NCBI GenBank assembly: GCA_964291315.2
Contig: OZ219752.1
Location: 256,001 to 320,000, forward strand
Direction of reading: 5' to 3'
DNA length: 64,000 bases
Source of the DNA: Candidatus Poribacteria bacterium
GTDB lineage: Bacteria; Poribacteria; WGA-4E; WGA-3G
Shown: positions 1 to 64,000 of the stretch, piece after piece
Position numbering within the stretch: the stretch's first letter is position 1
Layout of the letters: every line of letters starts with the position of its first letter
The notes under the pieces: generated by a model
What the model saw: only the letters and a program-made list of their open reading frames with translations
Databases searched by the model: none
Told to the model about the DNA's origin: nothing
Program-made: the position numbers and the translations under genes

Positions 1-1
1 C

Positions 2-29
2 TTGACAAAATAAGATATCTGTGTAAAAT
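2..29 (+). promoter_or_regulatory. sigma70-type promoter upstream of GH32 gene
   Basis: TTGACA-16 nt-TAAAAT. Confidence 0.6.
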
Positions 30-92
30 AGCATGCAAAGAGATAATAGCTATTATACCTCTTAACCCTCAATATCTGAAAGGAAATCGTTA

Positions 93-1442
93 ATGATTCA
101 AACAGTTTATCAAGAGGCGTATCGTCCGCAGTTCCATTTCACTGCTAAAACCAACTGGATTAACGATCCAAACGGTCTTGTTTACTATAAAGGGGAGTAT
201 CATCTCTTCTTTCAACACAATCCGGTCGGCATCGATTGGGGAAATATGACATGGGGGCATGCTATTAGTCGCGACCTCGTCCATTGGAAGCAACTTCCAC
301 ATGCCCTGCATCCTGATGAACTCGGCACAATCTTCTCCGGTTCGGCGGTTGTGGATTGGAAAAACACTGGCGGTTTCCAAACCGGTGATGAGGCAGTTCT
401 CGTTAACTTTTATACGTCTGCCGGCAGCCACGCCCCCAAAGAATTGCCCTTTACGCAGAGCATTGCTTATAGTAACGACCGCGGGCGAAGTTGGACAAAA
501 TACCAAAACAATCCTGTGCTTGACCATATTGTCGGCAGCAATCGTGACCCCAAGGTGATATGGCATGAACCGACGCAAAAATGGGTGATGGCGCTCTACC
601 TCGATCAAAATGATTACGTGCTATTCGGGTCGAGAAACCTTAAGGCATGGACTCCACTGTCCGAGGTTCAAATTCCGGATACAGAGTGCCCTGATATCTT
701 TGAACTTGCGGTTGATGCCGATCCAAATACTAGGAAATGGGTTTTCTGGGGAGCGGCAGGGCAATATTATGTGGGTGACTTTGACGGAACGACCTTCACG
801 CCGGAAGGTGATGCTCGGTGCGCCGACTACGGTGCTAATTTTTATGCGGCTCAAACGTGGAGCGATGTTCCGGAGTCGGATGGCAGATGTCTCCAAATTG
901 CTTGGATGAATGGCAGCAAACCACCGGACATGCCCTTTAATCAGCAGATGAGCTTCCCATGTGAGCTAACCCTTCGGACAACTTCAGATGGTATCCGACT
1001 CCATCGGGAACCGGTAGCGGAGATTGAAAATATCCACACCTATACGCACACATGGAGCAACATTGCCCTGAAGCCGAGTGAGAACCTGCTTTCTGGTTTA
1101 ACAGGCGAACTCTTCGATATCCGCGCTGAGATCGTACTAAACGATGCTGCAGCTGTTGGGTTCAACATTCGTGGAGAGGATGTTCGCTACGACGACGTGG
1201 CGACGCAACAACTTACATTTCTTGAAAGAAGCGGCCCACTTACACCGAAGAATGGAAAAATCAGTTTGCAGATTTTAGTCGATCGCATCTCTCTTGAGGC
1301 GTTCGGCAATGCTGGAGAGCTCTCTATGACCTCCTATTTCCTACCCGATCTGAACAACGCAGACATAGGGATTTATGCAGATGGGGGTACAGCAAGGCTG
1401 GTATCGCTAAAAGTACATGAATTAAGGTCATCGTGGGTGTAA
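93..1442 (+). CDS. glycoside hydrolase family 32 (levanase/beta-fructofuranosidase)
   Basis: WINDPNG, WGHA, FSGS, RDPKV and EC catalytic motifs; no signal peptide. Confidence 0.95.
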   Translation: MIQTVYQEAYRPQFHFTAKTNWINDPNGLVYYKGEYHLFFQHNPVGIDWGNMTWGHAISRDLVHWKQLPHALHPDELGTIFSGSAVVDWKNTGGFQTGDEAVLVNFYTSAGSHAPKELPFTQSIAYSNDRGRSWTKYQNNPVLDHIVGSNRDPKVIWHEPTQKWVMALYLDQNDYVLFGSRNLKAWTPLSEVQIPDTECPDIFELAVDADPNTRKWVFWGAAGQYYVGDFDGTTFTPEGDARCADYGANFYAAQTWSDVPESDGRCLQIAWMNGSKPPDMPFNQQMSFPCELTLRTTSDGIRLHREPVAEIENIHTYTHTWSNIALKPSENLLSGLTGELFDIRAEIVLNDAAAVGFNIRGEDVRYDDVATQQLTFLERSGPLTPKNGKISLQILVDRISLEAFGNAGELSMTSYFLPDLNNADIGIYADGGTARLVSLKVHELRSSWV

Positions 1443-1496
1443 CCGTATTATTTTACGAAAACTCTTTCTACGATAAACTAAAGGAGAGAGACACTC

Positions 1497-1769
1497 ATGC
1501 AGAGACACATAGCCAAACTGACGAAGCAGCGCATCAGCGACTTCTTTGTCAAAGAAGATGGGCATGTTGCCCATAAGAACGCGTTCGTCGCCGGCACTGT
1601 TGCAACTGGAGCAATCCTGGCATCACTCATGCTCACACCTGATGCAGCAGCATGCGATCAGGTTCAATGCGGCCGTTTCGAGACTTGTAGTGTGCCCAAG
1701 GAGATGTGTTGTGCTGAGCAGGTCAGCACTCATCATTGGGTGTACTGGTGTACTTCAGGAACTTGTTAA
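1497..1769 (+). CDS. small Cys-rich peptide precursor (leader + 7-Cys core)
   Basis: AAGGAG RBS; charged leader, hydrophobic stretch, AAA|C site, core with C..C..C..CC..C..C. Confidence 0.75.
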   Translation: MQRHIAKLTKQRISDFFVKEDGHVAHKNAFVAGTVATGAILASLMLTPDAAACDQVQCGRFETCSVPKEMCCAEQVSTHHWVYWCTSGTC

Positions 1770-2112
1770 AGGAGTAAGCCGTTTATAGATAGAAGGCTTC
1801 ATCGCAAGAAAAGCGAGGGCTTATGCATTACGTAGAGTCGTATTTGTATAGGTTTTCGCTTCTCTAACAAAACGCTGTGTCCCGTTGATTTTGACTGGTT
1901 TATGTACCCCAAGTTGCTACGTTGTTAGAATAGGTTTTGCTTTATTGAATCCCTTGTGGCAGATCAAACTTGTACCCTTGCAATCCAAAAGTATCGTAAA
2001 CTCTCATCTAATGTGAGTGTTGCAGGATATTTAGGAGATATCCGAAAAGGAGACTGCATAGATTTACAACCAGTCCTTGTTTTTCTAAGGACAAAACATG
2101 GAGATCTGATCA

Positions 2113-3195
2113 ATGTCACCCTTGCTCAAGTGTAAAAAAGCGATCGTTATTATTATCACTGTTTTCGTTTTTTTTTGGATACAAATAGAGGCATTTGCGG
2201 GTGCGGACTGGAAACGGATAACTGAGATGCCGACTGGGAGAAGCGGGTTCGCGGCGGCCGTCGTAGAGAATAAGGTGTATATCATCGGTGGAACACTCTT
2301 TAAAAATCCAGAAGGCCCCTATGGGAGTTCAACCCTTGAGGTGTATGATCCACAAAATCACACTTGGCGGCGCCTGATAGATATGCCAACCCCCCGTCAT
2401 GGTGCGAGATCCGCGGTTGTCAACGGCATCATCTATGTTTTTGGCGGGTATAGTTCAAAAGATAGATTAATTAAGAATTGGAAATTGCCGGTTCACACAG
2501 AGGCATACGATCCTCAAACTGATACTTGGGTCCAGAGAAAGGACATGCTGGTTTCTCGTATCAACTTTCGTCTCGGTGTGTTCGCTGACAAAGTCTATCT
2601 CATCGGCGGGACAACAGGCTTCGGTGAGGCCCATGAACAACGGATGGACCGAGTGGATGTCTATGATCCAAGCACCGATTCCTGGGCGAGGGGAACGAAC
2701 ATGCCGACCCGGCGGGATCCTCTGGCTGTGTCCGTTGTCAACAATCGAATGTATGTCATCGGTGGGCGCGGATGGCCTCAGGCTGTTGATGGTGGCCCTG
2801 TCCTGAAGGTGATTGAGGCATATAAACCGGTAGGTCGCCGGTGGACGCAGAAGCGGGATATGTTAGATGTAAAAAACGGGTTCGAGACGGTTGTTGTTAA
2901 GGATGAGATCTATCTGATTGGGGGGAGCTCTCAAGGTCGTTTTTTATCGACAGTGGATGTGTATAGTCCAGAGAAAGAGGCATGGCGAGAGAGTCCAGAA
3001 CTGCCAATACTTCTGAGTCCGTATGGTGCAGCGACGGTAAACGGAAGGATTTATGTTTTCGGTGGATATAATAGAGAACGTGGGCATATTCCAGATGTTC
3101 TGGTCTTTGATACGCGCTCTCGTGCCGTCGAAGCAAAGCACAAGCTCACTACACGCTGGGGGGAACTCAAAGGCAAACGTCCCGCAAAACCATAA
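2113..3195 (+). CDS. secreted Kelch-repeat beta-propeller protein
   Basis: signal peptide; six GG..Y(D)P....W Kelch repeats; C-terminal AVEAKHKLTTRWGELK tail. Confidence 0.92.
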   Translation: MSPLLKCKKAIVIIITVFVFFWIQIEAFAGADWKRITEMPTGRSGFAAAVVENKVYIIGGTLFKNPEGPYGSSTLEVYDPQNHTWRRLIDMPTPRHGARSAVVNGIIYVFGGYSSKDRLIKNWKLPVHTEAYDPQTDTWVQRKDMLVSRINFRLGVFADKVYLIGGTTGFGEAHEQRMDRVDVYDPSTDSWARGTNMPTRRDPLAVSVVNNRMYVIGGRGWPQAVDGGPVLKVIEAYKPVGRRWTQKRDMLDVKNGFETVVVKDEIYLIGGSSQGRFLSTVDVYSPEKEAWRESPELPILLSPYGAATVNGRIYVFGGYNRERGHIPDVLVFDTRSRAVEAKHKLTTRWGELKGKRPAKP

Positions 3196-3610
3196 AGCGA
3201 CACCTCGGTCATCAGTGCTGAGCGTGATGCCGTTCTCTGCGATTCAACCTCTCAGTACCTCCGCAGTAGCGACAGTAGCGTAGGCACGCAGCAACAGAAA
3301 CTTTCCCTGATATAGACTCATGTATCTGAGTTCTCGGCAGCGTTTGGATTTCGAGACACCTAAGACAGTTAGGATTTGATGCGGGCTGTATAGTCCAAAG
3401 AGATGCCTTGTTGAAAACAAAAGCGAGATTTCGCAGAGCTTGGAGGCACATCGCGAGATACCGCCTATAAAATTGATTGAAAAAAAATCTCGTACCTGAT
3501 AACATCTCCTCACAACTCTGAGGAATGTTAAATAATTATCGGTCGGCTCTAGCGGTAGCAAGTTTATGTGCTTGGTGCCAGTGATTCCCTAACCCTCCGC
3601 CCAAAATCGC

Positions 3611-4021
3611 TTAAGAATAGACTGTGGCCGTGAGGTTACGCCTGCCACCCCGATTTCGGAACTCACATAGGTAGATGCCCTGCCATACGCCTAAATTGAG
3701 GCGATGGTCAGTAATCGGAACCGAGACATTAAAGCCCACGAGTGAGGCTTTAATGTGTGCCGGCATATCGTCGTCACCTTCTATCGTGTGTTGATAGAAC
3801 GGTTCACGTTCCTTGACAAGCCGGTCGAAACTGTTCGCAAAATCTTCGCGGACCGTCGGATCGTCATTCTCGTTGATGGTTAATCCAGCTGAGGTATGCT
3901 TAAGAAAAAGATGCAGGATGCCTTCTTTTGGCAGGGCACCGAGTGGTTTCAGAATTTCATCTGTAACGAGATGAAAGCCACGTGGATATTCAGGCAAGGT
4001 TATTTCTATTTGTTGAATCAT
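3611..4021 (-). CDS. yjbQ: YjbQ/UPF0047 secondary thiamine-phosphate synthase family
   Basis: HTSAGLTINEN, DDMPAHIK, LGVWQGIYLCEF motifs. Confidence 0.93.
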   Translation of the reverse strand: MIQQIEITLPEYPRGFHLVTDEILKPLGALPKEGILHLFLKHTSAGLTINENDDPTVREDFANSFDRLVKEREPFYQHTIEGDDDMPAHIKASLVGFNVSVPITDHRLNLGVWQGIYLCEFRNRGGRRNLTATVYS

Positions 4022-4087
4022 TTCTCAGTCTGCTCCTCATTTTGGTGATTGATCCTATGGTGAATTATAAAAACATAGCCTTTTCTT

Positions 4088-4112
4088 GTAGGAGAGATTT
4101 CAAATCTCAATT
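4088..4112 (+). repeat. REP-like palindrome (GTAGG..GATTTC(C)AAATC family)
   Basis: GTAGGAGAGATTTCAAATCTC; related copies at 21548, 21695, 59974. Confidence 0.5.
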
Positions 4113-4239
4113 TCTTCTCCGGCTCGCGATGTCCTGACCCAAAAATTAGATGGACATGGTACTAAGGCGATTGTTACATGGAAAACTCTTAACTAATAGC
4201 TGATAACTAACAACTGAAAACTATGAAAAAGGAGTCTTT

Positions 4240-5034
4240 ATGGAGATTATCTGTGCTTCTATCTGTTACCGGGGCTACGCCGAAGACGAAGTAGCCGCAA
4301 CTTTGGCGTATGCCCCCCAGATCGGCTATCGTCACATGGAAATTCATGGACCTCTAATCTGGAGTGTGGAGGCCGCGCTCGCATTTGATATAGACGGTAT
4401 GAAGACGAAAATTGATGCCTCTGGGATGCAGTGTGCCGGACTCTATCCGCCGGGATGGGGTGGACAAAACAACATCGATGTTGAGGCACGTGCAGGGGCA
4501 ATCGCCAGATGCGTTGAAATTGCCGAAGGGCTGGGCGCGACCCATCTCACGACAAGCGGGGCACAACCTAGAACAGAATCCGGAGCGCTGGACAGAGTCA
4601 TTGCTTGTGTCCAGGAGGTGTTGCAACGCATACCTGAGGAGTGTCAAATCAGGCTAACGCTCGAACCACACCACGGGAATGTTCTTGAACACCGCTCAGA
4701 TTTCCAATCGGTTTTAGATGCGATTCCAGACGAACGAGTCGGGGTCTGTATAGATACAGGGCATTTCCATTCATCTGGTGTCGATACGCTTGCCGCAATT
4801 CGCCAATTCGCATCCCGTCTATATGCAGTGCATCTCAAAGACCATCTTGGTCCCGTGTCTGTCGGCATTGGACGTGGAAATCTCGATCTCAAAGAGATTA
4901 TTGAGACCCTCCAAGAGGTAGACTACCAAGGCGATTTGACTTTGGAATTGGAAGTTGAAGATCCAGAAAATCTACCTCGCTATACTGAAGAAGCTTACTT
5001 CTATCTGAAAGGGATGCTCGGTCTACCCCTATAG
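4240..5034 (+). CDS. sugar phosphate isomerase/epimerase (xylose-isomerase-like TIM barrel)
   Basis: LEPH, DTGH, HLKD, LELE metal-binding motifs. Confidence 0.9.
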   Translation: MEIICASICYRGYAEDEVAATLAYAPQIGYRHMEIHGPLIWSVEAALAFDIDGMKTKIDASGMQCAGLYPPGWGGQNNIDVEARAGAIARCVEIAEGLGATHLTTSGAQPRTESGALDRVIACVQEVLQRIPEECQIRLTLEPHHGNVLEHRSDFQSVLDAIPDERVGVCIDTGHFHSSGVDTLAAIRQFASRLYAVHLKDHLGPVSVGIGRGNLDLKEIIETLQEVDYQGDLTLELEVEDPENLPRYTEEAYFYLKGMLGLPL

Positions 5035-5133
5035 TTCCCACGTTTTGATGGAATCATCAATACCGAAATTGGCAGGCATCTCGTTTATGTCGTAGTGCAC
5101 TGAACCGCGTTGAAAACCGAATCAGCAGGGATA

Positions 5134-5865
5134 TTAACCACGTCCGACGTAGAGCTGCCCCATGGGTAAAACGGTTGCCTCTAGCATATTGATGTTCGGT
5201 GGGAGAGTTGCCATCAGAACAGCTGCTTGCGCCAGATCGTCAACGTCCATCATAGGCTCCATTGGTGGCTCTGGGCGACTTTGGTGGCGCTCTACATAAG
5301 TGTTGCCGGGTTGCAAACAGCTGGCTGTGATCCCGAAAGGTCTACCTTCTAATGCTGTTACCTGCGTCAAGCCCCAGATACCGGACTTGCTTGCACTGTA
5401 AGGTGCCGTCCGGGGGCGAACCCGATGTGCAGAGATACTCCCGACATTGATGATGCGTCCTCCTTCACCTTGCTCCTTCATAATTGCGAATGCCTCGCGG
5501 GTGCAAATGAACGGAGCTCGGAGATTCACATTGATGACCCAGTCCCAGTCCTCTATTGCAAGCTCACCTATGGGGCCTCCATTAAATGCCCCTGCGTTGT
5601 TGACGAGGATGTCCAAGCGCCCGTATTCATTCATCGATTTTTCAAAGAGTGTTTTAATCTGTGCCTCGTCCGTTACATCTGTTGGAACGGTTAGCACCTT
5701 TGTGCCGTTGGCTCGAAATTCGTCAGCCGTTTCTGCTAGGAGTTTGGCATCTCTTGCAGCGATCGTTAGCGTAGCGCCTTCTGCCGCAAGTCCTCTTGCA
5801 ATCCCTCTTCCGATTCCGCGATTTCCACCTGTTACAATCGCAAATTTTCCATCTAATTGTCCCAT
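5134..5865 (-). CDS. short-chain dehydrogenase/reductase
   Basis: TGGNRGIG, NNAG, YSASK motifs. Confidence 0.95.
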   Translation of the reverse strand: MGQLDGKFAIVTGGNRGIGRGIARGLAAEGATLTIAARDAKLLAETADEFRANGTKVLTVPTDVTDEAQIKTLFEKSMNEYGRLDILVNNAGAFNGGPIGELAIEDWDWVINVNLRAPFICTREAFAIMKEQGEGGRIINVGSISAHRVRPRTAPYSASKSGIWGLTQVTALEGRPFGITASCLQPGNTYVERHQSRPEPPMEPMMDVDDLAQAAVLMATLPPNINMLEATVLPMGQLYVGRG

Positions 5866-5914
5866 TGTTTCTCCTGCTCTTTTGAGCCTGTCGCTCAGAG
5901 TGCGAGTTTGTGAT

Positions 5915-6604
5915 CTATGAAAATAATTCTGTCAATACAGATTCTGTTCTGACTGCCTGCACCGTCCCGTTCGCGAATCGCATCGCCGACAAATGTGCAT
6001 ACAGAAAGTCCAGATCTTCAACTGTATCTATATCATACCATGGAGGTAGTAAGCCAACGCTTGCTTTTGCCGAACGTATGCGTGTCATTGTCTGTTGAAA
6101 AACGTCTGCTGTACTCCAAGGAATGTCCTCAAATACAAGCGGCACAGTCGTTGTTACATTCGCTGCAGAAAATCCTATGAGGTAATAGCCTCCATCTGTG
6201 CTCGGTCCAATGACGACATCGCGCCAGTCAAGTTGTGTAAGTGCTTGTGAAATATATGAAATAGGTAGCGTCGGACTGTCAGACCCGACGAGTAAAATTT
6301 TCGTATATCTGTGTTCAGCTGCCCACTGTGTCGCTGAAGCGAGTCTGTTTCCAAGCCCCGTTCCTGTCTGCGCTATATAGATAGGACCTTCTCCGATTAA
6401 CACTCGTAAATCCGATTCTGCTTCTGGTGGGGTATATGCAACGATTAAATCCACATCAGAGAGTTTCTTGATGATTTCACACCAATCTGTGAGGAATGCC
6501 GTGTACAATGTCGCCGCTTGCTCGGGTGACAGTGTTGGAACAAGCCGCGTCTTAACCTGATTCGGCACCGGGTTTTTAGCAAAAACAGTCACGCACATCT
6601 TCAC
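5915..6604 (-). CDS. TIGR04282/DUF2064-family glycosyltransferase (CofC-like)
   Basis: FAKNP..VKTRL, GSDSP, GPSTDGGYYLIG, WYDIDT motifs. Confidence 0.88.
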   Translation of the reverse strand: MKMCVTVFAKNPVPNQVKTRLVPTLSPEQAATLYTAFLTDWCEIIKKLSDVDLIVAYTPPEAESDLRVLIGEGPIYIAQTGTGLGNRLASATQWAAEHRYTKILLVGSDSPTLPISYISQALTQLDWRDVVIGPSTDGGYYLIGFSAANVTTTVPLVFEDIPWSTADVFQQTMTRIRSAKASVGLLPPWYDIDTVEDLDFLYAHLSAMRFANGTVQAVRTESVLTELFS

Positions 6605-7332
6605 CGATTAAGTTCCTTGTTTGGCATAAAGGGTAGAGAGAGTTGATGCGGAGTCGGTTCGTCGGTTGAAAGAAGTTGGATTTCATCTGTTATAATCTTT
6701 AAATAGCGGTCTCGGTCTTGAAATATTCGTTCATCAACCCATCCATTTTTGGACAATGAAACAAATAGAGCAGCTGCGCGCGCTTGGCAATTGATTCCGC
6801 GCTTTGGGTTGAAAACGATGTCTGAAAAGCCCTGATATGCTTCGAGTTTTTTCACCAGGTCTCTCTCGTTCTGGTGGAGTGCCTTCATATACAACCAGTC
6901 ATAGAAGGCTGTTTTAGGTTCAGTCGGGAATTCTTCGCCACAGAGATCGAAAGCGATGAGTTCTCCTGAATTCCGTAGTCGCTCGTCGGTTTTTGCTGCT
7001 CGACTGGACACGGAGTAAAGCTCATGATAGGGGCCTCCATTTTTAAACACCTTGCTTCCTTGATAGGCACACTCTACGGTTGTCTTCTGGCCCTCCGGTA
7101 TTTCTAGTTGCAGATTAAAAGCACTCAGTGAAACACCCAATTCTAATCTGGATTTACCTGAAATTTCCAAAATAGGGCTGATACTGTATTTTTTGGCGGC
7201 TTCATGTAAGGAATCAATGGATTTTTGCAGTTGAGATTTTGCGAAGCCTGGATACCATTTAAACGTTAAGTCTATTTCATCAACATACGGGAATCCATTG
7301 AGGTTGGACGTGAAAATAGGGCGTTTTGCCAT
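6601..7332 (-). CDS. DarT1-associated NADAR antitoxin (DarG1-like ADP-ribosyl hydrolase)
   Basis: MAKRPIF start, LEISGKS, LSAFNL, ECAYQGSKVF, FYDWLY, FSDIVFNP, NCQARA; lies downstream of DarT. Confidence 0.88.
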   Translation of the reverse strand: MAKRPIFTSNLNGFPYVDEIDLTFKWYPGFAKSQLQKSIDSLHEAAKKYSISPILEISGKSRLELGVSLSAFNLQLEIPEGQKTTVECAYQGSKVFKNGGPYHELYSVSSRAAKTDERLRNSGELIAFDLCGEEFPTEPKTAFYDWLYMKALHQNERDLVKKLEAYQGFSDIVFNPKRGINCQARAAALFVSLSKNGWVDERIFQDRDRYLKIITDEIQLLSTDEPTPHQLSLPFMPNKELNR

Positions 7333-7456
7333 TGTGCTCTGCTCCTAAAACAGTGTGGTACTGATATCTACAGGGAACTTGATCTTACTCATTAACAACG
7401 CACACAATAGAATAAAAAGGTGAGCAGTTTAATGACTTACTCAGGTCGGTTGAGAG

Positions 7457-7642
7457 TTATAGGTTTTTATCTTGGACATATAGGAGTAATCCAGTGTAAA
7501 AACCAAGTGCTGCGAGTTGTAGTCCTATAGCGATCGCGATTATTTGTGATCCTGCTTCTTGAATGAGAAAGAGGACTAGGAGTGATGTTGCCGCTAATAG
7601 CATGACGTTCGCTATTGCCATTAGATGTGTTGCTTTCAACAT
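7457..7642 (-). CDS. small two-TM membrane protein
   Basis: AAGGAGA RBS; two hydrophobic helices in 61 aa. Confidence 0.6.
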   Translation of the reverse strand: MLKATHLMAIANVMLLAATSLLVLFLIQEAGSQIIAIAIGLQLAALGFYTGLLLYVQDKNL

Positions 7643-7709
7643 GATTGTCTCCTTAGTTGCGTGCTGTTAGGATAAGGCAACACACCCCACCCCCCAACAC
7701 AATAGATTA

Positions 7710-8010
7710 TTACCTGTATGTCTGCCGTGAGAGGTGCAGGTCGCCCATCACTGCAGACATGAATTCGCTATGGCTCCGCGGATCTGTGTAGACGGCTTGT
7801 TTCCCCAGGCTTACCTCCTAGGTTCCCGATGAAGATATAGGAGAGTCCGTACTCACTAGCCCTCGTCCTGAGACGGGGCATATTCAGCTCAGGTCTATAC
7901 CTTGAGTAAGGTCTAGACCTCACGTCTACGAGGTATTGTACCCCTTTGTTCTTGAGGGTTGTTAGCATATCCTCAGGGTTACTGTTCCCATAACCGATTG
8001 TGTAAATCAT
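7710..8010 (-). pseudogene. DUF488-family gene, frameshifted/truncated
   Basis: IYTIGYG, LVDVRSRPYSR, LGG motifs; frame ends after 80 aa; alternative frame after the GGGGAAA run reads AVYTD..SEFMSAV and stops at 7710. Confidence 0.7.
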
Positions 8011-8067
8011 CTAAGGTTCTCCTTGTTAGAGGGCAGGGCATACACCCCACCCCCTCATTTATTACAA

Positions 8068-9456
8068 TTACAACCTTGGCTCATCTTGCCACGTTTCATC
8101 TATCGGATGATAGATGTCATCAGTTTCCCAGAATCCGAGGAGGTTATAGAGATCGCATAACCCGAAATCCTCCCTCAGCTCATGGTTCGCTGAGGCAGCC
8201 ATCCAAAGGGCTGCTGACCTTGCTTGGCAAGCCACCCCTCCTTTCGTGAACTTGAAGAAGAGGTCTGTGAATCCTTCGGCTGGAGAGAGCATTACATCAT
8301 TCTCTATCAGAGCTTTGATGTATATCCAGTCAAAGAATAATGTTTTAGGCCAGGTTGGGATCTCCTGGCCTTTGTAGTTGAACCCTATAAGTTTCCCGGA
8401 GCTTCTTAGACGCTTATCTGTCTTTGCGTTTCTAGGACTCATTTTATAGAGTTCGTGATAAGGTCCCCCATTCTTGAACACCTTACTGCCCTGGTATAGG
8501 CATTCGATGGGTATCCCTTTCAGTTTTAGGTTGAAGGCACTGAGTGCCCTCCATCTTTGTAACGACGACGCTGTGCTAATCTCATAAATAGGGGTGGGCA
8601 GCCCCATCTCGCTCGCAGCAGCGTGTATTGCCCTGACGTTCTCACTATTAGTGCTCCGCCACGCGAATCGGACGGGCACTGTTTTTACGTATCCACACTC
8701 GTAATCAGGGATAAAAACGGGAAGCACGGCTGGAACTACGTCACTAGTTGGGGCGTATGAAAGAGGTATACCATTGGCATCAAGATTTTCACTCTTCCAT
8801 ATACTATAATCAGATCTGGAATCGAAATATTGCCGGGAAATTTTATAATTGGAACTAGTTCTGATGGGCATCAATCTTTCTTGAGCAGCAGCATCCCAAT
8901 AGTGGATTTCCTTAATATATTGTACTGGTATTGGATTAAAAACCAGTACCTCTGCTTGCGGATGTGTTGGATAATTTTGGGGTATTGACAAATCTTGATG
9001 CCTTATACCATAGAAATCTTCAAACAGATCTTTCAATGCTTCGGGTCTTTTTCTATTTTCCAATGGAACGTTGTTAACGCGCCGGCTTGCAGCATTTTCC
9101 TTGCAAAAGGCACACTCAAATTCCCACAACACTTTTGCATCAAGCAAGAGAACAACCCATTGGGCATATTCGACTCCTTCCCAATCTTTTCTAAGCTTAT
9201 AAAACATTTTGTAATTTGGAAAACTAATGCTTAGACAGACCGCGTCCGTATTGTTATCGGCTCGATCGGGATCATTGAACAAAAAATTTCTTCTATCTGC
9301 TTCCAAAGCACTCCGCGACAGCAAGCCATCTTGTAAGATACTCGGTAAGTTTTCAATTCGAGTAAAGTGGCAAAGCGTTGTTATCTCTTTTTCTTCACAA
9401 ATTTGTTGTATCTGCCGTGCTCTCCAATTTTGTTCATAGAAATTTAACATCGGCAT
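8068..9456 (-). CDS. DarT (DUF4433) DNA ADP-ribosyltransferase fused to a C-terminal NADAR domain
   Basis: N-half: HFTRIENLPSIL..GLLSR, CLSISFPNYKMFY, QAEVLV; C-half: LSAFNL, ECLYQGSKVFKNGGPY, FFDWIY, CQARSA, homologous to 6601..7332. Confidence 0.88.
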   Translation of the reverse strand: MPMLNFYEQNWRARQIQQICEEKEITTLCHFTRIENLPSILQDGLLSRSALEADRRNFLFNDPDRADNNTDAVCLSISFPNYKMFYKLRKDWEGVEYAQWVVLLLDAKVLWEFECAFCKENAASRRVNNVPLENRKRPEALKDLFEDFYGIRHQDLSIPQNYPTHPQAEVLVFNPIPVQYIKEIHYWDAAAQERLMPIRTSSNYKISRQYFDSRSDYSIWKSENLDANGIPLSYAPTSDVVPAVLPVFIPDYECGYVKTVPVRFAWRSTNSENVRAIHAAASEMGLPTPIYEISTASSLQRWRALSAFNLKLKGIPIECLYQGSKVFKNGGPYHELYKMSPRNAKTDKRLRSSGKLIGFNYKGQEIPTWPKTLFFDWIYIKALIENDVMLSPAEGFTDLFFKFTKGGVACQARSAALWMAASANHELREDFGLCDLYNLLGFWETDDIYHPIDETWQDEPRL

Positions 9457-9560
9457 GCTTCCTTATCTAAAATTGAGTTTGGAAAAGTATACTGCATTTC
9501 AAAAATAAATCAACACCTTTTTATGTCAAAGAATCAGTGGATAACTGATATTACTCGCTG

Positions 9561-10589
9561 CTACCGATCGTCAACCCTCTCACGAACCGCGGGGTTGTCC
9601 GGTTCTACCGGTTCCGGACGCTGATCTAGCCACCACGCGAAGACAACGACAAGACACGCAAGCGCAATTCCACTCAGGGCCATCGGGATACCTGTTGATT
9701 TTCCATCACTTGCATCAATCTGGTATTTTGCAGCAACTGCTGATGCTATCGCAGCTACGGCCATCACGAGGTTCACGAGCCATGGAACTTGACAAAGCAC
9801 CGCAATCAGCGAAACCACAGCGGTAGTCAAACTCAATTGTGCAAGGGGGTGATAAGGTGTTGCGTTAATTTTCTCATCATCGGAGCCTTCTGTGTCTCTA
9901 TGCGAAACTGGAACCGGTGCCCCTTCTTGATATGTCAGCTCAATGAGTCTAATGAATTCTGGTAGTAGCTTTTCCTCTTGAATCCACTCAAAAAGGTCAG
10001 GATATTCGTGCCGGAGAAGGATTACAAATTCTTGACGTTGGGCACTAAAATCTGTAAATTCTTCCCAATCGCTTTCTGGGACCGTGACGTATGGTTCAGG
10101 ACCGACACGAAGTTGATAGCCGTGTTCAGCAATATAGACGACGCTCCCAACCCCTTTGCGTTCAGCGATCCGTAATTCTGTCAAGTCGTCGGGATCCACC
10201 TGTTGACTCCTGTCTTCCTCGACAACAGCCATATCGCGTTGTTTAAGTGCCTGCGCTGTCGCTTCAGATCGCATTGCCATTTCGTTGTCTGTAACAGCTA
10301 CACCGATACGACTTACCAATTCCATTGCCGTTACTTCATGCTCAGGTGCCACAAGAAGCGCGGTTTCACGTTTCTCTTTTAATTCGATCGGTCTGCACCG
10401 GATCTGCTGTGCACTCAGAGTGACTTGAATCAGCTTCACTTCCCATTCATCATGGGTCCGGTGAATCTCTACCCAATCGCGAGTATTGCCGACACCTTCC
10501 CCAAATAACTGCGATACTTGCCTCAACTGGCTTTGACTCACGTGTGTATCTTGTGCTGTGCTGATTGTTTTTTTTCTTTTTTCATTCAT
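9561..10589 (-). CDS. hypothetical membrane protein with C-terminal DUF4190-like TM region
   Basis: HPLAQLSL...AKYQI....G...G..MA..GI pattern, three TM helices. Confidence 0.65.
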   Translation of the reverse strand: MNEKRKKTISTAQDTHVSQSQLRQVSQLFGEGVGNTRDWVEIHRTHDEWEVKLIQVTLSAQQIRCRPIELKEKRETALLVAPEHEVTAMELVSRIGVAVTDNEMAMRSEATAQALKQRDMAVVEEDRSQQVDPDDLTELRIAERKGVGSVVYIAEHGYQLRVGPEPYVTVPESDWEEFTDFSAQRQEFVILLRHEYPDLFEWIQEEKLLPEFIRLIELTYQEGAPVPVSHRDTEGSDDEKINATPYHPLAQLSLTTAVVSLIAVLCQVPWLVNLVMAVAAIASAVAAKYQIDASDGKSTGIPMALSGIALACLVVVFAWWLDQRPEPVEPDNPAVRERVDDR

Positions 10590-10607
10590 AATAATTCCTT
10601 TGGTATG

Positions 10608-11783
10608 TCAAGATACCGTTAACAGTTCTGTATAAACGGCCTCTGTCAAAGCAGTGTTCTTTTTGCTGTTGAAGAGTTGTGCAGCACGTCTGCGGGCGGC
10701 TTCTCCCATTGTTCTTAATCGTTCCCGGTCAGCTGCGAGGTTTGCCATGGCATCAGCAATGGTTAATGCGTCTTCTGGTGGTACTAAAATCCCTGTTTCT
10801 GGCGTGACGAGTTCTTTGCTTCCACCGAGGGGCGTAGCGATAACAGGTTTGCCTGCTGCCATGGCTTCGATAATCGTGCGCGGGCACGCTTCGGGAATAA
10901 TAGAGGGTACTAATACAATATCAATCAAACTTGTTACGATACGCGTATCGGATAAAAATCCGGTGAAGATAACAGAATTTTCAACACCTAAGTCCGCAGC
11001 TTCCTGCTTCAGTTCTTCCATATATGCAACGTCTTTTTGGAAATAGGGACCGCCCACAATCAGTAATTTAATGGATTCTTTTTTCTTAAGTTCTGCCATC
11101 GAACGCACTAAGAAGTGGATACCTTTTTCTCGTGTAATCCTTGTTACGACACCGGCGAGTGTTGCCGTATCAGTTGCATCGGAAAGGATTTCTTTTCGGA
11201 GGGTTTCTACCTCTTTCGGTGATGCCTGAAAAGCGTTTAAGTCGACACCGTTATAGATTAAGGTCTGCTTTGCTGCTGGGGCAAAATCCCAACGCGTCGC
11301 CTCTGACACCAGAATCACGCGATGGAGAAGTCGCTCACAGAAGCGGTCCAAAATACCGTAGGAGGTCGCGTAACGTTTGTGCATCAAGATAGGGATACGA
11401 TTTATTCTTGCAACAACGCCGCCTAACAGTGCCGCTGAAAGCGAATTAGCGTGAATCAGGTCAATTCTGTGTCGCTTTACCGAGCTGTGGATCTGATAAA
11501 CGACTTGCAGCTGCTGAAGATCCTCTAGTAGATCGCGAAACGTGAACCGCTTTACCTTATCAGTTTTATTATGTGCCGCGGGGAGAGACAGCGGGATGAC
11601 GCTCGCTTCTGTCTTTGCCACTTCTGCCGCAAAAGCACTCTCTCCAAGACACCCGACAAAAGGCATAAAGCGGTTCTTGTCCAGTAGGTTCAGCAAGAGT
11701 AAAAGGCTCCGTTGTCCGCCCCCGATTCCCGAACCGCTATCAAGATATAGGATGTTGGATTTCGATGTATCGGATGCTCTCAT
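10608..11783 (-). CDS. glycosyltransferase family 4
   Basis: GGGQRS, IYNGVD, EACPRTIIEAMAAGKPVIAT. Confidence 0.93.
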   Translation of the reverse strand: MRASDTSKSNILYLDSGSGIGGGQRSLLLLLNLLDKNRFMPFVGCLGESAFAAEVAKTEASVIPLSLPAAHNKTDKVKRFTFRDLLEDLQQLQVVYQIHSSVKRHRIDLIHANSLSAALLGGVVARINRIPILMHKRYATSYGILDRFCERLLHRVILVSEATRWDFAPAAKQTLIYNGVDLNAFQASPKEVETLRKEILSDATDTATLAGVVTRITREKGIHFLVRSMAELKKKESIKLLIVGGPYFQKDVAYMEELKQEAADLGVENSVIFTGFLSDTRIVTSLIDIVLVPSIIPEACPRTIIEAMAAGKPVIATPLGGSKELVTPETGILVPPEDALTIADAMANLAADRERLRTMGEAARRRAAQLFNSKKNTALTEAVYTELLTVS

Positions 11784-12243
11784 CTGCTTGGCTTCCTGAT
11801 ATCAATCTGTCCGTTTCGCTAGGCGTCCCGTGGGAAATTTTTGTTTCTGCCAACGTTATATAAATCTTTATACAGCCATCGGGCAATAGATCTGCCAACC
11901 GATCTGCCCACTCGATGATACAAATCCCGCCACCTTCTATATATTCGCTGAGTCCAAGTTCGGCGATCTCCTCGCTGTTTTCGAGTCGGTACAAATCAAT
12001 GTGATAGATCGGTACTGTTCCCCTGTATTCGTTGATTAGGATATATGAGGGGCTACTGACAATCTCACCCGGGGCGATACCTACGCCCTGTGAGATGCCT
12101 TGAGTTAGACAGGTTTTCCCGGTCCCGAGCTCTCCGATGAGGGCAATCACATCGCCTTGTTTTAGCGTTTTACCGAGTTTTTCACCGAGAGCTTGCGTTT
12201 CTTCGGGACTCTCTGTTTTAAAGATCTTGTTACTATTTTCCAT
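11740..12243 (-). CDS. tsaE: tRNA threonylcarbamoyladenosine biosynthesis ATPase
   Basis: GELGTGKT, SSPSY, HIDLYRL, IIEW. Confidence 0.95.
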   Translation of the reverse strand: MENSNKIFKTESPEETQALGEKLGKTLKQGDVIALIGELGTGKTCLTQGISQGVGIAPGEIVSSPSYILINEYRGTVPIYHIDLYRLENSEEIAELGLSEYIEGGGICIIEWADRLADLLPDGCIKIYITLAETKISHGTPSETDRLISGSQADESIRYIEIQHPIS

Positions 12244-12289
12244 TTGTCACTATGTTTGTCTGGTTTGTATCTCTGCTGTTGTTTTTAAA

Positions 12290-13846
12290 TTAGCTTCCCG
12301 CTGCGCACCTTAAAATATCTTCTTGCGTCAGATTATGATTGATAAATTCACCCGTGATTTTGCCTGCATGTAGCACCAAAATCCGATCACTCATGCCTAA
12401 GATCTCTGGCAGTTCGGAGGATACAAACACAATAGCAACGCCTTCTCGCGCAAGTTTGGCCATTAGCGTGTGGATTTCCGCTTTTGCCCGCACATCGATA
12501 CCGCGTGTCGGTTCATCAAAGAACAGCACCTTCGGACGCGTCATCAACCATTTCCCTAGAACTACCTTCTGTTGATTTCCTCCGCTCAGCTGGTCGACAG
12601 GTATATCTAGCGAGGTTGTTTTAATCTGAAGAGTATCCACATACGTTTCGCTTTTTTGATATGCAGTGTTGTCGTCGATTACGCCATAGAATACAATATC
12701 TGAGGCCGGGTCAAGACTCGCAAGCGTCAAATTACGGACAAGGTCCACATCCAAAATGAGTCCATAACGTTTTCGATCCTCGCTGACCAGTCCCATTCCG
12801 TGTTTTATTGCTTGATGTGGGGCGTGAATTTGGATATGGACCTCGTCTATAAAAACTTTCCCATGCCACTTTCCATCATAAGCCCCAAAAATAGTGCTAA
12901 TCAACTCTGTTCGCCCGGCACCCATCAAGCCCGCGATGCCAAGGATCTCCCCACGCTGGACCTCAAAGCTGACATCTTCAAGCTGCGGGGGTTGCAACGG
13001 ATAGGTGCTTAAGTTTTCTACCCGGAGTGCGACTGATCGTTGGTTTGAGGCATTTTCTCGGTTTGGGAAAAGACCGGTTAACTTTCTACCAACTATCTGC
13101 GAAATTAGTGTTTCTTCGGTGCATTCAGGGGACTCGATGGATTGCGTGGCCACCGTTTTCCCATCTCGTAGCACCGTCACTCGGTCTGCGATCTGAAATA
13201 TCTCTTTGAGCTTATGGGTGATGTAGATACAAGAGACGTTTTTTTCACGGAGTTCCATCACAATGCGCCGAAGGGCTGCGACCTCGGTTTCTGTCAGGGC
13301 AGCCGTTGGTTCGTCAAGCACGAGCAACACTGGACGACTTGATGCGCCTCGATTGGCATGCAAACTACGCCCTAACGTTTTGGCTATTTCCACGAGCTGC
13401 TGCTGACCAATACCGAGCTCGTAAACCGGACGATCCAAAGGGAGTGTCAATCCCAATTGCAAAAGGAGATGTTCGGCATCGTGATATAGACGTTGTTTAT
13501 CTATGATACCAAACCGTTGTGGCTCCTTGCCGAGATAAATGTTCTCAGCGGCTGTCATCTCTGGAATCAACGCTAATTCTTGATGAATAACGGCAATACC
13601 GGCATGTTCCGCGTCCCGCACTGTGTGGAATCTTTGTTCGATGCCATCAATCCGAAATTGCCCATCGTAAGTGCCAGACGGATAAACGCCTCCGAGAATT
13701 TTAATCAGCGTCGATTTACCGGCCCCGTTTTCTCCACAGAGGGCATGAATTTCACCACGACGGACTTCAAAAGAGACGTTGTCTAAAGCGCGCACTCCCG
13801 GAAATTCTTTTGTAATTGCTTGCATGTCGAGGAACGGGGGTGTCAC
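12290..13846 (-). CDS. sugar ABC transporter ATP-binding protein (XylG/RbsA type)
   Basis: GENGAGKST, LDEPT, LSGGNQQK, DEPTRGID. Confidence 0.95.
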   Translation of the reverse strand: MTPPFLDMQAITKEFPGVRALDNVSFEVRRGEIHALCGENGAGKSTLIKILGGVYPSGTYDGQFRIDGIEQRFHTVRDAEHAGIAVIHQELALIPEMTAAENIYLGKEPQRFGIIDKQRLYHDAEHLLLQLGLTLPLDRPVYELGIGQQQLVEIAKTLGRSLHANRGASSRPVLLVLDEPTAALTETEVAALRRIVMELREKNVSCIYITHKLKEIFQIADRVTVLRDGKTVATQSIESPECTEETLISQIVGRKLTGLFPNRENASNQRSVALRVENLSTYPLQPPQLEDVSFEVQRGEILGIAGLMGAGRTELISTIFGAYDGKWHGKVFIDEVHIQIHAPHQAIKHGMGLVSEDRKRYGLILDVDLVRNLTLASLDPASDIVFYGVIDDNTAYQKSETYVDTLQIKTTSLDIPVDQLSGGNQQKVVLGKWLMTRPKVLFFDEPTRGIDVRAKAEIHTLMAKLAREGVAIVFVSSELPEILGMSDRILVLHAGKITGEFINHNLTQEDILRCAAGS

Positions 13847-14101
13847 GGTTTGTTGGTCCTTAGGATACGCAATTTTCGGTTATTATAGCAGACGTGGAAA
13901 CGGAGATCAAGTTTTTTGTCAGAGCCGGTTCTCTGTCGGTAGACAAAATCTCCTAACCCGGCCGGTCGGTTCTAACAAAACAGTCACCGGAGGCCGGCAA
14001 CCAAATTCAGACGATGGACGCTTGGTGATCCAGTCATTTATCATATCTATTTATTAAAACTGCTCCTCGGACGATGGCAGATGTAGACAGGCCCTGGCAC
14101 C

Positions 14102-14205
14102 TTGCTTTTGTTCTTGAAATGTGTTAAGATATAGGTAACCTATAGAAAGTATCTGAGAGATTCTTCTTGTAATGACCCCCATAGAGGTTTCCGTAGGTTA
14201 CCTAC
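14102..14205 (+). promoter_or_regulatory. sigma70 promoter with two palindromic operators
   Basis: TTGCTT-17-TAAGAT; ATAGGTAACCTAT (14131-14143) and GTAGGTTACCTAC (14193-14205). Confidence 0.6.
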
Positions 14206-14324
14206 TTGAACTGCATTAGTTGGTTTTTGTGCAAGCGAAGCAATGTTAGCACGACTCACAGCGGAATTTGACTAGCGAAAGATGGTAGACGATGTCAAAA
14301 ACCACTCTCCTTGTAAAAAATAAT

Positions 14325-14353
14325 TTGATTTTTGTTCTTAAATATGTTATCAT
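14325..14353 (+). promoter_or_regulatory. second, near-duplicate sigma70 promoter
   Basis: TTGATT-17-TATCAT with a spacer similar to that at 14102. Confidence 0.55.
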
Positions 14354-14672
14354 ATATATTGTAGTAATGGCTTTTTTCAGGGAATCTAAGCCACCAAAAT
14401 CGATTCTGAATTTTACAAGAACTTAACAACGAAAATTGAAGGAAAGTTTGATTTCACGAACAGTTTGAAAACGAACAAACCTTATCAAGTGTGACTGTCG
14501 CATATATCTATTAGGTTTGTAGCACTTCCACATAAGCCTTGGTGAAAAATATTGCCCAACTGTCCACGAAACTTCTGGAAAATTCAGAAGTTCTGGATAC
14601 TACACAGTGCTTTTTTCTATGTCAAAAGATACGTTATACCAATTTGTGCCTATTTGAGAATCGGAGGACACT

Positions 14673-15536
14673 ATGGGTGAAGAAAAAAAGAAAGAAATGG
14701 TGCCTGTTACCGCCGAATACGAAGTCGTTGATCAAGTCGATGACCAGGCGATCATTGAGTTAATGACAGGGCAGACGATCCAGGATTACGTCTATTCTTT
14801 TAAACAGGGCGGACGCACGGTTGAGGGGTTAACCTTAGCAGGTATTAACGAGGCAGCCAATCGCCGTGGCGGTATCCAGATCGAAGAAGTTAAATACGAA
14901 GAGCGCGAACATTCTTGGATCGCGACTGCTAAGGCGATTGATACAATTACGGGATCATCTCGCTATGGGGCGTATGAGCAACCGAAAATGATAGGGAGTC
15001 GTCCTGACCCCTTTGCTTTCACCAAGGCAATCCATAAGGCACAGCGGAACGCCATAAAACAGTTAATACCTGTTCCGGTTATCCGTGAGGTGTTGAATTT
15101 CTATCTCCATCGGAAAGCTGGAGGCGGTAACGCTCTGCCCCAATCGCAAGCACAACAGAGCGGTGGGAATATCACTAATGCCCAAAAAGCCGCCTTTGCT
15201 ATCGCTAGCAACCTTGCAGGCCCCCTTGAAAAGAAAAGCATTACGAAGGCGGATCTCTGGAATTATATCAAACGTAGATACAGTGTAGAGTCTCGAAACG
15301 ATATGAGCGAGATGCAATGGACCCAGCTCTCTGCTGAACTCAAAGCAGCGGAAACCGCCCCGCAATTGTTTGATGAGCTCTGTGAGCGCATTAAACAGCT
15401 CACTGCCGCCGCCGAAGAGAGTGAAGTCTCAGCGCCTGAGGCATCAGCAGATCCAGAAACAACATCTGCCAACGATACACAAGTAGAAACTAAGGACGCG
15501 CAGCAGGAAACTACAAAGGGTTCTGCCCCTTTTTAG
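14673..15536 (+). CDS. hypothetical protein, possible single-strand annealing protein (Rad52/RecT-like)
   Basis: GGAGG RBS; beta-rich core ending AFTKAIHKAQRNAIKQLIP, linker, small helical domain, acidic tail. Confidence 0.55.
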   Translation: MGEEKKKEMVPVTAEYEVVDQVDDQAIIELMTGQTIQDYVYSFKQGGRTVEGLTLAGINEAANRRGGIQIEEVKYEEREHSWIATAKAIDTITGSSRYGAYEQPKMIGSRPDPFAFTKAIHKAQRNAIKQLIPVPVIREVLNFYLHRKAGGGNALPQSQAQQSGGNITNAQKAAFAIASNLAGPLEKKSITKADLWNYIKRRYSVESRNDMSEMQWTQLSAELKAAETAPQLFDELCERIKQLTAAAEESEVSAPEASADPETTSANDTQVETKDAQQETTKGSAPF

Positions 15537-16468
15537 TCCGTTCTGTTCTTTCTAACAGTATCCGCTGCGTCGATGAGTTTAAACTCAGCCGACAGATATT
15601 CTCTGCTCCGCACAGCATCTTGCAGCGAATGTGCAGTTGGTGTATTCTCAAGAAGTAGGTCACCCCTATACTGCTGCCTTTTCAGATGTTTGGCAATCGA
15701 TCGAAAGTCTACAAACCCATCGCTTACTTCTGAGAGGACCCCCGCTTCTGTCTTCTGTTTGAAGTGCACCGATGTGAGATCTGTCATTTTGACGGACTTC
15801 CAGAATTCGTCTGGAGGATTCACAGTTGTTCCATCGGCGCGGTAGGTATTGCTCTCGTCATACGTCAATTTCGCACCACCGGCAACTGCTAATTTCAAAG
15901 TTAACGTGGCAGTTTGCCTTGCATTTTCTACTGCAAAGGTCATCGGATAGTCCGGGAGCAGGTCGTTGTAATGTTTTAAGTTGGCGATCGCAGCGGATTC
16001 GTCAATGTTTCCTTCGCTTTCGAGATCAACGAGGCGCAACCGTGGCCGTGCCGGGCAAAGTAGATACGCCAATTTCTTTGCACGCACAATCTCTTGGTTA
16101 TCTGCCTTTCTGTCTTTTGGAGATGAGAGCCAAGGGTGCGACATGGCGTAACTCAAGGTGAGCCCGGACGCTTTTTCAGCGAAGGAGGCAATCGTTTCGA
16201 AAAGCATGGAATGATTCGTTTCGTGAACTTTTCCGCTCCAAACAGCGTCGCAGATCGTTCTGAATTCGGCATCGGCGTATATAGGTATTACTGATTCGAG
16301 TTGTTGGATCATCACTCCAAATTCGGAATTCCGGAGGTAATCGCCTTCACGTACCTCCATATCCTTAAACCCATTTGCACCGAATGCCATCATCAGTTCA
16401 TCAAACGTGGTACCGTTGGTCATCTCTTCAGACCAGATATTCGTTACAATTCCGAGTTTTTCAAACAT
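15533..16468 (-). CDS. xylose-isomerase-like TIM barrel protein
   Basis: VENA, TYDESN, HFKQ, LLEN motifs. Confidence 0.7.
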   Translation of the reverse strand: MFEKLGIVTNIWSEEMTNGTTFDELMMAFGANGFKDMEVREGDYLRNSEFGVMIQQLESVIPIYADAEFRTICDAVWSGKVHETNHSMLFETIASFAEKASGLTLSYAMSHPWLSSPKDRKADNQEIVRAKKLAYLLCPARPRLRLVDLESEGNIDESAAIANLKHYNDLLPDYPMTFAVENARQTATLTLKLAVAGGAKLTYDESNTYRADGTTVNPPDEFWKSVKMTDLTSVHFKQKTEAGVLSEVSDGFVDFRSIAKHLKRQQYRGDLLLENTPTAHSLQDAVRSREYLSAEFKLIDAADTVRKNRTD

Positions 16469-16551
16469 TTTGACATCCTTTTCTTCATAGGGTATGAGAT
16501 ATACAGCAAAGAGTGTAGTATGTTTTTAAGGAGCCTCAACAGGGAAGACGT

Positions 16552-17229
16552 ATGGCACAAACCAGAAAATTTACAGATGAACTCAGACACGCTGCAGCAC
16601 CGATTTGGGAAGCCGATCTTAAACACCCTTTCGTTCGCGGTATTGCTGACGGCACGCTCCCCACAGAGAAGTTCACGTTCTACCTCATTCAGGACTATCT
16701 TTTTCTCTTAGAATATAGTCGTGTGTTCGCGCACGGTGTTATCAAAGCGTCCGATGAAGCAACAATGGCGATGTTCGCGCGTCTCCTCGATGAAACGCTG
16801 AACACCGAGATGGATTTGCATCGGGGATATTGCGCGAAATTCGGACTCTCCGTCGCCGAGATGGAAACCGCCTCGGTTGCCCCTACAACGCATGCCTACA
16901 CCCGACATATTCTCAATGTAGCCGAAGCCGGTACGTTGGCAGATCTCGTCGCCGGTGTGTTGCCATGTCAGTGGGGCTATGCCGAAATCGGAACGACACT
17001 TGCCGAACAAGGGGGTTCACCGGAGCCTCTTTATCAGGAATGGATCGATATGTACGCCTCGCCTGAATTTCTCTCATTAGGCAAGTCGCTACGCCGGTTA
17101 CTCAACAATCTGACAGTGGAGTGCAGTCGTTCGGAAAAAGCGCGAATTAAAAACTGCTTCTTGATGAGCAGTCGGTATGAATACCTCTTTTGGGAAATGG
17201 CTTACACAGAAGAAGAATGGAAGATTTAG
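16552..17229 (+). CDS. tenA: thiaminase II
   Basis: HPFV, YLIQDY, LPCQWGY, YEYLFW. Confidence 0.93.
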   Translation: MAQTRKFTDELRHAAAPIWEADLKHPFVRGIADGTLPTEKFTFYLIQDYLFLLEYSRVFAHGVIKASDEATMAMFARLLDETLNTEMDLHRGYCAKFGLSVAEMETASVAPTTHAYTRHILNVAEAGTLADLVAGVLPCQWGYAEIGTTLAEQGGSPEPLYQEWIDMYASPEFLSLGKSLRRLLNNLTVECSRSEKARIKNCFLMSSRYEYLFWEMAYTEEEWKI

Positions 17230-17231
17230 TC

Positions 17232-19055
17232 TCACAATGGCACTGCGACATGAAATATACTCCCTTGTCCTAAAGTGCTGTCCAGCCATATGCGTCCGTT
17301 ATGACGGAGTACAATGTGCTTTGCAATCGCTAGCCCTAAACCGGTCCCCCCTATCTCTTGGGCGCGTCCCTTATCTACCCGATAGAACCGCTCAAACACG
17401 CGAGGTTGCGACTCCATAGGGATGCCGATTCCTGTATCTTGTACATGCACGATAATTTCTTCAGAGGTTAAAATAGACTTTTCGAATACCCGGCTCGCGT
17501 CGATCTCCGCTGAAACCGTAATGGTACCTCCGTCTGGGGTATATTTAATCGCATTGTCAATCAGGTTTACCAAAACCTGCATAAACAATTGTTGGTCTAC
17601 ATTAACCTCCGGAAGCTCATCGGGAATATCCCATTTCAAAACTAATCCCGACTCCTCTATTAGGGGTTCGAATACTTCTAAAACAGGTTCATGAAAAGTA
17701 TTGAGGTGACAAGGTGCTCGTTCCAATTCTACATCGCCCAATTCAAGCCGAGATAATTCTAACAGTTCCGAAACTAATCTTGAGAGTCGGGCTGAATGAT
17801 TGAGGATTTTCACGAGAAATTTTTCTTTTGTTTTTGCTTGAACAGTATCTTCACTGAGTAAGGTTTCGGCGTAGCCTCGGATAGCTGTAAGCGGTGTGCG
17901 GAGTTCATGTGAGACATTCGCCACAAAATCAGCGCGGATACGTTCCAATTGCCGTTCCTTCGTAACATCATGGATAACAATGACATATTCTTGGCCGGCA
18001 GAGACAGGTACGATAGTGACTTCTGCTTCTGGTTCATGTAGGTTCCCGAGTTGAATTTCTGCGAACGCCACGTTTTCTGTCTGTTCTGCTTTTTTTAAGA
18101 GCGTGTGGAGTTCCGGGATCCGATTGATTTCAATCAATGCTTTACCGATATAGTCGTCCGGAAGTTCCAACATAGAGACCGCCCTAGAGTTGGCGTAGGT
18201 AATTTCGGACATCCCATTCAGAAGTAGCACTCCTTCGCCCATGTTGGTTAAAATAGTTTCGGAACGTCGGTGTTCTTCAGAGATTTTGTCGATCTGTTCC
18301 TGCAACCTATCCGCCATCACGTTAAAGTTCTGGGAGAGTTGCCCCAATTCATTTCTCGAATCAACCGGCACACGCGAATTTATATTGCCAGCAGCAAAGG
18401 ATTGCGTCATCTGTGTTAGTTTCTCAATAGGTTCTATAATCGCCCCCGTGCTCAGAACGCTGAATACAATAGCGAGAACTAGACCCGCCAGACTTGCAAT
18501 GAGGACCGTCCGCCGGAGGTTATCAATTGCTGTATTGACGGCTTTCATCGGAAGGGCGACGCGGCAAATACCGATCAAGGTCTCTTCTCCATTTGATGAA
18601 TTTTCAGTACCAGTATTGCGATATACTGGCATCGCGAAGTAACGAAATTCTGTCTGTGTTGTCTCGCTGTATCTGTCCCGAATACCTCTCCCGTTTCTAA
18701 GGGCCTCTTGAATCTCTGGGCGTGTGAGGTGATTGTCCATCGCTTGTAGTGCTTCTCCATCTCGTTCTGTATCGCCCCAGACGGTTCCATCTATACCGAT
18801 GAAGGTTAGTCGAGCCTCTTCCATCTTTCCGAGTCTATCTACAAAGGAATCTATTGCATCGTAACTAAAGTTATCTTCGGCCGGGAGTTTTTCGATGAAG
18901 AGCTCTGTTGTAAGTGCTGCCTGAATTTCCAATTCACTGGTAATTCGTTTGCTCATTGAGTCTTTGAGCATGGCTCCCAGATAGAAATACAGGGCAAGCA
19001 TTACCAAGAGCACAATTCCTATATACCTGAGCGTCTGTTGTGTACGGATGTTCAT
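17232..19055 (-). CDS. PhoR-like sensor histidine kinase (HAMP, PAS, HisKA, HATPase)
   Basis: DFVANVSHELRTP, NLIDNAIKY, FERFYRVDK, GTGLGL. Confidence 0.92.
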   Translation of the reverse strand: MNIRTQQTLRYIGIVLLVMLALYFYLGAMLKDSMSKRITSELEIQAALTTELFIEKLPAEDNFSYDAIDSFVDRLGKMEEARLTFIGIDGTVWGDTERDGEALQAMDNHLTRPEIQEALRNGRGIRDRYSETTQTEFRYFAMPVYRNTGTENSSNGEETLIGICRVALPMKAVNTAIDNLRRTVLIASLAGLVLAIVFSVLSTGAIIEPIEKLTQMTQSFAAGNINSRVPVDSRNELGQLSQNFNVMADRLQEQIDKISEEHRRSETILTNMGEGVLLLNGMSEITYANSRAVSMLELPDDYIGKALIEINRIPELHTLLKKAEQTENVAFAEIQLGNLHEPEAEVTIVPVSAGQEYVIVIHDVTKERQLERIRADFVANVSHELRTPLTAIRGYAETLLSEDTVQAKTKEKFLVKILNHSARLSRLVSELLELSRLELGDVELERAPCHLNTFHEPVLEVFEPLIEESGLVLKWDIPDELPEVNVDQQLFMQVLVNLIDNAIKYTPDGGTITVSAEIDASRVFEKSILTSEEIIVHVQDTGIGIPMESQPRVFERFYRVDKGRAQEIGGTGLGLAIAKHIVLRHNGRIWLDSTLGQGSIFHVAVPL

Positions 19056-19322
19056 TTGCTTCCATGTAGTACTTCTGCATCATCTATCTCCTATCCGGTT
19101 TTGAATCTATTAGCGGATAAGCAAGCCGATGTTCAAAAGTCAAATTTTAACACAATGATAGCACGTTTCAATGTGCCTTGCAAATCTAAATTTATGGAGC
19201 TTGACATCTGAATCGGATTCTGCTAAACTGAATACTTTAAAACTAACGGATAGTCTATACTGCATTCCTTGTGAGTTTGTATTTGTAAGAAAGACTGTAA
19301 TTACTCCCGATAGGAGACATTC

Positions 19323-20222
19323 ATGAATATCCGCCTTGAAGGCATTTTTTCCCCTACAATAACGCCGCTTGATGAAAAGGAACGCGTCGATGAACTCGGG
19401 TTCGTTAACCAACTCAACCGCTTGATTAACAACGGTATTCACGGTATCTATCTGTTGGGAACCTCGGGCGAATTTACAACACTAACCGATACAGAGCGGG
19501 AACGCGCAATGGATATCGCTGTTAAAACTGTCGGTGATCGCGTCCCAATTATCTGTGGTGTAATGGACACAAGCACCCAGCGCGTCATCCAAAACATTGA
19601 AACCGCTGCACAGTTCGGTGTTGATGCCGTTGCAGCAACACCGGGTTACTACTATCCCTCCACCGATGATGCGGACCTGATTCAGTTCTATCACGCTGTT
19701 GCTGCGAGCACAGAGCTTCCTGTTTTTATTTACAATATTCCGGCAACCGTCAAAACAGCAATCAAACCGCAAGTTGTTGCTCAACTCGCTGAGGATTGCG
19801 ATAACATCGTTGGTATCAAAGATAGTTCTGGCGACTGGACGAACTGTCTCAGTCTCTTGGATTTACTCGGGGACCGAACAGATTTTGCTGTCATGCTTGG
19901 TTCGCACACTGCGATTGGTGCAGCCTTGCTATTCGGTGCGGATGGCGGAGTCATTTCTATTTCAAACGTCGCTCCTAAGGAGTCCGTCGCACTCTACAAC
20001 GCTGCGAAAGCCCGCGATATTGATGAAGTCCACCGATTGCAGAGGGTATTGCTCAGGCTCAGCAAAATGTATACGTATGGCCAAGGGGTCAGTGGCATGA
20101 AGGCGTGCTTAGAAATCCTAGGGGTCTGTAACGCGTACACGACGAGTCCCCTGCTGGCTCTCAACGATACAGCGAAGGCTGAACTTCAACAATTACTGAG
20201 GGAAGAGGGAATTCTCGAGTGA
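19323..20222 (+). CDS. dihydrodipicolinate synthase (DapA) family aldolase
   Basis: GTSGE, YNIP, GIKDSSG. Confidence 0.92.
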   Translation: MNIRLEGIFSPTITPLDEKERVDELGFVNQLNRLINNGIHGIYLLGTSGEFTTLTDTERERAMDIAVKTVGDRVPIICGVMDTSTQRVIQNIETAAQFGVDAVAATPGYYYPSTDDADLIQFYHAVAASTELPVFIYNIPATVKTAIKPQVVAQLAEDCDNIVGIKDSSGDWTNCLSLLDLLGDRTDFAVMLGSHTAIGAALLFGADGGVISISNVAPKESVALYNAAKARDIDEVHRLQRVLLRLSKMYTYGQGVSGMKACLEILGVCNAYTTSPLLALNDTAKAELQQLLREEGILE

Positions 20223-21490
20223 ATGAGATCCAGCCAATTCGCAAGCCGCTTGATGTCACAATAGAGGTCCCCGGCTCTAAAAGCTATACTAACCGGGCAT
20301 TGTTGGTTGCTGCAATGGCAAACGGCGTTTCAACGTTAACCGGTGCCCTCTTTAGTGATGACACACACTATATGTCTACATCGTTGCGAAATCTTGATCT
20401 CCAAATTGATGCTGACGAAAAGCGGGCGACGTTTGAGGTCCATGGAAATGGCGGTAACATTCCGGTGGCGGGGGCCGACCTCTATATCGGAAACTCAGGC
20501 ACTACCTCACGTTCCCTTATCGCTTATGTTTCGTTAGGGCATGGCAAATTTGTCATTGATGGGGATGAACCGATGCGGCGCGGGCGCCCTATCACTGACT
20601 TATTGGACGCACTTACACAGATCAAGGTTTCAGCGCGCTCACAATTTGACAACGGACATCTCCCTGTCGTTATCCAAGCAGATGGGCTTGAGGGCGGGAA
20701 AACCCGAATTGATGTTACGAAGAGCAGTCAATTCTTAACCGCTCTGCTCCTCATCGCCCCTTATGCAAAAAACGGGCTGGAAATTGAGGTGGTCGGCAAA
20801 CGCGAAATGCCCTACATTGACATTACGCTTGCAGTCATGGAGGCGTTTGGTGTACATGCTGTCAACGAAAACTATCAGCATTTTCGGATTGAAGGCGGAC
20901 AGAAGTATCAACCGCGGGTCTACAACATTGAACCCGATGCCTCTAGCGCCTCTTACTTCTTCGCTGCCGCTGCGCTCACAGGGGGACGGGTCACTGTCCA
21001 ACACCTACACGTAGATTCTAAACAAGGCGATGTTCAGTTTGTGCGTATCTTGGAACAGATGGGGTGTCGGGTCATCTTTGCTGATACAGGGATTACTGTT
21101 ACTGGACCTCGCCAATTAAGAGGGATTAATGTAGATATGAGGACGATTTCGGATACTGCCCTCACCCTCGCAGCGATAGCTCCGTTTGCCGACAGCAGAG
21201 TAATCATCCGAAACATTGAACACACACGTTGGCAAGAGACCGACCGGATTCATGCGATGGTGACCGAACTCCGAAAATTAGGCGTTCCTGTCGTTGAACA
21301 TCGAGATGGACTTGAAATTTCACCTGCCCCTATTACTTCTGCGGCCATTGATACCTACGATGATCACCGGATGGCAATGGCATTTTCGCTCATTGGTTTA
21401 AAAGTTCCCGGCATTCAGATAAATAATCCGGAGTGCGTTAGCAAAACGTTTCCTTCTTATTTTCAGGTGCTTGAGGCGTTATGTGCCTGA
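20219..21490 (+). CDS. aroA: 3-phosphoshikimate 1-carboxyvinyltransferase
   Basis: PGSKS, NSGT, SSQF, ETDR, DHRMAM, KTFP. Confidence 0.96.
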   Translation: MNEIQPIRKPLDVTIEVPGSKSYTNRALLVAAMANGVSTLTGALFSDDTHYMSTSLRNLDLQIDADEKRATFEVHGNGGNIPVAGADLYIGNSGTTSRSLIAYVSLGHGKFVIDGDEPMRRGRPITDLLDALTQIKVSARSQFDNGHLPVVIQADGLEGGKTRIDVTKSSQFLTALLLIAPYAKNGLEIEVVGKREMPYIDITLAVMEAFGVHAVNENYQHFRIEGGQKYQPRVYNIEPDASSASYFFAAAALTGGRVTVQHLHVDSKQGDVQFVRILEQMGCRVIFADTGITVTGPRQLRGINVDMRTISDTALTLAAIAPFADSRVIIRNIEHTRWQETDRIHAMVTELRKLGVPVVEHRDGLEISPAPITSAAIDTYDDHRMAMAFSLIGLKVPGIQINNPECVSKTFPSYFQVLEALCA

Positions 21491-21547
21491 GTATGTTAGA
21501 AACAACAATCCGTGCTGAATTTTTCGCTGTAGACGACATTAAGCAAG

Positions 21548-21575
21548 AAGTCGGGATTTGGAAATCCGTCCTTGC
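21548..21575 (-). repeat. REP-like palindrome
   Basis: reverse complement GCAAGGACGGATTTCCAAATCCCGACTT. Confidence 0.5.
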
Positions 21576-21612
21576 CCGCTATAGGGGGAGCTCCAAATGC
21601 CAACTCTATGAT

Positions 21613-21641
21613 TTGACAAAAATGAATAAATAGGATATGTT
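21613..21641 (+). promoter_or_regulatory. sigma70 promoter of DUF547 gene
   Basis: TTGACA-17-TATGTT. Confidence 0.55.
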
Positions 21642-21694
21642 TTAAGAAAGTCACCAGTGAGACTTACATCTACAGAAAGACAGAAAGAAAAGGA

Positions 21695-21721
21695 CATCGG
21701 AATTTGGAAATTCCTCCGATG
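21695..21721 (-). repeat. REP-like palindrome
   Basis: CATCGGAATTTGGAAATTCCTCCGATG hairpin. Confidence 0.5.
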
Positions 21722-21752
21722 GGAATTCGTGTGTTACAAATAGAGTTGTTGT

Positions 21753-22553
21753 ATGAAAATTCGTGTTTTAATAGGATGCCTGTTTCTCTTATCCTTATGC
21801 AGTATCCTTTTTCTCTATTATTTCCGGGTTGAAGCGGACCTGCGAACACAGCCGGCTGCAGAAGGTGCAGCTTTCTCTCATAACCTATTTGATCAGGTAT
21901 TGCGAGAACACGTCGATGAGAACGGGCAGGTTAACTACGCAAAGCTGAAAGCGAACCCGGAAAAGTTTGAGGCGTATTTGGATTTATTGGCAGTCGCAAA
22001 ACCCGCGGAAGGGTCGTATAACGCACAGCTGGCGTTTTGGATCAATGCCTATAACGCTCTCGTTATCAAAGGGGTGATCGACCGCTATCCGACGACGAGT
22101 GTCCGAAAAGTTAAATGGTTCAACGGTTTTTTCACGCGGCTTAAATTTCAGGTTGCGGGTAAAACCTATACGCTTAATCAGATCGAGCATGATGTTATCC
22201 GTGAAGAGTTTGTAGATCCACGGGTCCACTTTGCACTGGTATGTGCTTCCCGCAGCTGTCCGCCTCTGGAAAACCGTGCTTTTTCTGCCGAAACGGTTGA
22301 AGAACATCTTGAGGCTCTAACGTTCAGTTTTATTCGGAACTCCGAGCAAGTTAGGATTGACAAGGCGAAACGCCGCGTCTACCTTTCAAAAATTTTCAAG
22401 TGGTATGCAGACGATTTTAAGGAGGGCTACACAAGCGTAAAAGATTTCCTCCTTGACTACTTGTCCCTCGAAGACGCAGAATTTCTGTCCTCAACGGACA
22501 TCAAGTTTCACTATCTGAATTACGACTGGACCTTGAACGATCAGAAACCATAG
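21753..22553 (+). CDS. DUF547 domain protein
   Basis: AFWINAYN, DPRVHFALVCASRSCP, LSKIFKWY, YDWTLN. Confidence 0.93.
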   Translation: MKIRVLIGCLFLLSLCSILFLYYFRVEADLRTQPAAEGAAFSHNLFDQVLREHVDENGQVNYAKLKANPEKFEAYLDLLAVAKPAEGSYNAQLAFWINAYNALVIKGVIDRYPTTSVRKVKWFNGFFTRLKFQVAGKTYTLNQIEHDVIREEFVDPRVHFALVCASRSCPPLENRAFSAETVEEHLEALTFSFIRNSEQVRIDKAKRRVYLSKIFKWYADDFKEGYTSVKDFLLDYLSLEDAEFLSSTDIKFHYLNYDWTLNDQKP

Positions 22554-22732
22554 AGGAGCCGGGTCTGGAAACTGCTCCTACATTTGTGGTAAGACCTAAA
22601 AATAGATAGACACTTTCCCCGGTAGGCGAGGTTTCCTAGACCGAGGCTACATCCTAAAAATGGACACCGTCGCCGAGTGTCCAATTAATTCTAAATTTTA
22701 CAATAGGAACGATAGAAGGAGAATTTCTGTTT

Positions 22733-23776
22733 ATGGTGAATACAGCCGTTGTTGGTTACGGATATGCCGGCCGCGCCTTTCACTCCTATCTTGTCGGTTT
22801 AGCGGATGGATTGAACTTTTATGCTATTGCCACACGCGACGCTGAACGGCGTGAGGCCGCACGTCAGGCGTACCCAAACGTGCAGGTGTACCAAACAATT
22901 GACGAAGTTGTCGCAGACGACGCGATCGATCTCGTTGTATTAGCCACACCGCACAACACTCATGCGGAGCTCTCCATCAAAGCGATGAGTGCAGGTAAAC
23001 ACGTTGTAACAGACAAAATCATGGCGATGAATGCTGTCGAAGCCGATGCCATGATTGAAGCGAGTGAGCAGAACAACGTCTTGCTCAGCGTTTTCCACAA
23101 TCGCAGATGGGATTGGGATTACAATACTGTTAAAAAGATTATTGACGATGGTTTGCTTGGAACCCCCTACCTCTATCAGGTAGCGATTATGCGATATGGC
23201 CCTCCTCGTGGTTGGCGTGGGGTCAAAAGTCAGAGCGGCGGTATCCTTTTCGATTGGCCCGCCCACTTCGTTGACCAGGCATTGCAACTCGTAACGGCCC
23301 CAGTCGAAGCTGTGTTCTGTGACGTTCACTACGGCTCAAAATGGGACATTGACATCGGCAGCTACGCCAACCTCATCATTAAGTTTGCAAACGATGTGCG
23401 GTACCACATTGAAATTAGCAACCTCTCCAAAGCAGAGAAGCCGAGATGGTATGTCGTCGGGGATATCGGCGGGTTGATTAAATATGGCTTGGACCCACAA
23501 GAAGGCCCGATGGTAGCCGGGAATATTGATGCCGCACAACAGGACCCAGCCAACTATGCTAAGGTTTGGACAGAAGCAGGCGGTGAAAACCGTGAACTCG
23601 TCATAGAAAGCGTTCAGACGACGTGGAAGTCCTACTACCAAAATATCGCAGACGTGCTGAACAAAGGGGCGACGTTAGCTGTTAAACCTGAAGAGATGCG
23701 TAAACTGATGCAGGTCTACGATGCAGCTATGGAATCCGCAGAAACTGGAGAAACAGTAAAAATGAAGGGATCTTGA
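22733..23776 (+). CDS. Gfo/Idh/MocA family oxidoreductase
   Basis: GYGYAG, GKHVVTDK, NRRWD, HFVDQ. Confidence 0.93.
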   Translation: MVNTAVVGYGYAGRAFHSYLVGLADGLNFYAIATRDAERREAARQAYPNVQVYQTIDEVVADDAIDLVVLATPHNTHAELSIKAMSAGKHVVTDKIMAMNAVEADAMIEASEQNNVLLSVFHNRRWDWDYNTVKKIIDDGLLGTPYLYQVAIMRYGPPRGWRGVKSQSGGILFDWPAHFVDQALQLVTAPVEAVFCDVHYGSKWDIDIGSYANLIIKFANDVRYHIEISNLSKAEKPRWYVVGDIGGLIKYGLDPQEGPMVAGNIDAAQQDPANYAKVWTEAGGENRELVIESVQTTWKSYYQNIADVLNKGATLAVKPEEMRKLMQVYDAAMESAETGETVKMKGS

Positions 23777-23975
23777 CAACGGATTTTTGGAGGAATCTGC
23801 TACAAGTCTTTCTGGCAAAGCAGCGTTAAAAATAGACCGTTAGTAGGCCCCTTGATAACGGAATTTAGAGGTAAGAAAGTAGAACCTTCTTTCAATCACC
23901 GCTAAGTGTGTATAGCATTTCATGAGGTGGAAACTTATTTGATAGCATCAACAACCATGGCGAATCGTTCAGTTT

Positions 23976-24068
23976 ATGGACAGCAGTGTCCATTTTTTGA
24001 CGTAATTATCCAATCGGGTCTAAGAATTTGAGCGAAAACCTGTTTTTCGGGTTGGCACTGTATTTGCT
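23976..24068 (+). promoter_or_regulatory. sigma54 promoter with upstream palindrome
   Basis: TGGCAC-N5-TTGC at 24053-24067; ATGGACA-N4-TGTCCAT at 23976-23993. Confidence 0.7.
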
Positions 24069-24115
24069 ATATCTTTTTTGCATAATAAAATAAATTTGTC
24101 AAAAGGGGAGAAACA

Positions 24116-25225
24116 ATGAAGATAAAAAAGCAATACGGATTCATACTGGCACTTTTCTTTGTGTTTGCTCTTGTACAAAACGGTGGAGCCGCGCATCATG
24201 AGACAGATGGAGCATATCACGAATTGAATCAACGGGTCCTAGCAAGCATTGATCGTGGGCTGGAATGGTTAAAGGGACAGCAAGATGGAGAAGGTCTATT
24301 TGCGAGCCATCCTGGAATAACAGCTCTCGCGCTTACTGCTTTTTTACGGCATCCAGAAAATAGATACGCGGAAGCAGAGCATCCATTTATCCAAAAAGGG
24401 ATTCGAAAACTTGTTGAGTTGCAGCGGCCTGACGGGGCCATCTATAATGTTGAGATGCAACCTGCCCTACCGAATTACAATACTGCTATTGCCATAATGG
24501 CACTTGCATCAACGGGAAATCCGGCGTATGCCGATGTTATTGAAAAAGCGCAAGGTTTCTTGAAGGCGTTACAGGTTACCGATGAGGAAAGCGTCTACTA
24601 CGGTGGAATAGGTTACGGTAGTCGCCCAGGAGTGAAAGACTTGTCCAACCTAAACATCGCCATCCAGGCTCTAAAGGAGAGCGGTTCCGACGATCAGGAT
24701 GTCTGGAACAAGGCGATTAAGTTTTTGGAACGCACACAGAATAGGAGTGAAAGCAACGATCAAGCATGGGCAGGCAACGATGGCGGTTTCATCTACTCGC
24801 CTGACGGGGAAAGTAAAGCTGGGACAGACGCTGCCGGGAGTCCGCGCTCCTATGCCAGCATGACGTATGCAGGATTATTGAGCTTCATCTATGCGAACGT
24901 TGACAAAGACGACGAACGCGTTCAAGCTGCGTTCAAGTGGATAAAGAAACACTTCACACTTGAAGAAAACTACGGTATGGGCTCACAAGGGCTATACTAT
25001 CACTATCACACTATGGCGAAGGCACTGCGACTTTATGGCGATACAACCTTTGTGGACGCAAAAGGGGTTGCTCACGATTGGTACCGAGAATTCGCAGAAA
25101 AAATGATTGAACTGCAAAAACCCGAGGGGTTCTGGGTGAATGAAGAAAGTCGCTGGATGGAAGCAGATCCGAGGCTCGTGACGGCTTATATTATTTTAGC
25201 CCTTGATACCGCCTACCCGAAATAG
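24116..25225 (+). CDS. secreted prenyltransferase/squalene-cyclase-like (alpha/alpha) barrel protein
   Basis: signal peptide; QW-like repeats (LKGQQDGEG, LQRPDG, LQKPEGFW). Confidence 0.82.
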   Translation: MKIKKQYGFILALFFVFALVQNGGAAHHETDGAYHELNQRVLASIDRGLEWLKGQQDGEGLFASHPGITALALTAFLRHPENRYAEAEHPFIQKGIRKLVELQRPDGAIYNVEMQPALPNYNTAIAIMALASTGNPAYADVIEKAQGFLKALQVTDEESVYYGGIGYGSRPGVKDLSNLNIAIQALKESGSDDQDVWNKAIKFLERTQNRSESNDQAWAGNDGGFIYSPDGESKAGTDAAGSPRSYASMTYAGLLSFIYANVDKDDERVQAAFKWIKKHFTLEENYGMGSQGLYYHYHTMAKALRLYGDTTFVDAKGVAHDWYREFAEKMIELQKPEGFWVNEESRWMEADPRLVTAYIILALDTAYPK

Positions 25226-25445
25226 GTTAGAAGTTACACATGAAAAGATGGACGGGGGCGGTTTGGAACCGCACCCATTCTGTTCTGTCCGATGAAGAAT
25301 AGTGGCAACCCCGAAGTCTCGAAATGGCAGTCTACTATTAGAAAAATGCAGATCGCTTGCGATGCTGAAACTCTCCTCTTCCTAGCCGCGCCCTTGAAAC
25401 ACTAATCACCCACCGCTAACCCTTAACACCTTGAATGCAAATATT

Positions 25446-25657
25446 TTGACATACTCCCGCAGCTAAAGCATGTGGGATTCCTTTGAAAGTGAATCCCATC
25501 GATGAACTCTGCAAGGGTTGCTCACAATCACAAACCTGATGCCCTCTAAGCCGAAGGTTGAGGGCTCCCTAAACTTTATATTTTTATTTATTGCAGCGTT
25601 TACGTCTCTATGGACAAAATGCTTGATGTGCGGTGAACACGGAACACGTTTTTTCAT
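25446..25657 (-). mobile_element. tnpB: IS200/IS605-family remnant: tnpB 3' fragment plus right end
   Basis: HRDVNAAIN (RuvC-III motif); minus strand ends GGAATCCCACATGCTTTAGCTGCGGGAGTATGTCAA, a right-end hairpin followed by TCAA. Confidence 0.8.
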
Positions 25658-26057
25658 GAACGCTAACGATTAGTGCTAATTTTGACCTTCCGTGCTCTGC
25701 TGAGAGCTTGTCCAGAGAACTTTTATAGAATTCGGAAAACTGGTATAGTATCGCATCCAAATAGGTGAATATGGTTTTGATACCGAAGTCAAAAACGGAA
25801 CAAGATAGAGGGAAGCAGCTTGACCCATCTTAGGTGACTTCAATTATATATCATACCGTTTTTTCACAATCGTCTAAAATTATTTATTACTTGACACAAC
25901 TTATTGATCACTACGCCCTCGATACAGAGGAACGCGGTTTTGTAGCGGAAGATTTGATAAACCTTTTTGCGTTAATTCTGTCAAATGCTTCAAATATTTC
26001 AACGGGCGATTAAAAAAAAACACATCAAAGATATATCAAAACCCTTGGGAGGAAACT

Positions 26058-27359
26058 ATGCGCTTAATCGAAGGGCTATCTGTTGGAATCGATGCAATTC
26101 GTGCGAACAAGCTGCGTTCGTTACTTACGATGCTCGGGATTATCATCGGTATTGCAGCGGTTCTTGCAATGATAGCTATCGGAGATGGAGCTAAGGAAAT
26201 TGTGCTACAAGATGCCCAAAAAATGGGTGGGGCAACCCGAATCACATTGTACCAGACATCGTACAAACGAAAAGACAACAAGTGGGTGCGTATCCGTACT
26301 AAAGAATACATGGAATATGAAGATGTATTGGCAATCGAGGCGGAATGTCCTTCTGTAAGGGCGGTTGCACCGAGAATTGCCGATTGGCGAGGTGTACTGT
26401 TTCAGGGACCAGGCGGCACTGAAGCCCGCGCTGGCTACAACGGTGTAAATGCCACTTATACAACCGCACTGGATTGGCATGTGAAAGAGGGACGCTTCAT
26501 TACAGACGAAGATGTGCAAAATGCAACAAAAATATGCGTCCTTGGAGATGAACTTGCAACCGAGCTGTTTGGCAATAGATCCCCCTTAGGACAAGAAATT
26601 AAAATCGCAAGAGATGTTCGCTACTACGATCCGCGGGGCAGAAGACGGCGGGATCGATTGACCGAACGTTTCACCGTGGTCGGTACCCTCCTACCGAGAG
26701 GCACCAGCTTCCAGTTTGGATGGAGCTACGATAATCTCGCCTTTATCCCTATATCAACCGTCCAAGAGCGTTTCACTGGGGACGATAAAGTTCACAACAT
26801 TATGGTCTTCGCAAATAATATTGACGTTATTCCGAAAGCGATTGAAGAAGTGCGTTCTGTTATCAGAAGAAGACACAGCAACGAAGACGAATTTGTCAGG
26901 ATCTCTGAGATGCGCGCCGGTATGGCGCAATTAGAGAAAATTAGTAGAGTGATCAAAATAGCCTTGGGGAGTATCGCAGGATTTTCGCTTCTCGTTGGCG
27001 GGATCGGTATTATGAATATGATGCTTGTCGCCGTTAATGAACGTGTCCGCGAAATCGGCTTGCGAAAAGCGCTCGGGGCTAAATCGACTGACATCCTGGT
27101 CCAATTTCTAATAGAAGCGATAATAATTTGTGGTGTAGGCGGCGCAATTGGCGTTGGGCTGGGCATTTTTGCGGGCGAAGGCATGGCGATGCTTGCCGTT
27201 AGAATCGCTAAAATTGTGCCCGAATGGCCATCGGTTGTGTCCATGCAATGGGTTCTGATTTCGGTTTCATTCTCGGCAGCGATCGGTATTTCGTTCGGTA
27301 TCTACCCCGCAATAAAAGCAGCCACTGTCCCACCGGTTGTGGCGCTACGCAAAGATTAA
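26058..27359 (+). CDS. MacB/FtsX-type ABC transporter permease
   Basis: RSLLTMLGIIIG, GGIGIMNMML..ER.REIGLRKALGA. Confidence 0.94.
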   Translation: MRLIEGLSVGIDAIRANKLRSLLTMLGIIIGIAAVLAMIAIGDGAKEIVLQDAQKMGGATRITLYQTSYKRKDNKWVRIRTKEYMEYEDVLAIEAECPSVRAVAPRIADWRGVLFQGPGGTEARAGYNGVNATYTTALDWHVKEGRFITDEDVQNATKICVLGDELATELFGNRSPLGQEIKIARDVRYYDPRGRRRRDRLTERFTVVGTLLPRGTSFQFGWSYDNLAFIPISTVQERFTGDDKVHNIMVFANNIDVIPKAIEEVRSVIRRRHSNEDEFVRISEMRAGMAQLEKISRVIKIALGSIAGFSLLVGGIGIMNMMLVAVNERVREIGLRKALGAKSTDILVQFLIEAIIICGVGGAIGVGLGIFAGEGMAMLAVRIAKIVPEWPSVVSMQWVLISVSFSAAIGISFGIYPAIKAATVPPVVALRKD

Positions 27360-27429
27360 AAACAGATTAGCTGGTTTTTCTTGCTGTGTGGAGAAGAGGT
27401 TCTCAAGGCTCGTTTATGCGTTTGCCCGC

Positions 27430-27458
27430 TTGCCCCATTCCTGAAAACCTGCTACAAT
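27430..27458 (+). promoter_or_regulatory. extended -10 sigma70 promoter, probably giving leaderless mRNA
   Basis: TTGCCC-17-TACAAT with TGn; ATG follows 6 nt later with no SD. Confidence 0.65.
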
Positions 27459-27464
27459 ATCCTT

Positions 27465-30400
27465 ATGTCACAACTCAAACTCAAACCCACCCACAAAGCG
27501 ATCCGCGACTATTACGCCACGCTGCAGGCATACGACCAGCACAAGGCGACACACGAGGGGGCGGTCAGCAATCCGTTCGCCTTCTTGCTCGATACTTGCG
27601 CGAAGCAGATGAAAGCGACGCTCATCCCGCAATATCAGATGCACACCCCCAACGGAAACCGCATCGTGATTGACGGCGCAATCTTGGACGAATACAGCCT
27701 GCCGCTCGCCTACTGGGAGGCAAAAGATATAGATGACGATCTCACGAAGGCTGTTGAAGAAAAACGCGCGGCGGGGTATCCGCTAGACAACATCCTGTTC
27801 CAGAACCCCGAGCGCACGATTGTCTATCAGAACGGACGGGTCGCCTTAGACAGCGACATCCGCAATGCTGCAGGACTGATCGCCGCTCTTGAATGTCTGT
27901 TCGCTTATCTGCCGCCGGCATTGGAAAATTGGCAGTCGGCTGTAAAAGACTTCAAAGAACATGTGCCGGCTCTTGCAGGCAAGTTGAAAGAGCTCATTAA
28001 CCAGCGGCACGCGGTGGATACGGCATTCCAAACGGCGTTTTCTAACTTCTATGAGACCTGCCGCACGACGATCAACCCCGAGCTCTCACAGGAGGCAGTC
28101 GAGGAGATGCTGATCCAACACATCCTCACCGAACGCATCTTCCGAACGGTTTTCAACCGGTCGGACTTTACCTATCGGAACATTATCGCTGTTGAGATAG
28201 AGAACGTGAGTAGTGCGCTGATGCGGCATGCGATGAGTCGAGATGTGTTTCTGGAACCTCTAGATCGTTTCTACAGCGCTATTGAGCAGGCGGCGGCACT
28301 CTGCAAAGACTTCTCACAGAAACAGCACTTCCTCAATACATTCTATGAGCAGTTCTTTCAAGGGTTCTCCGAGAAGACAGCCGATACACACGGGATTGTC
28401 TATACGCCGCAGCCGATCGTGGATTTCATGGTCAACAGCGTACGGCATCTATTAGAGACAGAGTTTGGCCGTTCGCTGTCGGATAGTGGTGTGCATATCA
28501 TCGACCCGTTTGTCGGCACGGGCAACTTTATCGTGCGGTTGATGCACGACATTCAAGGCACGGCACTCGAGACAAAATACCGCGAGGAGCTGCACTGCAA
28601 TGAGGTGATGCTGTTGCCCTACTACATCGCGAGTTTGAACATTGAGCAGGAGTATTTCCGTCGGACGGGTGCGTATCTGCCGTTTGAGGGTATCGTGCTG
28701 GCGGATACATTCGAGCTGCTTGAGCAGGAGCAGGGCCAGCTCTTCACGCGTGAAAACACAGAGCGTGTGAAGCGACAGAAGTCAGCGGAGATGTTCGTGG
28801 TGATCGGCAACCCGCCCTATAACATGGGGCAGGCGAATGAGAACGACAACAATAAGAATAGGAAGTATCCACTCATGGACGCACGGGTTGCGGAGACGTA
28901 TGTGAAAGACTCCACAGCCACGTTGCGGAATAAGCTCTATGATCCGTATGTGAAGGCGATCCGGTGGGCATCCGACCGGATTGGCACAGAGGGCGTTGTG
29001 GCTCTGATAACGAATAACAGTTTTCTGGACGGCATCGCGTTTGATGGTATGCGAAAGCACCTTGCGGAAGACTTCCATGCGATTTACATACTCGACTTAG
29101 GCGGAAATGCCCGGAAGGGATTAAAGGTCTCAAGTGCCAATGTGTTCGGCATTCGGGTAGGCGTGAGTATCAATCTGTTCGTGAAAAACAGGGACAAGTC
29201 ATCAGATGAACCGCGTATCTTTTACTATCGCACGGATGACTTGTGGAACAAAGAGCAGAAGTTCGAGTTCCTGAATAAATGCCGGCATGCGGGCGAGGTT
29301 GCGTGGCAGCCTATTGAACCCGACGCACGCCACGCATGGCTCACGGAGGGGCTGGACCCAGAATTTGACACCTTCACTCCGATGGGCAGCAAAGCGTTAA
29401 AAAGAAAGAAGAGCGGAGCTGGAGCGGCGATTTTTAATCTTTATTCTCTTGGTGTTTGTACGGGCAGAGATGGTTTGGTATACAGCTCTAATCTCACACT
29501 GCTACAAGAACGGGTCCGCACCTTTATTGAAATACATAACACCACAGTAGACCGGAAGCGCCGGCAGGATCCGAACGCCCCGGTTGAACGTTTCATTGAT
29601 ACGACTGATCCGCGCATCAAGTGGAGTCGCCAAACTAAGAGGGCACTGAAGAAATTGGAGCTAAGCACCTACGAGGATAGTCACTTTCGGAAGGTGTTGT
29701 ATCGCCCATTTTGTCAAAAATATCTCTACTTCGATGATTTTTGGAATGAGGAACGTTATCAACAGCATCGGATCTTCCCGACACCAGAGACAGAGGCAGA
29801 AAATCGGGTAATCTGTGTCAACGTGACGCTAGAAAAACCCTTTACTTGTTTGATGACTGCTTGTATTCCTGACCTTGTAGTAACGGGCGGGTTTGGATCA
29901 CCAACCCAATGTTTTTCCTTCTACGCCTACGACGAAGACGGCGCAAATCGCCGCGAAAATATCACCGATTGGGCACTATCTGAATTCCGCTCTCACTACA
30001 AGGACGATGCCATCAGCAAGTGGGACATCTTCCACTACACCTATGGTCTCCTGCATCACTCTGACTATCGAGAGAGATACGAGGCGAACCTCAAGCGCGA
30101 TCTGCCACATATCCCGTTCGCGACAGACTTCTGGGCGTTCGCTACCGCAGGGGCACAACTCGCAGACCTTCACATCAACTACGAAGCCGCACAAAAGTTC
30201 GAATTGAAATACAGAGAAACGCCCGACACCCCCGTAGATTGGTGCGTCGAGAAGATGAAGTTGTCTAAAGATAAGACACAGTTGAAATATAACGCCTTCT
30301 TGACGTTGGAGGGCATCCCTGCCGAGGCGTTTGCGTATCGGCTAGGCACTCGTTCGGCGTTGGAGTGGGTGATAGATCAGTATCGCGTCAAGACGCACAG

Positions 30401-30527
30401 TCGGAGTGGGTTGGTCAACGATCCAAATCGTTCGGATGCGCCGCGGTATATTGTGGATTTAGTGGCGCGGGTTATCAGTGTCAGTCTAAAGACGGTAGAG
30501 ATTGTTAAGAATTTGCCGCAATTGTAA
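27465..30527 (+). CDS. Type IIG/ISP-like fused restriction endonuclease-N6 adenine methyltransferase
   Basis: IDG..WEAKD nuclease motif, YTP, DPFVGTGNF, NPPY, LlaBIII-like C-terminal region; no helicase; start moved to ATG 27465. Confidence 0.9.
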   Translation: MSQLKLKPTHKAIRDYYATLQAYDQHKATHEGAVSNPFAFLLDTCAKQMKATLIPQYQMHTPNGNRIVIDGAILDEYSLPLAYWEAKDIDDDLTKAVEEKRAAGYPLDNILFQNPERTIVYQNGRVALDSDIRNAAGLIAALECLFAYLPPALENWQSAVKDFKEHVPALAGKLKELINQRHAVDTAFQTAFSNFYETCRTTINPELSQEAVEEMLIQHILTERIFRTVFNRSDFTYRNIIAVEIENVSSALMRHAMSRDVFLEPLDRFYSAIEQAAALCKDFSQKQHFLNTFYEQFFQGFSEKTADTHGIVYTPQPIVDFMVNSVRHLLETEFGRSLSDSGVHIIDPFVGTGNFIVRLMHDIQGTALETKYREELHCNEVMLLPYYIASLNIEQEYFRRTGAYLPFEGIVLADTFELLEQEQGQLFTRENTERVKRQKSAEMFVVIGNPPYNMGQANENDNNKNRKYPLMDARVAETYVKDSTATLRNKLYDPYVKAIRWASDRIGTEGVVALITNNSFLDGIAFDGMRKHLAEDFHAIYILDLGGNARKGLKVSSANVFGIRVGVSINLFVKNRDKSSDEPRIFYYRTDDLWNKEQKFEFLNKCRHAGEVAWQPIEPDARHAWLTEGLDPEFDTFTPMGSKALKRKKSGAGAAIFNLYSLGVCTGRDGLVYSSNLTLLQERVRTFIEIHNTTVDRKRRQDPNAPVERFIDTTDPRIKWSRQTKRALKKLELSTYEDSHFRKVLYRPFCQKYLYFDDFWNEERYQQHRIFPTPETEAENRVICVNVTLEKPFTCLMTACIPDLVVTGGFGSPTQCFSFYAYDEDGANRRENITDWALSEFRSHYKDDAISKWDIFHYTYGLLHHSDYRERYEANLKRDLPHIPFATDFWAFATAGAQLADLHINYEAAQKFELKYRETPDTPVDWCVEKMKLSKDKTQLKYNAFLTLEGIPAEAFAYRLGTRSALEWVIDQYRVKTHSRSGLVNDPNRSDAPRYIVDLVARVISVSLKTVEIVKNLPQL

Positions 30528-30578
30528 AGGGGATCTGCATGCCTACCGTGTTGACTTCTGAACTCAAATAGATCTGAC

Positions 30579-30607
30579 TTGACAATCTGGCGGGTTTGTG
30601 TTAAAAT
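30579..30607 (+). promoter_or_regulatory. sigma70 promoter of leuS
   Basis: TTGACA-17-TAAAAT with TGn. Confidence 0.7.
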
Positions 30608-30660
30608 TTATTCTGAATAGAGCCAATACCAAAATGCTGAAATAGTGAGGATTACGTGGA

Positions 30661-33213
30661 ATGGAGAACCACTCGTACGCCCCGGCGAAAATAGAGGCTT
30701 ACTGGCAGGCCGTGTGGCGAGAAAAAGAGGCATTTAAAATTTCGAACCATATTGAAACGTTAGAAACTAAGCCGAAATTTTATGTGCTTGGAATGTTTCC
30801 GTATACTTCTGGCGCGGGTCTTCATGTGGGGCATGCAAAAAATTATGTGCCAACCGATGTCATCGCAAACCTCCGGCGAATGCAGGGTTACCATGTAATG
30901 CATCCCATGGGCTGGGACGCTTTTGGGCTCCCCACGGAACGTTATGCAGTGCGCGAAAATGAACATCCAGTGGACATCACAAAACGGAATACGGAGACCT
31001 TCCAGCGGCAGATTGGACGCATCGGTCTCTCTTACGACTGGTCCCGCAAAATTGATACCTCCTTGCCCGAATATTATAAATGGACGCAATGGATTTTCCT
31101 CCGGCTCTATGAAAGGGGGCTTGCATATCTCGCCGAGGTCCCCGTCAATTGGTGTCCCGCCCTTGGTACTGTACTTTCAAACGAAGAGGTAAAGGAGGGT
31201 AAATATGTTGAAACTGGTGATCCCGTTGAACGCCGTCTCATGCATCAGTGGATGCTCAAAATTACGGCTTACGCAGAGCGCTTGTTAGATGACTTGGATC
31301 TATTGGATTGGCCCGAAGGGCTCAAAGAGATGCAGCGGCACTGGATCGGCAAATCGGAAGGTGCAGACATCATTTTCGATATCAAAGATAGCGACGAGAC
31401 CTTCACTGTCTTCACAACGCGTCCGGATACGCTTTTCGGGGCAACATATTGCGTGCTGGCCCCTGAACACCCGCTCGTTTCTGAAGTAACACACCCGGAT
31501 GCAGCGTCCACAGTTCAGGCTTACATTAAGGCGGCTGTCAATAAAACTGATCTACAGCGAACAGAGCTCGCCACTGAGAAGACAGGAGTCTTCACAGGTG
31601 CCTATGCTATCAATCCGTGTAACAATACGCCTATCCCAATTTGGGTTGCAGATTATGTCCTCATGACTTATGGCACGGGGGCTATTATGGCGGTTCCGGG
31701 GCATGATGGCCGTGACCACGAGTTTGCTTCAACTTTTGGCATTCCTATCGTTGAGGTTATCAGCGGTGGTGAAAAACCGATCGAAGAGGCCCCTTTTGAG
31801 GGAGAGGGTATCTGCGTGAACTCCGGATTCCTCAACGGCCTGCAGGTTAATGAGGCAAAAAAGAAAATGATAGAGTGGCTCGAAAGTAGATCGAGAGGAT
31901 CCGGGCAGGTTCAGTATCGTTTGCGAGATTGGCTCTTCTCACGGCAGCGTTATTGGGGGGAACCGTTTCCGCTTGTGCACCTTGAAGACGGCACGATTGT
32001 TCAATTGCCGGATGCAGAATTACCTATAGAGCTGCCTCAGATTGATGCTTACAAGCCGACAGCAGATGGTAGACCGCCCCTTGCTCGTGCAAATGAAGAA
32101 TGGTTGAAGGTGACACTTCCTGATGGCAGCGTTGCGACGCGGGAGACGAACATTATGCCGCAGTGGGCTGGCTCTTGTTGGTACTATCTCCGTTTCCTCG
32201 ATGCACACAACAGTGAAGTGCCTTTTGATACCGAGCTTGAACAATATTGGATGCCCGTAGATCTCTATATGGGTGGGGCTGAACATGCCGTTTTGCATCT
32301 GCTCTATGCCCGGTTTTGGCACAAAGTGCTTTACGATTGTGGGTTGGTATCTACGAAAGAACCGTTCCAAAGATTGCTCAACCAAGGCACAATTCTTGCC
32401 GAATCCTATCAAGACAACGCGGGTAAGTACTACTATCCGCATGAAGTTGAACATAATAACGGAAAAACGGTTGCCAAAGTCTCTGGTGTGCCGCTTGATG
32501 TACAAATGGAGAAGATGTCCAAATCCCGTTTTAACGTCATCAACTCCAACGGTGTTATTGACAAATACGGTGCTGATGCTCTTCGCTTATACCTGTTGTT
32601 TATTGGCCCGGTCACGGCGAGTACCCCGTGGCAAGATGCCGGGGTCGAAGGGGTCTACCGTTTCCTGCAACGCGTCTGGCGTCTCATTATTAATGAAGAT
32701 AACGGAAAATTGAATGCCAAACTCACCGACGCTGCTGGTAAAACCGAGTCTGAGCTCTGGCGGGAACTCCATCAGACAATCAAACAAGTAACGGAAGACA
32801 CGGAATCCATCGATAAAATGAATACAGCGATTAGCCAGATGATGATTTTTGTTAACACTGCAACCCGGGCGAAATCGCTGCCGAAAGAGACCTTGAAGGT
32901 GTTCTTGCATTTGCTCGCGCCTTATGCGCCGCACATTGCACAAGAGTTGTGGCATCGCCTGGGTGAAACGGGCTTCATCGCGCATGGGTGCTGGCCCACC
33001 TACGATGAAGCCGTGCTGACACCTACGACTGTAACGATAATCGCACAAGTTAACGGCAAGCTTCGTAACCGGCTCCAACTGCCTGCAGGTGTAACCGACA
33101 AGGAGATTGAAGAGGCAGCACTTGCGGACGAACGGATTCAGCGGTTCATAGAAGGCAAACCCATCCGGAAGGTTATCGTGGTACCGAATCGTCTTATCAA
33201 TATTGTTCTTTAA
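30661..33213 (+). CDS. leuS: leucine--tRNA ligase
   Basis: MFPY..GLHVGH, FTTRPDT, GGAEHA, KMSKS. Confidence 0.98.
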   Translation: MENHSYAPAKIEAYWQAVWREKEAFKISNHIETLETKPKFYVLGMFPYTSGAGLHVGHAKNYVPTDVIANLRRMQGYHVMHPMGWDAFGLPTERYAVRENEHPVDITKRNTETFQRQIGRIGLSYDWSRKIDTSLPEYYKWTQWIFLRLYERGLAYLAEVPVNWCPALGTVLSNEEVKEGKYVETGDPVERRLMHQWMLKITAYAERLLDDLDLLDWPEGLKEMQRHWIGKSEGADIIFDIKDSDETFTVFTTRPDTLFGATYCVLAPEHPLVSEVTHPDAASTVQAYIKAAVNKTDLQRTELATEKTGVFTGAYAINPCNNTPIPIWVADYVLMTYGTGAIMAVPGHDGRDHEFASTFGIPIVEVISGGEKPIEEAPFEGEGICVNSGFLNGLQVNEAKKKMIEWLESRSRGSGQVQYRLRDWLFSRQRYWGEPFPLVHLEDGTIVQLPDAELPIELPQIDAYKPTADGRPPLARANEEWLKVTLPDGSVATRETNIMPQWAGSCWYYLRFLDAHNSEVPFDTELEQYWMPVDLYMGGAEHAVLHLLYARFWHKVLYDCGLVSTKEPFQRLLNQGTILAESYQDNAGKYYYPHEVEHNNGKTVAKVSGVPLDVQMEKMSKSRFNVINSNGVIDKYGADALRLYLLFIGPVTASTPWQDAGVEGVYRFLQRVWRLIINEDNGKLNAKLTDAAGKTESELWRELHQTIKQVTEDTESIDKMNTAISQMMIFVNTATRAKSLPKETLKVFLHLLAPYAPHIAQELWHRLGETGFIAHGCWPTYDEAVLTPTTVTIIAQVNGKLRNRLQLPAGVTDKEIEEAALADERIQRFIEGKPIRKVIVVPNRLINIVL

Positions 33214-33279
33214 TCGTTGTTGGTCTTTAGTTGTCAGTGAATCAATAGTTAAAGCTGATAATGGAAAAAAATTACTTAT

Positions 33280-35049
33280 ATGACAAAAAATCGTGAAAAT
33301 ATAACAGGAGCAAACGTTTCGATCATTCCGTTGGGGGGCTTGGGTGAATTTGGGCTCAATATGATGGTGTACGAAACCGAGCGTGACCTTATCGTCATTG
33401 ATACCGGTTTCATGCTTCCAAGTTCAGATATGCCTGGTGTGGATCTGATATTCCCGGATATTCACTATCTCATTGAACGGCGAGAGAAGATACGCGGAAT
33501 CCTTTTAACACATGGACATGAGGACCACATCGGCGCTTTAGCCTACATCCTACGGCAATTAGATGTACCTGTCTACGGCACACAGCTTACACTCGCCATC
33601 GCAAGCGGCAGGCTGCGTGAATACGGCGTATTTGGCACAGCACAACTCAACACAATTGCCCCAGGCGACACGGTTGAATTGGGAGGCTTTTCTGCAGAGT
33701 TCATACACGTCACACACAGCATTCCAGATAGCGTGGCGATTGCCCTCCGCACCCCTATCGGTGTTATAGTTCATACGGGTGATTTCAAATTTGATATGAC
33801 CCCTGTCGATGGCAAGTTAAGTGATATTCAGACGTTCGCGCGCTTAGGAGCGGAGGGTGTCTTGATGCTCGTCTCTGATAGCACAAACGCCGAGTGGCCC
33901 GGGCAAACGCCCTCTGAACGGAGCATTTACGATACGATAGACAGTATTTTTCAGAAAACCGAGCAGAAGCTGTTTCTGTGTACCTTTTCCTCAAGTCTAC
34001 ACCGCATTCAGCAATTCATCAATCTTGCAGATACACATCGTCGTCTTGTTGCTGTCGCCGGACGTTCTCTTATAAATAACGTCCGCACGGCTTCTGAACT
34101 CGGGTATCTCAATCTTAATCCTGACTATCTTATTGATGCGCGCGATGTGTCTCTCTTTAAACCACACGAGGTCGTAATTTTAACGACCGGCAGCCAAGGT
34201 GAACCGCGTTCAGCACTCGCCTTGATGGCGCTTGATGATCACTCGTTTCTAAAGGTGGATCCAGGAGACACAGTGGTTATCTCTGCCCGGATTATCCCGG
34301 GGAACCAAAAGTCAGTTGGGAACGTGGTGAATCACTTGCTTAGGCGTGGTGCGAAAATATACCATGAACGTAATGCCAATGTACATGTTTCTGGGCACGG
34401 TGCAAGCGAAGATTTGAAATTAATGATTAATCTTTTGCAACCCAAATTCTTTATGCCGATGCACGGTGAATACCAAAACCTGATGCGGCATGCCGAACTC
34501 GCTGAATCTGTCGGTATACCGAGCGAAAACATCAAGGTTGCTGAAGACGGTGAACGTATTCATCTGACACCTGAAACGTGTGAGGTTTTTGGACGCAAAG
34601 GACGCTCCGGACGCGTTCTTGTTGACGGAAAGCCAGAAATCGAACTTGAGGACATTGTCTTGCGGGACCGTATCCAACTCTCCGAGGACGGTATCCTCAT
34701 TCCTATTATCGTTCTACAGAGTGATACAGAGGCAGCTAGCAATCAAGAGTCAGGTGTTGAACAAAAACGGGCTGCGACGGAAGAAAACGCCCTTGACACT
34801 GATAACGGGCTGCCGATAACCGATCCACAGATAGAAATTATCTCACGAGGATTCGTCTATATGAAGGAATCAGAAGAGTTGATGGAAGAAGCAAAAAAAA
34901 TCACGCTCCGCATCATCGAAAATCTCAGCGCTGAGCAGAAGCAAGAAACGGAGATAGTCCAAGACGAGATCCGAGGCACGCTTCGCCAATTTTTCTCAAA
35001 ACAGATGCAACGGACACCGATCATTTTTCCTGTTGTTATGAGGGTCTAA
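33280..35049 (+). CDS. rnj: ribonuclease J
   Basis: LGGLGEFG, THGHEDH, DSTNA, GSQGEP, HVSGH. Confidence 0.97.
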   Translation: MTKNRENITGANVSIIPLGGLGEFGLNMMVYETERDLIVIDTGFMLPSSDMPGVDLIFPDIHYLIERREKIRGILLTHGHEDHIGALAYILRQLDVPVYGTQLTLAIASGRLREYGVFGTAQLNTIAPGDTVELGGFSAEFIHVTHSIPDSVAIALRTPIGVIVHTGDFKFDMTPVDGKLSDIQTFARLGAEGVLMLVSDSTNAEWPGQTPSERSIYDTIDSIFQKTEQKLFLCTFSSSLHRIQQFINLADTHRRLVAVAGRSLINNVRTASELGYLNLNPDYLIDARDVSLFKPHEVVILTTGSQGEPRSALALMALDDHSFLKVDPGDTVVISARIIPGNQKSVGNVVNHLLRRGAKIYHERNANVHVSGHGASEDLKLMINLLQPKFFMPMHGEYQNLMRHAELAESVGIPSENIKVAEDGERIHLTPETCEVFGRKGRSGRVLVDGKPEIELEDIVLRDRIQLSEDGILIPIIVLQSDTEAASNQESGVEQKRAATEENALDTDNGLPITDPQIEIISRGFVYMKESEELMEEAKKITLRIIENLSAEQKQETEIVQDEIRGTLRQFFSKQMQRTPIIFPVVMRV

Positions 35050-35156
35050 AATGCAACTCAATTGTTTATAATTTAACTTTTTCTTTAAATCTGACTGAAC
35101 TAATATACAAAAGCGCGAAACGCGCACAATAAATTTGAAACAAGGAGCACGTTGAC

Positions 35157-36305
35157 ATGAAACTATTTACATCTCTCATCACAGTCATTACTTTGACAAT
35201 AGGTCTCTCCGCTTGTGAACGAATAGCGTCAGTTACCCAACCTGTCACACCTCAAATAGAAGATACGAGCAGCGAATTTTCCATTGGCGTTGCTTTGCCT
35301 TTAACGGGGCCTTTGGGAACTGTCGCTGAACGCATGAAACAAGGGCTTGATCTCGCCCTCAGCGAAATTAACAACGAGCAATCCAACAATATCAGATTCA
35401 AGTTCATCGTAGAGGATACTGCCAGCACCCAGGAAGGGGCGGTTCAAGCTTTCAATAATTTGATTCACCAAGAGGGGGTCTCTGTGATTCTGGGGCCCAC
35501 GTCCTCAAGTGCAACCCAGGTCGCTTTTCCGATTGCACAAGAGAATCAGGTTGTAGCGGTTAGCCCGTCAGCGGGGGCTCGCGGGCTTAGTGAAATTGGC
35601 GATTTCGTCTTCCGCACCCCTATTACGACAGGTGTTGTAGTGCGACAAGGTGTCGAGACAACATACGCCAAGCTCGGCTATCAACGCGTTGCTACGTTGT
35701 TCGACGAAACCGATCTTTTCTCTAAGGACAGAGAAAGTGCGTTGCAGGAAGCGTTCGCTGCAAGAGGTATTGAGGTGCTAACCACAGAGGTTTTCCAGAG
35801 CAACGCTACAGATTTTACTGCACAATTGACCCGGATAAAGGAGCTCAACCCGGATGCTATCTTTGTTTCTGCGTTACCTCCGGACAAACCAGAAATACTG
35901 ATCCAAGCCGATCGACTCGGTATATCTGCCCCGATTGTTATCAGCTCATTAACCAATATTGAGCTAGAGGCCGCAGGGGCTGCCGCCGAAGGGGCGATAA
36001 CGTTCATAGGCTGGCTCAGCACAGACGAAACTCCTGGCAATCAAGCCTTCGTCCAACGTTATATCGAGACTTTTGGCATACAACCCAACGGTTTCACAGC
36101 TTTTTCGTACGTGACGCTCTACGTTTTAACGGAGGCAATCAAGAACGCTGCATCCCCCGATTCAGCATCAATTCGAGATGCCTTGGCGGCTATTAAAGAC
36201 TTTGACACAATTGTCGGGAAGTTTTCCTTTGATGCCGTCGGAAATGGTGTCTATGACATGAAGGCGCTCATAGTGAAAGACGGTGCATTCCAGGCCTTCG
36301 AGTGA
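35157..36305 (+). CDS. branched-chain amino acid ABC substrate-binding lipoprotein (Liv type)
   Basis: LSAC lipobox; IG..LPLTG, DFTAQL, G.FSFD..G. Confidence 0.88.
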   Translation: MKLFTSLITVITLTIGLSACERIASVTQPVTPQIEDTSSEFSIGVALPLTGPLGTVAERMKQGLDLALSEINNEQSNNIRFKFIVEDTASTQEGAVQAFNNLIHQEGVSVILGPTSSSATQVAFPIAQENQVVAVSPSAGARGLSEIGDFVFRTPITTGVVVRQGVETTYAKLGYQRVATLFDETDLFSKDRESALQEAFAARGIEVLTTEVFQSNATDFTAQLTRIKELNPDAIFVSALPPDKPEILIQADRLGISAPIVISSLTNIELEAAGAAAEGAITFIGWLSTDETPGNQAFVQRYIETFGIQPNGFTAFSYVTLYVLTEAIKNAASPDSASIRDALAAIKDFDTIVGKFSFDAVGNGVYDMKALIVKDGAFQAFE

Positions 36306-36333
36306 CCTTTGCTATTGAGAGAAGAGGCAAACC

Positions 36334-37737
36334 ATGAAAACACAAACGATGTATGAAAAGATATGGAACGCACATCTCGTTCGTGCTGCTGCAGACGAGG
36401 TTCCGATGCTCTATATCGACACACACCTCGTCCACGAAGTCACCTCCCCGCAGGCATTTGAGGGATTGCGGCTCAATAACCGAAAGGTACGCCGTCCTGA
36501 TCTGACGTTTGCGACTATGGATCATAACGTACCGACAACAGACAGATCGCTGCCGATTACCGATCTGATTGCCGCGAAACAGATGGAAACACTTGCAGAG
36601 AATTGTGCTGAGTTCGGCATTCCGCTCTATGATATTAATAGCCCCGAACAAGGAATCGTTCATGTCATCGGCCCGGAACTCGGCATTACACAGCCTGGCA
36701 AAACCATCGTCTGTGGTGATAGCCACACCTCGACGCACGGGGCTCTCGGGGCCCTGGCGTTCGGCATCGGTACCAGCGAGATTGAGCACGTCCTCGCCAC
36801 ACAGTGCCTCTTGCAACAGAAGTCACGCACCTTTGAAATTCGAATAGATGGCAGACTGCCCGATGGGGTGACTGCCAAGGACATTATTCTCTCTATTATC
36901 GGACACATCGGCATTGATGGCGGCAACGGTACGGTCGTCGAGTACACAGGTTCTACCATTCGTACTCTTAGCATAGAGGAGCGGATGACAGTTTGCAACA
37001 TGTCGATTGAAGCAGGCGCGCGCGCAGGCATGATTGCACCTGACGACACTACCTACGAATACATAGCGGGTAGACGTTTCGCCCCGGCAGGCGAGGCCTT
37101 CGACGCAGCAGTTGAACGCTGGCGCCAACTGCCCACTGATGAAGACGCAACCTACGATCGGAGCTTGCTGCTCAATGCAGCGGACATTGCACCCCAGGTG
37201 ACATGGGGAACAAACCCGGGGATGGTCACCGATGTAACAGGGCGCGTTCCGGACCCCGCAGAGATGCCGACAGCGGATGAAAAGAGCGCTGCTGAACATG
37301 CCTTGGAGTATATGGACCTCAAGCCCGGTACTCCAATTACAGATATTCCCGTGGACAGGGTCTTTATTGGCAGCTGCACCAACTCCCGCATCAGCGATTT
37401 GCGCGCTGCTGCCGGAATTGCGAAGGGCAGGAAGGTTAGAGAGAACATCAGCGCTATGGTTGTTCCTGGTTCACAAGCCGTCAAACGCCAAGCCGAAGCG
37501 GAAGGGCTTGACAAGATTTTCCGGGAGGCGGGGTTTGAATGGCGCGAGGCTGGTTGTAGCATGTGCCTCGGTATGAATCCTGATACGTTGATGCCGGGAC
37601 AACGCTGTGCCAGCACATCAAACCGGAATTTTGAAGGCAGACAAGGCAAAGGCGGGCGCACACATCTAGTCAGCCCGCAGATGGCTGCTGCGACTGCAGT
37701 AACAGGGCATTTCGTCGACATCCGAACGTTTCAGTAG
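36334..37737 (+). CDS. leuC: 3-isopropylmalate dehydratase large subunit
   Basis: [28 protein letters not shown]. Confidence 0.98.
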
Positions 37738-37820
37738 AAGGCGTGGCGCGGAGGCTGCAAGATCGGAAGTTCTCTTTTGCGATCCGCCCAATAATCTCAA
37801 TATAAGAAGGAAACAAAGAA

Positions 37821-38411
37821 GTGGAAGCATTCAAGGAACACGTCGGACGTGTCGTCCCACTCGATCGAATTAATGTTGATACCGACCAGATTATCCCGAA
37901 GCAATTTCTAAAAAGGATTGAACGGACTGGCTTCGGTAAATTTCTCTTCAATGATTGGCGTTATCTAGAAAGCGGTGAATCGAACCCAGCATTTGTTCTC
38001 AACCTTCCGCGCTACGCCGGGGCCAGCATTCTTATTGCGGGTGCCAATTTCGGCTGTGGAAGTTCGCGTGAGCATGCACCGTGGGCACTCCAGCAGTATG
38101 GTTTCAAAGCAATTCTGGCCCCCTCATTCGCTGACATCTTCCGCAACAACTGCTATAAGAACGGCGTTCTCCCGATAGTTCTACCGGTTGACGTTATCGC
38201 CTCGCTTAGCCAAGAAGTGCGCGACACCGATGGCTACCGGTTGATGATAGACCTGGAGGAACAATCGGTGATCTGCCCTGATGGCACCACACACGCTTTT
38301 GAAATTGGCGACTTTGAGAAGTACTGTCTGTTGAACGGCCTTGATGACATCGGTTGGACCTTGCAATATGAAGCAGACATCGCTGCATATGAAAATCAGA
38401 CCGGCTCATAG
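37821..38411 (+). CDS. leuD: 3-isopropylmalate dehydratase small subunit
   Basis: [24 protein letters not shown]. Confidence 0.98.
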
Positions 38412-38417
38412 ACATCA

Positions 38418-39827
38418 CTACTCGAAAAGCAGCTTGGTCCGAAACTCCCCGAAGGCAGCAATTCCTCCGGTATAAAATAGCACTGCCAACGGAATCAACA
38501 CCCAAATGGAGAGGTACCCCTTCAGTAAGGTTAAGCTGATACCCATCACAGCGGAGAGGAAAACTGCTTTCACAAGTGTCAGAAGTATAGGGAGCGTTTC
38601 GCGGGGTTTAACAATATTTCTTGAGATATAGCCGACCCCCAAGACAAGTAGGTACACTTCACTCATAACCATCGCTATCGCTGCCCCGACATGGTTAAAC
38701 CGTGGAATCAAAAATAAGTTCAGACAGATATTGAGGAGTGCAGTTGTTCCCATCAGTACCGAAAAAGCACGGCGTTTGTCGGTGGCGCGTAGCACCGCCA
38801 ATACTGCTGTTGTTACAAAGATCAGTCCGCCAGCCCAGCTCAGCCAGTGTAGTGTTTTTGCCGCCTTGCCTATTTCCAATATTGCTGTGATTTCTGAAGA
38901 TAGTGTTGAAAGTCCGACTGCAAACGGAAGTCCACTCAGCACCATCCACCGCATGCCGAAGGTGTATACGGCTGGAAACCGATCTTTCTCTCGTTCCCAG
39001 GTACGGGATAGCACGGGAAACATTGCTCCCATCATAAATGCCCCGGGTAAAATTGTGAGAGCGTTGACGATGGTATATGCCAAGCCATACCAGGTATTAG
39101 CATCTACACCGTCCGGGCTCAGCTTTGATATTAGGATCGCATCAACCCGAAAGTAGAGGAGATTGAAGAGGTTACCAATGGCAAATGGTAGTGCTTGCTG
39201 CATCAGCGTTCTAACAATTTCTCGACTCGGTTGGAACGCGAGCGGTGTGAAGCGCCCTCGAGTGAGTGCGACACTCAAAAGCAGGTTAACAGAGCCTGCT
39301 ATCAACATTGCGTGACAGACTCTGATCAATCCGTAGTCGAGAAGGATCGCGCCGCCTGCAAAGAGCAGAAACACCCCTCGTTCGGCAATTACGGTCAACG
39401 CTTCATACTTCAGTTTCTCGTGTGCGCGAAAGACACAGCGATACAGCTGCGCGAAGGAATTCACAATCTCTGCTAGTCCTAAGAAGAGTATCATCTCTAC
39501 GATTCTCGGGGTATAGAGGAATACACCGCTAACAACCATGATACCGTAGGCGGTGATTGACAGAAGGCAACGGACAATCAAAGCGTTGCCTAGGTAATGC
39601 CGCGTCTGTTGCAGGTGGAGTGTCATTTCCCGCACGAGCGGATTTTGCATGCCGAGCTCCGTTAGACTCGCGATCAAGTTAGTGAGGGCAAGTGCAACAA
39701 AATAGCCGCCGAGTTCGCTTTCTGCGAAATAACGGGGCATTAGCCAGATCGTTATCACAAGCGACCCGAGGCGACTGATAAGGTGGCCACCAAAAAGTGA
39801 AGACGTGTTTGTAAAAATACGATTCAT
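38418..39827 (-). CDS. polysaccharide flippase (Wzx-like)
   Basis: 12+ TM helices; polysaccharide-biosynthesis exporter pattern. Confidence 0.88.
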   Translation of the reverse strand: MNRIFTNTSSLFGGHLISRLGSLVITIWLMPRYFAESELGGYFVALALTNLIASLTELGMQNPLVREMTLHLQQTRHYLGNALIVRCLLSITAYGIMVVSGVFLYTPRIVEMILFLGLAEIVNSFAQLYRCVFRAHEKLKYEALTVIAERGVFLLFAGGAILLDYGLIRVCHAMLIAGSVNLLLSVALTRGRFTPLAFQPSREIVRTLMQQALPFAIGNLFNLLYFRVDAILISKLSPDGVDANTWYGLAYTIVNALTILPGAFMMGAMFPVLSRTWEREKDRFPAVYTFGMRWMVLSGLPFAVGLSTLSSEITAILEIGKAAKTLHWLSWAGGLIFVTTAVLAVLRATDKRRAFSVLMGTTALLNICLNLFLIPRFNHVGAAIAMVMSEVYLLVLGVGYISRNIVKPRETLPILLTLVKAVFLSAVMGISLTLLKGYLSIWVLIPLAVLFYTGGIAAFGEFRTKLLFE

Positions 39828-39934
39828 CTCATTGATATGTTTTGTCCTTCTAGTTTTAGCGGGGTTAGCGGCGTTGAAAAATAAAAAGGTTGGTACAGTC
39901 CCAACATCCTCAGCTGACCTCTGAGAGTCAACAA

Positions 39935-40615
39935 CTAATATAGTCCAACTCTAACGTAGTTCGGCACTAGGGTCCAATAACTATCCGTGTCGTCCTCTTG
40001 CAAGCGTTGCGCGCCCAGAGAAGCGATAGTTGCCCCGCGCGGAACGTTGAAGATAGGGTCTGCAAAGTGCACTTGCTTCCCGAGGGTTTCTCGAACCGCG
40101 TTGCCGTATCTGATCAGACCGTCTCCAACGAAATGAATGGCGCGATCTGAAGAGTTTTTCTCTTTAATACACGCTAAGAATGCATCGATCGGCAAGCAGA
40201 TGTCCTCGTTGAGACGTTGCCATTTTGTGCCGCCTTCAAAGATCGCCCCGTAGATTTCACTGCGCCGGGCGTCAAGCAGTGGGCAGATAACACCGGGCGA
40301 GCATCGGAGGTTATAAGCAATCGCCTCCAAGGTTGAAACCCCCACGATCGGTTTGTCAACAGCGTAGCAGATAGATTTAATTGTCGCAACACCGATACGG
40401 ACTCCGGTAAACGACCCAGGTCCAATACCGACAGCACACCCATCTAAATCGTCGACTGTAATGTTGCCCCACTTCAGCACGTTATCAATTGCGGGCATCA
40501 GTCTGGAAGAGTGTGCTTGGACAACGTTGAGCGTGTGTTCTGCGATGAGCTGGTCGCTGTCTATGAGAGCCACGCTACCAATGGGGGTTGAGGTATCAAC
40601 ACCTAAAATCTTCAT
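39935..40615 (-). CDS. tsaB: tRNA threonylcarbamoyladenosine biosynthesis protein
   Basis: ILGVDTS, GPGSFTGVRIG, DARRSE. Confidence 0.96.
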   Translation of the reverse strand: MKILGVDTSTPIGSVALIDSDQLIAEHTLNVVQAHSSRLMPAIDNVLKWGNITVDDLDGCAVGIGPGSFTGVRIGVATIKSICYAVDKPIVGVSTLEAIAYNLRCSPGVICPLLDARRSEIYGAIFEGGTKWQRLNEDICLPIDAFLACIKEKNSSDRAIHFVGDGLIRYGNAVRETLGKQVHFADPIFNVPRGATIASLGAQRLQEDDTDSYWTLVPNYVRVGLY

Positions 40616-40810
40616 TCAATTTCAATTTTTACTAATCAACAGTCACATTTTTATTTTCTAGCTTTGCCCAAGCAACCCGTTTAAAAAAGTCAACAGCAAA
40701 TTGCAAAAATTCTGCATCGAGTAGGGTCACGATTTCGGAACGGTAATCTTGCCCTGTGAGAAGCTTGCGAATGATATTTTTAATAACGATACCAGCCAGA
40801 GTCATAGGCG

Positions 40811-42214
40811 TTAATTCCTTTCCGCAAGTTCCGACTTTAATTCAGTCAGCGAGACTACTTGAGGTTTTGTCTGCGTGAATAAGGCAGAATCGAGCAGCTG
40901 TTTTGCGCGTTCAACATATTCAGTTTCTTTTTCACAGAGAAGAAAGTAGCGTTCAAGCATGAGCGCCACCTGTCCGACCGCTCCACTACCGCCGAATGGA
41001 TCAAAGACAAGGTCACCTTTAAACGAATAAAACCGTATGACCCGCATCGCCAATTCAGCCGGGAATACTGCCGGATGCACTTTATCCGTTGCAGGATTAA
41101 TATGCCATAGGTTCGTTTTTTCGTAGTCTCCCATTACTCTACTTGCGGTAACAGTTTCGTCATCGTATTGACGGATATTCCAATCAATCAGCTTATCTGT
41201 CTTTTTACGGTACACCATAACGTTTTCAGTGACGGCATTTGCCTTGTACGCCAATGGTTTCCGATGTTGAAAGAATCCGCCATTTCGATTTTTGGCTGCG
41301 TAGTCTGGTTTCGTCCAAACGATGTCGTCTATGAATTCCCATCCTATGCCGGTAAGGCGCGGGTGTATATCGTAGGGGATAGCATACCGCCTGCTGGCAT
41401 GTGCTCGGCTAATGCGAGGCACGATAACCGGCGATGTATTCAACACAAGGAACCGGCCCTCTTTGGTAATGCGATGCGTTTCCTTAAAAACAGCAGTTAG
41501 GAAGTCTAGATATGCCTCATAACTTTGATAAATTGTGTAATCACGAGCATTGTAATAGGGCGGCGATGTAAAAGTGAGATGAATGGACTCCCCCGGAATG
41601 AGTTTTAAGGCATCTTGCACGTCGGCACAAACAACCACGTTTTTAAGCGTATCTGGGCTTGTAGAATGATGGGGCTCTTTTTTTGGGTTTTGCGATTTTG
41701 CTCTTCTGTTTTTGTTTTTAATTTCACTGTTAAAATGCTCTCGAATTAGTTCGTTTGGGTGTTCGCATAGTGACTCTAACGCTGCTTGGACTTCAGGTTT
41801 TTCCTTGAAGTAGAGCAGGCCTCGGAGTCCTTGTAAAACAACTTTCGGATCGATATCAGTGAGGAATTCTGTCAAAATCGGTATTGCTTTCTGAGTTCTC
41901 ATGCGCCCGATAGCAGAAATCGCCTCACGGCGGACAAGCGTGTTTTGTTCGGTTTTAGCAAACGTGGAGAGTCTGTCTAACAAATTTTCATCTTTCAACT
42001 TCGCCATGTTCTTTATTGCAAGGCACCGGATTTTCGGGTTTGAGTGGCTGATTAAGGGCATCAGCAATTCTCTATCGAACCAATCTGGCAATTTGCCGAG
42101 GTTTTTAAGCGTAAAAAGTAGGTATTGCTCCTCGTTTGCCGGTGAGAGAGCGGTTCTGAAAAATGGGGAGTGCGGTTCTAATTTCTCTTGTTCAATATCC
42201 GCTTTAGTTAACAT
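40811..42214 (-). CDS. HEAT-repeat domain fused to beta-class N4/N6 DNA methyltransferase
   Basis: N-terminal HEAT repeats; TSPPY, HPAVFP, DPFGGSG. Confidence 0.88.
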   Translation of the reverse strand: MLTKADIEQEKLEPHSPFFRTALSPANEEQYLLFTLKNLGKLPDWFDRELLMPLISHSNPKIRCLAIKNMAKLKDENLLDRLSTFAKTEQNTLVRREAISAIGRMRTQKAIPILTEFLTDIDPKVVLQGLRGLLYFKEKPEVQAALESLCEHPNELIREHFNSEIKNKNRRAKSQNPKKEPHHSTSPDTLKNVVVCADVQDALKLIPGESIHLTFTSPPYYNARDYTIYQSYEAYLDFLTAVFKETHRITKEGRFLVLNTSPVIVPRISRAHASRRYAIPYDIHPRLTGIGWEFIDDIVWTKPDYAAKNRNGGFFQHRKPLAYKANAVTENVMVYRKKTDKLIDWNIRQYDDETVTASRVMGDYEKTNLWHINPATDKVHPAVFPAELAMRVIRFYSFKGDLVFDPFGGSGAVGQVALMLERYFLLCEKETEYVERAKQLLDSALFTQTKPQVVSLTELKSELAERN

Positions 42215-42307
42215 TTTCTACTAATGGCTCCTTCTAAATGTTCACATTGGTATTTAACGAGGGAATGCCCTGGTTTTTCAACATTTTTCTGAGAATTGCG
42301 ATTTTTC

Positions 42308-42336
42308 TTGCATTCTCTGAAGAAGTGTGATATAAT
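42308..42336 (+). promoter_or_regulatory. tRNA promoter
   Basis: TTGCAT-17-TATAAT with TGn. Confidence 0.75.
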
Positions 42337-42354
42337 TACTGGCAGTAATCGATT

Positions 42355-42427
<73 letters not shown>

Positions 42428-42432
42428 TCTTT

Positions 42433-53100: not shown

Positions 53101-54051
53101 AATGCGCAGGCGGTTGTAAGGCATAGCCGACATACTGCGCCGCTTGTTGCGTGTGGCAACTCTAACGCTGGGGATGGTGCGTGTTCACAGGGAGGCCGAG
53201 CCGTCTCAGCCAATGCTCATCAGACGACTTGTTTAGCAGGTCATACATATTGGTCGTGTAATGCCCCATCGGTCCTAATGCATAGCAAACATACTGCCCC
53301 CGTGGTCTGTCCTGCGGATAGTTGGACGGATTGTGGTGGCACGGTATCACATGCGGCGACGTGTCCAGCGGGTCATTCGTATTACACGTGTAACTCATCG
53401 TCAGCGTCGACACATTCAGCACATACCGCTCCGCCGCCGCCACCCCCTCCGCCGGAGGATCCGGTTGTTTGTCCTGCGGATAGTTGGACGGATTGTGGTG
53501 GCACGGTATCGCATGCGGCGACGTGTCCAGCGGGTCATTCGTATTACACGTGTAACTCATCATCAGCGTCGACGCATTCAGCACATACCGCTCCGCCGCC
53601 GCCACCCCCTCCGCCGGAGGATCCGGTTGTTTGTCCTGCGGATAGTTGGACGGATTGTGGTGGCACGGTATCACATGCGGCGACTTGTGCGGCGGGTCAT
53701 TCGTATTATACGTGTAACTCATCGTCAGCGTCGACACATTCAGCACATACCGCTCCGCCGCCGCCACCCCCTCCGCCGGAGGATCCGGTTGTTTGTCCTG
53801 CGGATAGTTGGACGGATTGTGGTGGAAAGGTGTCACATGCGGCGACTTGTGAAGCTGGGCACGAGTATTATACATGTAACTCGTCAGCAGCTTCGGAACA
53901 TTCGGAACATACCGCTCCCGAACCGGCCTGCCCTGCAAGTAGTTGGACAGATTGTAGTGGGACCGGAACGGAGCATAAGGCGAAGTGTGGTAGAGGGCAT
54001 ACGTATTACACGTGCAATTCTTCGGCGCTTAAGAAACACTCCAAGCATTAG
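50173..54051 (+). CDS. large secreted Cys/His-rich repeat protein
   Basis: GGAGG RBS; signal peptide; coiled coil with hydrophobic segment; 8+5 Cys4/His4 repeats. Confidence 0.9.
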   Translation: MNRKYTVTVFLCGLFCLHTVALVLANNEERTQSQKDAESKYAQALDGYQDAQIARGNVKIDVRALEITRGLLQKEISDEKLAAYGTVLNTAVALLTGASAATIATRTAAAIVIGKSVSDMVRTIRDALKENKKATLHKLKQGMYNLETELIERTKVVQDEAADANSELDAWKAVEPGATYDKKPLDERYIDVETMHPDYTRTLPDPPTYRSDTTETIACPACRDQVKPPYLTKIVVLSPGLIMGIEKTVKRYRGHEVTCAETRHSTGKACDGEYYSCLSPYSSASIVCPNDADHRVVGTCGELKGSRFKKHEYAKGSPGNHGKKLKTCGSIGMRWEQSDGTVTRQVCKIKVFPCAPAHGRHNWDLVSFKKLSLNLGSGSNYICANSSCSMSGSSSSGDDEDDEDDTADNTQGGSEYGMGMDVRSINGSGSPNVPHREQVARALASRAWRALHWNHSVSLGISAAPEQTTSPLKLSYEHQRVCSEGHKYWLCDASQRLGHAQLVCSRSACGQAFTQCSNHSSACVGGWHTGGAGDFSETADALAVVCGNPHRRDGACAYGGQTPSVNAHRTTCLAGHTYWSCNAQAVLTHSKHTARLVTCGNSNAGEGACSQGRQAVSLNAHQTTCLAGHTYWSCNPVAKQTHSSHTASSGEGTDAPNTVPARAPAPTPARPPTGDGACGNSNAGAGACSVGGKAPSANAHRTTCLAGHTYWSCNAQAVITHSRHTAPLVACGNSNAGAGACSQGGRVVSLNAHQVRCLAGHTYWSCNPVAKQTHSSHTASSGESASLSKISSMLLLTGDGACGNSNAGDGACSAGGRAPSANAHQIRCLAGHTYWSCNAQAVVIHSRHTAPLVACGNSNAGAGACSAGGQAVSLNAHQARCLAGHTYWSCNPLAKQTHSSHTASSGEGTDAPHLAPVAPDPKPSRAPAPTPARPPTGDVACGNSNAGAGACSAGGRAPSANAHQVRCLAGHTYWSCNAQAVVRHSRHTAPLVACGNSNAGDGACSQGGRAVSANAHQTTCLAGHTYWSCNAPSVLMHSKHTAPVVCPADSWTDCGGTVSHAATCPAGHSYYTCNSSSASTHSAHTAPPPPPPPPEDPVVCPADSWTDCGGTVSHAATCPAGHSYYTCNSSSASTHSAHTAPPPPPPPPEDPVVCPADSWTDCGGTVSHAATCAAGHSYYTCNSSSASTHSAHTAPPPPPPPPEDPVVCPADSWTDCGGKVSHAATCEAGHEYYTCNSSAASEHSEHTAPEPACPASSWTDCSGTGTEHKAKCGRGHTYYTCNSSALKKHSKH
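51805..53292 (+). repeat. eight intragenic CGN..C..NAH...CLAGHTYWSCN..HS.H repeats arranged in four pairs
   Basis: counted in translation; alternating short and Pro/Ala-rich linkers. Confidence 0.92.
53305..54048 (+). repeat. five intragenic CPA.SWTDC..H...C..GH.YYTCNSS..HS.H repeats, 162 bp period
   Basis: near-identical DNA units with poly-Pro linkers. Confidence 0.92.
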
Positions 54052-54064
54052 GCGATTTCTTTGA

Positions 54065-54098
54065 GAACAAAGCCTTGTTTTTCAGTAGGGCTTTGTTC
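54065..54098 (+). terminator. stem-loop after large gene
   Basis: GAACAAAGCCTT / AGGGCTTTGTTC; no U-tract on + strand. Confidence 0.55.
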
Positions 54099-54141
54099 AA
54101 AAGGAGGCAAAGCGAGTGCCTAATATTAAGGGGATGACGTA

Positions 54142-54846
54142 ATGTTGAGGCATCTATTATCAAACAAGCGGATTTTGGGTGTGGTTGTCTGTGCTTTAGT
54201 GCTGGTTGTTGCCGTCGTGGTGTATCAGGAAACGGTGAAACGGCAAGCTCACCGCGATATACAACGCACTGAAAAGATCGTCAAAGAGAGGCAACGTCAG
54301 GAGACCGGCTCTCAGCCCACAGAGAATGGGCACTACCATTCGGATGGCACATATCACACAGGCTCACATGAAACACCGTCTGGCATGACTGCCCCGTCAA
54401 AAGAGGTTGAGAGGAGCGGTATAGCTCCTGAGAGTGTGATATGGACAGGCAAGCCGCTGCGTGAAGTGTCAGCACCCGATCCGCTGAGTCCTGCAGAGCG
54501 CAAGGCACGCAATGCGAAAATACAAGCACTCAATACTGAGATAAAGCAACTTGTGCGCGCAACGCGGGCACACATGCACAAGTATAATGAACAAGTTGAC
54601 AAATATCCCAAAATCAGGCAAGAAATAAAGGCAATCTCGACAGAGTTGGACACTTTCCCCGCTGCAGAGGATCGCACTACGGAACAACAGACACGCTATG
54701 ACACCCTTTTAAAACGGTATTTAGAATTGGAGAACCTTGCTGACGAAGTTCTCACTATCGCAAATGAAATGCGGGAAGAGAGCCGCCAGCTTCTTGAAAA
54801 TCTCGATCCACTTGAAACGGAGCTGAGTGCGTTACGGCGCCAATAA
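54142..54846 (+). CDS. array paralog 6 (type C)
   Basis: identical to paralog 3 beyond residue ~38. Confidence 0.9.
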   Translation: MLRHLLSNKRILGVVVCALVLVVAVVVYQETVKRQAHRDIQRTEKIVKERQRQETGSQPTENGHYHSDGTYHTGSHETPSGMTAPSKEVERSGIAPESVIWTGKPLREVSAPDPLSPAERKARNAKIQALNTEIKQLVRATRAHMHKYNEQVDKYPKIRQEIKAISTELDTFPAAEDRTTEQQTRYDTLLKRYLELENLADEVLTIANEMREESRQLLENLDPLETELSALRRQ

Positions 54847-54944
54847 GGAGGGATGTTGATGAAACACAGCCGTATTGTAGTTGAAATAATATTAGGTTTG
54901 ATGTAGTCTATACTTCAGGAACTGAAAAGTAGGAGCATAACAAA

Positions 54945-55649
54945 GTGTTGAAGCGTCTATTATCAAACAAGCGGATTTTGGGTGTGGTTGTCTGTGCTTT
55001 AGTGCTGGTTGTTGCCTTCGTGGTGTATCAGGGATCAATGAAACAGCAAGCTCACCGCGATATCCGACGGACTGAAAAGAGCATCAAAGAGAGGCAACCT
55101 CGGGAGACTGGCTCTCGGTCTGCAGAGAGTGGGCACTACCATTCGGATGGGACATATCACACAGGCTCACATGAAACAACGTCTGGCACGACTGCTCCGT
55201 CAGCAGAGGGTAAGAGGAGCGGTATAGATCCTGAGCGTGTGATATGGACGGGCAAGCCGCTGCGTGAGGTGTCCGCACCCGATCCGCTGAGTCCAGCAGA
55301 GCGCAAGGCACGCAATGCGAAGATCCAAGCACTCAATACAGAGATCGAGCAACTCTGGCGCGTAATAGAGGCACAAACCGTCGAGTGGAATGAACACGTT
55401 GATAAATATCCTAAAATCAGCCGAGAAAGAAGAGCAATCTTAGCAGAGATGAACGCCCTCCCTACTGCACAGGATTGGACTGCGGAAGAACGAGCTCGCT
55501 ACAACGCACTTTCAAAAAGGTTTGAAGAATTGGACGATCTAAGTGACAAAATTTTCTCTACCTCTGATCGGATGCAGGAAGAGAATCGCCTGCTTCTTGA
55601 AAAGCGCGATGCCCTTGAAGCGGAGCTGAGTGCGTTACGGCGCCAATAA
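54945..55649 (+). CDS. array paralog 7 (type B-like)
   Basis: 234 aa; QTVEWNEHVDKYPKISRE. Confidence 0.9.
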   Translation: MLKRLLSNKRILGVVVCALVLVVAFVVYQGSMKQQAHRDIRRTEKSIKERQPRETGSRSAESGHYHSDGTYHTGSHETTSGTTAPSAEGKRSGIDPERVIWTGKPLREVSAPDPLSPAERKARNAKIQALNTEIEQLWRVIEAQTVEWNEHVDKYPKISRERRAILAEMNALPTAQDWTAEERARYNALSKRFEELDDLSDKIFSTSDRMQEENRLLLEKRDALEAELSALRRQ

Positions 55650-55706
55650 TAGTTGCGAACTACATCCTGATAACAACTATCTAATAACAAATTAAGGAGA
55701 ATATCC

Positions 55707-56267
55707 ATGGCTAATCAAGACTTCAATCTCACTGGTGCTATTAAAGTACGACCGGCTGAAGAAACCGATGCAGCTAATTTGCACATGTACTGCTTTCCTG
55801 AAAAAACCAAAAAGCAGGTCACTGAAGAGCTGAAAAACGATCTGAAAGCTGAAAATCAGACACACCGACTTGTTGCTGAATCGAGTGGATACCCTATTGG
55901 GCAGGTCACTGTCAAGCAAAACGTTGGTAACCCCGAGATCGCACAGGTTGGGAATCTTGCTGTTGCAGGGCCTTTTCGGCACTTCGGGGTCGCTAATTAC
56001 CTGATAGAGGCGGCTCAGGATGCTGCTGCAGCGAACGGTGTAAAATCGCTTCAAATAGAGTTATCCCCCTCCGATACGAGCGTTATTCAGCGGTATAAGG
56101 ACTGGGGGTTCTCCGAAAAACCGGTCGTTGTTCTCGAAAAGATACTCGGTGAATCAGAACCGGAGGCAGAGGAAGGAATACAGGTAGAGGCAGACGACAC
56201 CGACGAAGATGCCGAAGATGGAGCCTCAGCAGACGACGATGAACAACCCAGCCTGCTTGACTCCTAA
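55707..56267 (+). CDS. GNAT family N-acetyltransferase with acidic tail
   Basis: LAVAGPFRHFGVA, YKDWGF. Confidence 0.85.
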   Translation: MANQDFNLTGAIKVRPAEETDAANLHMYCFPEKTKKQVTEELKNDLKAENQTHRLVAESSGYPIGQVTVKQNVGNPEIAQVGNLAVAGPFRHFGVANYLIEAAQDAAAANGVKSLQIELSPSDTSVIQRYKDWGFSEKPVVVLEKILGESEPEAEEGIQVEADDTDEDAEDGASADDDEQPSLLDS

Positions 56268-56282
56268 AAGGAGAATAGATTT

Positions 56283-57167
56283 ATGAACAGAATCTGGCTC
56301 CCGCTCCTCCTGGTCCTTTTTGTTGTCGGGTGCGGCACCCAAAACGAAAATCTTGCCAAGGGGAAGGAGTTGATTAAATCCGATAAACGCCGGAAAGAAG
56401 AACGGGCTGTTCGAGAATTTAAACTTGCACTCCAACAACCGATCGATAAGGCAGAATCACACTACCTGCTCGGACTTTACAATTCCCAGGAGTTTTACGA
56501 ACCGAATACCGCCGACCGGGAAGCGGCCTCAATCGCTGCGCGCGGGGGACACATGTTCCTTGCATATAAGGAAGAACCGCGTAAGTATCTTGAGATACTC
56601 ATTTTTGAGACGCTTCGCGATGACGATCTAGATATTCAAAACGTCGCGCTCGATGCTTTAACGCGCATATATAAAGAGGGCGATCGGAAACGACTGATCA
56701 GTCAACTTCAGAAGGCTATCAAATCCGGGGATAATCGCGATAGACACAGCGCACATTGGGTATTTGGACACCTCGGTAAGGAAGACCCCGGGGTGCTTGT
56801 CCCCATTTTGTTAGAACTGCTTGATCACGGCCGCGAAGAAACCCGCTTGAATGCCGTTAAGGCCCTTGGCGACATCGGGAGCGAAGAAGCAATTCCTGCC
56901 CTCGCTGCCCTGATTGACTCCGGCGCTGCTAGATGGAAACGCGACCGGGAGAAACCTGAAGTTCGTCAACTCGCTGTAGAAGCCCTCGGCAAAATCGGTG
57001 GTGCTGCTGTCCCAGAACTCATCAAAATTGTAGAGAATAAGGGGTCTTCGCTACGTGTCGACGCTATTCGCGCCTTAGCAACCCTCGGAGATGAAAAAGT
57101 CGTTGTGCCGCTCTTAGATGTTTTGAAAGAGCAGAGCAGCCGGGATGTGAGTATCCCCCTTAATTGA
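56283..57167 (+). CDS. HEAT-repeat lipoprotein
   Basis: VVGC lipobox; R..AV.ALG.IG repeats. Confidence 0.85.
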   Translation: MNRIWLPLLLVLFVVGCGTQNENLAKGKELIKSDKRRKEERAVREFKLALQQPIDKAESHYLLGLYNSQEFYEPNTADREAASIAARGGHMFLAYKEEPRKYLEILIFETLRDDDLDIQNVALDALTRIYKEGDRKRLISQLQKAIKSGDNRDRHSAHWVFGHLGKEDPGVLVPILLELLDHGREETRLNAVKALGDIGSEEAIPALAALIDSGAARWKRDREKPEVRQLAVEALGKIGGAAVPELIKIVENKGSSLRVDAIRALATLGDEKVVVPLLDVLKEQSSRDVSIPLN

Positions 57168-57244
57168 AGGGACAGGCGTTATGGCACGCCCCGGGGCGCC
57201 TAATACCTTGATGAAACCTGCTATTCAATGGAAAGGACTGAAGT

Positions 57245-58696
57245 ATGGTAGGGAAAACAACACGCATGAAACAAATCTGCCGCTTCGCGGTTATTGTGCC
57301 CTTTTTCGCGCTTGTACTCGGACTGGTACTCGGATGTGACAACCGGTATTCCGATGAACGTTTGAAAATGGAGGTACAGCAGTTAGACAGTGACCTTATG
57401 AACCGTTGGGCAACAAGTGGTGTTATCGTTTTAAACACGACCCCCAACGGGCCGGCGAATAAGGCACAACTTGAACCTGGAGAACTGATCTCCTATGTCA
57501 TTGCGGAATATCCGGTCCAAAGCACAGACGACTTCAACAGGGCGCTCAAAAAAGCACTTGAGGGTGATAACAACCTCATTCTCTATTTGAAAGGCAAGCC
57601 ACCTATCCGTATTGCCCTTCGGAGACAAGGCGATAAGGTAGGCCTCAGCACTGAAGGAACGGGAACGGTGCGAGTCAAGGAAATTCAAGCTGGGACTCCT
57701 GCTGCAAATGCGGATATTCAGGTAGGCGATGTCGTTGAAAAAATTGTTGATGAGCGAAATATTTATGACCTTGCGGATTACAAAAAGACCTTGGGGAAAC
57801 TCTCCAAACACAAAATTACCTTCCGAACATCTGAATTAATAGGCGTGAAGATCGCTGCTGTGACGGCCCTTGGTGATTTGGGGGATGCCCGGGCGATTCA
57901 GCCGTTAATGGATCTCTTCAAAAATAGTGCAGAGTTCTCGGTTCGCAAAGCCGCCATCATCAGCCTGCAACGGCTCGTTGAATTAAGCATGCTGAACAAC
58001 CTTTTCCACGAATTTCAACGGGCGAATGTGAATCAGCTCCCCGCTGATAGTATGCATGTGAGCCAATTGGAATCTGCTGCTATCCTGGGCTTACTCACTG
58101 TTGATAGAGCCGGAAATACTGCTACACTCAAAGAGCCTTTCGGAACACAATTCAGACACAGGTCAGAAACACTCTATCGAGAAATCAACGGGGGACAGCT
58201 TGCTGAGATCGCGCAAGAATACATTCAGATGCATGTAGAGCCTGAACAAGAGATTCGGCGTGCGTGTCTCGCGATACTCGGAGTCCTCAAACCGGTTTCG
58301 GCAATTGAGGATCTCGTTGTTGTCCTCGAAAGCCCGTCAGAAATTCCCGGCATCCGTTTCCAAGCGGGACTTGCCCTCAGTCAGATTGGTGAGCCTGCTG
58401 TTGATGCGCTCATCGCGGTTTTTGAAAATAAAGATACCAGCACAAAAGATATCGCGGCTTCCGCCCTCGGCAGGATCGGTGGAACTAAGGCGCGAGATCG
58501 ATTGATTGATGAGCTTGAGACAACTCATCAACCTGCGATTCGACTAACGCTTGTTGACGCGATTTCCAAAATCGGTGATGCCCCGTCTATACGGGCACTT
58601 GAACGCCAACGTGAACGATACCAACAGAATGCTGATCCTGGCCTGCGTATCTTTCTAGATGAGGTTTTTAGAAACTTAGCCAGTGGATCCATGTAA
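57245..58696 (+). CDS. PDZ + HEAT-repeat lipoprotein
   Basis: VLGC lipobox; two PDZ-like GPA/GTPA..GD segments; HEAT repeats. Confidence 0.82.
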   Translation: MVGKTTRMKQICRFAVIVPFFALVLGLVLGCDNRYSDERLKMEVQQLDSDLMNRWATSGVIVLNTTPNGPANKAQLEPGELISYVIAEYPVQSTDDFNRALKKALEGDNNLILYLKGKPPIRIALRRQGDKVGLSTEGTGTVRVKEIQAGTPAANADIQVGDVVEKIVDERNIYDLADYKKTLGKLSKHKITFRTSELIGVKIAAVTALGDLGDARAIQPLMDLFKNSAEFSVRKAAIISLQRLVELSMLNNLFHEFQRANVNQLPADSMHVSQLESAAILGLLTVDRAGNTATLKEPFGTQFRHRSETLYREINGGQLAEIAQEYIQMHVEPEQEIRRACLAILGVLKPVSAIEDLVVVLESPSEIPGIRFQAGLALSQIGEPAVDALIAVFENKDTSTKDIAASALGRIGGTKARDRLIDELETTHQPAIRLTLVDAISKIGDAPSIRALERQRERYQQNADPGLRIFLDEVFRNLASGSM

Positions 58697-58725
58697 ACCA
58701 ATGCAGTCCTCACACAACGTGGACT

Positions 58726-59571
58726 GTGCTATGCATGAAAATTGGACTTATTTCAGATTTACACACTGACGTTACGTCTTTCAACAAAGCGCTTATCCCG
58801 TATCTCATTGATGCAGTAAATGCAGCGGAACTGGATGTTTTGGTGATGGCGGGCGATCTTGCGCGACATCTCGTCCAACTTTCTGAAACGCTCAACCTTT
58901 TTCACCTTGCAAATTTAGCGTGTGAAAAATTGTTTGTGCCCGGAAACCATGACATTTGGGCTATTGAGACGCCCGATGTGACAAGCGAGCAGAAATGTGA
59001 CATTATTTCGAAACTCTGTTATGAGTGTGGGTTTCATCCGCTCATGCGTGAACCCTTCATCACTGAGAAGATCGCTTTCTGTGGAACTATCGGCTGGTAC
59101 GATTACAGTTTCGCCCCCGAGGGTTATACCTTCTCGGATACACAATATGCGGAAAAGGAACTCATGGGGGCTGTTTGGAATGATAAACGATACGCGAGAT
59201 GGTTGGATACCGATCGCGTTGTCGCTCAAGGTTTTGAAAATGCCCTTGAGGCGCAAATTGCTGATGTCCGAAACAGGGTAGCTTCTATCGTTGTAGTTAC
59301 CCACCATGTCCCGTTTCGTGAGTGCATCCAATACCGGGGCGAATTACCTTGGGATTTCTTCCGCGCCTTCATGGGCAGTGAAGGTCTCGGGGCTTGCTGC
59401 TTGCGAGAGCCTCGCGTCACGCACACACTTTTCGGGCATAGCCACCGCTCGGTTGATATGCAACTTCGTAACGTTCGTGCTATCTGTGCCCCTATCGGCT
59501 ACCTCTATCAAGAACCTAAGCTTGGATTGAAAGCATACGCCTCACAATGTTTGACCTGTTTCAACGTATAA
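58726..59571 (+). CDS. calcineurin-like metallophosphoesterase
   Basis: DLH, GD, GNHD, THH, GHSH. Confidence 0.92.
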   Translation: MLCMKIGLISDLHTDVTSFNKALIPYLIDAVNAAELDVLVMAGDLARHLVQLSETLNLFHLANLACEKLFVPGNHDIWAIETPDVTSEQKCDIISKLCYECGFHPLMREPFITEKIAFCGTIGWYDYSFAPEGYTFSDTQYAEKELMGAVWNDKRYARWLDTDRVVAQGFENALEAQIADVRNRVASIVVVTHHVPFRECIQYRGELPWDFFRAFMGSEGLGACCLREPRVTHTLFGHSHRSVDMQLRNVRAICAPIGYLYQEPKLGLKAYASQCLTCFNV

Positions 59572-59601
59572 TGCAATTCCAAAGATAGAAAGGAAACCAC
59601 T

Positions 59602-59961
59602 GTGGAGATAACGCTAACTAACAGTAATGACACTGGTGCCCTCGAATTTCCATGGGGGGCAATTAAATGGCTCTGCAACGATCAAATAGACTCGAATGCT
59701 GAGATGACGTTCGGGGTTGTCTATATTAATGTTGGTGAAAGCAATCCTGTCCACTACCATCCGAACTGTGAGGAGCTCATTTATGTCCTCTCTGGTGAAT
59801 GCGATCACAGTTTGGGCGATGAGCTCATCCGTCTCAAACCTGGCATGATGTTGCGTATACCGCGGAATGTCAAACACAATGCGGTCAACATAGGCTGGCA
59901 GCCTGTGACAATGATTATCTGTTATTCGGATGCCGACAGGCAGAGCGTATTTGAGGAATAG
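59602..59961 (+). CDS. cupin domain protein
   Basis: HYHP..EE, IP..VKH. Confidence 0.9.
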   Translation: MEITLTNSNDTGALEFPWGAIKWLCNDQIDSNAEMTFGVVYINVGESNPVHYHPNCEELIYVLSGECDHSLGDELIRLKPGMMLRIPRNVKHNAVNIGWQPVTMIICYSDADRQSVFEE

Positions 59962-59973
59962 GAGCCTTGATTT

Positions 59974-60000
59974 GTAGGTGGGATTTCCAAATCTCGACCT
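59974..60000 (+). repeat. REP-like palindrome
   Basis: GTAGGTGGGATTTCCAAATCTCGACCT. Confidence 0.55.
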
Positions 60001-60047
60001 TATCCGATATACGATACGTCCATTCTCCTAAAAGGAGTTACTGTACA

Positions 60048-60737
60048 ATGTCCAAAGAATCATCTTGCAGTGTTAAGATCTGCGGTATTACCTCTATCCA
60101 TGATGCTCGACTTGCTGCTGACGCAGGTGCAAACTATATCGGTGTGTTAGTTGATGTTGCTGTATCAGAACGGACTCGTTCTGTGCTCCAAGCGTCTGAA
60201 ATCAGAAGGGCGAGCCCGATCGCTGCCGTAATTTTACTGTACAACCGCACAACAGCCGATATCCAACAGATAGTGGCACAAGTTCAACCGTTTGCTCTAC
60301 AACTCCTCGGTCAGGAGCCGCCGCAACAGGTTGCGGAACTTAAAGAGACTGTGTCGTGCCAGCTTTGGAAGTCTATTTATCTGCCTGCCGGGAGCCCCGA
60401 AAACGTAGATATGTCGGCCGTCAGAGCGGAGATGCAAACCTACCGGGACGCTGGTGCGGATTTCTTGCTCTTTGATAGCGTTGATATGAGTCTGGAGAAA
60501 CCCAGATACGGCGGTACAGGCAAAACTTGCGATTGGAATGTTGCTGCTGAACTTATTTCAGATAGTCCCCTGCCGGTATTTTTCGCGGGTGGGATTCGAC
60601 CAGAGAATGTTAAAGCTGCTATTGAGACAATCCATCCACACGGTATTGACCTCTGTTCTGGCGTTGAGGCATCAAAGGGGATCAAAGATCCACGTAAACT
60701 TGGACAACTCATGGCACAGGTTAAACAAGCGTATTAA
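60048..60737 (+). CDS. trpF: phosphoribosylanthranilate isomerase
   Basis: VKICGIT, GGTG..DW, AGG, D..SGVE; AAGGAG RBS before ATG 60048. Confidence 0.92.
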   Translation: MSKESSCSVKICGITSIHDARLAADAGANYIGVLVDVAVSERTRSVLQASEIRRASPIAAVILLYNRTTADIQQIVAQVQPFALQLLGQEPPQQVAELKETVSCQLWKSIYLPAGSPENVDMSAVRAEMQTYRDAGADFLLFDSVDMSLEKPRYGGTGKTCDWNVAAELISDSPLPVFFAGGIRPENVKAAIETIHPHGIDLCSGVEASKGIKDPRKLGQLMAQVKQAY

Positions 60738-60848
60738 AAAATATCAGTCGCCGGTTCCCGGTTGTAGGTGAGGGGCATCCTGGTGGAACGCCCGCTTAAC
60801 CGGCAGCTGATGACAGATGATTGGTAACCATGTAAAAAGGAGCCTATT

Positions 60849-61589
60849 ATGAATAACGGGTTGATCTGCCGAGTACGACAGGCGTTCGGCACTCTTTTTC
60901 GGCTAACCGCTGTTTTTCTATTAATGTCTATGGTATCCATTGCTGATTTTTCTACGGCTTTCGGTGATAGTCATGAAGCTGCAGGTGAAAAATTGGAAGA
61001 AAAACCGGGTATCTCAGGGTGGTTCCAGCTTGATGTTGATAGTCGCGGCACCTATTTTTTGGTTGGTGCCAGCCATCCCCTCGGCGGTGTGTCCCTTGAT
61101 TCTAATATCTATATTAACGATCATTTCGGTGAATTTGATATCGGGTTCTCGTTCCCTGTTATAAAGAACGATAATGCGACACTCATACTGCTCCCGATGC
61201 TCGGCGTTGGGTTTGATTACACCGCGGCAGATGCTCCGAATGCCCTATTTCCACAAATATTTGTTTTTTTACCTGCTGGTAAAATTTATGGGTTTCATTG
61301 GACCATTGGCACAGTCAAAACTATATTTGATGAGGAAGTCCTTAATGAACTCTACAATAGGACTTATTTTACCTATGCCCTTAATGATACGCTCGCTATC
61401 GGTCCACAGTTTGAATCTGTGATGGGTTTTGGTGGTGATGACAGGCTCTGGGCTCTCAATTTCGGGGCTCGCCTAAATATTGGTTACGGTAAGCACAACA
61501 CGCTCGGTCTATACGTTGGCTATGAAACTCAAAAAGAGGATGGAGAAACCGGACTGACCGGTAGAATGAATTTTACTCGGCGCTGGTAG
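60849..61589 (+). CDS. putative outer-membrane beta-barrel protein
   Basis: signal peptide; alternating aromatic beta-strands; terminal W. Confidence 0.7.
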   Translation: MNNGLICRVRQAFGTLFRLTAVFLLMSMVSIADFSTAFGDSHEAAGEKLEEKPGISGWFQLDVDSRGTYFLVGASHPLGGVSLDSNIYINDHFGEFDIGFSFPVIKNDNATLILLPMLGVGFDYTAADAPNALFPQIFVFLPAGKIYGFHWTIGTVKTIFDEEVLNELYNRTYFTYALNDTLAIGPQFESVMGFGGDDRLWALNFGARLNIGYGKHNTLGLYVGYETQKEDGETGLTGRMNFTRRW

Positions 61590-61683
61590 GGTAGCTTTCT
61601 CTATCGATCCATAGGTGTGCTTCAAACGGATCAGAGGCACGTCTTTTAAAACCTGTGTAATCCGTGCTTCAGATGTCGGGTAT

Positions 61684-63093
61684 CTATTCCAATAAGTAGA
61701 TATGAATGGTTCTGTCTTTTGCCCGTGAGAATGCTGGCAATGTTTCTACAAGATGTCCACGTTTGCGGATCCAACTGCGAGCTGCCACATCTGCGTCAAA
61801 GACGTTAAAACTCGCCACGTCCACAATGAACCACAGTCGATCTCTTCCAGAAGTTTCCCATTGTTTCTCGAATTTTTCTGCATCGTCTAACAGCCCGCCA
61901 ATGTAGACTGCGGTCAATTCTGGCAGATAATATCTTCCCATTTCAGGTTCCGAAAGGACCACTTTATCGGTTGGTTTCTTCTCGGCTTGAATTGCTTCAA
62001 ACGCCTCGCGCCATCTCGGTCGCCCACCGTTTTCAATCTGAAAGTAGAGATAGGTCTGTGAGAGTAAGGTTGCTATTAGAATATACGATAATACGTTTGC
62101 TTTTTTCTCTTCTGATTGATGTGTCGTTGCCTTCCAAACAAATTTTTCACACCCAACGCCAGCGAGAATAAAATAAGCGGGAATAGTCCAGAATAAGTAA
62201 TAGCCAGCGACGTTTTGAAACTTCGATGCCACAAGAAAGAGTAGAAGCGGGATACCCGCGTAACAGAATAAAAAACGGGTCTGTTTGTTAGACAAGGTGG
62301 CGATGAAACCGACGAGGGCAGCCGCTGCTACTGGGACGCTTACTCCGTGTACAAGCGTTAGCACGATATACAATGGGCTCCGTTGCCATTCGTTGCGCCC
62401 CCACCCGGAAAAGAGGTAACTCCGAATTTGCGGAAGGATTAGTGCTAACACCGGTATTGCGAACGGAACGAAGAAGAGAAGCAAATTTAGCCACCGTTTT
62501 TTGTTGGGGTTCTCTAATAGACAGATGGCCGCATAGACGGCTAATGCTGGTACGATCACAACGGAGAGGGTGTGTGAGAGAATTAGGCAGGAACAAGAGA
62601 GGAGCGCGCCTATGGTCAGAAGCGTCGAATTGCGTTCCAGAGACAGATAGAAGAGCCACGCTGTCAATACTGCAAAAAGAAGCGTGAACACCGGATAACG
62701 GGCATTCTGTGTCCAAAATAGATGCCAGCTTGAACATGCCATAAAGGTGCTACTAAGAAGTCCAATTCGCCAATTGAATAGCGTTCGTCCTAAGCCAAAA
62801 ACTGCGGGAATCGAAACAACCCCGGCTATACATGGAATGAGACGACTGCTCCATTCGTTGTCGCTTGAAAGTGTGATGGATAATTTCACTGCAAGATACG
62901 GAATAGGATTTGGCACATTCTGCCAATTCTTCAGTGAAAGTTTATGGGCATCTCTAAGGGTAAAGACCTCATCGATCCAGAAGCTCCACTCGCCCAAATG
63001 CCAGAATCGGAGGAGTCCTCCGATCATCACAACAGCGCTCAAAAGCACAAAATGCTTTTTTTTTGGGCAATCTTTTGTTGAAAATTTCAGCAT
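61684..63093 (-). CDS. GT39/PMT-like membrane glycosyltransferase
   Basis: SFWIDE, ARY motif, multiple TM helices. Confidence 0.88.
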   Translation of the reverse strand: MLKFSTKDCPKKKHFVLLSAVVMIGGLLRFWHLGEWSFWIDEVFTLRDAHKLSLKNWQNVPNPIPYLAVKLSITLSSDNEWSSRLIPCIAGVVSIPAVFGLGRTLFNWRIGLLSSTFMACSSWHLFWTQNARYPVFTLLFAVLTAWLFYLSLERNSTLLTIGALLSCSCLILSHTLSVVIVPALAVYAAICLLENPNKKRWLNLLLFFVPFAIPVLALILPQIRSYLFSGWGRNEWQRSPLYIVLTLVHGVSVPVAAAALVGFIATLSNKQTRFLFCYAGIPLLLFLVASKFQNVAGYYLFWTIPAYFILAGVGCEKFVWKATTHQSEEKKANVLSYILIATLLSQTYLYFQIENGGRPRWREAFEAIQAEKKPTDKVVLSEPEMGRYYLPELTAVYIGGLLDDAEKFEKQWETSGRDRLWFIVDVASFNVFDADVAARSWIRKRGHLVETLPAFSRAKDRTIHIYLLE

Positions 63094-63280
63094 TTTTGTT
63101 AGAAGTCTGTTTCCTCGCTTTACGGTTAACGATTAAGGGTTGTCTATAGAGGGTTTGCGTTTATTGCAGTCATAGACTCAACAGCTGCTACTTGTGCACT
63201 ACTTGCAGCTGACGTTTGCCAGCTCATAAGCCGATAACTGAAAAGTAGATTAATAAATGCCGTGCCTGCCGGTTGCAGAT

Positions 63281-63296
63281 TGGCACGCGTTTTGCT
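63281..63296 (+). promoter_or_regulatory. sigma54 promoter
   Basis: TGGCACGCGTTTTGCT consensus -24/-12. Confidence 0.7.
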
Positions 63297-63495
63297 TTAA
63301 ACACGAAAATAGGTGCACAGTAAGTGTCAATAAAAGTTTGCGGTTGGCAGGCGCGTGAGTATATCACAAAATTATGCCGAAGTCAACTGATACCGCACTC
63401 AGTAAAACCTGAAAAGGCCCTGTAGCACTATGATTGTCCATTAATTAAATCACATAACATTTCGGGCGTGTATTGATGCCACAAAGGAGATTTTG

Positions 63496-64000
63496 ATGAA
63501 AACGTATGCATTTTGGTTCGTTCAATTGTTAGCAGTTGTCTGTATTTTCGCAGTCGGTACGACCCCTCTGCTCTATGCAGACGCACATGAAGCAGATGAA
63601 GAGACTGAAGAAGAGTCGTCAGGTGCTTCCGGTTGGTTCCGTACCGACACGGACGGTTTAGGAACCCAGATTTGGTTCGGGGCAAGCCATTCCCCAAGTT
63701 TTCTGGGTAGTCTTTCGCTGGATACCGATATCTACGTCGTTGATACGTTTGGTGAATTAGACATCGGAATCGGTGTGCCTGTTGCTGATAGCGACTCGCT
63801 GTCACTCAGCTTTCTGCCTATGGTCGGTATTGGATTTGACTATGCTGCCCCGAATGGTCCTTCTTCCTTAATTGCCCCGCAGCTATTTACGTATCTCACT
63901 GCTGGTTCTATCTATTTTGAGTCGTGGATACAAGGCTTCTTCAATACTATGTTTGACGAAGAAGCGGGGGATTCCCTCTACACGCGTGACTTTATTCTGT
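63496..64000 (+). CDS. paralog of 60849..61589 beta-barrel protein (runs off window)
   Basis: AAGGAG RBS; own translation MKTYAFW...SGWFRTDTDGLGTQIWFGASH...FGELDIG...LPMVGIGFDY aligns with the paralog. Confidence 0.88.
   Translation, partial: MKTYAFWFVQLLAVVCIFAVGTTPLLYADAHEADEETEEESSGASGWFRTDTDGLGTQIWFGASHSPSFLGSLSLDTDIYVVDTFGELDIGIGVPVADSDSLSLSFLPMVGIGFDYAAPNGPSSLIAPQLFTYLTAGSIYFESWIQGFFNTMFDEEAGDSLYTRDFIL

Follow-up and report, generated by a model that had tools for sequence, protein, structure and literature searches.

A locus in the 64,000-nt stretch of DNA analyzed here (the window) encodes a DarT1-type toxin and a NADAR domain in one reading frame, with a second, free NADAR gene downstream, and it raises the question of what a NADAR carried by the toxin itself might do. 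The source is a sponge-symbiont-type bacterium of the order holding Candidatus Poribacteria MAGs. Our answer is tentative, and we hold it at a little under an even chance: The locus would be a DarTG1 module in which the free copy (NADARb) is the working antitoxin, the fused copy (NADARa) is a tethered second eraser, and the block carrying NADARa was recombined in.

Architecture and continuity of the fused gene

The fused gene is a single uninterrupted ORF that contains both domains (Table 1). The preliminary description had claimed that DarT runs in frame into a full NADAR starting near nucleotide 8730, and the domain matches bear this out: Pfam places DarT (PF14487) at residues 29–209 (77.8 bits, cut-off 22.5) and NADAR-DarT1 (PF22397) at residues 246–429 (165.8 bits, cut-off 27; profile positions 4–200 of 212), with NADARa beginning at about residue 241, nucleotide ~8736. 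The linker contains neither a stop nor a Met in the ORF translation. The motifs reported as intact are also present: QAE, at residues 167–169, corresponds to the Q150/E152 site in the DarT1 of E. coli C7; ECLYQGSK contains E318 and K325; and the FxD motif, F-T-D, contains D398. A weak promoter-like site lies upstream, and such sites in the region number 7 versus 5.7 expected from shuffles, i.e., no excess.

Table 1. Features of the DarT1–NADAR locus, with positions in the window
Feature	Position	Strand	Basis
Promoter-like site, weak, TTGACA-16-TATTTT, 10/12 matches	9502..9529	minus	Upstream of fused gene
Fused gene: DarT1 domain, linker, NADARa, and acidic tail, single 462-aa ORF	8068..9456	minus	ORF list, Pfam, Foldseek
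DarT1 ADP-ribosyltransferase domain, ~residues 12–220	8797..9423	minus	phmmer, pLDDT, GC3
Linker, residues 222–240, predicted disordered	8737..8793	minus	pLDDT <50
NADARa, divergent fused NADAR, residues 241–430	8167..8736	minus	PF22397, 8bat match
Local repeat copy 1, GGGGGTGGGGTGT core, in leader of DUF488 remnant	8035..8054	minus	Repeat search
DUF488 remnant, 80 aa, only first half of domain	7768..8010	minus	PF04343, 39.8 bits, profile 3–64 of 121
Local repeat copy 2, in leader of 61-aa ORF	7675..7694	minus	Repeat search
61-aa hydrophobic ORF	7457..7642	minus	ORF list; GC3 0.328
NADARb, canonical free DarT1-associated NADAR antitoxin, 243 aa	6601..7332	minus	PF22397, conserved columns, synteny

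The toxin half is closer to DarT1 than to DarT2. By phmmer, the E. coli C7 DarT1 structure 8baq was the sole DarT found (E = 1.7e-37); PADLOC DarT matched at E = 4.2e-10, and the NCBIfam toxin_DarT equivalog threshold was missed (25.5 bits versus a cut-off of 150). In a Foldseek comparison, the AF2 model of the fused protein matched 8baq with TM 0.88 and rmsd 2.2, against TM 0.47–0.61 for DarT2 structures. Equivalents of H17, F18, R35, N48, R52, D54, S63, M71, F72, N104, Q150, and E152 are all present; H17, F18, R52, D54, M71, F72, N104, and E152 are catalytic or NAD-binding residues in E. coli C7 DarT1 (PMC11543638). The sole change among the residues compared with that enzyme is at Y75, a contact to guanine O6 (PMC11543638), whose equivalent here is Leu. 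By homology, the toxin is predicted to be of DarT1 type, moving ADP-ribose from NAD+ to N2 of guanine in single-stranded DNA.

NADARa matches the G. lovleyi NADAR structure 8bat at E = 4.1e-24 by sequence and at TM 0.83 by Foldseek, and its E318, K325, K345, and D398 are the equivalents of E88, K95, K115, and D171, the E/K/K/D catalytic set as numbered in PMC11543638, all of which are kept. In the AF2 model, pLDDT is mostly 81–95 across the DarT1 domain and 76–95 across NADARa, which opens with a strand–strand–helix extension at residues 241–283 (strands 241–251 and 256–266, helix 270–283); values fall below 50 in the linker and in the tail (residues 445–462), and pTM is 0.50. No confident relative placement or packing of DarT1 against NADARa was seen in this model, and the combination of two confident domains, a low-scoring linker and tail, and this pTM suggests two domains on a flexible tether.

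Continuity across the junction was checked against Logan contigs of runs X1, X2, and X3, of which X1 may itself be the source sample. X1 holds two coexisting haplotypes (depths ~651 and ~442), and its contigs end within the linker, at 8746/8747; both observations would fit a fusion created in assembly or sequencing, by a haplotype switch or a junction indel between two strain variants. Against such an artefact, X1 contigs are identical to the window (0 differences) across 7915–8746, 8747–8864, and 8835–9259; depths on either side of the break (651, then 656) fit the window's phasing; the two variants of 8747–8864 are separated solely by substitutions, free of gaps and stops; and one 1304-nt contig of X2 runs gapless from 9349 to 8708 before continuing for 662 nt into variant sequence. 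An independent genome (G037 = L007) likewise carries this fused layout with the frame open. We regard an artefact as highly improbable. No single X1 contig spans the whole linker.

Conservation of the two NADARs

The stand-alone NADAR had been described as the divergent copy; the comparison reverses this. We scored 60 positions with conservation of at least 90% across 89 reference NADARs, which themselves keep 51 of them at minimum and 59 at the median. NADARb keeps 58 of these 60 columns, whereas NADARa keeps 40, the lowest count among the 95 NADARs compared. NADARb is a full-length NADAR-DarT1 (PF22397, 279.2 bits, profile 1–211 of 212) with catalytic positions E87, K94, K114, and D171 (by translation count, with which the alignment agrees), and it shares 75% identity with the free NADAR that a congener carries in the same genomic slot. 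It lies on the same strand as the DarT1 gene, 735 bp downstream, with two small ORFs between. Separate, adjacent toxin and antitoxin genes, by which DarTG1 is recognized, are thus found for DarT1 and NADARb and not for the fused NADARa. Because NADARb is canonical and NADARa divergent, NADARb is the likelier working antitoxin. In the available part of one report (PMC11825919), a two-hybrid assay showed no binding of DarT1 by canonical DarG1, which is described there as a type IV antitoxin; NADARb would accordingly be expected to erase in trans.

The divergence of NADARa is pronounced by several measures. Its end branch in the tree (~1.4–1.52 changes per site, versus a median of 0.16) is the longest among the 95 NADARs, its closest relative is at most 48% identical, and it shares 48% identity with NADARb across 184 residues. 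Basic residues with a proposed role in ssDNA binding (Schuller et al. 2023, PMC11543638) have been lost from its N-terminal extension (4 K/R versus 7 in NADARb), and beside the catalytic Asp, FNP has become FKF. Despite the long branch, the frame stays open through 227 codons.

Lowest conservation and longest branch, next to a fully canonical NADARb, favor a reading in which NADARa is a decaying passenger: A foreign NADAR–DUF488 block would have landed between the toxin gene and NADARb, the genuine antitoxin, by chance leaving the NADAR in frame, and the functional module would be an ordinary DarT1 plus NADARb with a functionless C-terminal appendage heading for loss. The truncated DUF488 pseudogene, which shares the compositional block of NADARa, points the same way. 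The open frame after ~1.4–1.5 substitutions per site and the confident model with its likeness to the G. lovleyi NADAR argue against decay, as do the four retained catalytic residues, of which the Glu is also kept in the one readable stretch of the alternative strain allele. Retention of all four is weak evidence of selection, since its chance probability is ~0.2 at 67% column retention. We consider decay unlikely, yet a serious contender; the best reading is that NADARa is under relaxed or diversifying selection.

A swapped-in, strain-variable block

Composition, congener synteny, and contigs of other samples show that NADARa and the DUF488 remnant form a swapped-in, strain-variable block. 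GC3 is 0.340 in the DarT half, 0.533 in the NADARa half, and 0.550 in the DUF488 remnant, in line with the compositional difference earlier claimed for the NADAR half; the lowest GC3 among the 35 long ORFs of the window is 0.407, above that of the DarT half. In two congeners (G003 and G008), the same flanking genes enclose a WD40–DarT gene and one NADAR. Between samples, the block starts to vary at the linker–NADARa boundary and continues through NADARa into the DUF488 remnant: Positions 8063–8707 are <90% alike in X2, X3, and the minor X1 variant, whereas few differences occur in the DarT half (8/642, ~1%, between strains) or in NADARb (0–1 in X2 contigs). The DUF488 remnant shows many substitutions and indels. 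In the alternative strain allele, all five listed substitutions at residues 208–227 are non-synonymous, and none makes a stop. A "recent fusion by insertion" had been proposed in the preliminary description. The insertion finds support in GC3, congener synteny, and strain-level block replacement; recency does not, because no NADARa relative exceeds 48% identity.

The features between the fused gene and NADARb include two that were absent from the preliminary description, the DUF488 remnant and the 61-aa ORF. The remnant matches PADLOC PDC-M45B (E = 9e-15), and the 61-aa ORF matched no family in Pfam or PADLOC. The repeat with a GGGGGTGGGGTGT core has two matches in the window versus 0.02 expected, and three genome-wide.

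A variable block beside a near-invariant toxin half and NADARb, together with the uniformly non-synonymous changes near the linker, would also suit a CapRel-like sensor: NADARa would restrain DarT1 in cis and release it on a phage factor, hypervariability would reflect an arms race, and NADARb would be a safety eraser. CapRel itself provides a precedent, as far as the available part of its report goes (PMC9712102), and relatives of this DarT are fused to other candidate sensor domains (WD40, ankyrin). The neighboring DUF488 pseudogene, however, is as variable as NADARa, so the pattern may just mark the recombined block, not selection on NADARa. The reported lack of binding between canonical DarG1 and DarT1 and the low pTM, with no confident domain packing, likewise speak against a sensor, which we judge improbable. 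No more probable is its extended form, in which NADARa is a hypervariable cis-tethered gate on DarT1 whose divergent alleles persist among co-occurring symbiont strains through an arms race with phages; phages may then carry NADAR-type or DarT-binding counter-defenses, and the free NADAR would protect the host genome. Were this gate or sensor real, DarTG1 would have shifted from a pure type IV system (enzymatic, non-contacting) to a fused, CapRel-like sensing architecture.

Under the reading we prefer, with NADARb as antitoxin and NADARa as second eraser, the locus would be a DarTG1-type toxin–antitoxin module, presumably anti-phage, occupying a variable genomic slot. Recombination would have placed a block, made up of NADARa and a DUF488 gene of which a remnant survives, between the ancestral DarT1 gene and the NADARb that belonged to it. 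As a type IV antitoxin, NADARb would remove the DNA mark in trans, while NADARa, tethered 1:1 with the toxin, could curb self-damage where DarT1 works; with NADARb as backup, NADARa may have been freed from strong constraint. Either mechanism offered in the preliminary description, a self-neutralizing writer–eraser polypeptide or a toxin with two erasers, may apply.

Relatives and known systems

The fusion is not unique, with both domains in 13 of the 120 protein clusters listed, yet is rare, with DarT1–NADAR fusions at 3 of 160 sampled loci; no published description was found in the literature searched. It arose repeatedly, at several points of the NADAR tree. Ordinary DarT1–NADAR pairs share a frame with one stop between them in 31/160 cases, so accidental fusions are easily made, a point in favor of decay.

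Simple single-chain fusions are represented by L061 from Selenomonadaceae, together with P0078, P0090, P0099, P0101, and P0107, and also by P0002, P0005, and P0032. Like the gene here, they are one ORF with DarT N-terminal; their NADAR keeps its own Met-Ala-Lys/Asn-Arg-Pro start motif. Theirs is a canonical NADAR, whereas the fused NADAR here is degenerate and accompanied by a free NADAR downstream. Conserved columns kept number 58/60 in L061, 60/60 in P0002, and 59/60 in P0005 (the latter two scored as proteins only; the 58–60 range includes the free L090 for comparison). No second NADAR was found within 5 kb of L061. Across the loci examined, a fused NADAR that is the only one seen is canonical (L061), and one beside a free NADAR is strongly diverged.

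Apart from the locus here, a fusion accompanied by a free NADAR is found only in a second family of this order (G037 = L007/L086, G028 = L087, and G040 = L010/L088), with the same three parts. The extra NADARs of that family, fused to or in frame after DarT, keep 41–45 of the 60 columns, and a canonical free NADAR is also present; clusters P0004 and P0013 match the divergent-NADAR pattern as well (compared as proteins only). These copies and NADARa have in common a Leu for Arg in the start motif (LPVF), a Pro in place of a Ser, and loop deletions that overlap, and in a reduced tree all lie on one side of a branch (SH-aLRT 75.6, with long-branch attraction possible). Unlike NADARa, the second-family copies have lost K115, which is needed for in vivo rescue and dispensable for catalysis (PMC11543638); this loss would favor a sensor. 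The DarT halves of these loci are only 42–46% identical to the DarT1 half here, and, unlike here, neither a DUF488 remnant nor a small ORF lies between the genes. In G028, the fused NADAR is cut by an in-frame TAG lying three codons upstream of the catalytic Glu, and a TAA separates DarT from the extra NADAR in G040. These stops suggest that the extra NADAR can be lost and lend weight to decay, against which stands the persistence of the layout across two families of the order.

The contrast between canonical and diverged fused NADARs amounts to a natural experiment on the constraints imposed by antitoxin duty. Because a single-chain DarT1–NADAR fixes writer and eraser at 1:1, it lies outside models that invoke antitoxin turnover or altered stoichiometry, which makes such proteins useful test cases. 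Strain-level replacement of the NADARa block beside a near-invariant toxin half would, if sequences confirm it, suggest that a DarTG system contains a specificity determinant. DarT1 in the order holding Candidatus Poribacteria is also fused to WD40, ankyrin, sigma-70-like, and Macro domains, making this order rich in DarT architectures.

The locus belongs to a known kind of anti-phage toxin–antitoxin system, of which it is a rare variant. For Thermosipho africanus DarTG (PDB 7omu), the entry title and the 376-residue chain fit a DarT joined to its eraser, and we take this to be a natural DarT2–macrodomain fusion; it belongs to the DarT2/macrodomain (thymidine) system, not to DarT1/NADAR. The DarTG1 systems of E. 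coli C7 and Geobacter (Trichlorobacter) lovleyi (PMC11543638; available part of Johannesman et al. 2025, PMC11825919) have the same enzyme families and toxin-first order. The likeness extends to the DarT1 catalytic residues, the NADAR E88/K95/K115/D171 equivalents, the folds, and the free NADAR antitoxin. Unlike known DarTG1, the locus joins toxin and NADAR in one polypeptide, has two NADARs, and carries a fused NADAR that is highly divergent and strain-variable. CapRel, as described in the available part of PMC9712102, resembles the fused gene in placing a toxin domain and an antitoxin-like domain in one chain; it differs in that its enzyme families are unrelated and its antitoxin domain both binds the toxin and acts as a sensor of phage proteins.

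Organization of the DarT1–NADAR locus

A single 462-aa ORF carries both halves of the fusion, with Pfam placing PF14487 (DarT) at residues 29–209 (77.8 bits) and PF22397 (DarT1-associated NADAR) at residues 246–429 (165.8 bits). Downstream lies a full-length PF22397 ORF, NADARb, which is 48% identical to the fused copy, NADARa. The in-frame DarT–NADAR fusion followed by a free NADAR that was put forward in the preliminary description is therefore confirmed, and the single DarT and two NADARs of the whole genome are all at this locus.

Features of the DarT1–NADAR locus in window positions, with GC3 where available
Feature	Length	Positions	Strand	Basis	GC3
DarT1–NADARa ORF	462 aa	9456..8068	minus	ORF list and Pfam	
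DarT half					0.340
NADARa					0.533
DUF488 remnant	80 aa	8010..7768	minus	Pfam, profile 3–64 of 121 (first half of domain only)	0.550
Small hydrophobic ORF	61 aa	7642..7457	minus	no Pfam family	0.328
NADARb	243 aa	7332..6601	minus	full-length PF22397, 279.2 bits	0.420
Overlap of NADARb with TIGR04282-like gene	4 bases	6601–6604			
Variable cargo slot		6604–9561		genus-wide synteny	
DarT half plus linker, little changed between strains		8708–9456		Logan contigs	
Strain-variable block		8063–8707		Logan contigs	
G-rich repeat copy in leader of DUF488 remnant		8035–8054			
G-rich repeat copy in leader of 61-aa ORF		7675–7694			
Further sites of shared leader motifs		7402–7414; 7697–7709			
35 long window ORFs					mean 0.491, minimum 0.407

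No ATG occurs between residues 197 and 283 of the fused ORF from which NADARa could start separately, and no ribosome-binding site is evident ahead of the GTG at V244. A promoter and terminator scan of the locus gave counts not above those of shuffles. The NADARb stop overlaps the listed GTG start of the downstream TIGR04282-like gene, so the toxin–antitoxin module may be co-transcribed with a housekeeping-looking gene.

Catalytic residues, predicted fold, and divergence of the two NADARs

The DarT half aligned to Escherichia coli C7 DarT1 (PDB 8baq) with an E value of 1.7e-37. All 12 DarT1 residues identified as important by mutagenesis or structure—H17, F18, R35, N48, R52, D54, S63, M71, F72, N104, Q150, and E152 (PMC11543638)—are identical in the fused protein; the sole change noted is Y75, a guanine O6 contact, to Leu. 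The key NADAR residues E88, K95, K115, and D171 (PMC11543638) correspond to E318, K325, K345, and D398 in NADARa and, by residue count, to E87, K94, K114, and D171 in NADARb. D171 is the Asp of an F-S/T-D motif that is invariant in 13/13 fused proteins. Taking the Asp of the FFDW motif for this role would have meant that copies from the second family of the order lack it; counting from E88, K95, and K115 excluded this.

An AlphaFold2 model built from 13 fused homologues gave confident predictions for both domains, with pLDDT below 50 at residues 222–240 and 445–462 and a pTM of 0.50. Its best two Foldseek matches in the PDB were 8baq (TM 0.88) and the Geobacter lovleyi NADAR 8bat (TM 0.83), and the modeled NADARa has the N-terminal strand–strand–helix extension described for DarT1-associated NADARs (PMC11543638). 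With its catalytic residues, confident domains, and low-pLDDT linker, the fused protein looks like a pair of complete domains joined by a predicted flexible tether.

Divergence was scored on 60 alignment columns with conservation of 90% or more across 89 reference NADARs. NADARb keeps 58/60 of these columns and shares 75% identity with a congener's free NADAR, whereas NADARa keeps 40/60, below the reference minimum of 51 (median 59). Its end branch is the longest of a 95-row NADAR tree (1.52 vs. a median of 0.16). The assignment of divergence to the free NADAR in the preliminary description is thus reversed: The fused copy is divergent, and the free copy is canonical. Searches for a close relative of NADARa found best identities of 42–46% among 35 protein matches, 47% among 80 metagenome loci, none of them close, and 48% among 850 matches of near length; the next best hit of a HMMER search over 1.84 billion representatives reached 47% (140.6 bits vs. 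529 for self). The NADARa start motif lacks its Arg, the extension has a five-residue loop deletion and 4 basic residues vs. 7 in NADARb, and FNP has become FKF beside the catalytic Asp.

We tentatively favor, at somewhat less than an even chance, a reading of these sequences and models in which one protein writes and two domains erase. DarT1 would write ADP-ribose onto guanine in ssDNA, and NADARb would be the working antitoxin that erases this mark in trans. NADARa would be a still-folded second eraser, with a full catalytic residue set and tethered 1:1 to the toxin, that has been relieved of strong constraint. Its lost columns and long branch could also be those of a decaying passenger, an account we consider rather unlikely for a domain that retains all four catalytic residues in a confident predicted fold. 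A third account, by analogy with CapRel-type fused toxin–antitoxins, is that NADARa has turned into a gate or sensor; this we hold to be improbable. A complex prediction between the DarT half and NADARa (split alignment A1) gave no answer (score 0.00, mark 0.32) and is evidence neither way. Canonical DarG1 did not associate with DarT1 when assayed by two-hybrid and has been classed as a type IV antitoxin (PMC11825919).

A variable slot with a compositionally foreign, strain-variable block

Across the genus, syntenic flanks encode an SDR, a TIGR04282-like protein, a 342-aa membrane protein, a GT1, and TsaE, with a variable cargo slot between the TIGR04282-like and membrane-protein genes. In five congeneric genomes, this slot holds a WD40-DarT and one NADAR (G003, L084); the same pair with a DUF6602 protein and a DUF6785/DUF6784 protein (G008, L186); a DUF6785/DUF6784 protein (G018, L189), accompanied in G016 (L187) by a PemK/MazF toxin; or an ABC-2 permease together with an ECF sigma factor (G007, L188). 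The window's DarT falls in a 25-row clade (SH-aLRT 98), most members of which are DarTs with a long WD40 region at the N terminus.

The fusion had been put down to a recent insertion. The mosaic GC3 of the locus, low in the DarT half and higher in NADARa and the DUF488 remnant, supports insertion as a recombined block and gives no date for it. The DUF488 remnant, which has its higher GC3 in common with NADARa, has the defense candidate PDC-M45B as its best PADLOC match (E 9e-15), and no DUF488 relative turned up among the other DarT–NADAR loci scanned, which came from genome contigs and order relatives.

Strain variation was assessed by comparing Logan contigs of four sequencing runs with window positions 6401–9700; X2 and X3 are other samples of the study that produced X1. 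We regard it as very improbable that the DarT–NADAR fusion is an assembly artefact: X1 contigs, none of them singly bridging the linker, reproduce the window sequence exactly. X1 also contains a second haplotype (depth ~442 vs. 651). The DarT half and linker are little changed in this haplotype, X2, and X3 alike (8 differences in 642 bases for X2), and in X2 NADARb shows little or no difference. The adjoining block covering NADARa falls below 90% likeness in all three, apart from an island of 24 bases at the conserved LSAFNL motif, and the compositionally foreign block is thus also the one that varies among co-occurring strains. The DUF488 remnant likewise carries many substitutions and indels between strains. 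Hand translation of the loose end of the X2 contig reads ..GIPVEC.. vs. ..GIPIEC.. in the window, so the replacement sequence, too, is a NADAR that has the catalytic Glu. At residues 208–227, all five listed substitutions are nonsynonymous, and none creates a stop. The variation of the NADARa block may reflect diversifying selection or simple import of divergent alleles, two processes that these data do not separate.

The intergenic leaders share short repeats. A G-rich 13-mer, matched twice in the window against 0.02 expected and 3 times in the genome, is common to those of the DUF488 remnant and the 61-aa ORF, and a TATTGTGT-type motif occurs in all three. The GGGGGTGGGGTGT motif, with only 3 copies in the whole genome, 2 of them here, was excluded as a genome-wide repeat or an integron-like cassette boundary. 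The leader repeats suggest that an intergenic leader was duplicated locally, rather than a dispersed repeat. The 61-aa ORF contains the palindrome GCGATCGC and is covered, with 3 differences, by low-depth contigs of X4, a run of a different study. A cyanobacterial origin of the genome, at first suspected from the GCGATCGC site, was rejected because its order-level relatives include a Candidatus Poribacteria record (G037, locus L007).

Other fusions and comparison with known DarTG1 systems

Other DarT–NADAR fusions exist, yet they are rare. Both Pfam domains occur in 13 of the best 120 clusters listed for the whole protein, the window's own included, and one stop-to-stop ORF holds DarT and NADAR in 3 of 160 loci: 3/80 from genomes (L007, L036 at a contig edge, and L061) and 0/80 from metagenomes. 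In 31 of these 160 loci (L003–L082 and L094–L173), DarT1 and NADAR share a frame and a single stop separates their stop-to-stop ORFs, so one mutation can fuse the genes. The frames of the two genes overlap in 74/160, and the pair is very tightly packed almost everywhere. Fused forms occupy at least six separate places on the NADAR tree; at one of them, six rows form a well-supported clade with a Selenomonadaceae MAG at its center.

DarT1 also has other partners. Among proteins P0006–P0120, the closest DarT1 domains (~50–63% identity) form the C terminus of WD40 beta-propeller proteins, and further DarT1 domains are joined to ankyrin repeats or to sigma-70 domains (P0110). Locus L089 has two tandem DarT domains in one ORF, and P0003 is a 618-aa Macro–DarT–NADAR triple fusion.

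The order that the window's genome shares with a Candidatus Poribacteria record (G037, locus L007) has a second family in which three genomes combine a fused or in-frame extra NADAR with a free one. G037 has an open DarT–NADAR fusion; in G028, otherwise the same, a TAG interrupts the fused NADAR three codons ahead of its catalytic Glu; and in G040, a TAA separates DarT from the extra NADAR. These extra NADARs keep 41–45/60 columns and have lost K115, whereas NADARa keeps the equivalent K345; they have in common with NADARa an Arg-to-Leu and a Ser-to-Pro change and an overlapping loop deletion. In the best tree of a reduced 32-row set (LG+G4), NADARa and the second-family copies fall on one side of a branch (SH-aLRT 75.6), a weakly supported grouping that may reflect long-branch attraction.

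The scored simple fusions (L061, P0002, and P0005, with the free L090 for comparison) have canonical NADARs that keep 58–60/60 columns, and in most simple fusions the NADAR part begins with its own Met-Ala-Lys/Asn-Arg-Pro start motif. No second NADAR lies within 5 kb of L061. The rule that emerges from these comparisons is that a sole fused NADAR, as seen in L061, would stay canonical, whereas one beside a free canonical NADAR would drift.

A literature search returned no description of a DarT1–NADAR fusion, and term searches of PMC11125620, PMC12945103, PMC11825919, and PMC9503650 found no mention of one. Relative to the literature found, three elements are new: the fused architecture itself; the combination, in this order, of a fused and a free NADAR; and the difference in how well sole and redundant fused NADARs are conserved, along with the NADARa block that varies among strains. 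The observation holds, and what it describes is a rare DarTG1 variant that has evolved repeatedly, not a new kind of system.
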